Shown: positions 1 through 64,000 of the stretch, piece after piece
How the letters are laid out: every line of letters begins with the position of its first letter
How positions within the stretch are numbered: position 1 is the first letter of the stretch
Source: Piromyces finnis finn
Lineage: Eukaryota > Fungi > Neocallimastigomycota
Assembly: GCA_002104945.1 (NCBI GenBank)
Contig: MCFH01000010.1
Coordinates: 868,001 to 932,000 of the forward strand
Direction: 5' to 3'
DNA length: 64,000 bases
Program-made: the position numbers and the translations under genes
The notes under the pieces: model-generated
The model's input: only the letters and a program-made list of their open reading frames with translations
Told to the model about the DNA's origin: nothing
The model's database searches: none

Positions 1-450
1 TAAACTATAATTTTAATATTTACAATTATTAAATGTTTGAAAAAAAAATTAAATTAGATTGAAAATATTTCTTTTTTTCTTATTTTTAAGCCTATATGAA
101 ACATATAATCTAAAATACAAAAAAAAAAAAAGATATATTTTTTTAACATCAAATATTGAGATGCTATTTTTTTTTAAAATGATATATAAAATTTTAAAAA
201 AAACGTTGTTTATGATATTCAGTTGTATTGAGTTTGATTTTGTTTAAAATTTGGTTATTTATGTTGCTCCAAAAAATATATACTTTTGTACCTAAGAATA
301 ATAATATATATAAATATTATAATTCTATTGGTAAAATATTATATTTTTAATTTTTTGATAATTATAACTTATTATGAAATATTATGAAATTTAATGTTTA
401 ATTATATATTATTTTTTAAATGAACTTATTGAATACTATACTATTTTATC

Positions 451-2757
451 TTATGAACTTTGGAAAAAATTCATTAGTTTAATACTTTTTGATTTAATAG
501 TATCTACTTGTTTTCCATCAACTTGATTATTTCTTAATGATTTTATTGAAATTGGAACATCCATAGTTAATTTTTGATTCATTAATTTCTTATTTAATAC
601 TTTTTGATACAATTCTACACGATCTGAAAAATTCTTTAATGATGCATTTGTTTTTATCGAATTTTGATTTTTCTCAACATTATGAATAGATTTAATATTT
701 AATGCCTCTTGATGATTAACATCTCTAATACATTTTGCTAGGGTAGAAGTCTGCAAACGCTCCTTCTTCAAATGATCTTCTAAATCCTTAGATTTATTAA
801 TAAGAATATTGATTTCCCTATTTTTTTCCATTTCTAATTTTTTATTTTCATTCTTCCAATATTCTTCTCTTTCTCTTTGTTTCTTTTCAATTAATTTTAT
901 AGATTTCTCTAAATTCTTGTTATTTTCTTCTAAAGCTTTTGAGTCTTTTTGAAGTAATTTAACAGATTTAGTCATAATTTCCAAGTTATTCTTTAAAGAA
1001 TCTTTTTCCATATATAATTCATTACATTTTTCTTTAAGTTCTCTTTCTATTTCATCACTTGCTTTTTTAACCATTTCTATCTTGTTATTGGATTCTTCTT
1101 CGGATTTTTCTTTTAATAATACTATTTTTTCTTCATAATCGACTCGAACCTTTTCAAGATATTCTATATCTTTTTCATGTTGTTTCATGAATTCCTTATT
1201 TTCTTCTTCTAATCTTTCCTTTTCTTTATTTAATTCGTCATTTTCTTTTTCACGTATATCAATAACATCCCAAAGACCTTTTACTTCTTTGGCGCTATTA
1301 ACACTTTTAGCTTTATATTTTTCAACTCTTTTCTTTACCTTGCGGTATAATTCTTCAGTTTGTTCAACTTCACCTTGTAAATTTTCAATTTGTTCTTCAT
1401 TATCTTTAATTATATCCTTCATTTTTCTGAATTCTTTTCTGAATTGACTATGTTCTTCATTTAATTTTCTCTTTTGAGTATTTACTTCTTCATTTAATTT
1501 ATCAATAGTTTTTCTTAAGCTACTGATACGATCATTTGAAAACATCAAGGCTTCATCCTTTCTTTTAATAATATTTCTCAATACTTCTAAATCTTCTTCA
1601 TTTTTCTTTTTGCCTTCACTTACACTAGCTCTAATTTCAAAAGCTAAATTTTTAAATGTTTTATTTTGAGCTTGTAAATTAGAAAATTTATCATTCATAT
1701 CTCTAATTATACTTTCCTTTTCATTTAATTTTAATTTTAACTCTTCAATAAGAGTGTCTTTAGAATCTAAAGTCTCTTTTAATTCTTGAATGGTTTGGCA
1801 ATTCTTTTCGTTTATTACAGTTGATTTTGTGTATATATCTTTGAAATATATAACTTGCTTTTGAACATCTTCCATAGAATCTATTGTTTCTTGTTCATCT
1901 TGGGATAATCCTTTGAAAAGGTCATCTAATGAATTACGATATATTTGATTTTGTTCTTGTACTTCATCAATAAATTCATCACGTATTTTAATTTCTTCTT
2001 TAAGATTTTTTATTTCATTTTGATGAATTTCTTCATCAATTTTCATTTGTTCCATCATCTCTGATAACAATTCTTCATAACTATTATCCTTTTCCCAATT
2101 CTCATTGTTTTTTTCCTCAATTTTTTTATTTAACTCGTTGATTTTTTCCTTATGTTCAACAACTTCAATTTCCTTTTCTGCTAATAATATATTATAATCA
2201 CGAATTGTTTCGTTAATAAACTCTGTTAAATGTTCTTCACATTGCTTCATATATTCAGAGTCTTTTTCAATTAAACTTATAATATTTTTATCAACAGAAA
2301 TATATTCTTCATTAAACACTCTAGATTCATTTATTGATTCATTTGTATGATCCTTAATAATATTAATTAACAATGCTTGTTCTTTTTGAAGCAATTGAAC
2401 CTTTAAGGTAAGTTTATTTAATTTTTCTTTTAGTATTAATTCATTGGTTTCTTGACCTTCCTTATTTATCAAAACATCAGTATTATTTTTGATGTTCTCT
2501 TTAATCTTATATTTCATTTCATTTTTAATATTTTTTAAAGTCTCACTAATAACAGATTTTGAAACTTGGCTTTTCTTTTGAACTGAAGAATCTGAATCAG
2601 CTAATGTACCATCTGAGTCACTTATTAAACTTGAAGAAGAGTCATATCCATTATTATCTTCAAATGTATCATGAAGATCATCTTCACAATATAATAAAGG
2701 TGACTTTTTAAATAATTTTGAATTTTCAATAAATGAGTTAACTTCAATTGTTTCCAT
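451..2757 (-). CDS. Uncharacterised long coiled-coil protein, 768 aa, single exon
   Basis: Uninterrupted 2.3-kb ORF. E/K/L-rich heptad-like composition over about residues 70-690, with an acidic Ser-rich N-terminus. No family motif recognised. Confidence 0.8.
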   Translation of the reverse strand: METIEVNSFIENSKLFKKSPLLYCEDDLHDTFEDNNGYDSSSSLISDSDGTLADSDSSVQKKSQVSKSVISETLKNIKNEMKYKIKENIKNNTDVLINKEGQETNELILKEKLNKLTLKVQLLQKEQALLINIIKDHTNESINESRVFNEEYISVDKNIISLIEKDSEYMKQCEEHLTEFINETIRDYNILLAEKEIEVVEHKEKINELNKKIEEKNNENWEKDNSYEELLSEMMEQMKIDEEIHQNEIKNLKEEIKIRDEFIDEVQEQNQIYRNSLDDLFKGLSQDEQETIDSMEDVQKQVIYFKDIYTKSTVINEKNCQTIQELKETLDSKDTLIEELKLKLNEKESIIRDMNDKFSNLQAQNKTFKNLAFEIRASVSEGKKKNEEDLEVLRNIIKRKDEALMFSNDRISSLRKTIDKLNEEVNTQKRKLNEEHSQFRKEFRKMKDIIKDNEEQIENLQGEVEQTEELYRKVKKRVEKYKAKSVNSAKEVKGLWDVIDIREKENDELNKEKERLEEENKEFMKQHEKDIEYLEKVRVDYEEKIVLLKEKSEEESNNKIEMVKKASDEIERELKEKCNELYMEKDSLKNNLEIMTKSVKLLQKDSKALEENNKNLEKSIKLIEKKQREREEYWKNENKKLEMEKNREINILINKSKDLEDHLKKERLQTSTLAKCIRDVNHQEALNIKSIHNVEKNQNSIKTNASLKNFSDRVELYQKVLNKKLMNQKLTMDVPISIKSLRNNQVDGKQVDTIKSKSIKLMNFFQSS

Positions 2758-5700
2758 TTTATTGTTTAATTAAAATTAATGTGATAATTGTATTTTCAAA
2801 AATGTTTAATTTTTCAATCTTTATTTTTAATTCTTTTTAATTAGTCTTATTTTTAAGGCCTGTCTTTTTTTAATTTTTACTTAACAACTATTTGAATTTT
2901 AGTTTACTTTTTAATTTTAATAATTTAATTTTAATGCGTTATTAGTTTTAAATTGCGATTGATAAAAAAATTTACAATATAAAAATTAAATATTTGCCAA
3001 TAATATTTTTTTAATATTATACTTGTTGTATATGAATTAAATTTGCGTATGTATTATAAAATATATTTAATTAACAGTTTCTTTTGAGATACCTACTGTT
3101 CTCAAATTATTATTAATTTTTGTAAATATCAATTTATATAGATATATAAATTAATATTATAAAATAGAATAAAAGTTTTAATTAATTCTTTATTTTAAAA
3201 TTTTATTTAATTTCAATTTTTATTATTACTCTTATATTTAATTTATTTGAATTATTGAAAATTATATTTTTTTTATTTTTAATGCTTATAATGCGTTTTG
3301 AATTAAATAACGTATGTATTTTTGCGAATTGTTTTATGATTATTTTTAATGTGTTCTTTATTATTTTTACATTTATGCTAATGAATTTTTTTATATTTTA
3401 TTAAATATATGATAAATATATATCTTTTGACTAAGTTTACATTTATGAATTATTTTAATCTCTTCATTTTTTAATTTTTCTTTGATTTAATTATCAAATC
3501 TAAATTATGATCGAAATTTACTCTATAGCAAATATGAAAAAAAAAAAAAAAAAAAAAATTATGAGTGATTTTAAAATTCTTTTATATTATTGTTATTAAA
3601 AAAAAAAACATTTTATTGTTATCTACATATTAAATTGTATATATTAATAAATTAGTAAATTAGCATTTACTATTTAGTAATTAATTATTAATATATATTA
3701 AATTATTTAGCCATATAAAAGTTTTATTTAACCAATAAAAATTAAAGTTTAATATATAAAAATTTAGATAGTTAATAATATTTTTAATTTATTAAATAAA
3801 ATCCGTTACACAATTTAGCCTTATTTATAAATTCTACTGTACAATATGGAAAAGAAATTCATTAAACATAAAATTTTTCTAATATTATTCTTAATATTAT
3901 TATCATTCATAATATATTTCATTTTAATCATATATATATAAAACAATTTAAAAAACATATATTAATTATATTGATAATAAATTATCAATAATAAACTAAT
4001 ATTAAACAATTAATTATGACACAAAAAATATATATTTATAAGCCAAAAAAAAAAATACTATATATTATATTATATATTTTTATATATAAAAATTCTTATT
4101 TTGGTAAATAATTTTATATATAATAGATATTTAATAGATTAATCAATAATTATCAATCCTATACAACTAATTTTATCTATAATATTAATAATATATTAAA
4201 ATATTATTTGGTTTTTATTACAATATATAATAATAATAAAAGTTAATTGTAATGATTATTAAATATTTTTATATTTATACTTTTGATAATGAAAAGTTTA
4301 ATTTTAAGGTATAAACTTTTTGTTTAAAAAAAAAATAGGTTGTTTATAATAACATATATAATTTATATTATGTTTATTTTTTTTTATGTTGTATATCCAT
4401 TATAATATATACGAATATATATTATAACTAAATACTTGTTTATAACTAAATAATTATAAGAAAACTATATCTTTACTGCCAACTAGTGAAATAAACCCAT
4501 AAAAAAAACCCATAAACAATATACAAAGAAATTTAGAAAATAGGATTATTTACTTTATTATACAATTTATAGGAATTATACTAGGAATATATAAAAAATT
4601 TAATTTCTAATAAATAATCAATATCAAAATCTTTTTTTTTTTAATAATTTTATTATATTGTAGTAGTAATTGTAGTATAATAATAAAAGATAATACAATA
4701 TATTTTTTTTTATATATATATTTTTTGATCCTCATCCGTTTAATATATTAATATTAAAATATTTAATTAAATTTTATTTTCAATCCCAAATTTATTTTAA
4801 CATTTTTGGTATTTTTTTGCTTTAAAAATGAATTTAATTTTTTAATTTATTTAAAAAAAAAAAAAGGTGTGTTTAGGATAATAATGAATTTTTACTATAA
4901 TAAAATAAACTTGAAAAAAAGTTTTTATTTTTTTATTATTACTCTTAATAAATAATATATATAAATGACTCTATTATTGTTATTAAAATGACTTTTTTTT
5001 TTAAATATAGTTAATCAACTATAACTTTATTTCACAGAATTTAATTAATTAGCTTTTTTTTTTTGGTTGTGGTCTTATTTTTGTTGGTCAACTAAATATA
5101 TATTGTTTTATATCATATAACGTGGTTAAATGTAAATATCATTTTACATATATTAATTAAAAAATTACTTTTTCACATTAACCTCTATATAAACAAAAAA
5201 TCGACCAAACTATATAATGAAGATAATGATACAAACACTTTTTTTAAATATATTTATATATACAAAATTCAAAAAATATTTTATTTTTGATCTGTTGGTA
5301 GTAAATCTTAAAAATCTTATAAATAATAAATTTTACTTTTTTTTTGTAAAATACACAAACAATATATTATATATTATAATATATATTATGATTAAGTTAT
5401 TTAGGTAATAGATTAACAAAACCTTTAAAATGTAAAAATCTATAACAAAATTCAACTTTACATTAATTTTTTAGCTGAGTTTTAGTAAAATAGATAAAAA
5501 AAAATAAAAAGTTTGAATAATTAAATATAAAAATTAATAAATATGCATTTATAAATAAAATTAAAATCCAGAAATTATCCTAACTATATATTTCAAATAT
5601 TTTTCAAAAATTCTTTTTTTTTTTTTTTATTCCAAAGTTCTGACAGGAGTAACGGAAGCCAAAATGACTCTATCCTTTTATTTTGTTCATTTTATTTTTT

Positions 5701-6565
5701 AATTCATATTAATTAAATTTTTTATTAATTCAGTCATTTTATTTATAAAAATGGCTTTTAGAAAACTTTCCAAATATGGGAATTTTTAATTTAATAAAGT
5801 TATTTAATTTATTTTAAATATTTCATGTCTCAAACAAAAGAATAGAATTTTTTTTTTTTTTACTCTAAAGACATGATATAGAGCAAAAAAAAAAAAAAAA
5901 ACATTTTAAAAAAGGTAACTCTTTTTAAAATGAAATAATAAAAACAATGATTAATTATGATATTTTAAAGGTTTATCAAAAATCTTATTTTAAAAATTAT
6001 AAAACGCATTGAAAAAAGTTATGATGATTTAAATAAATAAAATATTTCACTTAATAAAAATAATTTTTTTAAAAGTAAATTGTGTATATTAAAACAATTT
6101 AAAACATTACTAAATATTGGAAATTGTTTTACCTTTTATGTTATAATGGTTTCTATCGTAATAATAATATGGTTTGTATGTTTATATGAAATACAAAAAT
6201 ATGATTTTAATACTAAATTTAAAATATAATTAATATTAAATTAATGAAATATCAATATTAGTAAATGTACATATAATTAAAAATTTATGTAATAAACAAA
6301 ACAAAAATTTTATATTTTATACAATATTATTCTTTTATTATTTAATGATACATAAATAATGTATACATTATAAATAAAATTATACATAGATTAGATTAAA
6401 TTAAATTTAAAAAAAAAAAAAAAAAAAAAAGGAATTACATAATATTTCTTTTAGTATTCAATCTGTTTCTTTTATTATCCTGAAGAATAACTTCTTTTGA
6501 AATTTCAAATTAATTAAAAATATTTTTTTCATTAAAATATGTATATGTATATTAAATAATTGCCA

Positions 6566-8127
6566 ATGTCCAATAGATATTTCAATGAAATTGAATTGAA
6601 GTCTAAAATATCACAAAGCCATTTAAATACTGTTTGTCTTTGGTCTGAGAAAGAATTTATAAAAGTTTTGAAATATAATAAAAATGTACTTTTAAATTTC
6701 TTCTCCTTTTTTTTATATCTTATCATACATATTTAATAATCTGTATATTAAAATTTTGTATTAACTTTTAAATAATATAAATTATTTAAAATTAAATATA
6801 TTTTTCATTAATCTATGATTATAAAAAGAATAAAGAATTCCAGAGAATATTATTATCAAATATATATTTATCAAAAGAAAATTATTATCATTTACTTTGT
6901 AATTATAATTTTGAATTAGAAAAGGTACTAGAAATTAAATATATTTATTTAGATATCTTCAAATTTAAATAATAATAATAATAATAATATTGTTTGTTAT
7001 TATTATTATTTATTCATTTATTTATTCATTTATAATTATTTTATAATGAAATTTTCTTTTTTTTTTTTTTTTTTTTTCCTGAAAAAATTAACAATGCTAT
7101 CATTAATATATGTATAATACATTTTATAGAATGTGTATAAAATCTCAAATGTTTATTCTATATGTGATATATTTAATATTACAATAAATAAGTTACTACC
7201 TCAAATTAATAGCAATGGTAACATATATAAAATTTAAAGTAATTCTCAAATTCATTGTATTATTAAATATTCTTAATGTTTTATAATTAATTTTAATGAA
7301 TTCTACCAAGATTACAAATACTTAAAATTTCTATATTTATTTAATTCAATTGCCATTGCTAAAAGAGCAGCAGCAAAACTTATTTTAAAAAATTTTATAA
7401 AAAACAATGATTTAGACTATATAACAAACTTTCTAGATAAAGAAAATATAGATATGGTAAAAAGTTTTACAATTAATATATAAAACTTTGTGTTTAGATA
7501 CATTTTAAAATAAATAATAAAAAGTTAACATGTACTTTTCTTTTATATTTTTTAAAAAAGGAAATTATTATTAATATAGTAATAATTAATGATGAAAGAA
7601 TAGAGAATTTTCAAATGTATTTAAACCAAAGATATATAATAGAGCCGTGGAAGAGAAATGAATCTAAATATACTAATATATTATTATCATTATCACCTTG
7701 GCTAATAACCGAATTAATAAAAAAATATAAAACCCTTTTTACGCTATTATTTAGTAACTTATTAAAAGAATTATTTATAATATTTATTAAGTTAACTAAC
7801 TTTAAAGAAGGAAGATTACGCACTGTAGATTTACTTCCCATTCATAATACAAATATTTATATCGAGAATTTAGATAGAAAAAATAAATTAAAGCTTGAAC
7901 AAATTCTATGTTTAATATATCAATTTCAACAAATTAAAGAATACCAGTCTATAGTTGATTTTCACTTAAAAGATTTTATTGATACATTATATCAATATGA
8001 AAATATTCCTCAAAGTAATCAATCGAATAATTCCACTTATAATCTTAGTAATATACCAAAAGTTGACATTAAAAAAATTCAACTGATATCAAAACTTAAA
8101 TCAATATTTTTCCCAAATAACGAATAA
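6566..8127 (+). CDS. FANCF-like protein (Fanconi anaemia core complex subunit F-like), 338 aa, 5 exons
   Basis: Manual splice model: 6566-6685, 6829-6924, 7130-7217, 7311-7456, 7561-8127. All introns are GT-AG, phases are consistent, and the total is 1017 nt. SQSHLNTVCLWSEKEFIKVLKY, LLSNIYLSKENYYHLL and LSLSPWLITELIKKY resemble remembered FANCF segments (STTYVSTWDPATVRRALQW; LLENRALGDAARYHL; CALPPGLLTLVTSRH). The gene model is firmer than the family call. Confidence 0.55.
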
Positions 8128-8498
8128 CCTTAAAATGATTTTTGTATAATAAATATGCCCTAATTTTAATTGTTTCTTTCTATTTTATCTTTTTTTTTAA
8201 AAAAAAAAAAAAAAGGCATATATAAATAGAGCTCTTTTGTAAATAGAAATATCATTACATAAACTACTTTTTTTTTTTTTCCATTGATGTATTTAAAAAT
8301 TTTTCCATAATTATCAAAAAAAAAAAAAATATATATATATATATATTTAAAAATTTTATAAATTTTTAAATATAATTAATATAATTAATTAAATTATTTA
8401 GATTTATGTAATTTATACTTTTTTTTTATAAATAAATTTTGATTACTTGATAAAAAAAATAATTCATTAAAGTTTTATTATCAAAAGATTTAATTAGA

Positions 8499-9126
8499 AT
8501 GGACAATATAAAAGAAAATATAGAAAAAAGTAAGGAAAATATAAAAACAACTGTATTCCCAACAGTTGAACAAATTATAAATGATCTTCAATTTCAATTA
8601 TTAAATGTTAATTCTTCCGAAGCCAAAAAATTTAATTCTGAAGGTATAATTTAAATTAATTTGAAAATTTTACATTTAATGAAATAACAATAATAATAAT
8701 AATAATAAATGCATTTTAAATAATTATTATGGTTTTATTTCATTTCATTTTTCTTTTACATTATATGAATTATTTGAAAAATAATAAAATAAATTTTTAG
8801 ATATTATTGATAATATCAGAGAGATTTCCAAACTTAAAGAATCAGAAAAAGAATATTTTGACGAAAATGGCTCTCTTCAAACTATTATTAAAGAAAAGGA
8901 AATAATCGGCAATGAAAAAGAGATGACACAAAATGAAAGAAATAATGAGTTGAATACTCAAATAAATTATATTATTGATAATTTTATAAATATTAATGAT
9001 TCATTGAAAGAATTCAAAAAAGTTATCACAAATTCTGATAATGTAATATCCGATTTAAATATAAATATCGATACTATTATTTCAAATATAAACAATGAAA
9101 TTAATGAAATCAAATCAAATCAGTAA
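8499..9126 (+). CDS. Small coiled-coil protein, 156 aa, 2 exons
   Basis: Exons 8499-8643 (MDNIKENIEK...NSE) and 8801-9126 are joined by a phase-1 GT-AG intron. Exon 2 contains the tracked 8923-9126 ORF in frame. Confidence 0.7.
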
Positions 9127-9675
9127 TTAAATACTGCTTAATTATTATTTTATTTGAAGCTATCGGTCACCAAAATTCAAATATAAACTAAAATATATAT
9201 TAATAAAAAAACTAAAAAATAAAATAGATAGTTTATATTATTATGGTACACAATAAGTATTTTATAGTATTATTGTTTACAACAATATATAATAAGTAAT
9301 TATTTTCAATCTTTAAACAATATTTTTTAATTATTTCAAATAAATGTTTTCTGTACATCATTCATAAAAAATATATTAAATATAAAAATATAATATCCCT
9401 TATACAATCATATTATTACTTTTCAATATTATTGAATATAACTTAAAATAGTTAAATAATTAATTATTACAAATTCAAAATAAAAATATAATATAATAAA
9501 AACTAAATAAAACGTATTATGACTTTTTCTTTATAAATTTCATTTCAGTATATATTCATTTATTACTAAAATAGGATTTGTTATACCCTATACATTACAA
9601 AAATCCTATAAATAAAATAAAATAAAAATAAACAAGTAAAAAAGAAAAAAAAATAGGAATTATTATTATTATTAG

Positions 9676-9678
9676 TGA

Positions 9679-9709
<31 letters not shown>
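9676..9709. repeat. (TAG)n microsatellite
   Basis: Run tagtagtagtag... of about 10 units in intergenic DNA. Confidence 0.8.
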
Positions 9710-9710
<1 letters not shown>

Positions 9711-9974
9711 CTTTTTTTTTTTTTTACTATTAATTGACTTTATAAGCTTTTATTAAAATATTTGATAAAAATATGGGGAAAAAAACCTTAATAAATATTC
9801 TGTAATTATTTTTTATTTGGTTTCCGGCCGGAATATTTCACAATAAAATTATTGATTTTTTTTTGTAATTATGAATATATAGATTTAATAGTTTAAATAA
9901 AAAATATTAAAATACATCATTAATGTATTATTAATTAGTTTTTCTTTTTTTTTCATACATTTCATAATAATAAT

Positions 9975-10007
<33 letters not shown>

Positions 10008-11887
10008 ATGAAATGTTTGAAAAAACTGATGGTTAATCAATAAGAGAAAATTTTCAAAAACATATTATTTTTTTAAAGAGAATAAAAAAGAAATACAAAT
10101 TTTAGAATAATTTCTAATTGTGTTTCATTAAGCAATAAATACTGTAATAATTAAAGTTCTTGCTTTTCAAAATAGAAAAATAATAATAATGATGATGATA
10201 ATAATAATAATAATAAAATTAAGAAATAATATAAAATAAAGTAATGATACTAATAATTAATAAAAAGAGTTTTAGTTAATATTTTTCATTTATTTGGATA
10301 ATTATTAATTTAATTAAATTATAATTAATAAAATAAATTGTAATTTAAAATATACCTTAATAATATAATTAAAATAATGTAAATGTTTAATGAGTAAAAT
10401 TAGAATACTAATTATTATATGAATTCTTGATAATATTCTCATTATCAAGAATATTATTTTTACTTAATATAAAAAGTTTATTATTAATATTTTCCTTTCT
10501 AATTCCATGAATTTCAATTTTCTTTTTATAATACCACTCAATAGTATTATTCTTTCAAATAATAAAAGAAAACCAATTTTACAAATAAAACCAAAATTAT
10601 ACTAATATTTATAATGAGGTTAAATTATATATATTATAAAACTAAAATAGATATTAGATATTTATAAATTAATAATAAACTTTAATACTATTTAAATATA
10701 AAATAAAAAGAAAGTTGATGTATATGATGTATAATTAACAATTATAATATAAAGTTTATAAGATTTTTATTTTTACATAAAAATAATTACTTGCTTATTA
10801 TTGCTTATTATTAGTATAAAAATATATAAGAAAAAAATTAAATCATTTTCAATATTTATTCATTTAAAAAGAAAAATCCTTTTTGATAAAACTTTAAAGA
10901 GAAAGTTTCATATATCAAAATTTAACAGGATATATAATCAATATTAATTGAGGAATAATAAATACTATAAAAAATAAAATTTTTTTAATAATAATTCATA
11001 AAGTATATTTATTGACATAAAATCCAATAAATTGTAATATATATTCATTATTAACCTTGGAAATGTAATAATATCTCAAATATACACAATAATCATCTAT
11101 ATGTACTTTACCTATTGAGTTAAATTTAAAAATACAATTTTGCTTCAATATTTATATTCATCATATATAAAGTTATATATTATTTTTCTAAACTTTTATT
11201 GAGTTTTGTGATTAAGAATAAAAAGCATAAATTATATATTTAAAATTAAACTAATATAGAAATATTATAGTTAAAACAATGCTCTTCCAAATATAATTAA
11301 ATTATAAATATTTAATCATATAAACGACAATAATAAAACTCGCAATAAAAATAAATCCAATACTATTATTTTTAAATATATCCAACATTAATAACCGTTA
11401 TATATATATAAAAAGACAATAAGATGTCTGGTAATAATATCAATATCATAGCATATTGTTTTACAAAAAATATATTATTTATCTATTATTATTCCTTATT
11501 TCTATTAATAATAATAAGAAAAAGAAAATACTAATGTTTCTTTTTTTTTTTATTCTTTATTTGTCATACTATTATGAATTATTCATATATTCGAATTCAT
11601 AATTATGTACTAAACTTTTAATAAATCGAAAATTAAAATCATAATACAAAAATGGAATGTTAATAATATCATCACATTTATTATAAACTAATTCTAATAC
11701 TTCCATTATCTAAACTTATTTTCTTTTTTATTACTATAACTTAATAATAAATATTCGATAATCAATTATTTTTTTAATAATAAAATATATTGAATGGATC
11801 AAAAAAATTAAAAAATTGGCTGAATTGAAAAAAATATAAAATTAATAATGTAACATTATATACAAAAAAAAAAAAAAAAAAGAAATA

Positions 11888-15111
<3,224 letters not shown>

Positions 15112-15615
15112 AACCTATAATAATTATTATCAGCTTTCGAAATTAGAAATATTTAAGTACATATTTTCTTTTTTAGAAACTATTATTAATGTTATTGCTT
15201 AAATAATATTATTTTTTTTATAATTACTAATAATATAATAATAAATCCATAATTTATATAACACCAAACAAATACAATTTTTTTTTTCTCTTCATCATAT
15301 TCAATTATGAAAAATATAAATTAAATTATAATAAATATTAATTTATATAATATAATAATAACAATAATAAAACAAGAAAAAAGAAAAAAAAATGTAAAAA
15401 TACTATTTATTGATTCAAAAATGGCTCTTTTAAATGTTCATTTTATGTAAAGAATTATATTTTTTTAGTTTATTTCATTTATATTAATTCCAAGTACAAT
15501 CTATTTATTTAAAAAAAAAAAAAGACGTGTATGTTAAAAAAAAAAAAAAAAAAAAAAAAACATTAATATAATTTATATTATGTTTCTACTTTTCCTTTTC
15601 TACATGATTTGTATG

Positions 15616-15668
<53 letters not shown>

Positions 15669-16662
15669 GTAAAAATAATACTTTTTTGAAATATAAATAA
15701 TATTGATAATAAAAGTTAAATAAAATTTAAAAAAAAAATAAAGTTTAAAAAGTATTTTAAAATGAATTTTTTTTACTATAGCAACTGAATATCTATTTTC
15801 CTTTAATTCCTAAAAACATATATTTCTTCAAATTTCTTCTTCATTTTTGTATTATCTGTATATTTATATTCTACAATATAAAATTATTCATTATTATCTT
15901 TATATTATTTATTATTTAAAATAGTTTAATATATAAAGTTCTTTATTATCTTTTAAGTAACCATCATTATTCATTTCTATATCATATTTTATTTACTTTT
16001 CTCAAACTTTATTATATAAATTGATTTTTGTAATTTTATTTATATTACTTTTTATAATTTATTATATTTTTTTTTTTTTTTTTCATTATATACATCAACA
16101 AAAAAAAAAAAAAAACCCTAAATATATAAAATTTAATAATTCTAATTTTAATTAGTATTAAATAAAACTTTTTACAATTTTTTTTCATTACCTAAAACTT
16201 AATACAGATATCCTTTAATTATAACAATACCATAGATAGCCATTTTATACATTACAATCAATTTTTTATAAGCATAAGAAAAAATAAAAAAAAATATATA
16301 ACATTAATATTTTATATAATATTAATAAATATTTTTCTAAACATGATAGATTGGACAAAGAAATATAAGCACCTTTTTGTATATTAAAATAAAAAAAAAA
16401 TGATACTATCCAATTACGTATATAATCATAAAAGCAATTATTAGACTACATCTTTTATTATTCGGGTTTTTTACTTCTAAATTTATAATAAAAATACATA
16501 TATTAAATAAAACATTCAATTATATTTTGTTTCAACGTCAATATTCAAAAAGTCAAATAATTAAAACATCAATTTAAAATAATCAATAAAAATATTCTAT
16601 TTTAATTATTTTAAATTCTAATTGTTCTTTTAACAAAAATACATTACCATATCAGCAGCAGC

Positions 16663-19010
16663 ATGAGTAGTAATTGTAATACTAATATACTAAATGATAA
16701 AAACTCTAAATCGCAACAATCACAATCTCATTTTTTACATTCAAATAGTGCTAATAATATTAACAAAATGAAAAAATCACAATTAACCAAAGAATATAAT
16801 TCAGTTTCATTATTAAGTTCAACTAAATCTACTAATATTGTAGGTGCTCATTATAAATTGATACGAAAAATTGGGGAAGGTAGTTTTGGTGTTATTTTTG
16901 AAGGTAATAATATAAGATTATAAAAATTATAAAAAGATTATATATATTAACAATGAAATATTCAAATTGTTTTCTGTTTTCTTATCATAATTTCATTATA
17001 ATTATTAATATATATACCCTAGGTGTTGATTTATTAAACAACCAACCAATAGCTGTAAAATTTGAGTCTCGTATGGCAGAATCACCTCAGTTAAAAGATG
17101 AATACCATTCATATAAAATATTGGCTGGAAATGGTATGTTTATTAAAATTAAATAAATTTTTAATTCTATACAAAGGGGGATATATATCAATGTTCTAAT
17201 ATACTATCAATTTATACATTGTTTATTGATATTCTCTTATAATATTTATAATATTTTATAACGCCTATAATAATAATTATAAAAAAGTTGGTATACCCAA
17301 TTCTTATTATTTTGGAACAGAAAATTCTAATAATATTTTAGTTATAGATTTACTCGGACCATCGTTAGAGGATTTATTTGATGTTTGTGGAAGACAATTT
17401 TCAGTAAAAACTGTTGCTATGGTTGCAAAACAAATGGTAAAATATGAAAATGTATATAAATAAAAATTTTGTAGAGTATGTATTCATATTAAATTAATAT
17501 TATCTATTTAAACTTTATATATATAATATTAAAAAAAAAAAAGATTAGTCGAATACAAACTGTTCATGAAAATTCATTAGTCTATCGCGATATAAAACCT
17601 GATAATTTCCTTGTTGGACATATAGTGTAAATTGCTTAATTAATACTTATATCATTCGTTCTTTAAACTTTTTTGTCTTATTAATAATTTTTAAACCATT
17701 AAATTAATCTTAAATAAATTAATAAATTATGCATACTGATGATATTTTTTTTCTATTATTTAAATAATATTATAAAAATTATAAACTGTAATATTGCTTT
17801 ATATTGTGTTTAAAAAAAAATAGTAATGATAATAAACAAATTATACAAACGCACTCAAAAGCTAATCCTCATCCTGCAACACAAATTTATATAGTAGATT
17901 TTGGTATGGCCAAATATTATCGAGATCCTACAACTTTACAACATATTCCATATAAAGAAAAACGAAGTTTAAGTGGAACCGCGAGATATATGAGTATTCA
18001 TACACATCTTGGTCATGAACAAAGTAGAAGAGATGACTTAGAAAGTTTGGGGCATGTATTCATGTACTTTTTAAGAGGTTCTTTACCATGGCAAGGATTA
18101 AAAGCACCAACAAATAAACAAAAATATAAAAAAATTGGTGAGAAAAAAAGATCAACATCAATATCTGAATTGTGTATGGGATTTCCGGGTTAGTATAAAT
18201 ATCATTAGTATAGATGAGAAAAGATTCGTATTTTAATAAATATTAATTTCTTTTAATTATATTATCCTTTTATTATTATAATAATAATAATATTTTATTT
18301 AAAAAAAAAAAATAGAGGAATTTTCAATATATATGAACTATGTTAGAAAATTAGCATTTGAGGAAACACCAGATTATAACTATCTACGAGGGTTGATGGA
18401 TAATGTATTAAAGAATATGGAATGTGAAGATGATGGTCTTTATGATTGGGTATATGTTATTGATAAAAGAAGGAAAGAAAAAGAGAAAGAAAAAGAACGT
18501 AGAATCGATCTTATATACCCCCAAAATGTAGCTTCAAATAATCATCTATTTAATGGAAAAGTTCCACAAATTCAATATTCTATTAAATTCCATTCTCAAG
18601 ATATTCATAAATCTAGCAAATCTAAATTAATTGATTCAAACTCATCTAGGCAATTATCACCTATCCAAATGCAACTACAAAATAATGCGTTACGAAATTC
18701 AACAAATTTATATAATTCAAGAAATTCAAGAAAATATCAAAATTATAAGCAAATTGAAAAATTGACAAGGTCTAAATCATATGATAGATGTAATAAATAT
18801 GAGGATAATTTACGATATATCTCAGATAAAGATGAATATGCTAAATTAATGGTATCCGAAAATGACATCAGAACTGACCAAAAATATTATAAAAATGAAT
18901 ATAATATAGATAATCCAAGAATTATTAAAAATAAACTAAAAAATAAAAATACAGAGGAAACAGAAAATATATCATGCTTCAAACATATGTTTTTATGCTG
19001 CTTTAAATAA
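16663..19010 (+). CDS. YCK1: Casein kinase I, plasma-membrane (Yck1/2, CK1-gamma-like) type, 6 exons
   Basis: Exons encode [16 protein letters not shown]-type [84 protein letters not shown]. The protein ends in FLCCFK*, a di-Cys palmitoylation-type tail typical of Yck kinases. Confidence 0.92.
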
Positions 19011-21090
19011 AAAGAAATTTATTGAATATTTTTAATATTACCAGATTTAGAATATTAAAATAATTATATTAATAAATTAATATTAAATTAAATAGTAATT
19101 AGTGATTCCCTTATTCCCTTAATTATAATAAAAAATTATCTTTTTTTTTTTTTTTTTTGATATAATTCAAATATTCAATTCATTTCATTTATTTATTCAT
19201 CATTCATATAATTTTCTAAAAATAAAAATAAAAATTAAAATAAATAGTATTTAAAAAAAAAAAAAAAAAGGAATTTTACTTTAAAAGCTATTTTTCTTGA
19301 CAACGTTATAATTATTGTAAAAAAAAAATGTATACCCTATATATATATAACATTACAAAATAGATTAAATTAATTATTATTGTTATTAAGTTATTAATAT
19401 TAAAAACATATATACATTTGTTCATTTCATTTTACATCAAACCCGTATAAAAAGCCATCATTAATTACTTTTTTTAATAAAATCAAATACAATAACAAAT
19501 AATTAAAAAAAACAATAAAACTTAAATTCTTTATGAGAAAAAAAAAAAAAGATTAATTAATATATTAATAATATATATTATAATATGAAAATTTTGATTT
19601 CATAAAAATCAACTAGAGAATTAATTTATTAAAAAAAAAAAGTATACGAAAATATAAAAATAAATTAAATATTCATTTTAAACTTTAAATATTAATAAAA
19701 AGTTGAAAACTATAGATTTAGTGAAATGCTTTTTATTTTATAAAATAATATTTTTTAAAAAAAAAATAATAATAAACATCAATAAAAAGAAATTAAAAGG
19801 TAAAAGATAATCTATATTAATATTAATATTTTCAAGTTTAAAAATAAAAAGAAAAGCTATAATCGATATCTATCCTTTTTTTTTTTTATTGATTTTTATT
19901 AATCCTGTTAGATTTTATTGGATTGGAATTAACTCAGAAATTAATATAATATGCCTATTCAACCTTTAACTTAACCATTCTTCCCTTTTCAAGCTAATAC
20001 TAATAAAAACAAATATATAAAAATATTGAAAGTATTAATACTAAATAGATTGTAAATCATAAAATAAATTAAAAAAGCCATTCTATTTTTAAAATAAAAT
20101 AAAAAAAAAGTATCAAAATTTTAATAAATATTATCTTTATAAATTTTCTTTTTTCCTTTCCTTTATATATAAAATATAATGGAAATGGAGAAAATTAAAA
20201 ACATAAAACATAAAATAAATTATTCCTATTATTCCTAACTATTTATTATTATTTTATAGTTTTCATCTTTGCATTTTTCATTATGTAAAAATATTCAGTT
20301 TTTACATTACATTATTATGAACTATTAGGAATTAGGAATACAATATAAAAAAATTTAATAGTTTATGAGAAAAATATTATTATTTATTTATTAATAATAG
20401 TATTTTAATATATTACAATTCAATTGATTTAAATTGATTTATTGGATGAATATATATTTTTTTGATTTTCTTACCAATCATTGTTATAATAGGAATATTT
20501 GTAGATTTAGTATATAAGCTGTTTATTTCCTACAATAATTAATACTTTACACGATTTATAATAAATTATTTATTTTAATTGTTAATGTAAGTTAAAAAAA
20601 ATAAATTATAGTATAATTAATGAAATTACCAAATAAACAGTAATGAAATAAAATACAAGTAATAAGCAATAATTTTTGGAGAAGAAATAATAATAATAGT
20701 TAATAATAAAAATAAATGATACTAATACTATCAGAATCAAGAGAGTAAATGGGATTTTTTAAGCCAATAAATCGAATTATATTATTATATTATATTATAT
20801 TATAAATCACAATAATTAGAGATATAATAAAAAATTACAACTCTTAATACAAAAGTAAATAAATATAAATAAAAAAAAAAAAGAGATAAATTTAATAATT
20901 ATATATTAAACGTTAATATAAAATGATCATTCACATATATGAAAATGATATTTAATAGAAATAATCTTAAAAGAAACTAAATAATTGAAATAATTCAGAA
21001 TAAAAGGGAAAATAATTAATATAGAATAAGGAATGATATTAATATTTTTTAAATTTTATAATAAAAATATGAATAGATTAATTATACAAA

Positions 21091-22215
21091 ATGTCTAAGA
21101 CTTGGAATTTCGGAGCTGGTCCAGCTGTTATGCCACACAGCGTTTTAGTAAAGGCCCAAAAGGAACTCGTTGATTACCGTGGTTCTGGTATGTCCGTTAT
21201 GGAACTTTCCCACCGTTCCAAGGAATTCGATGACATTATTAACAATGCCGAAGCTAATCTTCGTAAGTTAATGGGTATTCCAAGTAACTACAAGGTTCTC
21301 TTCCTTCAAGGTGGTGCTACTGCTCAATTCTCCAGTGTTTTCCTTAACCTTGTTGGTGATGACATTAACAGACCATGTGATTACATGGTTTCTGGTGGAT
21401 GGTCTGACAAGGCTGCTGCTGAAGCTAAGAAGCTTGGTGCTAATGTTAATTACGTTTTCAACACTAAGTCTGAAGGTTTCACCCGTATTCCACCAAAGAG
21501 TGAATGGAAATTAAGTCCAAACGCTTCTTACCTTTACTTCTGTGATAATGAAACTGTTCACGGTGTTGAATTCCAAGAAGTTCCAAAGGTTAACTGCCCA
21601 ATTGTTTGTGATATGTCTTCCAACATTCTTTCCCGTAAGGTCGATGTTTCTAAGTACGATGTAATTATGGCTGGTGCTCAAAAGAACATTGGTCCAGCTG
21701 GTTTAACTATTGTTATCATTAAGGAAAACCTTATTGGTACCCGTCTTAACCCAAAGGTTCCATGCCCACTTTACTTAAACTACAAGACCCACGGTGCTAA
21801 CCGTTCTTTATACAACACTCCACCAACCTTCGGTATTTACATGGCTGGTCTTGTCTTCGAATGGTTATTATCTATTGGTGGTGTTGATGCTATCTCTGAA
21901 ATTAACTCTAGAAAGGCTAACCGTTTATACTCTACCATCAACAAGTACAGCAACGTTTACAAGGCTGTTGTTTCCCCAGACTGCAGATCTAGAATGAACG
22001 TTCCATTCAGAGTTATTGATGCTTCTGGAAAGCCATCTAAGGAACTTGAAGCTGAATTCCTTAAGGGTGCTGTTGCTCGTCGTATGGTCCAATTAAAGGG
22101 TCACAGATCTGTTGGTGGTATTCGTGCCTCTATTTACAACGCCATGCCAGAAGAAGGTGTTGAATTCTTATGTAAATACATGGAAGAATTCGCCAGACAA
22201 AAGGCTAAGTTATAA
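21091..22215 (+). CDS. SER1: Phosphoserine aminotransferase, 374 aa, intronless
   Basis: NFGAGPA N-terminus, ELSHRSKEF, FLQGGATAQF, DMSSNILS, the PLP-lysine motif AGAQKNIGPAG, NTPPTF and GHRSVGGIRASIYNA. Confidence 0.97.
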   Translation: MSKTWNFGAGPAVMPHSVLVKAQKELVDYRGSGMSVMELSHRSKEFDDIINNAEANLRKLMGIPSNYKVLFLQGGATAQFSSVFLNLVGDDINRPCDYMVSGGWSDKAAAEAKKLGANVNYVFNTKSEGFTRIPPKSEWKLSPNASYLYFCDNETVHGVEFQEVPKVNCPIVCDMSSNILSRKVDVSKYDVIMAGAQKNIGPAGLTIVIIKENLIGTRLNPKVPCPLYLNYKTHGANRSLYNTPPTFGIYMAGLVFEWLLSIGGVDAISEINSRKANRLYSTINKYSNVYKAVVSPDCRSRMNVPFRVIDASGKPSKELEAEFLKGAVARRMVQLKGHRSVGGIRASIYNAMPEEGVEFLCKYMEEFARQKAKL

Positions 22216-22895
22216 ATTAATTAAATTGACATGTTTTATCAACTCTTTCTTTCTAATATATTAGGAGAAAAAAATTAATACTAATCTTTTTTCTAGTTGA
22301 AGAAAAGGGTTTTGGTAGTTAAATGTTCTTACAAAAGTAATTTTTTAGAAAGAGAAAAAAAAATTATTAAAATAATAATTAGATTTTTTAAATAATTTTA
22401 AAATTTTTTTATTATAATTACATATCTTAAATGCCAAGCGCTAAAGGCAATAATTTCCACAATAAAACAAATTGAGAAAAATTAAAGAAATATTTTTTTT
22501 ATAAAATCCTTATTTAATTTAAAAATGTAAATAAAAAAAATATTAATATTAAGAAATTAGAATAGATAACCTTTTTTTTTTTTTTTAAATAAAAAAAAAA
22601 TATAAATAAATAAAGAAAAGCAAAATATATAAATAAAAAATTAATAATAAAAAACTAAGAAAGTATTGGAGTTTAATTTATCTTTACATTTATTTTTAAT
22701 TTTTAATATAGTAAATTTAAAATATTTGTTATTTTTAAAAAAAAAAGAAAAAAAAAAGATTCTTATTATTATAGCATTATTTAATATCAATGTAAAACTT
22801 AGATATATTACCGATACTTTTAATCTTTTTATATTATTATTTATTTTATTTCATCTTTATAGTAAAGATCTTTAAAGAAATAAATTAAAATAGAT

Positions 22896-24497
22896 AGTCC
22901 TCCCTTTACTTTTTTCAGTCAGTAAATTCTTAAGAAATCCTAATATTCCTATTCCCTTCAAAAAGCTAGTACTTAACTCACAAGTGATTAGCAGAGTTTC
23001 ATACTTTGCACCATTACTTGGATCCAACAAAGCTAGGTCTAGAATTGCTCAGAAGCATGTTAACAAAGGAATACGATGGGTTGCCGGAGTTCATAAAGCT
23101 GTATCGTTTATATCTTTATACTCTATTTCAAAAGATTTGAATATTCCTCCATTGTCAGCCAAATGTGCGTTAGCTCAGGTTAGATGTTTTAACAAATGGA
23201 AAAACTCAAATTGTATTATCTCATACCTTGTCAATTACATTCCTAAATTTAGAAAATACACGTGGTGCAAATCAAGTAGGACACTTGATAAAAAATTAAA
23301 GAAACATGGAGATGTTAAAGCAGTTAAAAACTTTTATTGGAAAGATCTCAAAGGAAATTCAATCAAAGCGCAATATTATGATGATAATAAATTTATTGAA
23401 ACTAAAGATTTTATTAAATTATGTTATGAGTACCCAGAGTTTGCCTATGGCTTCTACTGGCTCTTGAAAGCAAGAAGCGGATACAAGTTGGATGCTAGAG
23501 TTGCCAAAGCTGCTAAATTTGTTGATCCAGTTTGTCCTAACTACTGTCCATGTTGCAAGTGTGGTGTTCAAAGTATTAAACATTGGTTATTAGATTGTCC
23601 AACATTTAGAGATATCCGTATTAAACATTATGATTCCATAGTCCAGCTACTAAATTTTTTCAGTCAACGTAATTCCAATAGTCCTATCAATAATAATGAA
23701 AATGTTAATATCAGTAGAATAGCAATAACATTAATAGTAATAGTAACAATAGTAGTAATAACAATAGTAATAGTAACAATAGTAATAATAACAATAGTAG
23801 TAATAGAAATAATAATATTAGTAATGATAACAATAGTGAAGATAATAATTCTAATTTAGATAGTAATTTAGTTAATGATAGTAATAGTTCTAATAATCCG
23901 GTGAATATTAATGTGTATGATTATTCTAGTGTGTGCAGTAAAATATTTAAATTCCTTCTTGGGGGAAGAAGTTTTAACAATATTAATTACAATTCAAGGG
24001 AATGGAAAGAACTTTGTAAGCGTCAGATTCAATCTGGTACTAACGAAGGAACACCATTCTTGACGGTAACCGCGGAACTTCTAACCAAAATCATGCCTTT
24101 TGCTATTGGCCAGCAATGGTCAATGTTCAAAAGGTTTGAAGCAACATCCAAGAGCGTCAATGCTGAAGAAACAGTAAGACAGGCCAGGAGGGCCAGCGCA
24201 ACCAATGGAGATCATAATTTTGTTCCATGACAAAATTTTGATCTTTGGCTCGGTGTCCCATTGGAAGTCAAATACAATTATTATACTTTAGTATGATAGT
24301 GGCTTTCTTACTTTAATTAAAATTACTAGAATACATTATACCCAATTTTTATTCATTTGTGTTTATTTAAACATATTTTTTTTTTATTTTTATTTTAATT
24401 TTAATTTTTTTATTACATGTATTATAATTTTAATTAAATTAATAATAAAGTTTAAAATATTTGATGCCGTTAAAAAAAAAAAAAAAGTCCTCCCTTT
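22896..24497 (+). mobile_element. 5'-truncated non-LTR retrotransposon (LINE) with poly-A tail and 12-bp target-site duplication
   Basis: Direct repeat AGTCCTCCCTTT at 22896-22907 and 24486-24497, with an A-run at 24472-24486 just before the second copy. The reading frame is open from the left TSD (LFSVSKFLRNPNIPIPFKKLVLNSQVISRVSYFAPLLG, RT-thumb-like). It includes a CX2CX8HX4C knuckle (CPCCKCGVQSIKHWLLDC). A 1-nt frameshift near 23716 joins it to the 23901-24230 frame. Confidence 0.85.
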
Positions 24498-24835
24498 CTC
24501 CTTTCTAATGTTATAAAATTTTTAAAATTTACCATTATTGTTAAGAGTATCAATAAATAAAATAAATCTAATATAAAATAAAATAATAATAATTAATAGT
24601 ATAATAATTGTAAACTATATTTTAGATTAAATATTAGCACTTTTATATATATAAGACATTATATAATATAAATCATTATTATTGATAAACTAAATACTTA
24701 AGTCCTGCTAAAAATAAAAATATCAATTTTTAAAAAACATGATACATAATATTACAGTATTACTAATTATTTGTTTGTTTGTTTACTTATTTGTAATATT
24801 TTTATTTTATTTTATTTATTTATTCATTATTTATT

Positions 24836-24885
24836 ATTTATTTATTATTCATTATTCATTATTCATTATTCATTATTCATTATTT
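24836..24885. repeat. Short (ATTCATT)n 7-bp tandem repeat
   Basis: attcattattcattattcatt... of about 6 units, 3' of NBP35. Confidence 0.7.
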
Positions 24886-25175
24886 ATTATTTATTATTTA
24901 TTTTGGTTGTATTTTATAAGAATATTTTAAAAAAAAAAAAGATAAGGAAAAAGAAAAAACTTACTTATGATATTTTAAATTATATAAAGATATAAATATA
25001 TATAAATATTAATACATGATTTTATTGCTATTTTAATTTTTTGTTATCAAGAAACTTTTTACTAATTTTAAAAAGTTTTTTGTTTTTGAATTAATTCTTT
25101 CTTTCCTTTAACTATTTTCTTGGCTTAATAATATTTACTATTATTTTTTTTTTCTTTTATCTTAACCTATATTGA

Positions 25176-25208
<33 letters not shown>

Positions 25209-25280
25209 GATGGTAATATATTTATTTTGGGGTATTTATTATTACTGTTGGTGTTGCTGTTGTTTAGAAAAAAAAATTTT

Positions 25281-28200
25281 TTAATTTCCAAGGTTTAAAA
25301 TGTCCTTAATCTTATCAGATATTTCAATATATTTGGAGGAAGCAGGTGAATCTGGATAATTATCAACAAATGGTTCACCAGCATCACAAGAATTAACAAT
25401 TCTTGGGTCTAATGGAATTGCACCTAAGAATGGAACATTAATTTCCTCACATAAAGCCTTTACACCACCATGAGTAGCTGGGAAAATAATGGATTCTCCT
25501 TTACAAGATGGACATACAAAACCGGACATATTTTCTACAATACCAAGAATTGGTAAGTTAACCTTTTTGCAGAAGTTGATTTCTTTTCTAACATCTTGAA
25601 TGGAAATTTCTTGTGGAGTAGAAATTAAAATAGCACCATCAATATCACAACCCTTTAAATATTGAACAATAGATAAATGTTCATCAGAAGTACCTGGTGG
25701 GGTATCAAATAATAATAAATCTAAATCACCCCATTCAACATCCTTTAAGAAGTGCTTAATTAAACCATTCTTCTTTGGACCACGCCAAATAACTGATTCA
25801 TCTTGCTTTTCAAGTAAGAAACCAATAGACATAACAGCCAAATTATCTTGTACATAAACTGGAGTAATACCAGTATTACTTTGATGAACTGGTTCATTTT
25901 CAGCACCCATAATAATTGGTTGACTTGGACCAGTAATATCAACATCACAAAGACCAATTTGAATATCTTCATCTCTACCTAATGTGTATGCAAGTTGAGA
26001 CGAAAGTGTACTCTTACCAACACCACCTTTACCAGAAAGAATTAAAACTTTATGTTTAACGGTTTCCATCTTCTTTTTAATAATATCTAAGTCTGGATCA
26101 ACAACAATCTTATTAGACATACAGAAAGCTCTATTTGGACATCCTTCACATGCTGAAGCTTTACCACGGTTTTCACTTTCCATTCCTGGACATCCAGAAT
26201 TTGCTTTAGCCATCTGGCATGTAGCTCTATTTGGACAATTAGCACAAGGAGAAGCATTGCCTTGATTCTTACAACAACCACCTTGTTTACCTGGACAACC
26301 AGCACATGGTGATCCTCCTTCCTTCTTACAGCATCCTCCTTGTCTACCTGGACAGCCAGCACATGGTGATCCTCCTTCCTTCTTACAGCATCCTCCTTGT
26401 CTACCTGGACAGCCAGCACATGGTGATCCTCCTTCCTTCTTACAGCATCCTCCTTGTCTACCTGGACAACCAGCACATGGTGATCCTCCTTGCATTTTAC
26501 AACAACCACCTTGTTTACCTGGACAACCAGCACATGGTGATCCTCCTTGCATTTTACAGCATCCTCCTTGTTTACCTGGACAACCACCGCATGGTGATCC
26601 TCCTTGCATTTTACAACAACCACCTTGTTTACCTGGACAACCACCGCATGGTGATCCTCCTTCCTTCTTACAGCATCCTCCTTGTCTACCTGGACAACCA
26701 CCGCATGGTGATCCTCCTTCCTTCTTACAGCATCCTCCTTGTTTACCTGGACAACCACCACATGGTGATCCTCCTTCTTTCTTACAGCATCCTCCTTGTT
26801 TACCTGGACAACCACCACATGGTGATCCTCCTTCCTTCTTACAGCATCCTCCTTGTCTACCTGGACAGCCAGCACACGGTGATCCTCCTTCCTTCTTACA
26901 GCATCCTCCTTGTCTACCTGGACAGCCAGCACATGGTGATCCTCCTTCCTTCTTACAGCATCCTCCTTGTCTACCTGGACAACCAGCACATGGTGATCCT
27001 CCTTGCATTTTACAACAACCACCTTGTTTACCTGGACAACCAGCACATGGTGATCCTCCTTCCTTCTTACAGCATCCTCCTTGTCTACCTGGACAACCAG
27101 CACATGGTGATCCTCCTTGCATTTTACAACAACCACCTTGTTTACCTGGACAACCACCACATGGTGATCCTCCTTGCATTTTACAGCATCCTCCTTGTTT
27201 ACCTGGACAACCACCGCATGGTGATCCTCCTTCCTTCTTACAGCATCCTCCTTGTTTACCTGGACAACCACCGCATGGTGATCCTCCTTCCTTCTTACAG
27301 CATCCTCCTTGTTTACCTGGACAACCACCGCATGGTGATCCTCCTTGCATTTTACAACAACCACCTTGTTTACCTGGACAACCACCACATGGTGATCCTC
27401 CTTCCTTCTTACAGCATCCTCCTTGTTTACCTGGACAACCACCACATGGTGATCCTCCTTCCTTCTTACAGCATCCTCCTTGTCTACCTGGACAACCACC
27501 ACATGGTGATCCTCCTTGCATTTTACAACAACCACCTTGTTTACCTGGACAACCACCACATGGTGATCCTCCTTCCTTCTTACAGCATCCTCCTTGTTTA
27601 CCTGGACAACCACCGCATGGTGATCCTCCTTCCTTCTTACAGCATCCTCCTTGTTTACCTGGACAACCACCGCATGGTGATCCTCCTTCCTTCTTACAGC
27701 ATCCTCCTTGTTTACCTGGACAACCACCACATGGTGATCCTTCTTCCTTCTTACAGCATCCTCCTTGTTTACCTGGACAACCACCACATGGTGATCCTCC
27801 TTCCTTCTTACAGCATCCTCCTTGTCTACCTGGACAACCACCACATGGTGATCCTCCTTGCATTTTACAACAACCACCTTGTTTACCTGGACAACCACCA
27901 CATGGTGATCCTCCTTCCTTCTTACAGCATCCTCCTTGTTTACCTGGACAACCACCACATGGTGATCCTCCTTGCATTTTACAGCATCCTCCTTGTTTAC
28001 CTGGACAACCACCGCATGGTGATGATTGTTGTTCCTTTTGTGGAATGGAAGATTCACTTTCTTCTTTAATATCTATATCCATTGAATTTTGATCTTGTTT
28101 TTCAGTAACTGTCATCATAGCATTCTTTTTACAACAACCACCTTGTTTACCTGGACAACCACCACATAATGATCCTTCCTTCTTACAACATCCACCTTGT

Positions 28201-28679
28201 TTACCTGGACAGCCACTGCATGAAGATCCTCCTTCCTTTTTGCAGCACCCACCTTGCTTACCGGGGCAACCTCCACATCCTTGTCTTTTTGGACAACCAC
28301 TACAAGGAGATGATTGTTGTTCTTGTGAAATTGAAAAAGTCTGACTTGTATTTTCAGTAGCTGTATTCATCATAGCTGCACGCTTTTTACAACAACCACT
28401 ACATCCTTGTTTTTTTGGGCATCCGCCACATGGTGATGATTGACCTTGTTCTATTGATGATTCTTGTCTTTCTGCACGTCTTTTACAACATCCGCCACAA
28501 CCGCTTTTACCAGAGCATCCACCTTTTTGTTGTTCATTACTAACTACATTCATTTCTACATCATTTATTTCTTCATTATCTTTACAACATCCTTTTTTAG
28601 TATCACTGGAAATATCTTCATTGTTTCCATTTACATTATTTTCTGAAAATTTATTAATTTCTTCTTGATTATTATTCAT
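25281..28679 (-). CDS. NBP35: Cytosolic Fe-S cluster assembly scaffold NBP35/NUBP1 (Mrp/NBP35 P-loop ATPase) with a very large Cys-rich N-terminal repeat extension, 1132 aa, intronless
   Basis: The C-terminal ~300 aa have the Nbp35-specific CX13CX2CX5C motif ([24 protein letters not shown]), deviant Walker [43 protein letters not shown] and [11 protein letters not shown] (bridging CPXC). All of this is in one frame with the repeat array. Confidence 0.93.
26256..28022 (-). repeat. Coding minisatellite: 31 x 57-bp units encoding SPC(G/A)GCPG(K/R)QGGCCK(KE/MQ)GG
   Basis: The 57-nt period is visible as a 3-nt offset per 60-nt line. 31 units were counted in the translation, and 31 x 57 = 1767 nt matches 26256-28022 exactly. 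The last unit ends ...CCKNQGN. Confidence 0.95.
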
Positions 28680-28865
28680 TATTTAATAGATTAAATATAT
28701 ATTCCAAAAAAAAAAAAAAAAGAAAATAAATTAAATTATCTTAAATGCTTAATTAAAAATGTTATAAATATATAATATATAATATATAATATATAATATA
28801 TAAGAAAATTATAATATAAATATATAATTTATGCAAATAAAGAAAAAATATAATTATTTAATTAG

Positions 28866-28911
<46 letters not shown>

Positions 28912-30362
28912 AAATTATTAATTTATTAATTTATAAATTATTATTATTATTATTATTATTAATATAAGTAGTAGTAGAAGGTGTTATTGTATTAATATTA
29001 GTATTGGTCATTGAATTCCATAATTAAAATTGAAGATTAAAAATATCAGATTTTTTATTAAGAAATAAGAAAACATGATGAAATATTAAAATTCTGAACT
29101 TATTACTAATAAAGATATCATTTTAATTGTATTATCGAAAAAAAGAAAGAGATTTTATATATCAATTTTAATTGTTGAAAAATAAATAATAAGCATAACC
29201 CCATTTTATTCTCATCAATTTTTTTATTGAATTTATTTTCTTATTTTAAATAACTATATTGTATTGTCGATTACTACAATTAAAATTTAAATTCTTACAT
29301 TTATTATGCAACAAAATTATTATAGGTTTTAGATTGAAATTTACAGTAGTTGATTTTCTTCAAAATTAGAGTTTTCCTTTCCTGTATATTTTTAAAAATA
29401 TATATATGTATTTGAAATTATCTTATTTAATAAAACAATTTTACAATAATAATATTGATAAAAAAAAGAAAGAAAGAAATGAAAATATAAATTATAATAA
29501 AGAAATAATATTATCAATTTATATTATATAATAATTAATTTATCATTATTACATTACTACATTATAAATTCTATCTTTATAATTTTTAGTTATTTTCTTA
29601 AAAAATACTCGCTAATTTTAACCAATGATATCTTTAAAAAAAATACTCTTTATAATTAAAATTATGATTGTTGTACAATCTTGATAATAATTTAGTATTT
29701 AAGCCATAATATTATAAATATAATAAATTATTTTTTTTATTTTCTATTATATTTACATATTTTCATATTCCATAATTGATTCACCAACCCATAATGTTTT
29801 ATAATTCTTTGGAATTACATTACACATACTCATATTTTTTGAGTATTACCTTTTAGTCTCTCAAAATTTTAACAGAAATTTATATTTACTCCTATAATTG
29901 TAATTATAAATAAATATAAATAACAGTTTATATTTAAAAAAATATTTTTTATTTTTTAATTTTTCTTTTTTATTTTTTATTTTTTATTTTTATTTTTTTT
30001 ATTTTTATTTTTATTTTTATTTTTATTTTTATTTTTATTTTTATTTGTATTTTTATTTGTATTTGTATTTTTTTTTTTTTTGTTTACTTTTTATACATTA
30101 AATTATAATTTTAACTATATTTATCATTATTTTCGTTTTACAAAATTCTCAATTATTTTTATTTTTTCTAAATTATTTTAGAAAAAATAAAAATAAAAAT
30201 AATTATATAATTTCACATATTAATTATATATTTGTAACATTTAATGAGAGATAAGTTAAAAAAATCTATAAAAATATTATAAATTTAATTAGCATAAATT
30301 AATTTTTTTTAAGCATTTCTGTTTGTGGGTATGTTATTAAAATAGCTATTATATTTATGTAT

Positions 30363-30953
30363 TTAATTGCAAGAGCATCCACAACCACAAGAAGTCTTTA
30401 CACAACCAGCACACATTTGGCCTGGTTTACATGGGCACTTTCCTTCAGCATCTCTGCATGGACAATCAGTTGGACAATCACAAGCCTTCTTTTCTTCTGA
30501 GCATCCACACTTTTTAGTAGTAGAACAACCACAACCACATCCTTCAGCATTTACACAACCAGCGCACATTTGACCTGGTTTACATGGACACTTTCCTTCA
30601 GCATCTCTGCATGGACAGTTTGGTGGACAATTACAAGCCTTCTTTTCAGAAGTGCAACCACAGCCACAACCACAAGAAGTCTTTACACAACCAGCACACA
30701 TTTGGCCTGGTTTACATGGGCACTTTCCTTCAGCATCTCTGCATGGACAATCAGTTGGACAATCACAAGCCTTCTTTTCTTCTGAGCATCCACACTTTTT
30801 AGTAGTAGAACAACCACAACCACATCCTTCAGCATTTACACAACCAGCACACATTTGACCTGGTTTACATGGACACTTTCCTTCAGCATCTCTGCATGGA
30901 CAGTTTGGTGGACAATTACAAGTCTTCTTTTCAGCGGAGCAACAATCACACAT
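30363..30953 (-). CDS. Long modular metallothionein-like protein, 196 aa, 53 Cys, four modules (A-B-A-B)
   Basis: 27% Cys in CxC, CC and CxxC clusters. No F, W, Y, H, L or I and no signal peptide. Four copies of EKKxCxCPxxCPCRDAEGKCPCKPGQMCAGCV, with a near-exact 285-bp internal duplication. Confidence 0.82.
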   Translation of the reverse strand: MCDCCSAEKKTCNCPPNCPCRDAEGKCPCKPGQMCAGCVNAEGCGCGCSTTKKCGCSEEKKACDCPTDCPCRDAEGKCPCKPGQMCAGCVKTSCGCGCGCTSEKKACNCPPNCPCRDAEGKCPCKPGQMCAGCVNAEGCGCGCSTTKKCGCSEEKKACDCPTDCPCRDAEGKCPCKPGQMCAGCVKTSCGCGCSCN

Positions 30954-31059
30954 TTTTTTTTATTATATTTTTATTATATTTTAATTATATTTTTAAATTT
31001 TTATATTTTTAAAATTAAATTATATTAATTTATTAAAAAAAAAAAAAAAGAATATTCAC

Positions 31060-31237
31060 ACCTTTTTATATTTTATTTAGAAATAAATTTCGCTTTATCT
31101 ACCAATAATTAATAAATTAATTTTTAAAATGACTCACTAAGCAAATTTTGGTTTTTTTTAATTGGTAAAAACATAGTTCATTTATTAATAAGCCACTATA
31201 TGAATCATTATAGAAAAAAAGAAATTTTTTTGAGTCA
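31060..31237 (-). promoter_or_regulatory. Candidate promoter of the metallothionein-like gene: TATA-like TATAAAAAGG plus two AP-1/Gcn4/Yap-type TGA(C/G)TCA sites
   Basis: TATAAAAAGG on the minus strand at 31070-31061. TGACTCA at 31130-31136, TGAGTCA at 31231-31237, and near-match TGAATCA at 31201-31207. All lie within 290 bp of the ATG at 30953. Function is inferred. Confidence 0.45.
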
Positions 31238-32167
31238 TAAACCATCTTAGCTTATTTTAAAATGTACATTTATATTACATTTTTCTTATATTTTAAATAT
31301 ATTCTCATCTAAAATCATTGAAAAAAGTTAAACATCTAAAAAGGTTTATAAGAAGGAAGCATTCATATATTCCTCAAATATGAAAAAGTAAGTTTATAAA
31401 AATAAATTACTACTCTTACACTTTTTACTATTAATTACAAAAAAAATAAAAACATTATCTCTATTACATTTATTTACATGTTTAATTAATATAATAAGTG
31501 GAAATATAAACGGAATTCAATAAAATGGTGGATTATTGAGGATATTTTCCGAAAGATATATTTTTATAAATAATATCATTAAATTAATATATATTAATTA
31601 AATTTATTGTAATATATAATAAATTGGATGTATACTGTTAATATATGGTGATATAATTAATATATTATTATTTAATTATTATAAAATCTTCCTAATCTAA
31701 AATTAATTCCCTTAACTTTTTTTTAAATATAATAAATTACATAAAACAGTAAATCATATTTTTATTAACAAGTATTAATATTCTATAATAATGTTTATAA
31801 TAAAATAAGTATTATTAAATATTAATAATTCTTATAATAATTATTTTTGTATTTTTTTAAAAAAAATTAGTCTTTTTTAAAATACTACAAAAGAATAAAT
31901 AATGAAATATATTTTTTAATCTTTTACTAAATATCGGAATTAATAATAATAAATATAAACATTAAAGGTTTGTTTACATTAACATAATGGAATATTTATA
32001 ATTTAAATTATATACTAAGTATTAGGATGATATTTCAGAATAATTCTAATATATCATCAAATTAAAATAAAAATATATATAGAAATAATAATAAAAAATA
32101 ACTTGTTTAATTTTAATCATATTATATTTATATATCTTTAATAACAATAATAAAATAATTAGGTTTA

Positions 32168-32262
<95 letters not shown>
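32168..32262. repeat. (ATT)n microsatellite
   Basis: About 31 perfect trinucleotide units, intergenic. Confidence 0.95.
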
Positions 32263-32263
<1 letters not shown>

Positions 32264-33606
32264 AATGATTAAATATATTAACAAAAAAGGATAAAATATA
32301 TTATAATGCATTTTAAGAGAGAAAAAATAATAATTTATAATTAATGTATATTTCTATATTAATAATAGAAACTGTTATTTTTGCCTAATAAACGTTGATT
32401 ATTAATTATTATTTCTAATAATAATATAATAATAATAATAATAATTTGATTTATTATATAATATTGATTTGAATAAAAAAAAAAAGGGATTTAAAAATAA
32501 AGTCCCATCTTTCTGATATTTCTTTTCAAAAAAAATAAACCATGATTCCATTTAATTATTTAAATATTAAATTTGCTAAAATAATATAGTTTACTTTGTG
32601 ATTTATATTCATTGTTTAAATGAAAACTTTTTATAATATTATGAAATGAAATGATTTACTTTATTATTATGAAAAAAAAAAAAAATAAATAAAAAATAAA
32701 AACAAAGCAATATTTATTAATGACAATTTGAAAGCATAAAATTTTGTAAATTCAATTGACTTATATATACAATTAATAAAAAAAATTACTTTTATAAGAA
32801 TGTATAATGAATAATAATATTGGTTTTATATAATATATATATTAAGTGTTAGAGAATTTAAAAGTAATGTTGATATTATTTATATAATATAAATGTTAAT
32901 ATTAGATAATTATTATTTTTTGAAAATTAATATTTAAATAATCAATAAATTTAATTAAAATTTGAATTTCTAATCCTTTAAGAAATATATTAATAAAAAA
33001 AAATATATATATTATATATTTTATTATTTATTATATTAAAAGAAATATATATTAAAGAAGCATATAAATTATATAAAATTAACAAATATAAAATTTATTA
33101 ATTATCATTATCTACAATAAATAATAATGAGAAAATAAAGTTAGCTTATTTATTGCTTTATATGTTATAATTTTACGATTTTAATGTAAAAAAAATATAT
33201 ATTAAGTATTTATATTTCAATTATTTTTATAAAATAATAGGATAACTTTTTTTTTAGTTTATGAAAAATATATATAAACATTATATATATATTTATTAAA
33301 TTATTATAAAGGTATAAAAATATATAAATATTTTGATTTATATATGAATATCGTTAATTATTATCTTAATTATTATTATTATTTTTTAATATATGATTGC
33401 TTTATAAGTGAGTTTATGAATTTAGGTATTTTTATAATGAAATTATATTATTTATTCCTTTTTATTATATCTTATAAAATATTTGTAAAGAAATAGAAAT
33501 ATTTATAAATTCATTATTAAATATATATATATAAATAAATTGTGTAATATATTTAACTACTTTATTTATTATTATTGAATTATTATTATTTTTTATTTTG
33601 GAAATA

Positions 33607-34963
33607 TTATTCTTCTCCTTCGCCTTCTTCTCCTTCTTCTCCTTCTCCTTCTTCATTTAATGAAGGAACCTCTAAAGATATTTCATCATTTTCATTTTCT
33701 TCTTCTTTTTCTTCTTTTTCTTCTTCTTCTTCTTCATTTAATGAAGGAACCTCTAAAGATATTTCATCATTTTCATTTTCTTCTCCTTCTTCTTCTTCTT
33801 CGTTAAATAATGATACTTTCAAAGATATTTCATTATTATCATCATCTCCTTCCCCTTCATTATCATCATCACCATCTTCATTAAGTGATGATACTTCTAA
33901 AGATATTTCATTATTGCTATTTTCATTTTCTTCATCTTCCTTACTATCATCTTCTTCCCTTTCTTCATTAAATGGTGATATTATTCCATTATTTTTATTT
34001 TCTTCTTCTTTTTCTTCTTCATTAAATGAGGGTATTTCTAAAGATATTTCATTACTTTTATTTTCTTCTATAGTAATTTTATCTTTTGGAAAAAGGTAAT
34101 CATTTTCAAGTTTACTAAGATCATAACCTAATTCGGTTAATTTTTCCGCATAACAATTCTTTCTATTTTCTAAAATTCTAACTTCAGCCTTTAAATCAAC
34201 AATAACTTCTTTGAAACGTAAATTAGCTTCTAATTGTGTTGCATTTACAACTGATTCGACTAAACAGAAAATCTAATTAAGTATAAAGGAAAAAAATCTT
34301 AATTTCTTTTTTTTTTTTTTTTTTAAAAATTTATTATTAAAAATTTATATTTAAAATTTATTAAAAACTTACTCTCCAAAAACGAAGTACAATTAAAACA
34401 TCAACAAATCCTTGAGCTTTTTCATTAGCCGAGAAGAAAGTAATAATCATAGTAACAGTGAATGTTATTATAACAGTAAAAGAATCAATAAAATTAAGCC
34501 AACTTTCAAAGAGATATTTATAACCGTGACAGTAAATATGTAACAAAACTTCAGTTGTGAAAACATATAAGAAGATGTCCGAAACAAAACCAAGATGATG
34601 AACTACAGTAGCAAATTTATCTTGACCATATGAATCTTGTGGTTGTGAATCAGGTAAGTCACATTGTTTTTTTTCATCTAATTGAACAAATAATTCTAAT
34701 ACAACAATGAAAATATCACAAGCGATCATTAATAAAATAGTGAGATTCCATTTAGTAGTACTTAACATATGTCCAATTCTATTTCTTAAGGTTCGACTTT
34801 CTGGTTTTTCTTTGACTAAGAATAATATATCGTTTTCATTATAAATTGAAATTTCATTATCATAACTGTATAAATTTTGATTACTTGGAACAGAAAGATA
34901 ATTTGATTGTTCTTGCTTATCTTCTTCATTTAATAAAGGTGTTTGTTCTGTTTCATTATACAT
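33607..34963 (-). CDS. HVCN1: Voltage-gated proton channel Hv1-like (isolated voltage-sensor domain, coiled coil, acidic repeat tail), 418 aa, 2 exons
   Basis: Exons 34963-34373 and 34272-33607 (GTAAGT...AATTAG, phase 0). Exon 2 was translated by hand and is open to TAA at 33607. Four TM helices: S1 ILLMIACDIFIVVLELF with the selectivity Asp, S2 ...VFTTEVLL, S3 NFIDSFTV, S4 LIVLRFWRIFCLVES with the Hv Trp. No pore domain. Confidence 0.78.
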
Positions 34964-37758
34964 TTTAAAAATATTTTTATTTTATTTTTATGACTGTTTA
35001 TATATTATATATATATTTGAAAAAAAATAGTTAACAATCTTATGCCATTAATTTTTAAAATTGACAGCACTGAATTATTTATTAATATATATTGTTAATA
35101 CTAAAGTATATCTTTATCTTTATATATATTACTTATTTTTCTAAATTATAATAAAAACTTATTAGAGTAATAAAATAAACATTTCTTTTAAATTCTTCCA
35201 TTTTATCATTATTATTTTATTTATTACTATTTCTTGAAATTACATTTTCATTTTTAAATGCATAATATAATTGACCAAAAAAAAAAAAATAATATAACTA
35301 TATTTATATTTCAAAAAAAAAAAAAGATTATTTACATTTATTCTTCAGTTTCCAATTAAATAGGTTTTATTATTATTTTAAATTTAATTTTTATTAACTT
35401 ATTATATATATATACTTTAATTCCACCTTTTTTTTTTTATTGTATATATATATTATTTTTATTTTTTTTTTATTTTTTTATTTTTTATTTTTTATTTTTT
35501 ATTTTTTATTTTTTATTTTTTTATTTTTTTTATTTTTTTTTTTATTTCTTTATTATTTCTTGTGTTGAAAAAGATTTATATATTTTATTTAACTAATATT
35601 TAATTTAATAATAGTTAGAGTTTTTATTAAAACTTTAATTGTTACTGTTATTTAAATGTTACACAAACATCTTTTATTTTACTATTAAATGATAGGTTAA
35701 ATATTTTTATTTAAGAATCGTATGAATAAATGTGGTTTAAAAAAAATTAATAAAATAAGCAAATAAGTAAATAATTATATAAAAATAGGTGAAAATCTAA
35801 ATAAATGTTAAGATTAACAAAATTTGGTTGTTATTATTCTATTTTCATTGATTTATAATTGTGGCTTATGAATATCATTTATATTTCTAATATATTATTT
35901 ATGTTATTTATCAATACTTAATATTTCTCATTTTAATTAGAGTTATATATGTTTAAAAGGTTTAAAAGAAATAATAATATTGATTTTGGATTATAATTCA
36001 TGTATAAATAATTATAAATATAACAATAATATATAAAAAGATATAGGATAAAGATGATGAAGATTATTACAATATAAATATTAAGGGAATAAAATAAAAA
36101 ATTCAATAGTAATTTAAGTTATTTTTTTTTTCAATCTCCCAAAGTAAAGTTTAAGTAAAGATTAATAAATTTTATTAAATAAAATTACAAAAAACTGAAT
36201 TTAAAATGATTAATATTAATTGATGACTTAATAATATTGAATTGATAAATAATAATAATAATAATAAATAAAGAAAAACCTTTATTAATAACTATTTTTA
36301 AATAATCATAAAAAATTATGAAATTACTATTTCGTTTTAAATTACGTTTTTTTTATTATAAGAAAATCAATTTTATTTGAAATATTAATTGTGATAAAAA
36401 ATGCAAGAATAAATTTTTTTAAAACTGCTATTTTTACTTGTATAAATATAAACTATATTTCTTTCTAAAAAATAAACTATTAATGAAAAAAATAATATTT
36501 ATAGTATAAATGTTTGAATGCTTTTATGGATAAATATAAGATAGTTAAATTCTTACTATTTAATTTAAATTTCTTAAATTAGTTAATTTATATGATTAAA
36601 CTTTATAAACTTCTATTTAATAAATTAATTTTTATTCTTTATAATTAAGAGAAAAAGTTTACATAAAAACAAAAAACAAAAAAACAAAATATATATATAT
36701 ATATTATATAATAGATTTAATAATTGATTAAACTATAAAAATATAATTTTTGTTAAATATATTAATATAATGGTTTCTATATGAATAAATTCGTAATTGA
36801 TACCTTTAAAGCTAAATTATTCATTATGTATTTTAATTTTGAAAAACTCATAATCTTTTATATATATAGTGTAAATGAATCGTATTTTTATATATTTTTT
36901 ATTTTTAGTTTTGTATTATTTTTTAGATATTGCTTTGATAGTATATTTTTATAGGATTGTAATTATACTATGTTATTAGAAGTAGAAAAATAATAAATGA
37001 TATGAATAATAGAATTGTATATAATATATTTCTATGTATTAGCTTTTTTAATATATGTTTTCACTTTTTTTTTTATACTTGTACTAGTTTCTGTATATTT
37101 TTATTTTTTGGGATGTCAAGTTTATTAATACATGGTTAATGAAAATAATAATTTAAAAAGTGTATAGGTATGTACATTATCATTACATGATGTATAAATC
37201 ATGCATTAATATAATATAAATATAATATACTATAAAGTTTTTATTTTTATTTTTTATATGGTAAAATATAATTTAATATATTAACTTCCATACATTATAT
37301 AGTATATATAAATCTTATTTATAAGATTTATATATATTAAAAAATCCTATTACCAATTAATCATCTATATAAACAATAATAAAAAAATGAATATTGATTC
37401 AAGAATTAATATTATTTAAAAAAGAAAATATTACTAATATAATATTATAATTAAGATAATCATGCTTTATTAAGTAGGTACCAATGCTCTTAAATATATA
37501 ATAGAATAAGATATTTTTCTTCTTTATTGTAATATTAACATTATAATTATTATTTATTTTATTAATTCATTATTACCTACAAACTAAATATTTTAATTGA
37601 TACATATACTTCATGCTAATAATAAATATTAATATGACAAATATAAATTTAATATTAAAAACGAAATGATGATATGATAATGAATTTTAAATAATATTAT
37701 TTATAATTTATTAACAATTGAATATAATATATAAGATTTTTAATATATCATAAATTTC

Positions 37759-37789
<31 letters not shown>

Positions 37790-38002
37790 TTTTTCTTGTT
37801 ACTCTGCAATTATCTTTTTCTTTTTGAATAGGTGTAATATAATATTTATAAAAGGAAAAAAAAATATAAATGATAAAATTATTTAAACTACAAATTTAAA
37901 AAGTATACAAAATAAATGGAATAAAGAAAAAAAAGATTTAATCTTTTTGTTAAAGAATATATTTTAAAACATATTTTTTTATAAATGAATCGAAATTAAT
38001 TT

Positions 38003-38040
<38 letters not shown>

Positions 38041-38095
38041 AGTATTTTTTTTCTACAAAATTGATTTTGGAGATCAATTAATCATTTATAGAAAA

Positions 38096-38126
<31 letters not shown>

Positions 38127-40155
38127 TATAAAAGCACCTTTGAATATATAAAAACATATTAGAACAAACATAGTATTAACATAATTGTAAATGAAAAAAT
38201 AAATTACTTTATATCCCTTTTTATTTTTTTGTTTTAATAATTAATTATCCATAAAATTGAACATTTAAGGCCTTAGAAGAAAAAAGTAATAATAATATTT
38301 TTTTTAAATATATAAGTAAGATATCATATATCATTAAAAAGTAAAATAAAAAATAATTAATTGAAATTTAAAGTATTTTTTTTTTCAGTACTACTCATAA
38401 AGTATTTTTAATGTTTTATTAAATACTTTATAAAAATCTTAAAATAATTCAATATCATATATTATAATTATATTAATTAAAGAATAAATGAACTAAAGTA
38501 TTAGTACAATAATATATATTTTAATTTGGATGAATTCAATAATATTAGTAATAATGATATTTCTAAAATAATAGATAGAAATGATAGAAATAAAAGAAAG
38601 ATTATAAGTATGTACAGATTAAAACATCAAAATTGAATTAATAGTTTTATAAATATTATTCTAAATAAATGATTAAAATATATAATTAAAGAAAAATGAT
38701 ATATAATTTTTTTTAAAAAAAAAGTGAATAATAATATTTATATTTGATTAAATCAACATCAAAAAATATATATATATATATAGTAAATTCATTTTCTTCA
38801 TTTTCCTTTCTATCTCCTTTTTATTATTATTATTATTTTTAACAAAAGAAATAATAATTAATAAGTATAAACAAAAAATAATGCTATTGATTTTTATTTT
38901 ATTTGCAATAATAAAGTGAAGGAGTAAGATAAAAATGAATAATAAAATCAAACAATAAAAATTCAATCATAAAATTTAAAAATTTAAAATAAACAATAAA
39001 ATTAAAAAAGGGAACCCATTGAGGAAATTTATTACAATAATCTTACAAATATTGATATTGACGAGATAAATCAAATCAAATAAAATTGAAATGAAGACAT
39101 ATTGGTTTTTAAAATATAAAGATTGATAATTATGATTAAATTGTTTGATGAAAGTCTATACAAGCATTTATTAAACAGTAAAATACAAAAGTTTGTTATT
39201 TTTTTAAGTAAAAAAAATGAAGATATTAAGATAGAAATTTTAAACAATACTAAAGAAAAAAGGGAAAAAAAAATATCAATTTGGATTGTAATATGTTACA
39301 TTATTAATTTAGCAAGTAACTCAAAAAAAAAGAAATATAGAATAATATATCTTACTATTATATGAATGTCATTTTTCAGTACCACCAACAAAGACAACCA
39401 ATTTAATTTTAAAAGGAAGTGATATTGATAATTTATTATTTATTATATAATAAAACTTTTTATAGATATATTTGGAAATTAGCAAGAATAACATAAATTA
39501 ATTAAATAAATATTTATAATTTTATAATAAATTGGATTAATGATAAAAAAAAAACATTAAATTATAACATTATCAATTCGAAGATATATTCAGTAAATGA
39601 TTAGTTATTATTTTATTTTTGTTTGAAAGTATATAAATATTCATATGTTCAAAGAAAAATACTAATATACTAATATAACTTTTTTATTATTTAAAATATA
39701 TACATATATTTTAATTAGTAGACAATATATTTTTGAATCAATATAAAACAGGTACTTAAAATTTAATAATTATTTATCAAAAACATTTCAAAATATTAAT
39801 CATTTATTAAAAAAAAAAGATATTAATATTAAACAAATTTATATTGAATATTATTAATTAATTAAATAATTTATAAAATTAAAATAATAAAGTCAATATA
39901 TAGAATGTTTTTATTCAAACAATAAATTCAGAATTTTCATTTACTATATTTTATTTTTTATTCATATTTATTATTTATCAAATTTAAAACTTATCAGATA
40001 TTAAAATAATAAGATTAAAACTTCTATTAACAACAATAAAAATAAATGTCAAATTAAAAAAAATAATAATAACACTATAGATTTAAATAATTAAACAAAG
40101 AAATTTAGTTCATAATTTATTCAATATTTAATATTTATTATTCATTTTAAAGAAA

Positions 40156-43100
40156 ATGTCTTCACCAATAGCAAAATCTCTAAAAGATTCATATAATAAG
40201 ACTTCACTACCTACACCCTCACCATCCTCACTATCATCAACATCAACATCATCAACCCTATCTTCATCCTCAATCTTATTTTCATCAAAGAAAAATTCAT
40301 ACAAAAGTGTTTTATCCCCTTCATCTCCTGTATCACTATCACCCACATCAACTTCAAGTAAAAATGATTCCAAAAGTGATGATACTACTGATATCATAAG
40401 TAAACTTAGCAATAAAGAAAAAATTAATGGTACAAAAATATTAAAACAACCAATATCAAATATCACAAAACTGAGTCAATCTGATTCCAAACAAAAAAAC
40501 CATAAACCTATAAAGATAAATATAAAAGATATTTTTTCTCATGATGGATCATCCCAAAATAATACTGATGATAGTGATACAACAAAATCACAAGTAAAAT
40601 CTAAAGTTGTTGCATCCTTAAAAGATAAATATAGTAACACTTATAAGTTAGCTCCTTATATTGTAACTGATGTCGATTTAAATAATATTGATTTTGAGTT
40701 AAATATAACTAAAGCAAAAGAAAATGCTAATAATGGTAATTTTTTTATATTAGATTGTTATTATATAATATTATAAAAATAATTTACACAATTCAAAATG
40801 TTACAAATTTAACTTAATTTATTTTATTATTGTTATTATTATAATTTTATCAAATTAAATATTTAATATATTTTTAACAATATAAAACATTAAATGTATA
40901 ATTTTTATTGTTTGAAATAATTCTAATTAAATTAAATTAATTAGATTCATCGAAAAAGAATGTAAGTAATAGTACGGACAAAGATAAATCATCAAAAAGT
41001 AGTTCGGATAAAGATAAAAGTTCAAAAAGTAAATCAGATGGTAAAAGTTCATCATCAAATAGTAAATTCAGCAGTTCAAAATCAAGGAGTGATAAAGATA
41101 GAGACAGAGAAAGAGATAGAGATAAAGACAAAGATAAAGATAAGGACAAGGACAGAGAAACTTCATCGTCTGATAATCGTAGTAGCAAAAATAGATCACA
41201 TAGTCATAGTAGGCATAGTCATGATCATAGAAGTAGTCATAGTAGTCATAAGTCAAGTCATTCATCAAGTAATAGAAGTAATAGAAGTGTAAGTCATAGT
41301 CGAAGCTCACATAAACATAGAAGTCATAGTAGTCATTACAGTAGGAGTCGAAGAAGTAGTAGAAGTTATAGCCGTAGTCGTTCTAGTAGTCATAGCCATA
41401 GTCGCAGTCGTAGCCGTAGTCCAAGTTATAGTAGAAGTCGTAGTCGTAGCCATAGCCATAGTCGTAGTCGTAGTAGAAGTACAAGCCGTAATAGTCATAG
41501 CCGTAGTAGAAGTTCAAGTGTTGTTGAAAGACGTAAACGTTCTCATAGTCAAACTAAAGTATCGAATAATTCATCAACTGATCAACATGAAAGTTCCAGC
41601 AAACATAGTTCTAGTAATAGTAGCAATAGCCATAAAAGAAAATCAAAAAGTCATAGAAAACATAGTAGAACAAGTAGTCATAATAACACAAATATGAGTG
41701 ATATTGAAGAAATTGGTAAATATTCTAAGTTATTTATAATAATATATATATATATATATGTTCTTTAAATTTCATTTTAGAAAGTCAGAAGTGAAAACTG
41801 ATATAAAAAATTTCATATAATTAATTAATACAAACAATTATGTATATAATTATAATTTATTATTATAGATATAAAAAAGGAAAGCAAAAGTTCTTCAAAA
41901 GATAGTAAAAGTGATACTAAATCAGATGATTCAAAAAAGCGTGATAATTCAGATAATAAGAGCAAAAATAGTAAAAGTAGTGATAGCAGTAGAAATAAAA
42001 GTCATGATAATAAAAATGATGATGAAAGTCGGAAATCATCAAATAAGGATAGAGCTCCAAAGATAAAGATTAAAACTGCAAGTATAGTATCAAAAAAGAG
42101 TAGTAGTCACGATTCTAAATCAACAGACAAAGATAAATCAGAAAGAAAATCTGATGATAAAAGAAATAGAGAAAAAGATTCAAAGGATAATAATCGTAAA
42201 GAAAGTGCAGTAGAAGAAACCAAAAATAATAAGGATAATAATCATAAAAAATATAAATCCAAGATTAAGGAAGATAAAATGGAAATAATAAAAGAAAAAA
42301 TAACAAATGAATCAAATAAATCGAATAAGAAAGATGATGTTGATATGGTTGACGCTTCTTTAGATAAAAAAGATAAAATCAGTGAGACTGATGAATCATT
42401 AAATAAATCAGTAACAAAAGTAGATAAAAATAATATTAACAAGGAAACAATTATATTGAACGAAATAGATGAAAAATCTAAAAATTCAAAAAAAGATAGT
42501 GCAGGAAAAGAAACAAAAATTAAGATTATTATTGCAAATGATAAAGAAGACGAGGATAAAAATTTAAAATTAATAGAGAAAAATAAAAATCAAGATAATG
42601 CTATGGAAGTAGAAAAAATTGATATAAAAGAAACCACGGAAAATGAAATAGAAGAAAATCCAAAAGAAATAATTGAACTAGCAAAAGAAGATGAAGGTAA
42701 AGAAGAAAGTATAAAAGAAAATAATGATATAAATATAAATATTGAAGATAATAATGATAAAATTATAAATCAAGAAGATATTACAAACACAACTAAATCA
42801 GAGGATCAATCAAAACAATCGATATCAGCACCAGTATCAATAACACCATCAAATATTGAAATAACACAAAATCAAGATAGTAATTTAAATACATCAGTAG
42901 TATCAACATCAGCAGCGACACCAAGTAAAAGTTCGATAAATAGAAGAGATAAACGTAAAAAGAAGAATATAAATGATTCAGTATTGAAGGCCAATGAAGA
43001 ACGTAAAAAGAGAATAAAATTAGTAGTAAAAGTTATAGATGAAGTACCTTTAGAAAAGTTTATTGAAACTCTAGGAATAAATCTTGATTTCAACAATACC

Positions 43101-43253
43101 ATCGATAATAATAACTTTTCAATAAAGAATGATGTTAAATCAGTGACAGCTATTCCAGAAAAACAAAAAACTGGTAATGATAAAGAATTTGTATTTGATG
43201 TAATGAAATTTGATTCCAATATAATGAAAAAGTTAAACGATTTAGTAAAATAA
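40156..43253 (+). CDS. Ser/Arg-rich (RS-domain) low-complexity protein with possible C-terminal ET/ANC1-homology-like domain, 911 aa, 3 exons
   Basis: Exons 40156-40735, 40945-41715 and 41869-43253; both introns are phase 1 and GT-AG. Exon 2 encodes DKDRDREKER and SRSRSHSHSRSRSR repeats. The C-terminus EFVFDVMKFDSNIMKKLNDLVK resembles the AF9/ENL AHD ending FDFDLxSLDxxTVxKLQSYL. Confidence 0.72.
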
Positions 43254-44585
43254 GAAAAGCAAAAATAATAATTTATTTATAAATACTACAGTGAAAAGTT
43301 TAATAAAATTAGTAATAATTATATGATATGGCATTTATTATACTTTACGAACTAAATTCAAACTAATGATAATATAACAATACAATCGTTATATATATAA
43401 TAAAAATGTATATACCTTTTCATATATTTTGTGAAGTATACATAATAACCACTAATATGATTATCATATTTTATTATTTCATTATTCAAAAATGTATTTT
43501 TTTTTTTTTTAAAAAAATTATATAGCCTTTAAATAATAATATATCGTAGTAGTAATTAATTTCTCTCTCTTTTTTTTTTTTTATAGTTTTATTTAAAATA
43601 AAAAATTTTAATTATTCAACCTTGATTATATTCTTTTTTTTTTTTTTATAAAAGTATTTTTTTATTTCATTTTTTTTTTTTAAAAAAAAAAAAATTATTT
43701 TTAAAGTATAAATTAAATAAAATTAAATTTATCATATAGTATATATATATAAATAAATAAATAAATTGTTTTAATTAGTTCAAGTGTAACAATGGGTAGA
43801 TTATAAAAAAAAAATGTCAAGTTTAAAAAAAAAAAAGATATAAATTTCAATAGATTTATTAAAAAATAATAATAAAATCATTCATGTGCCATCTAAAATA
43901 ATTCTTCCATGATGGGTCAAAAAATTTAAAAACTATAATATATATATTTTCAATTAACCTTTTGATTCTTAAAAAATAAAAGGTAAAAACGGGAGGAAAA
44001 TTTTATAAATAATAATTAAAAGCACAAACGATGAAATATCATAATTAAATATTATTAAAATGGATTAAAAATAAAGTCTATTTTTAATTTTTTTTTTTTT
44101 TTATTAGTGGATAATAATAATAATAATAATAATAAAACTGGAATTATTTCATATTTACAAAAAATATATATTTTTTTCTTTTTCTTTTATTATTTTTGTT
44201 TTTAATATATGTGTATATATAAATATATAAATGATATAGATGGCTATAAAATTGTATCAAAAAAAAATATTCATTTCAATAGATTTATAAAAAAAAAATA
44301 TTAAAATAAATGAAATATATAAATTGTTATAATTATTTAAAGTTAAAACAATAAATAATATATAAATAGTAAAAAAAAAAAAAAAAAAAAAAAAATGGTG
44401 CCTAAATAGTTATTTAAAATATAAAAGATAAATGAAAATTATTTAAAAATGAGATAAATGAAAATAAAATAACTGAATTTATAAAAATAATATACATATT
44501 TTGTGGGTGTATAATGTGTGTAATATATTAAAATTTATTTATTTTGTTTTATTTTTTATTGAATATCTATGAAAAATAAAGCGAA

Positions 44586-47500
44586 TTAATTAATTGATGA
44601 TGAAGGTGTAGAAATACCTGGGCTTGGTGTAGATATAGTGGTAGAGGAATTATTTTTTAAATTTGTTAAACTAGAAGGAATAGGTAAAACATTGATATTA
44701 CTATTGGTATGAATTTTCAAATTTGGACTTGAATGTTTACGATTTTTAAATAACAAATTTGATGGAAATAATTGTTGTTGTGATATGGATGATGTATTAT
44801 TTATGTTTCTTTTTGTCATTAAGGATGGTATTGAAGTAGTTTTTGGTGAATGATAGGATGAATGTGGTGATAATGATAATATTGGTGTACTCTTTGGTGA
44901 TTTAAGGATTTTCTTAGGAATATAGGAACAATTATTTATATTGGGATTAATATTTTCAATGAGAGGTGATGTACTATTCAATTTTGATGAACTAACTTGT
45001 ATTATTGGTGAATGTGTTTTCATTATGTTTTCATTTCTATTGAGAAGGTAAGATGATTTTTTGGAAAGCATTAAATTTTGTGTAGGTTGAATAGCTGGAC
45101 TTAATTTCTTATTATTATAATGAGTGATTGTTGGATTTTTAAGATTAGATGGTGAAATGCTATCATAATAAATGGGAGAATGATTAGAAAGTTTACTTTT
45201 TCCAAGATTTGAATAAGATGACCTTTGAGTATTTGTTGTGCTTTGACTAATAAAGTGGTGAGTTGGAGCAGGGGAATTAAATAAATTTTTATTTTGGATA
45301 TTTAAGGTAGGTGGTGATATAGGTGATTTATTATATGGTGAACTTTTAGATGTTGTTCCATTGACTTGATTATTATTTGGTGAATATGGGGAAGGAGAAC
45401 CTGTATTACTGAAGAAGCTATCATCACTTAATTTATTGCGTAATGGAGAAACAAGATTTTTTGTTTTTTTATATTGTAAACTACCATTGCTTTTACTTTT
45501 TTTCAGATTTTTCAAGGGTGAAGTACTTACTGGCTTTGGTATAGCAGAGTTTGGAGAAGAGGCTGAGCTATTACTTGGATTTTCAATAGTTAAATTATCA
45601 TTTGAATTTTTATTTTTTGAGGTGAGAGAATGATGACTCATTTTCTTTTTAAGATAAGATTTAATAGAGGACTTTTTCTTATTTGGACTAGTTTTTTGAT
45701 CTTCTGTTTCTTGAATGTTATTGGTAACAGTATTTAAATGATTAAGTGATTCTATACGACAATTAGTAATAACTAAAGGCTCTTCTTTGTTAATATTAGT
45801 AGAGTTATGATTTCTATTTATTACATTATTCAATGGTAATTCATTTTTAATTATGTGATTATTAGGTGTTAATATTTGACTATTTTTCTTTTCATAAAAG
45901 TCTTCTATTGAATCCTTTTTAGCTAACATAGTTAAATAGCGTTGATTAGCAAACTGTAAATGTTGATCAGATGGATAAAATATAAGACTGGATTTATTGG
46001 AATGATCATTATCATTTAATGATGATTCAATAATTTGATTAATTCTCTTGGATAATATTTCATGTTTTCTACTTTCAAATATTTCATCATCCAAATAAAT
46101 CCCATCAGTTCCTTGATTATTATCATTACTTTTGGAATTGATACTTAAATCTTCGATTTGATTAGCTACAGTATTGATAAATTTATTTTCATTTTGAGTA
46201 TTTATTAATTTACTTTGTTGTTGAGGTTTTGTATCGTATTCTTTTATTAAATTATTACTATTATTGATGATATTATCATTACTGCTATTTGCTTCGTCGG
46301 ATAAAGGTGTTGTATTTAAATGATGATCTTTATTAAGATTGATATAACAGTTATACATTGAATTAAGTTCTTCAGCGCTTTTCTTCGAATGACGTAATAC
46401 AGAGGCTGTATTTGAAGATGATCTTTCTGGTATAGATGGCTGATCTTCAATTTTTTCATTAAGATTTTTATTATTTTTCTTCGATATGTCTATTTTTTCC
46501 ATCTTATTAATACTATTTTCTCCCTTTTCCATATTTAAATATTTTTCTATTATATTTATATGATTTTTATCAGAAGAATTAGTTAATTCTAAATTATTAA
46601 ATGCATCCGTATTTTGCTTAACATTCGTATCTTTACTTTTCTTCTTTCTTAACTCATTGTAACGTATTTTATTATTATTACTAGCAATCTTAAAGATTTC
46701 ATTTGTATTATCAATATCAGCTTCATCAGCATTTGGAACAGTATTATTGTATTTCCAATTTCCAATATTAGTTTTATCATTTTCAAGGCTAAAATCAGAT
46801 ACCGGTGAATTAAACATTGGTGATAATGAATTACGTTCTCTTCTTTCTTCAATAGCATTCATTTCTCTCTTTTTTCTATCATCCGTATCGTTTACAAGTT
46901 TAACTCGTTCATTTTGCCATTTACTATAGTTTCCTAAAAGTCTAATCTTTTTATTATGCAATGCTTCATATAATTTCTTTATAGCTAAAAATATTTTTTC
47001 CATACTCATGAAGACATAAATATATTGATCATCTAATTGACTTTGTTGAATTTTACTATTAGTTGGATTAACAGGAACTCCTTTTTCAATTATATTTTTT
47101 TGATCTGGATGTATGCTAACATTAATATTGTTTAAACTAATATTCATATTAGTATCATTCTCAATATCACTGTCAATATATTGACCAAGAATAACTTCTG
47201 AAAATTTCCTATCTGATAGAATTTTATTTTTATTTATATTCTTTTGGTCCATATTTGAATTTTTATGAATTTGAGAATAATAATTCTTATGATTCTTTCC
47301 GTTACTTTTTTCAATCTCCTTTGGTATATTTTTATTATCAATTTTTTTATCTGTAATATTATCATTACCGTTATTATTAATGTTTCGAGTACCCTTAAGA
47401 ATATCTTCAATAGCAGTACAAGTAATGTGATAGGCAGTCAATTTATTATTAAGTTCTTTTGCAGCAATACGACAAGTCATTGTTTTTTGAATTTGCTTTT

Positions 47501-48389
47501 GTTTTAATTTCCAAGTTGTCGTAGTAGTAGTTGTGGTTGTAGTGGTTGTAGTGGTTGTAGTAGTTGTAGTAGTAGTAGTTATTATAGATGAAGAATCAAA
47601 TTCAGAAGAAAATTCAGAAGAATTATCAGAGAGGGATAATGGTTCATCTCTATCGCCACTGATTTCTCTTTCATCGAATTCATATCCATCTTCATCATAA
47701 TCATCACTACTACTAGTGAAATGAATATCCTTTTCCTCAACTGAATTTAGGATGTTAGTATTATTTAAGTTTTCCATTAATTGTGAATTTTCAATACCAA
47801 GATTTGTATAGCTATTCTTTGCATTTAATTTGATATTATGATGACTATACTTTTTAATTAAATCTTTTCTTTTTTCAGTCATTATTTTCATCGATGGCAT
47901 TTGCATTTCATCTAAACTCTTTTTATTGTTTAAAAAGTTTGAATTAAGTGTATCATTAGTAGTCATTGGATAATAAATATCCTGAGAAGAAAATGATTGA
48001 TTTAAATCATTCTCCAATAAACTATTTTTACCATTAAGCATTTTACTATTTTCATAATAATTATATTCTTTATTTTCCAATGCTAATTTTCTTTCAGAAA
48101 TATTTACATTTTTTATATTTTCCAAAACTTTCATTAATTCCCCGTTAAAGAAATCAATATCATTAATAAGTCCTTCGTGAATATATTTTAACATTTCTAT
48201 ATCAAATACATATAATGAATTAAATTGTGGTTCAGGCAAAGAATTTATTAATTGCTTAATCATTTCAAAAACAGGTTTATATATTGAGTATTTATCATCA
48301 ATATATTCATTTTTATTATTAAGAACTTTTTCAATAAAACTATTAGAATCACTATTGGTAGTGTCAAGATTAGTTACATCCAAAATAAA

Positions 48390-48431
<42 letters not shown>

Positions 48432-50798
48432 TTCGGAATTATTTGTGAATCCATTGTTCAGAATATTATTTTCGTTATTATTATTAAACATATTATTGTC
48501 ATATGTTGCCTTATCAACGTTGTTATTCATAAATTCGTCATTAACAAAACGTAAGTTTTGATCAAATGAATAGAGAAGTGATTGAATTTGATTTATTAAT
48601 GTTTTATAATATTTTGTTTTTGGTAATTCTTCATTTTCTATACGGTTGATTTCTGTGTTATTTTTTATATAATTTATTTCATCTAGCTTTTCTGCATTGT
48701 TATCTGTAGAATTTGTACTATTTTTTAATTCATGCTTTTCTTCACTTTGAATTTCTATTGTATTTTGTTTATAATCTTTATCTAAATCATGATTGTCCTT
48801 ATCTTTTTTAAATAATTTAAATATCATGCTTTTCTTTTTTGGAACTACCTTTTTTGTAGAAGAAATAGTATATTCATTTTTATGCCTTTCTTGGCGTTCT
48901 TTTTCCTTTTTTTCCTTCTTTTTCTTCTTTTTTTGTTCTTTCTTTAAACTAGCTTCTAATTTTTTTCTTTCTTTTAGTGAATACTCATTATCATGTTCTT
49001 TACTTTTTATTCTCTTTTTAGAATCTTTACCTTTTGTATATAGTGAAAATAAATTCAAAAAAGAATTTGATGAAACTTTTGTAATTTCAGAATAGGTATA
49101 ATCTAAATGCGATGCTTGTTGATTTTCTGATATTTGTGAATCATTATCTTGTGATATCAATTTATTATTGTATTTATTTTCATCTATATTAGTTGCTTCT
49201 TCGATCATATTATTTCTTATTTCATGATAACGAAAAGTAAAAAGACTTCTCATTGAAATAAAGGTTTTTTTCATCAATTGAATAATATTATTGCATTCTG
49301 TCAAGTATGTATCAACAATTTTAGCTTGTTTTTGATAATTATAACTATATGCTTCACAGAGCCAAATATGATAATTTTCTGGTAGAGGGATAACACCTTC
49401 ATGAAGAATAAATCGAGTAAAAACATCAAGAACCTTTGATTGATTATTTATTTTAAATTGTTCAAATATTTGACTTGTAGTTATCATTGATTTATAAAAG
49501 TTGATATTAAATTGTTGTTCAAAAACTGATTTTACTTTATTTTTTCTTTTTGACTTTAAATTAAAATTACTTTCATCATCATCATCATTTTTATTCTTTT
49601 TGCTTTTTTTTTTATTTTCACTCAAATTTAAATTACTTTTACTTTTCTTCTTTTTAGTTTTTGATATCCTGTAATCATTTTCATTTTCTATTTCTAAATA
49701 TTCATCTTCATCGTCTTTACTATGTAGTGCTTCTATGAAATTTTTAACGCTTTCAGTATTATTGTTAAACAAGGCTTCTTTATCTGCTAATCTTATATTA
49801 GTGATATCATTATTTGATACCATAATATCGTTTCTACTAGATATTTTTTTTTCACTATTTTTTTCAGTTTTATTATTATTCAATATATAATTCGATGTGT
49901 TAACATTATATTCAAAATCAATATTAAGATCTTTATATATTGCAGAGACTGCATGAATTAGGCGTTCTTTAATATCAGGTGAAAAATTATTTACACTTTG
50001 AATAAATATTGATAAAAACATGTTTTTTTCTTTATATATAAATTCAGTTTGCCTTGCGATATTCCTTAATACTTTTTCATCTTCAAAATAATTTCCTAAA
50101 TAATGAGGTGGTGTTGATGGTGGTGTGGTATATAATGATAAATCTTTCTTCAATGCTAGTATATTTGGTGGAGGAAATGCCGCTGTATTTAATTCATCTT
50201 CATTTGTATTCGCAATTAATAAATTTAGTTTTTGATTATTAAAATAAGAATTCAATAAGCTCGAAGATGATGATACTGGTGTTAGCGAAGCAGATGTTTC
50301 TTTTGTTATTGGTGATATTAATAATTTTTCTTTATTTATATTGTTAAAATCGTCGAGATTTTGTTTAAAATGCTCGTATGCAATTTTTTTACTTCTTTTT
50401 ATTGACCTTAAAATAGTCATTAATTGTATATAACAATTTCTACTAATATCATTAATATAATATCTTCCATCAATAAGAACACTAATGATTTTTTTATGAG
50501 GTATACTAAATATACAATCTTTAATAATATATGTTCTCCATAAAGAAGGATCAACTTCTGGGTATAATATATGGATTATATCATCACCTAATGTTTGCTT
50601 TATTTTCTTTTTCTTTTTTAATTTGAAATTGCATGGGTTTGGTTTAAATGGAATTACTTCATATCTAATTTCAAAATTTAGATCATTATCAATATTGATG
50701 TTATTTAGATTTGAAAATAGCTCATTGATATTAAAAATAATATCATTTAAATTTTCAGTATTATTTGGTTCTAATCTTTGTATTATTCTAATTCTCAT
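44586..50798 (-). CDS. Uncharacterised 2070-aa Asn/Ser-rich protein, single exon
   Basis: 6.2-kb stop-free ORF with poly-N, poly-T and Lys-rich tracts and a Ser/Pro-rich C-terminus. No domain recognised. Confidence 0.8.
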
Positions 50799-53024
50799 TT
50801 TTTTATTATTATTACAATTTGTTTATATTTAAATGGAAAATTAATTTGTATATATTTGGATAATGTATAATATATATACTATCGAAAAAAAGGTATATTT
50901 TGATAAACAACGTTTTTTTTAATATATTTGACTTTATGATATATTAATTTTAGCTTTATTCTTTAATCATAAAAAAAAAAATAGATTTTATTATCTTTCT
51001 TTGTATTATTATTAATGGTAATAAAAGAAAGACATAAAATAAAATTGGATAATAAACTTTTCTTTTTTAAATATTAGTTCATTTCTATTATTTTATATAT
51101 TGTAAATATTTATATAAATATTAATTAGTAAATAAAAACTCATTTTAATTACAATAACATTAATTTTTTTTTTTTTAAAAAAAAGAAAAGAAAAGAAAAA
51201 ATAAACAATAAATTTTTATTTCTTCCTTTTTTTTCTTCCCTTTTCTTCTCTTCTCTTTTTTTTTTTTTTTATTGGAATTAAAAGAAACTAGATAATTGAA
51301 TTTAAAAAGGAAGAAATATTAAACATTTAATATAATTAATTAAATCCTATTATAATAATTTATTGAATAAATTATTGAAACAAATTTCTATTTTTAAAAA
51401 CGTTAAAAAAAAATAATATTAAGTGATTAGAATGAATATATATACTTAAAACATATTTGTTTGTATTTTAAAAATTCTTTTGCAATTTTGGATAGAGTAT
51501 ATTGTTTAAAGGTTGGGAAAATGAGTATTGTGATTTTAATTGAAAAATTAATAATATTTAAATCTTTATTTTTTTAAATTTTTGATTTATTTATGTTTAT
51601 TTTATTGGAGTAATACTGAATATATGATTTATATTGTATAATTTTTAATAAATTTCTATAAAATAATATTAATTATTTAAATTTAAATCTATTTACAAAA
51701 ATTCAATTAATATTAAAAGTAAAAAAAAGTTAGTATATTTCTCAATTTTTGCATTATTTTTAATTTTTAATAATTAATTATTATTATTATTTAAATTATA
51801 ATTATTAAATAAAAAAAAAAAACTAACATATTACCATTATTTATTAAAATATAATGTAATATATAAAATTTATTATTATATAAAAAACTACTTTTAATAT
51901 AATAAATGAAAATTGAATATATAATATTAGAATATATGGTAATAAATTATAATATATAATATTTATATTAAAATATATTGTGTAATATATTGTCTATATA
52001 ATAACTTTTACCATTACCATATTAATATAAACGATTTGTCTAATATCAATATGTTTCAACTACATAAATCTAATCTAATTATATATTATAAAATATAAGA
52101 ATTAATTTATATTCTATATTATAAATATTATGAATGAAGAAATTTGATAAATTAAGTTTTTGAGAATTGAATTTTAATATATAAAATATATATATATAGT
52201 TAAATTAAATTTAATAATAGTAAAATTTAAATTTAAAAAAAAAAAAAAAAAACCTGAGGAAGAAAAAAAAGAAGAGTCATAATAAGATATACATAGCATG
52301 ATAGAAAGTAAATAAACTGCAATAAAATAATAAAATATTATCAATAAAAGAAAAAAATATAAAATGAATCTTCATTATATAAGCATCAAAATAATCTTTA
52401 AATTCATAATAATACGACTTTTATAATCTAACATTTTTAATTAATAATTATTATTGTAATATTCAATTATTCCATTTAATTAATTTTTTTAATTAATGAT
52501 TATCATTATTATTTATCATAATGTTATCTGTGTTATTTTCTGTAAATGTTAATATAAAAATAATTATTATTTTTATTGTGGGATTAAAATTAATAGTATA
52601 AATATGTAATTTTATGTTTTTTTTGTTTGTTTTTTATTAAATATATTTTCATTTATTTTTTTGTTTTATTCATTACTAGCATTATATTTTCTTAAAAACT
52701 ATAATTCCTGAATTATATAAAAGAAATAAATATTATTATTTTTAATGAATTTATATTTATCACATAAAGAAAATTGTGGTATTTTCCTCCATTTTTTTTT
52801 TTTTTTGAAATAAGTAATAATTTGCTATTTAGTAAAACTAGATGTATTTATTTTAAAAAAAATACATTCTATTTATTTGAACAAACTTTTATTATTGGCT
52901 AGAAAATAGATGAGTTTTAATATTACAACATTACACAAAAATAAAAAAAATTATTAAAAATTTTATTTATACTTTAATTATTGAAACATTAAATAAAAAA
53001 TGGAAATAACATATACTAATACTA

Positions 53025-53212
<188 letters not shown>

Positions 53213-53384
53213 GTAAAAATAGTAAAAATAGTAAAAAACATTGAATGTATTAAAAATAATAATATATGAGATTTAAAAATATTTATTATTATCATTATTT
53301 TAAATTAACTACATATTTAATACAATTTAAACGATATTATTGACTACTCTTTAATATAACATAATACTATTATTAATGATAATA

Positions 53385-54727
53385 TTATTCCTGAGATTGT
53401 TGCTCTTGTTTCTTTCTTTCTTCTTCTTTTCTTTTTTTGTAATGTTCTTCACATACATAATCATTATTATACATATAAGCTTTCATATCATCAAATGGCT
53501 TTTGACAGTCCTAAAATGTGTTAAAAAATTTAATTAGAAAAGTTTAAATCGTAATATTAATATATATTAAATAATTATAAGCTTACATAGCCTAAAGATA
53601 TTATTGTTTTGGTAAAAAAATACAAATATTAAATATATATATAATAATATATAAATAAAATATTATATTGTAATTAAAATAGTATTTAATTATATAAATT
53701 ATAATATTTACAGCAGAAACATTTAACATGATATTTTTTATCACCAACACATATTGCTTCTTTTACATCTCCAGTTGGCCTAATTTTATCATGACATCTA
53801 TTACATACTGGTAAATACTTATTTTCATAATCTTCTTGGCATAAGAATAAACCATCTTTATTATAATATCTTCCATTTAAGACCTTTCCACATACAGACT
53901 ATTTTAATTTAAAATTACATATTTTTTCAATAAAAATTAATTTAATAGAATTAATTATTTATAATAGATTATATTCAAATCATGTATTCTATAATCTAAT
54001 ACAATTTAAGTTTTTTTTTTTTTTTTGAATATTTACACATTTGAAACAATCCAGGTGGTATTTTTTATTTCCTACAACGGCAAGTTCGTTAAGAAGTGGT
54101 TTTCCGCAAATTTCACAAATACCAATAACTTCATTTTCATAATCTTTTTGACAGTATGGTTTACCATCTTTAACATAATATGGATTAGTCCCGAATTTTT
54201 CTTTACATATAAAACATACAAAGTGATCTTGATGGAATGTTTTATCCATAGCATAAATACCATCTCCTATTACTGGTTCTATTATGATATTATATATGTA
54301 TAATACATACATAAATAATTAATTTATTGTTCTTAGTTTTATTATATAATAGTTTATATTTCAAATAAGATGAACAAAAAACTTTTACCTCCACATGTTG
54401 CACAAAGACCTTTATATATATATATGTTTTTTTTTTTTTCAAATGAAAATATAAATTGAAAATTATAATTAACATTTTTTAAAATATAATATTTAAATAT
54501 GTGGTATATGATATAATCTTGTTTTATGATGCTGAATTAAGTTTACCTTTAAAGTTTGGAATATTAACATATTGAAGATCTATTATTGTATATAAAAAAC
54601 ATAAATATTACAAAGTATGAAAATACTTTTATATTAATAACTAAATAGATAAACTTGATATACTAAATAATAAATTACCTTTGGTTAAAGTAGCTTCAAG
54701 TTCATCAAGCTCGTCTAATTGATCCAT
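53385..54727 (-). CDS. Three-LIM-domain, paxillin-like protein, 209 aa, 6 exons including 21-nt and 5-nt micro-exons
   Basis: Exons 54727-54679, 54409-54389, 54278-54037, 53898-53712, 53591-53587 and 53510-53385 total 630 nt and are all GT-AG. They give three complete LIM fingers (CATC..HQDHFVCFIC..YCQKDY; CEIC..HLDCFKCSVC..LCQEDY; CNRC..HVKCFCCYDC..VCEEH). The N-terminus MDQLDELDELEATL is LD-motif-like. Confidence 0.88.
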
Positions 54728-55519
54728 TTTTTATTAATTTCGTTTTATATATTTTGTAATTTATGATTAAAAAAATATAAAGGAAATTTATTAAAATTAA
54801 TGGTATATATGCTATTTGGTGAAATCTATATGTAATTTAATTAAACTTTATATTCTTATTTGTTAAACTTTTTTCATATAAATTGTAAATTTTAAAAATA
54901 AAAAGTGAAGTTATAATAAATATTTTTAATCTATAACTAGAAATTTATCAAATATAAGGAAATTTATTTGCTGGCATGTTATATTTAATTAAGTTTTTGA
55001 AAAAATATAATAATAATAATAATAATATTATTATAGAATCAGAAAACTGTAAAAATTATATTTAATTTTAATAATGAATTAAACTTTTTTTTTAAATAAA
55101 AATAGTATCTTTTTATATTTAATATTTATATATAATAAAATTACTTATTATTTTCGCTCTTATAAAATTAAATATATAAAATCCTGGATGTATTAATTAA
55201 TATTGCACATTACATTTTATTATTGTAATTTGTGTTAATTTCCTATATCTTGTCTTTTTTGAAACTAAAATAATTTTATTATTGGTAATGATAGTATTAT
55301 TATAGTCATTATTTAATAAAATCTTTTATGATAAACCAATTTATATATAAATATATATGATTCAATCATGTCTAATTTTAATTTAAAGTGTTAAAGTAAT
55401 ATAAAATTTCGAAAATCAGTATCATTTAATTTAAATTTTGTAATTATTATTATTGCTTTTATTATTGGTTTATATATAATCATCCTTATTATTTTTTTTT
55501 TTTTTTTTTTTTTTATTTT

Positions 55520-58286
55520 ATGAAAATGAGTAAAATGATTTTACCCATCGAAATAATCAATAAAATTTTGCAATATTCAGATAATATATATGCATATTTT
55601 GCTTTTGGTTTAAATGATACAAAAATACTGAATCATATTATTGTTCAGAGTAATGGAACTATTTCCATGCTTAAAAAAGCAATAGAAGGTTCTCATACAA
55701 AAATTTTAGATTGGATTTTAAATAACAAGGAGCATATATCGTCAAAAATAATATTATCACATACTATATATGCAAAAACTGCTACTATTGTTGATTATAT
55801 TTTGAAAAGAATATCATGTACCTCATATGATATATGCTACATGCAAATTCTATATTTAAAACATAATCGATTTGACCTTTTTAAGCATTTAAATTCGATA
55901 TATCCAATACCTTATTTTTATTTGATAACCATTCAACCATTTTCATTTCTTGACAAAAAAATGTCAGCTTTAAATTTTTTAGAAGACAAACCAAATGCAG
56001 TAATTTTTCCATCAATAGAAGAAACTCGTAATGCTATTTCTCAACCCGAATTATCTGTAAATTCAAATGATATTAATCAATTAATGGTTTATAAAAAAAA
56101 GAATAAACTTTATATTTCTCAATTAGCTCAAGATTTAATTGAAGCACTCTATCTTTTAATTATTCAAAATAAACATTATAATGAATTGAAGGAAAATGAA
56201 AAATGGATAGTAAATGATTATTTAAAAATTATTGCAAGTTTTTATTCTTATGATCCATGGAATTATAGACCATGGAAAAGAGATGATAATGGATGGTATA
56301 TAATGTTTAATTCTTTGATAGTATTTTTCATTAAAAATAAAATGTATGATATTCTTAATAAAATTGATAACCTACGACAATGTTTAGATAGTGATATTAA
56401 CAGATCGTTATTTTTATGCAAGGGAATAAAACTAACTGTAAAAGATATTGAATCATTAAATGAGGAATATCAAACTATTTTAGAAAAAGAATATTGTATT
56501 TTAAATGGGAAAACATATAATCCCAACAATAATAATACTATTTGCCAACAAAAGCATAATTATCTGAAAGCAAATCAAGAAATGGATATTGATATTTTTT
56601 TCGGATCTATCATTAATCAACAATTACCTGTTTTAAAAAAATATTTCAATTCGGATATTTACAATTTTGAAACTTTTCTTTATTATTATTTAGACCGAGT
56701 CACCGATATTAATATTATGATTGATCATACTATATCTACAAATTTTAAGGAATTTTTTTTAGCAATATGCCAATTTCCAATTTCTTCAATATTTCATTAT
56801 TCTCAGGATAGTAAGTTATACATATATGAATTAATTCAGAATATGATTACAAATTGTTTGAAATGCTGTAACTACGATGCTCTTAATAGTATAATCGATA
56901 ATATTTTATATAAATATAATATTAGTAGATACAATTTTGAATGTTGCATAAACGATGCTTTTTATTCAAATTGTTCTTACGAAGTTATTAAAATAATAAA
57001 ACATTTCATTTCAAAACTATATAATAATCAAGTTATAAAACAAAATGGGAAAAATATCCAAAATCAAGATGATGATATAAACTATGACGATTTCGAATCT
57101 TTTGAAAATGATGGTAAAAATAGTAATTATATAATATTAATATTATATTATTTTATATTTATATTAATACCATTATATTACATATATATTATTTCCCTAT
57201 TTATTATTATCAGATGACGAAGATGAATTATTTGGAGATGCTCCATATAATCTAAAATTAACTCTAGGTTGTGTTAATGAAACAATCATGGTTCATAATT
57301 ATCATCTCAGTCAACTGAATATTTTTAAAAAATATGAAGATATTATTTGGCCATTAATCATTGGACAACATCATTGGTTGAATGATTCTGCTGATTTAAT
57401 GTCAATTATATCTCATCTTTTATTAAAAGTAAGCATTGAAAATGATTTATATGATCAATATTTATCTTTCATTTTGGATATCTATAAGGAAAATCCTAAT
57501 GATACTTTAACAAAAAGTGGCAGAACAGAACTTCTTCAAAAAATTATTACATGCTCAGAAAAGAAATCGTTTTTGTATTTATCTGATATCAATCCAAACA
57601 ATATTGTATATCTTGCCGACAAACTAGATGTAAATAAATATAAATTTTATTCATTCCTTTACATTCGTTTCCACAATAGCAATCCATTCTTAACTTTTAA
57701 AAAAATGTTTCAATCAAATTCTAGTAAAAATACAAATATTAATGAGACATCTTTGTTCAATAAACATAATTATCCATTATCATCAATTGAATGCCAACAA
57801 TTCATTGAAAAAAACAAAGGAAACAATTCTTCAGTAGATAGAGAAATTGACTCCATTAATATTCATAATCGTGGTCAATTAGAATCAAATAAACGACAAG
57901 CTCAACCATATAATACTAAACTTATTAAAAGTGATAATTCTATTGATTTTATTGAATCTAATAATATTTCAAAAAATTTATATGCGTCAACAAGTAAATT
58001 ATCTGAACAACATGGAATTCCATCCAAATCTATTAATTATAATAAGACTATTAAAACATATCTAAATAATAAAAAATATCGCAATATTAATACATATGAA
58101 TTTAAAGAAATATTTAAAGAGTCGTCTGAATGGAAAGAATTATTAATGCCAATAAATTATTCTTATTCATCTATTAACGATAGCAATATAAAAAATAGCA
58201 ATAATTATTCATATAATAATAGCAGTAAAGAATGTAATAAGAATTATTCTATGCTTGACTTATTTTCATTAATTTATGATATTTAA
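55520..58286 (+). CDS. Uncharacterised 888-aa protein with an F-box-like N-terminus, 2 exons
   Basis: Exons 55520-57113 and 57214-58286 are joined by a phase-1 GT-AG intron, which merges the two tracked ORFs. The N-terminal LPIEIINKILQY matches the F-box start LPxEIxxxIxxY. Confidence 0.72.
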
Positions 58287-58468
58287 ATGCTTTATTATGA
58301 TGATATTATTATAATTTTTTTTTTCTATATTAATGAAATATATTTCAAATTATAATTTAATAAATTTTTTAACTATAACAATTATTTCAATCATTTTTTC
58401 AATTATAAATACAATTTTCAGTTTTTTATTCAAAATAAGCAAAATAAGATATTTACATTATATAAAAA

Positions 58469-60198
58469 TTAAGATAGTAAATCATCTAACCAATCTTGAA
58501 GATTATCCATGTTTTGATTGTTATTGGAATTGTCAATTTTACTATTGGTAGTTGATGGAGTGTTGATTAAATCATTGAAATTATTATTTGAAAAGTTTAT
58601 ATTATCATTGTTGATTTTTGTATTGTTTTTGGATTTATCAGATTCTAATGATAATAGCATATTTAATTCATCTATTATAATTTTTCAATGTAAATATATA
58701 TATTAAAATTATATATTATATTCATTTACATTTTTGAAAATTCAAACAATATATATATATTTAAAGGTCTGTAATACATACCTTCTAATTCATTTTCTTT
58801 TGTAGCTCTAACTGGTCTCGATATATCCAAAAGTTCATCTATATCAAAATCAATATTATTTTTATTTTTATTTTTATCTTCATCTTTATTACTTTGATTT
58901 TGTGTAATTTCAATAGTTGATTTATTGTAATCCTTATTATCAATATTGTTATTTGCTTTAATTTCATGAGTATCAATTTCATTTGTCTTCTTTTTGTTAT
59001 CACTCACAGATTCCGTTGAAATGTCAAAATTGAAATTATTGTTTAAACTTATTGAATCATTATGAATATAATTATATGTTGGTAATATTTTATTAACTTT
59101 TTTTGATTCATTTATAAAACCGACGTCAATATTCTTTAAAAATTGTAGTATTAGAATTGTTAATAATTATATCCATTAAACAACACTTTTTTTTTTTAAA
59201 GAAAAAAATAAACTTACTTCGTCTATTATGAATTCCTTGTTAGTTTTTATTTTGTCCCATATAGATATTTTATTTAAGGAATCGTTTAATTTATTGAAAT
59301 CCAGTTTAAAAATTTCTTGTATTTTCTTATTTTTTTTTTTTAAATGTGAGGAAAAAACATAATAGTAATAATAATAATAATAACAATAGCATATATATAT
59401 AATAAAAATAAAGAGAAATACATTAATAGACTTATATATTATATTATGGATGGCTTTTTTATTACTATCAAAATATATTACATACTTCTTCATTAGTGAA
59501 TTTTTCATCTTTTAACCAATTTTCTTTCTTAAAATGAAAATATGAAGAAGGATCATAATTGACATTATTATCTATAAATGGTATTCATATTAATAAAACA
59601 ATTAATTTATCAATATTTATTATTGAAATTAAAAAAAAAAAAATATTAAATATTATTGGAAATTAACCTTGTGCATTAATTAATGAAAGTGCATCCTCAA
59701 CAGCAACATCAATATCAGCTTCAGCTTCCAATTGTTCTATATTAAATATAATAACAATAATGATAATGTAATAATAAATATAATTAATGAATATATTAAT
59801 ATATTATAAATTGGCTGACTACATTTTTATTATTATGGTTATTACCTTCATAAGTTGGTTCATTGTATCTATATGAATTATCAACAATTTTTCTTCTACC
59901 ATATGATTTGCCCGTTTCTTAAATTATTATTTTTAAGAAAAAAAAAAGGAATTTTAATATTTTAATATAGATTAGGTATTTAGATTTGAAATTTCTATAT
60001 ACCTTCATCAATAAAAGATTTATTTGCTTTTTTATTAAAACGTGGTTTTGGTTTTTCAATTTTGTTTGAATTATTATCAGTATCGTTATTATTAATTGCT
60101 TTTTCTTTTACATTTTGCTTATCTTTATTTTCTAATTTATTTTTATGTGTAAGTTGATATCTTCTGCTTTTTTTTTGTTTATAAGGATCTGGTCTCAT
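58469..60198 (-). CDS. AVEN: AVEN-like protein, 7 exons
   Basis: Phase-consistent exons 60198-60003, 59917-59846, 59736-59668, 59571-59486 and 59325-59218, then two more ending at 58792 and 58469. Motifs YGRRKIVDNSYRY, SSYFHFKKENW, FKLDFNKLNDSLNKISIWDKI and terminal LQDWLDDLLS* parallel remembered AVEN motifs YSRRKIVSNWDRY, SQFRFAEEKEW and LEDWLDSMIS*. Confidence 0.7.
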
Positions 60199-60248
60199 TA
60201 GATATAAATTTATACTTAAAGTAAATACAACCTTTTTTTTTATAATTT

Positions 60249-60283
<35 letters not shown>

Positions 60284-60314
60284 TAAATAAACAAAATAAA
60301 TAAAAATAAAACAG

Positions 60315-60517
<203 letters not shown>

Positions 60518-60708
60518 TTAATATATATTTAATCTTTATTTTATATTATATAAATTGCTTATATTTTATTTATATTTTATTATTTTAAATATATATTTAA
60601 TATATTTTAAAAATTCGCTATATATATCAAGATTTCTATTTAAAATTTAAAAAATTCTATTTTTTTATTATTACTTATAACAATTATAAATCAAATAATA
60701 TTTTATTC

Positions 60709-62576
60709 TTAATCAGATTTAACAGCATCTTTTTTAAGCTTCATGATTTTTTCAATTTCTTCTTTTGTAAGTTCTCCACTTTCAATTTTTTGCTTAATAT
60801 CAATAGCTTTGAAACGTTTGTTTAAACCATCATTACTGAAGTATTGATGGTAAGTAAAACCTTCCATATAATGTTTATCTTTTGGTTGACAATTAGCATT
60901 GCAAGTATATACAGCAACTGTTCCCCAATCTAATGAGTCTACATTTTTATCATCAATGTTTAAGTAATTTAATAATTGTGGCATAATTTGAAATTCAAAT
61001 GTACATTTTGAACCACAATATGGACAATTTTTAATTTCAGTTGGTTTATTATCTTGGCAAACCCATAATGGTTCAGAATCTTCTTGGTTGTAATGTAAAC
61101 GGGCATATCTTTTATTTATTTTTTATTATTTATATTTATTTATTATTATGAATATTATTTATAAAGTTGAATCACTGAAAAGTTATATAATAATTAAAAA
61201 TCAACTATACCTTAAAATTTGAGAAGGTTCTCTTGCAATTCTTTTTTCAAATTTTAAAAATGCTTTATCAACATCAACTTCGGTATCTTCACAGTCTTCT
61301 TCATTTACATTAAAATCTTTAAGAACACTTGGGTCGATTGTTGCTATAATATTTATAATATTTATAATATTTATTAATTCATTAAAATATAACTTTGTTA
61401 TATATTTATAAATATAAAAACAGCATTATATAATAAATACATATAGTTGTAAAATGAAAGTTATGTATTATTATTATTATATACCATTAGTAAATTTAGA
61501 AATATCAAATTTTTCATTTTCTTTAAGAACGTTTGATGGTGGTTCTTCTTCAGATACCAATTCATATTCCGGGAATAAATAATCTTCCAAGGTCTTAATT
61601 TCTAATTGCTTAAGAATTAAAGTTTCTTTTTCATTGTCATTACAACAAATTCTTTTGTGGTAAGCATTATTCCAGTGATATATTTGACAATCTTTACAAC
61701 TGTAATTTTCAGATTTACATTTTGAACATTGCTTTGAACCTAAATATCCACTAACTTTACATAATGGAGCAACTTTCACATCTTTTTTTTTTTTTTTTTT
61801 GATAAATTATTTAATTTACATATTATATATTTATATAATTTATAAAAATAATTTAATTTATTTAAATGATTATTAAATATTTTTCTATATAAATTTTAAA
61901 ATATAATATTTTTTTATTAAAAATAAAACTATAATAAATCTTTATAAACCTTTTGGATATTGTCCAGCTGGTAATGGTAATTGTTCTGGATAATATTTAT
62001 TAACTTTTGGTAATTGACTTCTGTAAACCTTGAAACTATATACAATTAAACAAAATATTAATTATATTCTATTTTTTGTATTTTATCGAGTTTTATTACT
62101 AATATTGCTTACCTTTTTTCTTGTGATTCTTTATGACATTTTCCATTTTTACAACAAAATAAATATACACAACGATGATAAGCTTCAGCTGGAACATCTT
62201 CTGGTGCATATATCTTTTTTTTAACAATATTTTATAAATGGTGAAAAAGTTATAAAAATTAAGAATGACTTTATATAATTTCTAATAATAATTTAATATA
62301 TTAATAAATAATTACTTGAAGTAAAAGAACCATTGGCTTATTGCAAATACCACATCTTACTGATTCAACATCAAGTGGAAATTCTGGATTTAACCAAACC
62401 TATAAATTTTATTGGTATAGTTATTATATTAATTACTTAATTTTAAACAATTTCTTTATATTTAATATATAGATAATTACTGGCTTTCCACCGATTTTTG
62501 AAGGAAAATCATCTATATCAGGTAAAAATGGTCTTTCTGGTTTTGAAACGAAACCCAATTGAATTCCTGTAGCCAT
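60709..62576 (-). CDS. PDCD2: PDCD2 (zf-MYND + PDCD2_C; Tsr4 family), multi-exon
   Basis: Exons encode QLGFV..FPSKIGGKP|VWL..CGICNKPMVLLLQ|IYAP..HRCVYLFCC and a MYND-like CKVSG..CSKC..CKDCQ..HW..HKRIC. The C-terminus is QIMPQLLNYL..LDWGTVAVYTC. Confidence 0.9.
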
Positions 62577-62926
62577 ATTTCTATATTTTTTAATATTTTT
62601 TGATAGTGTAGAACACTTATAATTTTATAATTTTATTATTTTTTAAAAATATAAATTAAAGATTTTTTTTATTTTGAATTATTATCCAATCATTTTATTG
62701 ATTTAATATATATTCAAAATTTTAAATTTTTATTAAAATTAAAAGCTAACAAAAACTCTCTATTTATCTAAATAAATAAATAAATAAATAAATAATATGA
62801 TTATTATATTATTTGTGATTATCAATAAAAAGTATTTTTTATATATTTTATATTTTTTAGTTTATTTTAATTTTTAATTTTTAATTTTTTGTTATATTCA
62901 AAAAATTTAAAAACATTTATATTTAT

Positions 62927-63110
<184 letters not shown>

Positions 63111-63194
63111 ATATATAAATAAATATTTAAATAAAATATCTAGTTCTATTATAATAGTATATTTAAAATTATTTATAAATTATGAGAATCAAAA

Positions 63195-64000
63195 TTAATT
63201 ATATTTTCTTTTTTTATTATCTATAGAAATAGCTATATTATCCTCAACAATTAATTTTCTTTTATTATTATTACTTAAGGATATAATGGATGATACTGGT
63301 GATGGCAAGATATTATTGCTGGATTTTACTGGTGAATTATTAGTATATTTAGTTGATGATATTTTTGAAGTAGAATCCTCGCTTTTAATATTGTCAATAT
63401 TTATTTTTGGTCTTACGTATTGATGACATTTATGAGCATGTCTATACCATAAAATAGTCATTCCTTTGCTGTTTACAATATCATTAATTTCTTTTTTATT
63501 TTGTTTTATTTGTTGAAGATATGATAGAATAGTGTCAGCAATATTTTTCTTATCATTGTACATATTATATTTTTTCTTTAAGTAGTACTTGTTAAGGGGT
63601 TTTCCATTTTTATTATTATCTTCTATCTTATTATTATTATTATTTTGTTTATATTTCAAAATATTAGTGAAAAACTGATAACACCTTTTTTTAGTGACCA
63701 TTATAGGAATCCATTCATTACAATGATGGCATTGGCCAACAACAAATTTCAAGATACAATCATTTAAATTAAAATCTTCTGGAAGAGTAATAGATGACTC
63801 AATAATTAAATTTTTGAGGGTTAAAAGAAATTCTTCATTATTAACAATGATTGATAAATCATTATTACAGTTATTAGATGAGTTTGAGGAATTATCCTTT
63901 TTGGAATTTTTATTGCCAATCAGATTATCAATAATATTTTTTCTTTCCGTTTCATTAACAAGTTTTAACATCTCTTTGTAATCTACCACTTTTGTGGTTA
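63195..64000 (-). CDS. 3' part of a gene truncated by the window edge, with a probable CxxC...HxxxC zinc finger (Rua1 C-terminal/DUF4451-like)
   Basis: The frame stays open from the tracked GTG at 63989 to the window end. It contains GQCHHCNEWIP and ILWYRHAHKCH. The family name comes from memory of the motif only. Confidence 0.55.
   Translation of the reverse strand, partial: TTKVVDYKEMLKLVNETERKNIIDNLIGNKNSKKDNSSNSSNNCNNDLSIIVNNEEFLLTLKNLIIESSITLPEDFNLNDCILKFVVGQCHHCNEWIPIMVTKKRCYQFFTNILKYKQNNNNNKIEDNNKNGKPLNKYYLKKKYNMYNDKKNIADTILSYLQQIKQNKKEINDIVNSKGMTILWYRHAHKCHQYVRPKINIDNIKSEDSTSKISSTKYTNNSPVKSSNNILPSPVSSIISLSNNNKRKLIVEDNIAISIDNKKRKYN

Follow-up and report, generated by a model that had tools for sequence, protein, structure and literature searches.

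The window, a 64,000-nt stretch of the Piromyces finnis genome, carries a gene whose single ORF encodes a complete Nbp35 preceded by an extension of 825 residues, 152 of them cysteines. The gene is the NBP35 orthologue of this anaerobic gut fungus, NBP35 being the scaffold ATPase on which cytosolic Fe-S proteins are assembled. Its product is probably a single protein of about 112 kDa, and the tail of this protein would be a disordered polythiolate with Fe-S clusters or metal ions as ligands. The tail is evidently a lineage-wide trait of anaerobic gut fungi, not a peculiarity of the P. finnis genome, with a copy number that varies widely. The Nbp35 core belongs to a known family; what appears to be new here is a cysteine tail made of motif copies on Nbp35 throughout the sampled anaerobic fungi. 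The initial annotation of this locus knew of no such Nbp35 architecture, and none was described in the literature and databases searched.

Results

A complete Nbp35 core behind a cysteine-rich extension

The 1132-aa ORF (Table 1) bears out the initial annotation, which had joined a complete Nbp35 to about 800 N-terminal residues in one intronless frame. The leader begins at the first ATG of the ORF, and no ATG is present in the 300 nt upstream. The whole protein holds 163 cysteines, 151 of which lie before aa 820.

Table 1. Features of the extended NBP35 gene. Positions are those of the window.
Feature	Position	Strand	Protein position and remarks
Extended Nbp35, complete intronless CDS	25281..28679	(-)	1132 aa, 112 kDa; ORF and Pfam
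Asn/acid-rich leader, conserved, holds first CC doublet	28494..28679	(-)	aa 1-62
Irregular composite Cys-rich units	27987..28493	(-)	aa 63-231; CCKRRA, spacer, 12-residue segment, and three short units
Regular array, 30 units of 19 aa	26277..27986	(-)	CCK[KM][EQ]GGSPC[GA]GCPG[KR]QGG
Degenerate transition unit, 21 aa	26214..26276	(-)	aa 802-822
N-terminal [4Fe-4S] motif CX13CX2CX5C, canonical	26121..26192	(-)	C830, C844, C847, C853
Mrp/NBP35 P-loop ATPase domain, PF10609	25308..26060	(-)	aa 874-1124
Walker A GKGGVGKS in ATPase domain	26010-26033	(-)	alignment A1
C-terminal CPSC (CPXC) motif	25503..25514	(-)	aa 1056-1059

The ATPase domain matches PF10609 with an E-value of 3.1e-93 and a score of 312 bits, where 27.1 would suffice, and it also matches the structure of CFD1 (PDB 6g2g, E 3e-67). 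In alignment A1 the domain is 58-64% identical to that of fungal, plant and animal Nbp35. The deviant Walker A and a ten-residue switch region form invariant columns, as do all four cysteines of the CX13CX2CX5C motif. The latter motif, as defined in PMC10108433, separates Nbp35 from Cfd1/NUBP2 and binds a [4Fe-4S] cluster whose role in Nbp35 is termed "not well understood"; the CPXC of the family is the site of a bridging labile [4Fe-4S] cluster (PMC10108433). With PF10609, the deviant Walker A and both of these motifs shared with Nbp35/NUBP1, the ATPase core and its two canonical cluster sites are intact. Size sets the protein apart: single-domain Nbp35 proteins have some 310-350 residues. 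As no short, tail-free Nbp35 was found in any anaerobic fungus searched, the extended form is presumably the working copy in these organisms.

The PF00266 gene lying downstream was considered as a cysteine desulfurase belonging to an Fe-S gene cluster, and was rejected: its 374-aa ORF (21091-22215) reads like a phosphoserine aminotransferase.

Structure of the array and origin of its unit

Tandem Repeats Finder delimits an array of 57-nt period between 26266 and 28023 (30.8 copies, 93% matches, 0% indels) and a second one, with 2.8 copies of 57 nt, at 28125-28278 in the irregular part. Thirty units (120 cysteines; aa 232-801) are perfectly regular, so that the 31 units and 124 cysteines given initially hold only if the degenerate 21-aa unit is counted in. 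About 27 further cysteines, initially put at 25 or so, lie in irregular units between aa 31 and 231. The irregular composite units are homologous to long-period units in other species.

The array can be read as a head-to-tail series of four-cysteine modules, C-X7-C-X2-C-X6-C, each with a net charge of about +2. Overall, the extension is rich in Gly, Cys and Lys: its 825 residues comprise 18.4% Cys, with 39 CxxC and 37 CC, two aromatic residues and no His. At the DNA level there are 16 distinct unit variants, arranged in a non-periodic order with block duplications at lags of 6 and 9 units and no indels. These duplications and the 93% internal identity are the marks of recent array turnover. 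The GC content of the array is 0.49, against 0.11-0.16 in its flanks. An AlphaFold2 model of five units plus the ATPase domain gave the array pLDDT values of 33-38 and no secondary structure, from a shallow alignment and with the holo form outside the model's reach; the array is thus predicted to lack a confident fold, a pLDDT of this kind being no proof of disorder.

The unit copies a segment of Nbp35 itself, the CX2CPX5C part of the N-terminal [4Fe-4S] motif, and the extension arose as this segment was duplicated in frame again and again. A gradient is readable in the sequence, from a 13-residue version through one of 12 residues to the SPC[GA] version followed by ten further residues. In the transition unit, a ten-residue stretch has features of both the repeat unit and the canonical motif, and it is conserved in all seven aligned anaerobic-fungus sequences. 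SPCANCPNR, beside the canonical motif, is likewise conserved in all of them, and the CxxCP signature is kept in 37 copies within the extension.

Coding status and selection

The initial annotation had stressed that no stop or frameshift interrupts the frame over 1.77 kb. The frame is indeed open; however, this is weaker evidence for coding than it appears, since two other frames across the array are open as well (ORFs of 656 and 587 aa), as any stop-free unit with a length of 3n stays open when repeated. More telling are the variants within the array, 8 synonymous versus 5 non-synonymous, where the expected synonymous share is 0.23-0.27 (p 0.003-0.009). All 120 Cys codons keep Cys. Glycine, which had been called invariant together with cysteine, is less strictly kept: one position is polymorphic for G/A (10 of 30 units), and G is replaced by E in a single unit. 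Third-position GC is nearly the same in the array (0.15) and in the ATPase domain (0.16), next to a GC1 of 0.58 and a GC2 of 0.75 in the array, and the tandem-repeat periods found on scanning six orthologous loci are multiples of three in 34 cases out of 34. That the array is coding sequence follows from its excess of synonymous variants, a GC3 like that of the host, junctions that are in frame at either end, and conservation across species. The selection on its protein sequence proposed in the initial annotation is likewise supported by these variants, none of which alters a cysteine.

The extension in other anaerobic fungi

A homologous Cys-rich extension was found in every one of the eight anaerobic-fungus Nbp35 loci recovered. 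These comprise two Neocallimastix californiae paralogues (L002 and L087), N. lanati (L083), Anaeromyces robustus (L085), Piromyces sp. E2 (L086) and three metagenomic contigs; L001 and L003 are among the loci with the extension. The leader aligns with those of L001, L003, N. californiae and A. robustus. In contrast, the orthologues of Gonapodya and other aerobic relatives, chytrids included, have 311-345 aa and no extension. The extension was already present in the ancestor that the sampled Neocallimastigomycota share.

Repeat units have 17, 19 or 20 aa depending on the species, and the spacing from CC to CxxC varies. Some loci have only about 3 short units and the P. finnis locus has 31, with no more than 8 in other long-read genomes; this spread in copy number indicates that module dosage is not tightly constrained. 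Two 1-nt frame shifts lie inside the extension in the A. robustus assembly; they may be long-read errors, or the tail may be dispensable there. The public gene models examined are truncated or split in N. californiae (both paralogues), N. lanati (one model), A. robustus and Piromyces sp. E2, which is why proteome-based comparisons missed the tail.

Beyond the anaerobic fungi, the database searches made here gave no counterpart of the extension. An exhaustive HMMER search with aa 1-830 against 1.84 billion representatives returned 35 matches; among the six inspected, only P0241 and P0247 were genuine, both being exon-1 fragments from anaerobic fungi, and the other four were unrelated repeat proteins. 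A search for long homologues returned only chimeric or merged models of ordinary Nbp35, with no Cys array in those inspected (P0002-P0006). The best score in an ESM Atlas feature search with aa 612-830 was an uninformative 0.61, and neither the array nor the leader matched a Pfam family at E-values up to 10. The literature searched on Nbp35, the CIA pathway or metallothionein in anaerobic fungi held nothing relevant.

Expression and translation start

Two contigs from RNA runs cover the ends of the extension: one (25220-26298) runs from the ATPase domain into the array, the other (28182-28692) includes the ATG and the leader. Their depth in run X1 is similar (197 and 224), and no splice joints were seen. 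Some array bins have zero depth because repeated words are placed once only. In N. lanati, a spliced mRNA contig (L004), from which the nine introns of the gene (GC 4-11%) are absent, contains repeats and ATPase in a single ORF; a further mRNA contig (L089) likewise joins the two in one ORF.

The initial annotation had pointed to a start at the Met of QMAKANSGC as a way in which the array might be bypassed. This Met, which precedes the canonical motif, is missing in both Neocallimastix paralogues, and internal initiation was therefore rejected as a conserved mechanism. The lack of an ATG upstream of the extension and the spliced mRNA of a sister species also make such a start unlikely.

Discussion

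We envisage that translation starts at the first AUG and yields a single protein of about 112 kDa. In its tail, units and blocks of units are duplicated and replaced, with selection retaining the pattern of Cys, Pro and Gly. The tail would be an intrinsically disordered polythiolate. Its 19-aa modules, which have four thiolates each, would hold Fe-S clusters or, with less specificity, ions of Fe, Zn or Cu, and the scaffold could thereby carry its own large store or buffer of clusters or metal, by analogy with the His-rich tail of HypB. The charge of about +2 per module would offset the -2 of an [Fe4S4(Cys)4] or Zn(Cys)4 centre. An Fe-S-type site is favoured over a generic metallothionein because the unit copies Nbp35's own CX2CPX5C segment. 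A stronger version of this idea, which is attractive yet on the doubtful side, is that each module holds its own Fe-S cluster, so that each Nbp35 would carry tens of them as a "cluster capacitor" or assembly line ahead of the scaffold, an arrangement that would work only in a permanently anoxic cytosol. If true, this solution was invented when these fungi turned anaerobic. The tail would then give the CIA pathway its first domain for Fe-S storage or multi-site assembly, and would constitute a naturally occurring poly-[Fe-S] polymer.

The initial annotation had proposed either a multi-cluster Fe-S store or a metallothionein-like shield that binds Cu, Zn or Cd near nascent clusters. In a metallothionein-like role the tail would bind Cu(I), Zn or Cd instead of clusters, and either keep these metals from nascent clusters or serve in general detoxification. 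We regard this as unlikely, although several observations fit it. The composition resembles that of a metallothionein (18-21% Cys, CC and CxxC, Lys beside Cys, no His, hardly any aromatics), the expansion of modular metallothioneins is well documented (PMC8476144, PMC12508003), and the differences in Cys spacing between species suit loose binding of metal by thiolates at least as well as they suit a defined [4Fe-4S] site, and perhaps better. Moreover, a modular metallothionein-like gene (30363-30953) lies directly upstream in the same orientation, an adjacency that recurs in L001 and in N. lanati (L083/L084). Against this, the unit copies a [4Fe-4S]-binding motif, with CxxCP retained in 37 copies, and the extension matches no metallothionein family in Pfam. 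The neighbour is not adjacent in N. californiae L002, and where it is, the adjacency may reflect general synteny only, as conservation extends to the 374-aa aminotransferase gene on the downstream side.

Two further readings were weighed. The tail might be a tolerated, near-neutral repeat inflated by slippage or unequal crossing-over, with selection acting only against frameshifts and aggregation. The strong differences in copy number and unit type among species and paralogues, the high internal identity with its block duplications and the possible A. robustus frame shifts would all agree with such an expansion. It is nonetheless improbable, given the presence of the extension at all eight anaerobic-fungus loci and its absence from the sampled aerobic relatives, the Cys/Pro/Gly pattern kept across genera despite the extreme AT bias of these genomes, and the synonymous excess in the array. 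Still less credible is that assembly created the length of 31 units artificially, or that an internal promoter or initiation site bypasses the array. Short-read contigs do break inside the array, making the 31-copy length that of the assembly; there are also the zero-depth bins and the lower unit numbers in other long-read genomes. However, 16 variants in non-periodic order with block duplications and no indel are hardly what an artefact would leave, and independent RNA and DNA runs contain about 75% of the 31-mers that were sampled. Bypass is countered by the similar expression of both array flanks, by the absence of an upstream ATG or a conserved internal Met, and by the repeats contained in the relatives' mRNA contigs.

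Nbp35 is an essential and highly conserved eukaryotic protein, whose N-terminal motif has been multiplied in the phylum of anaerobic fungi. With some 10 to 37 motif copies kept under selection, the tail amounts to a natural experiment on the role of this motif, and it may reveal a principle of Fe-S or metal storage particular to anoxic cytosols. At a practical level, the public NBP35 annotations examined in anaerobic fungi need correction.

Comparison with known systems

Nbp35/NUBP1 proteins outside the Neocallimastigomycota lack any equivalent of the 825 extra residues. Other fusions, such as the bacterial MrpORP (PMC6345978), show that the Mrp/NBP35 family accepts additional cofactor-binding domains; what they gain is a folded domain of foreign origin, and no motif of the protein itself is repeated in tandem. 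The unit also differs from the DnaJ-type CXXCXGXG zinc finger, reading CxxCxGxxG and having no Pfam match. Modular metallothioneins of fungi, snails and tunicates resemble the tail in being Cys-rich, aromatic-poor tandem modules with lineage-specific copy number (PMC8476144, PMC7084494, PMC12508003), and the extension shares their high Cys content and their lack of His. They are, however, small stand-alone proteins, whereas the Nbp35 modules are fused to an ATPase, derive from an Fe-S motif and gave no relatives outside anaerobic-fungus Nbp35 in the searches made here. The closest functional analogy is offered by HypB of Bradyrhizobium and Rhizobium, also a P-loop NTPase metallochaperone, whose N-terminal tail is of low complexity and binds its ligand at multiple sites (PMC7055735). 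In some bacteria this His-rich tail has been suggested to store nickel (PMC7055735). The two tails are non-homologous: that of the bacterial protein has 17-24 His and a Ni cargo, that of Nbp35 about 150 Cys.

Architecture of the extended Nbp35

The initial annotation had described a cysteine array fused to a complete Nbp35, and with small corrections this description was borne out: the gene is a single ORF of 1132 aa (112 kDa), with the ATPase domain (PF10609, NUBPL/Mrp/NBP35 ATPase family) matched at aa 874-1124 (Pfam, E 3e-93). The closest solved structure is that of Chaetomium CFD1 (6g2g). Of 163 Cys residues, 152 lie within the 825 residues that precede the canonical Nbp35 part. The 31 units originally counted resolve into 30 exact 19-aa units, the 31st being present only as a degenerate unit. 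GC content is 43-50% in the repeat region, 11-16% in the flanks and about 32% in the ATPase-coding part. The protein conforms to Nbp35 in every sequence feature tested, departing solely from the one-domain, ~35-kDa architecture. Its N-terminal extension (tail) belongs to no described metallothionein or zinc-finger family. In the extended Nbp35 a known scaffold ATPase is joined to a tandem domain of Cys modules that is self-derived and had not been described before.

Table. Features of the extended Nbp35 gene, its surroundings and its homologues
Sequence	Location	Feature	Remarks
Window	25281..28679 (minus)	NBP35	
Window	26266-28023	57-nt tandem repeat	30.8 copies, 93% matches, 0 indels (Tandem Repeats Finder)
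Window	28125-28278	second, weaker array	2.8 copies (Tandem Repeats Finder)
Window	aa 1-62	Asn/acid-rich leader	
Window	aa 63-231	irregular composite Cys units	
Window	aa 232-801	30 exact 19-aa units	CCK[KM][EQ]GGSPC[GA]GCPG[KR]QGG
Window	aa 802-822	degenerate unit	n=1
Window	C830, C844, C847, C853	canonical motif	CX13CX2CX5C
Window	C-terminal to canonical motif	Walker A	GKGGVGKS
Window	aa 1056-1059	CPSC	
Window	25220-26298	RNA-run contig	3' end, whole ATPase domain, first repeats
Window	28182-28692	RNA-run contig	ATG, leader, early units
Window	21091-22215 (+)	374-aa ORF	reads like phosphoserine aminotransferase
Window	22984-24230 (+)	ORFs of 291 and 109 aa	between aminotransferase gene and NBP35
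Window	30363-30953 (minus)	metallothionein-like gene	
L001	1-201	metallothionein-like gene	
L083 (N. lanati)	1501-2049	metallothionein-like gene	
L084	1503-2045	metallothionein-like gene	
L083 (N. lanati)	2528-2830	ORF upstream of NBP35	motif of the 109-aa ORF
L086 (Piromyces sp. E2)	3219-3548	weaker motif of the 109-aa ORF	
L002 (N. californiae)	4894-6624	576-aa Cys-rich exon-1 ORF	model P0123, 484 aa, begins at internal Met
L087 (N. californiae, second paralogue)	2698-3960	420-aa Cys-rich exon directly upstream of model	P0280, 299 aa, named 'nbp35'
L083 (N. lanati)	4596-5858	420-aa exon as in L087	P0122, 517 aa, starts inside exon at internal Met
L086 (Piromyces sp. E2)	6173-7903	576-aa ORF running back into N gap	P0277, 300 aa
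L086 (Piromyces sp. E2)	~3700-5950	~2.3 kb of N	
L085 (A. robustus)	1422-3333	~1.9 kb Cys-rich coding upstream	split: P0281, 344 aa, and separate 278-aa 'gene'
L085 (A. robustus)	~2090-2230	two 1-nt frame shifts	

Distribution among anaerobic fungi

A search with the ATPase part returned three anaerobic-fungus clusters at 94% identity, followed at 66% by Gonapodya, whose Nbp35 (315 aa) has no extension. No tail-less Nbp35 of an anaerobic fungus was found in the homologue searches or at the fetched loci. Every public NBP35 model at these loci is truncated or split (see Table), and two of them (P0277 and P0280) have also lost the first Cys of the canonical Fe-S motif. The run of N in Piromyces sp. 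E2 coincides exactly with the expected position of the leader and the greater part of the extension, which fits a long array left unresolved by short reads. The split model of A. robustus follows its two frame shifts, one of them traced to an A that is missing from a (CAAACT)n run; in the new frames the Cys-rich coding is unbroken, and the shifts may be long-read indel errors or real, very recent lesions.

In the metagenomic contig L001 the ORF is intronless, 1011 aa long and broken by a scaffold gap. A leader of the form M..N.E...KRNNE..SND.KKVCC.. aligns in the window, L001, a further homologous contig (L003), N. californiae and A. robustus. The short unit varies in length by lineage: the window, Piromyces sp. 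E2 and paralogue B of N. californiae have units of 19 aa, L001 and L003 units of 20 aa, and N. lanati and its N. californiae paralogue units of 17 aa. Some lineages have amplified long composite units, 53-97 aa in length. Extensions contain from 57 to 152 Cys across loci; the largest short-unit array is that of the window (31 units), with at most 8 units elsewhere. An exhaustive HMMER search with aa 1-830 against 1.84 billion representatives yielded only two anaerobic-fungus exon-1 fragments as true relatives. Pfam and ESM Atlas searches with the tail returned no informative match, and a full-text literature search found no paper on Nbp35, cytosolic Fe-S assembly (CIA) or metallothionein in anaerobic fungi.

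Intron content differs markedly within this one phylum, in a protein otherwise 86-94% identical: the window, L001 and Piromyces sp. E2 have an intronless gene, Neocallimastix has about 8-9 short, AT-rich introns within the ATPase-coding part, and in Anaeromyces introns are implied by the span of the gene.

Expression as a single protein

Three sequencing runs taken as RNA (the label is a guess) each hold two contigs relevant to the window gene, in which no splice joints were seen. Depth in run X1 is similar at the two gene ends (197 and 224), and intergenic bins at 24950-25203 are empty. Short-read contigs from RNA or DNA reach only the ends of the array, whose length in the window is as assembled and too long for such contigs to span. 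No upstream ATG occurs in the 300 nt before the start codon.

Stronger evidence for one protein comes from relatives. The 1.9-kb contig L004 matches the N. lanati gene at ~100% identity minus nine AT-rich introns (GC 4-11%, mostly GT..AG) and is therefore a mature mRNA. It comprises a 5' UTR without ATG, an upstream in-frame stop and then a single ORF that spans the Cys repeats and continues to the ATPase domain. Contig L089 has the identical 525-aa ORF and looks like mRNA too, since its ATPase part is uninterrupted; L003 has an 806-aa ORF in 2.9 kb. The initial annotation had allowed for translation from a Met near the canonical motif. An internal start just before the motif is ruled out as a conserved mechanism, the Neocallimastix proteins having no Met there.

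Surrounding locus

In A. robustus and Piromyces sp. E2, NBP35 is followed downstream by a convergent PF00266 gene equal in length to the aminotransferase-like ORF; local synteny is thus conserved across genera. The motif of the 109-aa ORF (..GQQWS.F.RF....KSVNAEETVRQA.RASATN.DHNFV) is probably a dispersed repeat or mobile-element remnant.

Selection on the array and alternative explanations

The initial annotation had noted the absence of stops and frameshifts. The frame is indeed open, but this proves little alone: the array can be read without a stop in two further frames. Several further lines of evidence show that the array is coding. The array is in frame both with the conserved leader before it and with the Nbp35 motif after it, and each of the 34 tandem-repeat periods that TRF detects inside the extension at six orthologous loci (range 12 to 291 nt) is divisible by 3. 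GC3 is nearly equal in the array (0.15) and the ATPase domain (0.16), with array GC1 at 0.58 and GC2 at 0.75; the encoded amino acids (Gly, Cys, Pro) thus impose the high GC in the face of an extreme AT bias, and silent sites track the genome. Among the 30 units, 8 of 13 distinct variant sites are synonymous and 5 are not (K/M, E/Q, G/A, K/R and one single G/E), the expected synonymous share being 23-27% of possible changes (p = 0.003-0.009). The reported invariance of Cys and Gly holds for Cys, no variant touching a Cys codon, and nearly so for Gly. A tolerated, near-neutral low-complexity expansion appears quite improbable. Sixteen DNA variants of the unit follow one another without periodicity, and blocks of several units are duplicated at lags 6 and 9, an arrangement resembling natural array growth and not assembler stutter; that the array is an assembly artefact, or is bypassed in vivo, is barely credible. 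Altogether, the tail is very probably a genuine, translated, selected and lineage-wide domain.

A metallothionein-like sink for Cu, Zn or Cd is a rather unlikely role for this domain, even with a composition of that type and Cys spacing that varies among species. It would also be favoured by the modular metallothionein-like gene directly upstream of, and co-oriented with, NBP35. This neighbour encodes 196 aa in four modules (..CNCPPNCPCRDAEGKCPCKPGQMCAGC..), starts with MCDCC.., matches no Pfam family and is kept next to NBP35 in the metagenomic relative and N. lanati (54-87% identity, tblastn). However, the adjacency may be plain synteny, since conservation extends to the aminotransferase gene downstream, and in N. 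californiae L002 no such gene was seen in the 4.9 kb preceding NBP35.

Origin and proposed function of the tail

A gradient leads from the final three Cys of the canonical motif through the adjacent degenerate unit, conserved in 7/7 anaerobic-fungus sequences of the Nbp35 alignment, to the regular unit (SPC[GA]..). The array has therefore arisen by serially duplicating a segment, CX2CPX5C, of the N-terminal site of Nbp35 itself. The CC doublet allows it to be read as head-to-tail 4-Cys modules, C-X7-C-X2-C-X6-C, as against C-X13-C-X2-C-X5-C in the parent. The parent motif 'tightly binds' a [4Fe-4S]2+ cluster, which CIA needs and whose role is 'not well understood' (PMC10108433).

The tail is rich in Cys (18%) and Gly (29%), with no His and 2 aromatic residues; its net charge is about +2 per module and structure prediction gives no confident fold. 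These properties suggest a disordered polythiolate offering many sites for Fe-S clusters or metal ions. By our own charge arithmetic, four thiolates around [4Fe-4S]2+ or Zn2+ would sum to -2, offset by the two basic residues of each module. The CIA scaffold would thereby gain an on-board reservoir or buffer, a device that is plausible only where the cytosol is permanently anoxic and reducing; the tail would have arisen on the branch where these fungi turned anaerobic. It probably binds metal or cluster of some kind; that it binds specifically Fe-S has, at best, an even chance. Some HypB NTPases offer the closest functional precedent: their His-rich N-terminal tail binds several Ni ions, and a storage role has been suggested for it (PMC7055735).

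Follow-up and report, generated by a model that had tools for sequence, protein, structure and literature searches.

The anaerobic gut fungus Piromyces finnis carries a gene for a 196-residue, cysteine-packed protein that we predict, judging from its sequence, to be a metallothionein (MT) with four modules. The best reading of this gene is an independently built modular thionein, since the protein has the composition of an MT and no leader, spaces its cysteines differently from described units, matches no known family and has relatives only on sequences that are, or resemble, those of gut fungi. It would constitute a new sequence family within the known, polyphyletic metallothionein class, and we consider it likely that the protein acts as a cytosolic thionein which forms one metal-thiolate cluster per module.

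The open reading frame (ORF), which lies in the window (the whole 64-kb stretch of DNA that was analysed, positions 868,001-932,000 of contig 2), is a genuine, conserved coding gene. In the ORF list it runs uninterrupted and intron-free from ATG to TAA. Its existence is far beyond chance, given that the probability of 196 open codons at the base composition of the window is about 5e-9, that its GC content is 44% compared to 20% for the 64-kb window, and that it is conserved in other fungi. The gene is present as a single copy in its own genome (searched assembly: 56.46 Mb, 232 contigs). The encoded protein has a mass of 19.8 kDa and is composed of 53 Cys (27% of all residues), 25 Gly, 22 Lys, 18 Pro, 14 Ala, 12 Glu, 10 Thr, nine Asp, nine Ser, seven Asn, five Met, and four each of Arg, Gln, and Val; Phe, Trp, Tyr, His, Leu, and Ile are absent. 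CxC pairs hold 44 of the 53 cysteines, accompanied by four CxxC and one CC motif, and the longest run free of cysteine spans six residues. The hydropathy of residues 1-20 averages -0.35, with a maximum of 0.93 for any 15-residue window (Kyte-Doolittle), which argues against a signal peptide, a presequence or a membrane segment.

The initial annotation had described 196 residues with 53 cysteines, no aromatic, His, Leu or Ile residues and no leader peptide. The counts were reproduced in full when we repeated them, and the missing leader agrees with the hydrophilic N-terminus and with a start, M-C-D/N-C, that is shared with both relatives of the protein. The proposed origin of an A-B-A-B design from a 285-bp duplication likewise stands, as the duplication is recovered by TRF as an in-frame tandem repeat (Table 1). 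The remark that such genes are easily missed by annotation holds only in part: an exact look-up of the Piromyces protein in a collection of 15 billion proteins gave no record (the collection may omit this genome's own records), but an identical sequence is contained in the ESM Atlas, and the Neocallimastix copies have been annotated, as hypothetical proteins.

Table 1. Positions in the window of the predicted metallothionein gene, its modules and the upstream sites.
Feature	Position	Strand	Basis and remarks
Complete CDS, metallothionein-like protein	30363..30953	-	196 codons plus TAA; composition, single copy, relatives, dN/dS
N-terminal cap, residues 1-11, 3 Cys	30921..30953	-	M-C-D/N-C start common to both relatives (alignment)
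Module A1, residues 12-62, 13 Cys	30768..30920	-	29-residue core, CGCGC...CGC tail, acidic/Lys linker
Module B1, residues 63-106, 12 Cys	30636..30767	-	core with 4 non-synonymous differences from A; CGCGCGC tail
Module A2, residues 107-157	30483..30635	-	copy of A1; cores 1 synonymous base apart
Module B2, residues 158-196	30366..30482	-	core same as B1; C-terminal end CGCGCSCN
In-frame 285-bp (95-codon) tandem duplication	30379..30934		TRF: 285-bp period, 2.0 copies, 99% matches; identity at offset 285 is 93% across the whole CDS
TGACTCA, Gcn4/AP-1-type bZIP site	31130..31136		183 bp upstream of ATG
TGAGTCA, Gcn4/AP-1-type bZIP site	31231..31237		284 bp upstream of ATG

The protein is laid out as a short cap followed by A-B-A-B, each 285-bp copy carrying two diverged versions of the module (Table 1). 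A core of 29 residues recurs four times (residues 12-40, 63-91, 107-135, and 158-186) and follows the pattern CxCPxxCP[C/Y]R-x5-C[P/S][C/Y]K[P/L]G-x2-CxGC[V/I][N/K], after which comes a tail of the CGC type. The gaps between its cysteines form the series 1,3,1,6,1,5,2, that is, [CxC]-x3-[CxC]-x6-[CxC]-x5-C-x2-C, and the tail brings each module to 12-13 cysteines. Eight Cys, two Pro, one Arg, one Lys, and three Gly are invariant in the module alignment, and the invariant Pro, Arg, Lys, and Gly beside the cysteines make the predicted module more domain-like than most MTs. Between the A and B cores dS is 0.28-0.37 and dN 0.06, so that their differences are mostly synonymous. The two 285-bp copies, by comparison, show a single synonymous base difference within nucleotides 32-290 of the CDS. 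The last A-B doubling is almost free of mutations and must therefore have either happened very recently or been homogenised; an artefact of the assembly is a less likely explanation.

An exhaustive phmmer scan of 1.84 billion protein cluster representatives returned two clusters only. The closer one, P0001 (84 residues, 69% identity, E 1.2e-19), contains two modules and is encoded on four AT-rich, fungus-like metagenome contigs from ENA. The other, P0002 (86 residues, 43% identity, E 1.2e-4), has a cluster partner of 95 residues, P0003, and these two are annotated, as hypothetical proteins, in Neocallimastix 'constans' and N. lanati. Both the Neocallimastix relatives and the GC content of 20% are in keeping with an anaerobic gut fungus as the source of the window. 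The family thus appears, so far, only on contigs that belong to anaerobic gut fungi (Neocallimastigomycota) or resemble theirs. Further searches of other kinds added no member: word-index searches of proteins gave nothing new when queried with the full-length protein, its 95-residue half or P0001, and none of 158 stretches matched by a back-translated scan of JGI metagenome contigs was confirmed by tblastn, where masking of the Cys-rich query as low-complexity sequence is suspected. The motif K-[PL]-G-[QE]-x-C-x-G-C-[VI]-N, sought in the same contigs as a degenerate DNA pattern, gave 13 loci (L017-L029), all of which proved to be chance matches on translation. The contigs encoding P0002 are evidently missing from this collection.

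Comparison of the three proteins suggests how the gene evolved. The Piromyces protein and P0001 both terminate a few residues past the final CGC. Between species, dS of the core is 0.5-1.6 and dN/dS (Nei-Gojobori) is 0.09-0.26 in 17 of 18 module pairs, the remaining pair (U1-Neo1) giving 0.62; values well below 1 indicate that the frame is under purifying selection. Modules of one species are closer to each other than to those of other species, which points to independent duplication or concerted evolution. Module number amounts to one in Neocallimastix, two in P0001 and four in Piromyces, and Tyr takes the place of a Piromyces Cys at one position in P0001 and at two positions in Neocallimastix, each a single-base change. 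If Neocallimastix is the outgroup, Piromyces would have gained thiolates, although this polarity depends on three taxa and no tree. The relatives also qualify two earlier descriptions. The lack of aromatic residues, together with the very high cysteine density, is true of the Piromyces protein but specific to its lineage, as the 84-residue P0001 contains two Tyr and the Neocallimastix protein several aromatics as well as His. Similarly, the term 'four-module giant' is correct for Piromyces, but not for relatives with one and two modules, and the last doubling is very recent.

The Neocallimastix copy itself may be decaying. In N. 'constans' (L006 8160-8330; L016 is identical), the annotated frame enters a tail without the Cys pattern after one intact module, and remnants of the cysteine motif, namely the stretch K-C-D-C-A-K-E and the end K-C-G-C...K-C, stand in the two alternative frames. 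Candidate short introns would preserve the frame in this 3' half, the two assemblies are identical there, and the public gene models disagree (86 versus 95 residues). The 3' half may be a decayed second module, or it may contain unrecognised tiny introns. A (TTA)n run, the length of which varies between the two assemblies, follows the homologue (L006 8390-8500).

Classical metallothioneins contain few or no aromatic or histidine residues, and the Piromyces protein has none. Metallothioneins are further recognised by CxC, CxxC or CC motifs and a cysteine content of about 15-30% (PMC4755600); the Piromyces protein, with 27% cysteine and 44 of these residues in CxC, lies within this range. At 19.8 kDa it is long for an MT; accepted modular MTs comprise 122-257 residues. 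Its module does not correspond to the seven-cysteine unit of fungal family 8, the Neurospora type (gaps 1,3,1,6,1,5,2 versus 1,5,1,3,1,2). Neither Pfam-A nor NCBIfam contains a family matching the protein, even at E <= 10, the PDB sequences match neither the protein nor the module profile, and the ESM Atlas offers a single unnamed cluster neighbour at 0.75, below the usable level. Genome-wide, PF12749, PF12809, and PF11403 (Metallothio_Euk, Metallothi_Euk2, and yeast CUP1) had no matches, a weak negative as the search had no positive control. AlphaFold2, run on a five-sequence alignment of the module, returned a mean pLDDT of 58.6 and essentially no secondary structure, as would be expected if the chain needs metal in order to fold; the confidence of the model was highest (68-70) over the first 20 residues. 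The initial annotation had interpreted the gene as an independently built modular MT with a different module. This interpretation is supported in part: the gene is genuine and has the composition and motif pattern of an MT, the cysteine spacing is distinct, no known MT family is matched and relatives come only from gut-fungus-like sequences. It needs amending as regards the core, because that of the relatives is not made of cysteine at every such position but includes Tyr.

How might such a protein work? Since Phe, Trp, Tyr, Leu, and Ile are missing, only four Val and five Met are present and a Cys occurs at least every seventh residue, the chain presumably cannot fold alone. Its thiols would be free, given the near absence of hydrophobic residues, the lack of a leader and the reducing cytosol of an anaerobe. 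Each module of 39-51 residues would then fold around metal via its 12-13 thiolates to form a polynuclear metal-thiolate cluster, the clusters being strung together through short linkers of acidic residues and Lys. By analogy with animal MT domains of 9-12 Cys, which bind M(II)3-4, a module could accommodate roughly four divalent ions and the whole chain about 16-18 Zn/Cd or around 25-30 Cu(I). Capacity would have grown through duplication of modules, from one to two to four, most recently by the in-frame doubling of 95 codons. The choice of metal is the least secure step. We lean weakly towards divalent-metal character (a buffer or store for Zn and a sink for Cd) over that of a Cu-thionein, because the protein contains 22 Lys compared to seven Asn and its modules hold 12-13 Cys rather than seven; the guide is a heuristic from molluscs, as a Lys-rich, Asn-poor composition goes along with Zn/Cd character in snail MTs (PMC5535948).

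Codon usage suggests that the gene is expressed at a moderate to high level, without being proof of it. Lysine is encoded by AAG in 16 of 22 cases, a codon that ordinary ORFs of the window use in 108 of 477 (Fisher p 1.8e-6). CCA (18 of 18), GCT (14 of 14), and ACT (10 of 10) are the choices of enolase, GAPDH, and EF-1alpha in the same genome. The match to highly expressed genes is incomplete, however, with GTA at 4 of 4, AAT at 5 of 7, and GGA at 9 of 25, and AAG is used less than in glycolytic genes (p 0.006).

Transcription of the gene is probably controlled through Gcn4/AP-1-type bZIP sites and not by a copper-fist factor. The two upstream sites (Table 1) are the only intergenic TGASTCA sequences in the 64-kb window, the other four being located inside long ORFs. 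The Neocallimastix homologue has the same site at -282, -421, and -511 (L006 7490, 7580, and 7719), so that three of the four TGASTCA of its 16-kb locus stand upstream of the homologue. Taken together, the Piromyces and Neocallimastix genes have five sites in their upstream regions of 1 kb each, compared to a background density of 0.064 per kb (Poisson probability 2.5e-7, calculated post hoc). There is no TGASTCA within 1 kb upstream of P0001, and over the same distance none of the three genes is preceded by an MRE, an Ace1 CuRE, a Mac1 site, a Zap1 ZRE, an HSE, or an STRE. Copper-fist and PAP1 domains were not found in the genome by a six-frame search, which, having had no positive control, provides a weak negative. 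In other fungi, sites of the AP-1/Gcn4 type are a typical feature of the regulons for stress and for amino acids.

Among 11 bZIP loci examined, at least six encode the Gcn4-type basic region N-T-E-A-A-R-R-S-R or, in one case (L046), a close, intron-split variant. These loci (L039, L040, L044, L045, L047, and L046) are located on contigs C68 (857-861 kb), C101, C163, C13, and C124, two of them forming a tandem pair on C68 at a distance of 3.7 kb, and make up a sizeable family serving one type of DNA site. A Cys-rich Gcn4-like bZIP was not found among the 11 loci. A bolder and rather doubtful proposal is that gut fungi possess a metal/thiol circuit of their own, devoid of copper-fist factors and canonical fungal MTs, in which a lineage-specific thionein responds through clustered TGASTCA sites to a Cys-packed, Gcn4-like bZIP sensor, and in which capacity is tuned rapidly by module duplication and Tyr-to-Cys exchange.

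The same composition would fit equally well with a thiol-rich buffer against oxidants or oxygen, or with a reserve of cysteine and sulfur, in which 53 free thiols scavenge oxidants when the anaerobe is exposed to oxygen, or store reduced sulfur. Both the upstream AP-1/Gcn4-type sites and the obligately anaerobic life of the organism are compatible with such a role. However, the CxC and CxxC spacing and the positions of Pro, Arg, Lys, and Gly have been kept under purifying selection, which argues for a defined coordination geometry over bulk thiol content; in addition, MTs also scavenge radicals, and the idea overlaps with a metal-binding thionein more than it competes with it. We regard a bulk thiol function as unlikely. 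The conserved non-cysteine residues could, in turn, be taken to mean that the module is a small, structured binding or regulatory domain of the zinc-knuckle type with six to eight Cys, which was secondarily enriched in cysteine and multiplied in Piromyces, and not a thionein for storage or buffering. Only eight Cys columns of the module are invariant, relatives have Tyr for Cys at two positions, Pro, Arg, Lys, and Gly are invariant, and the best AlphaFold confidence is reached over the first 20 residues. Against this stand the lack of any Pfam, NCBIfam or PDB match, of a confidently predicted fold and of a partner domain, and the fact that even the one-module Neocallimastix protein contains 11 Cys in its first 55 residues. 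We judge this alternative to be quite unlikely as well.

High-cysteine repeats also occur in many extracellular proteins and half of the ORF is a 285-bp tandem repeat, so one might suspect that the ORF is spurious, arising from a GC-rich repeat, or that it encodes a disulfide-rich protein which is secreted or structural. This possibility is largely refuted and very improbable: a signal peptide and hydrophobic stretches are lacking, the start is conserved, dN/dS between species is far below 1 and the differences between A and B are mostly synonymous. A further suggestion comes from the co-oriented neighbour, a gene for an NBP35/Mrp-type ATPase (25281-28679, minus strand) located downstream, with the thionein-like gene 1.7 kb upstream of it. 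In this ORF, a 57-bp repeat (30.8 copies, 93% matches) encodes about 31 Cys-rich units of 19 residues, with about 160 Cys in total, ahead of the ATPase. Co-orientation, short spacing and the Cys-rich repeats of NBP35 could indicate a two-gene unit in which the small protein is the functional partner of a Cys-expanded NBP35, as a carrier or donor of Fe or Fe-S. Yet the Neocallimastix homologue stands between genes for XAP5 and glutamate dehydrogenase, flanks that rule out conserved synteny with NBP35, the Piromyces XAP5 gene lies about 240 kb off on the same contig, and there is no TGASTCA in the upstream region of NBP35; we find such a partnership improbable. A derivation of the module from the Cys motif of NBP35 (C-x2-C-x5-C) was rejected, as the module profile scored -5.7 and -28.3 bits on the NBP35 motifs, values that were equalled or exceeded by 790 and 627 of 1000 shuffles, respectively.

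Several features of the surroundings deserve mention in their own right. Long microsatellites, (TAT)n and (TTTTTA)n, flank the thionein-like gene (28849-28965 and 29946-30094). An intron-free gene for phosphoserine transaminase (SerC; TIGR01364, 500 bits) at 21091-22215 on the plus strand exceeds its neighbours in GC3 (0.36) and in the use of AAG (27 of 29); this codon pattern is that of highly expressed genes and could reflect either high expression or a bacterial origin. A 200-residue ORF at 34361-34963 (minus strand) gives a match resembling an Ion_trans voltage sensor (E 6.6e-9). Glutamate dehydrogenase (ELFV_dehydrog) has been amplified locally, with four copies of identical score in both orientations within 25 kb of contig C206 (92-117 kb).

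In the full-text literature, we found no paper linking metallothioneins with Neocallimastigomycota, and the co-mentions of 'metallothionein' and 'anaerobic fungi' were not relevant as far as title or abstract tells. Provided that metal binding holds true, the phylum would gain its first thionein and the metallothioneins a new sequence family. The protein would also offer a clean natural case of stepwise growth in capacity (one, two, and four modules) in which the last doubling is nearly free of mutations, as well as a way to learn how Zn, Cu, and Cd are buffered by strict anaerobes in a sulfide-rich gut with its unusual metal availability. The shared bZIP sites provide a testable route to the regulator. 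Being compact, free of introns, and simple to express, the module might find use in metal-capture studies.

Modular growth of this kind has parallels in other organisms. The MTs of Tetrahymena and Paramecium consist of submodules of the CCC and CKC type, from which the motifs of the Piromyces protein differ, and they were not retrieved in the phmmer scan. Their architecture is nevertheless comparable: these proteins of unicellular eukaryotes (family 7) are modular, 96-203 residues long and the product of repeated intragenic duplication (PMC4862169, PMC4755600), a design that the Piromyces protein shares. The alpha-domain of mammalian MTs and the multi-domain MTs of snails, such as Littorina, are rich in Lys and contain about 9-12 Cys per domain, each with an M(II)3-4 cluster, and the domains are arranged as beads on a string so that duplication raises capacity (PMC5535943). 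These proteins have no sequence relationship to the Piromyces protein and a different cysteine spacing, and the cluster stoichiometry proposed here is taken from them by analogy only. What they have in common with it is the abundance of Lys, a comparable number of Cys per module and growth in capacity through duplication.

The long modular Cu-thioneins of other fungi are the most similar in overall design. The character of CnMT1 and CnMT2 from Cryptococcus neoformans and of TmMT from Tremella mesenterica as Cu-thioneins has been established experimentally (PMC4755600), whereas the Piromyces protein is a predicted thionein. Their hosts belong to another phylum and are aerobic, and no sequence similarity was detected in the phmmer scan. 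CnMT1, CnMT2, and TmMT comprise 122, 183, and 257 residues, respectively, and TmMT has 57 Cys (23%), of which 48 are in CxC (PMC4755600). Whereas the unit of the Neurospora, Cryptococcus and Tremella proteins has seven Cys in the order [CxC]-x5-[CxC]-x3-[CxC]-x2-C, with the variant CxC-x3-CSC-PPG-x-CxC-A-x-C-P in TmMT (PMC4755600), the Piromyces module carries 12-13 and a tail of the CGC type, and in contrast to the ten exons of the TmMT gene, the Piromyces gene is unsplit. The specific resemblance to TmMT is confined to the CxC-x3-CxC opening and to a Pro-Gly that follows the CxC pair preceding the last Cys of the unit, and these features might reflect either distant kinship or convergence. 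The general likeness is broader: as in CnMT and TmMT, a Cys module has been amplified in tandem to yield a long and very Cys-rich protein, in Piromyces one of 196 residues with 27% Cys and 44 of its 53 cysteines in CxC.
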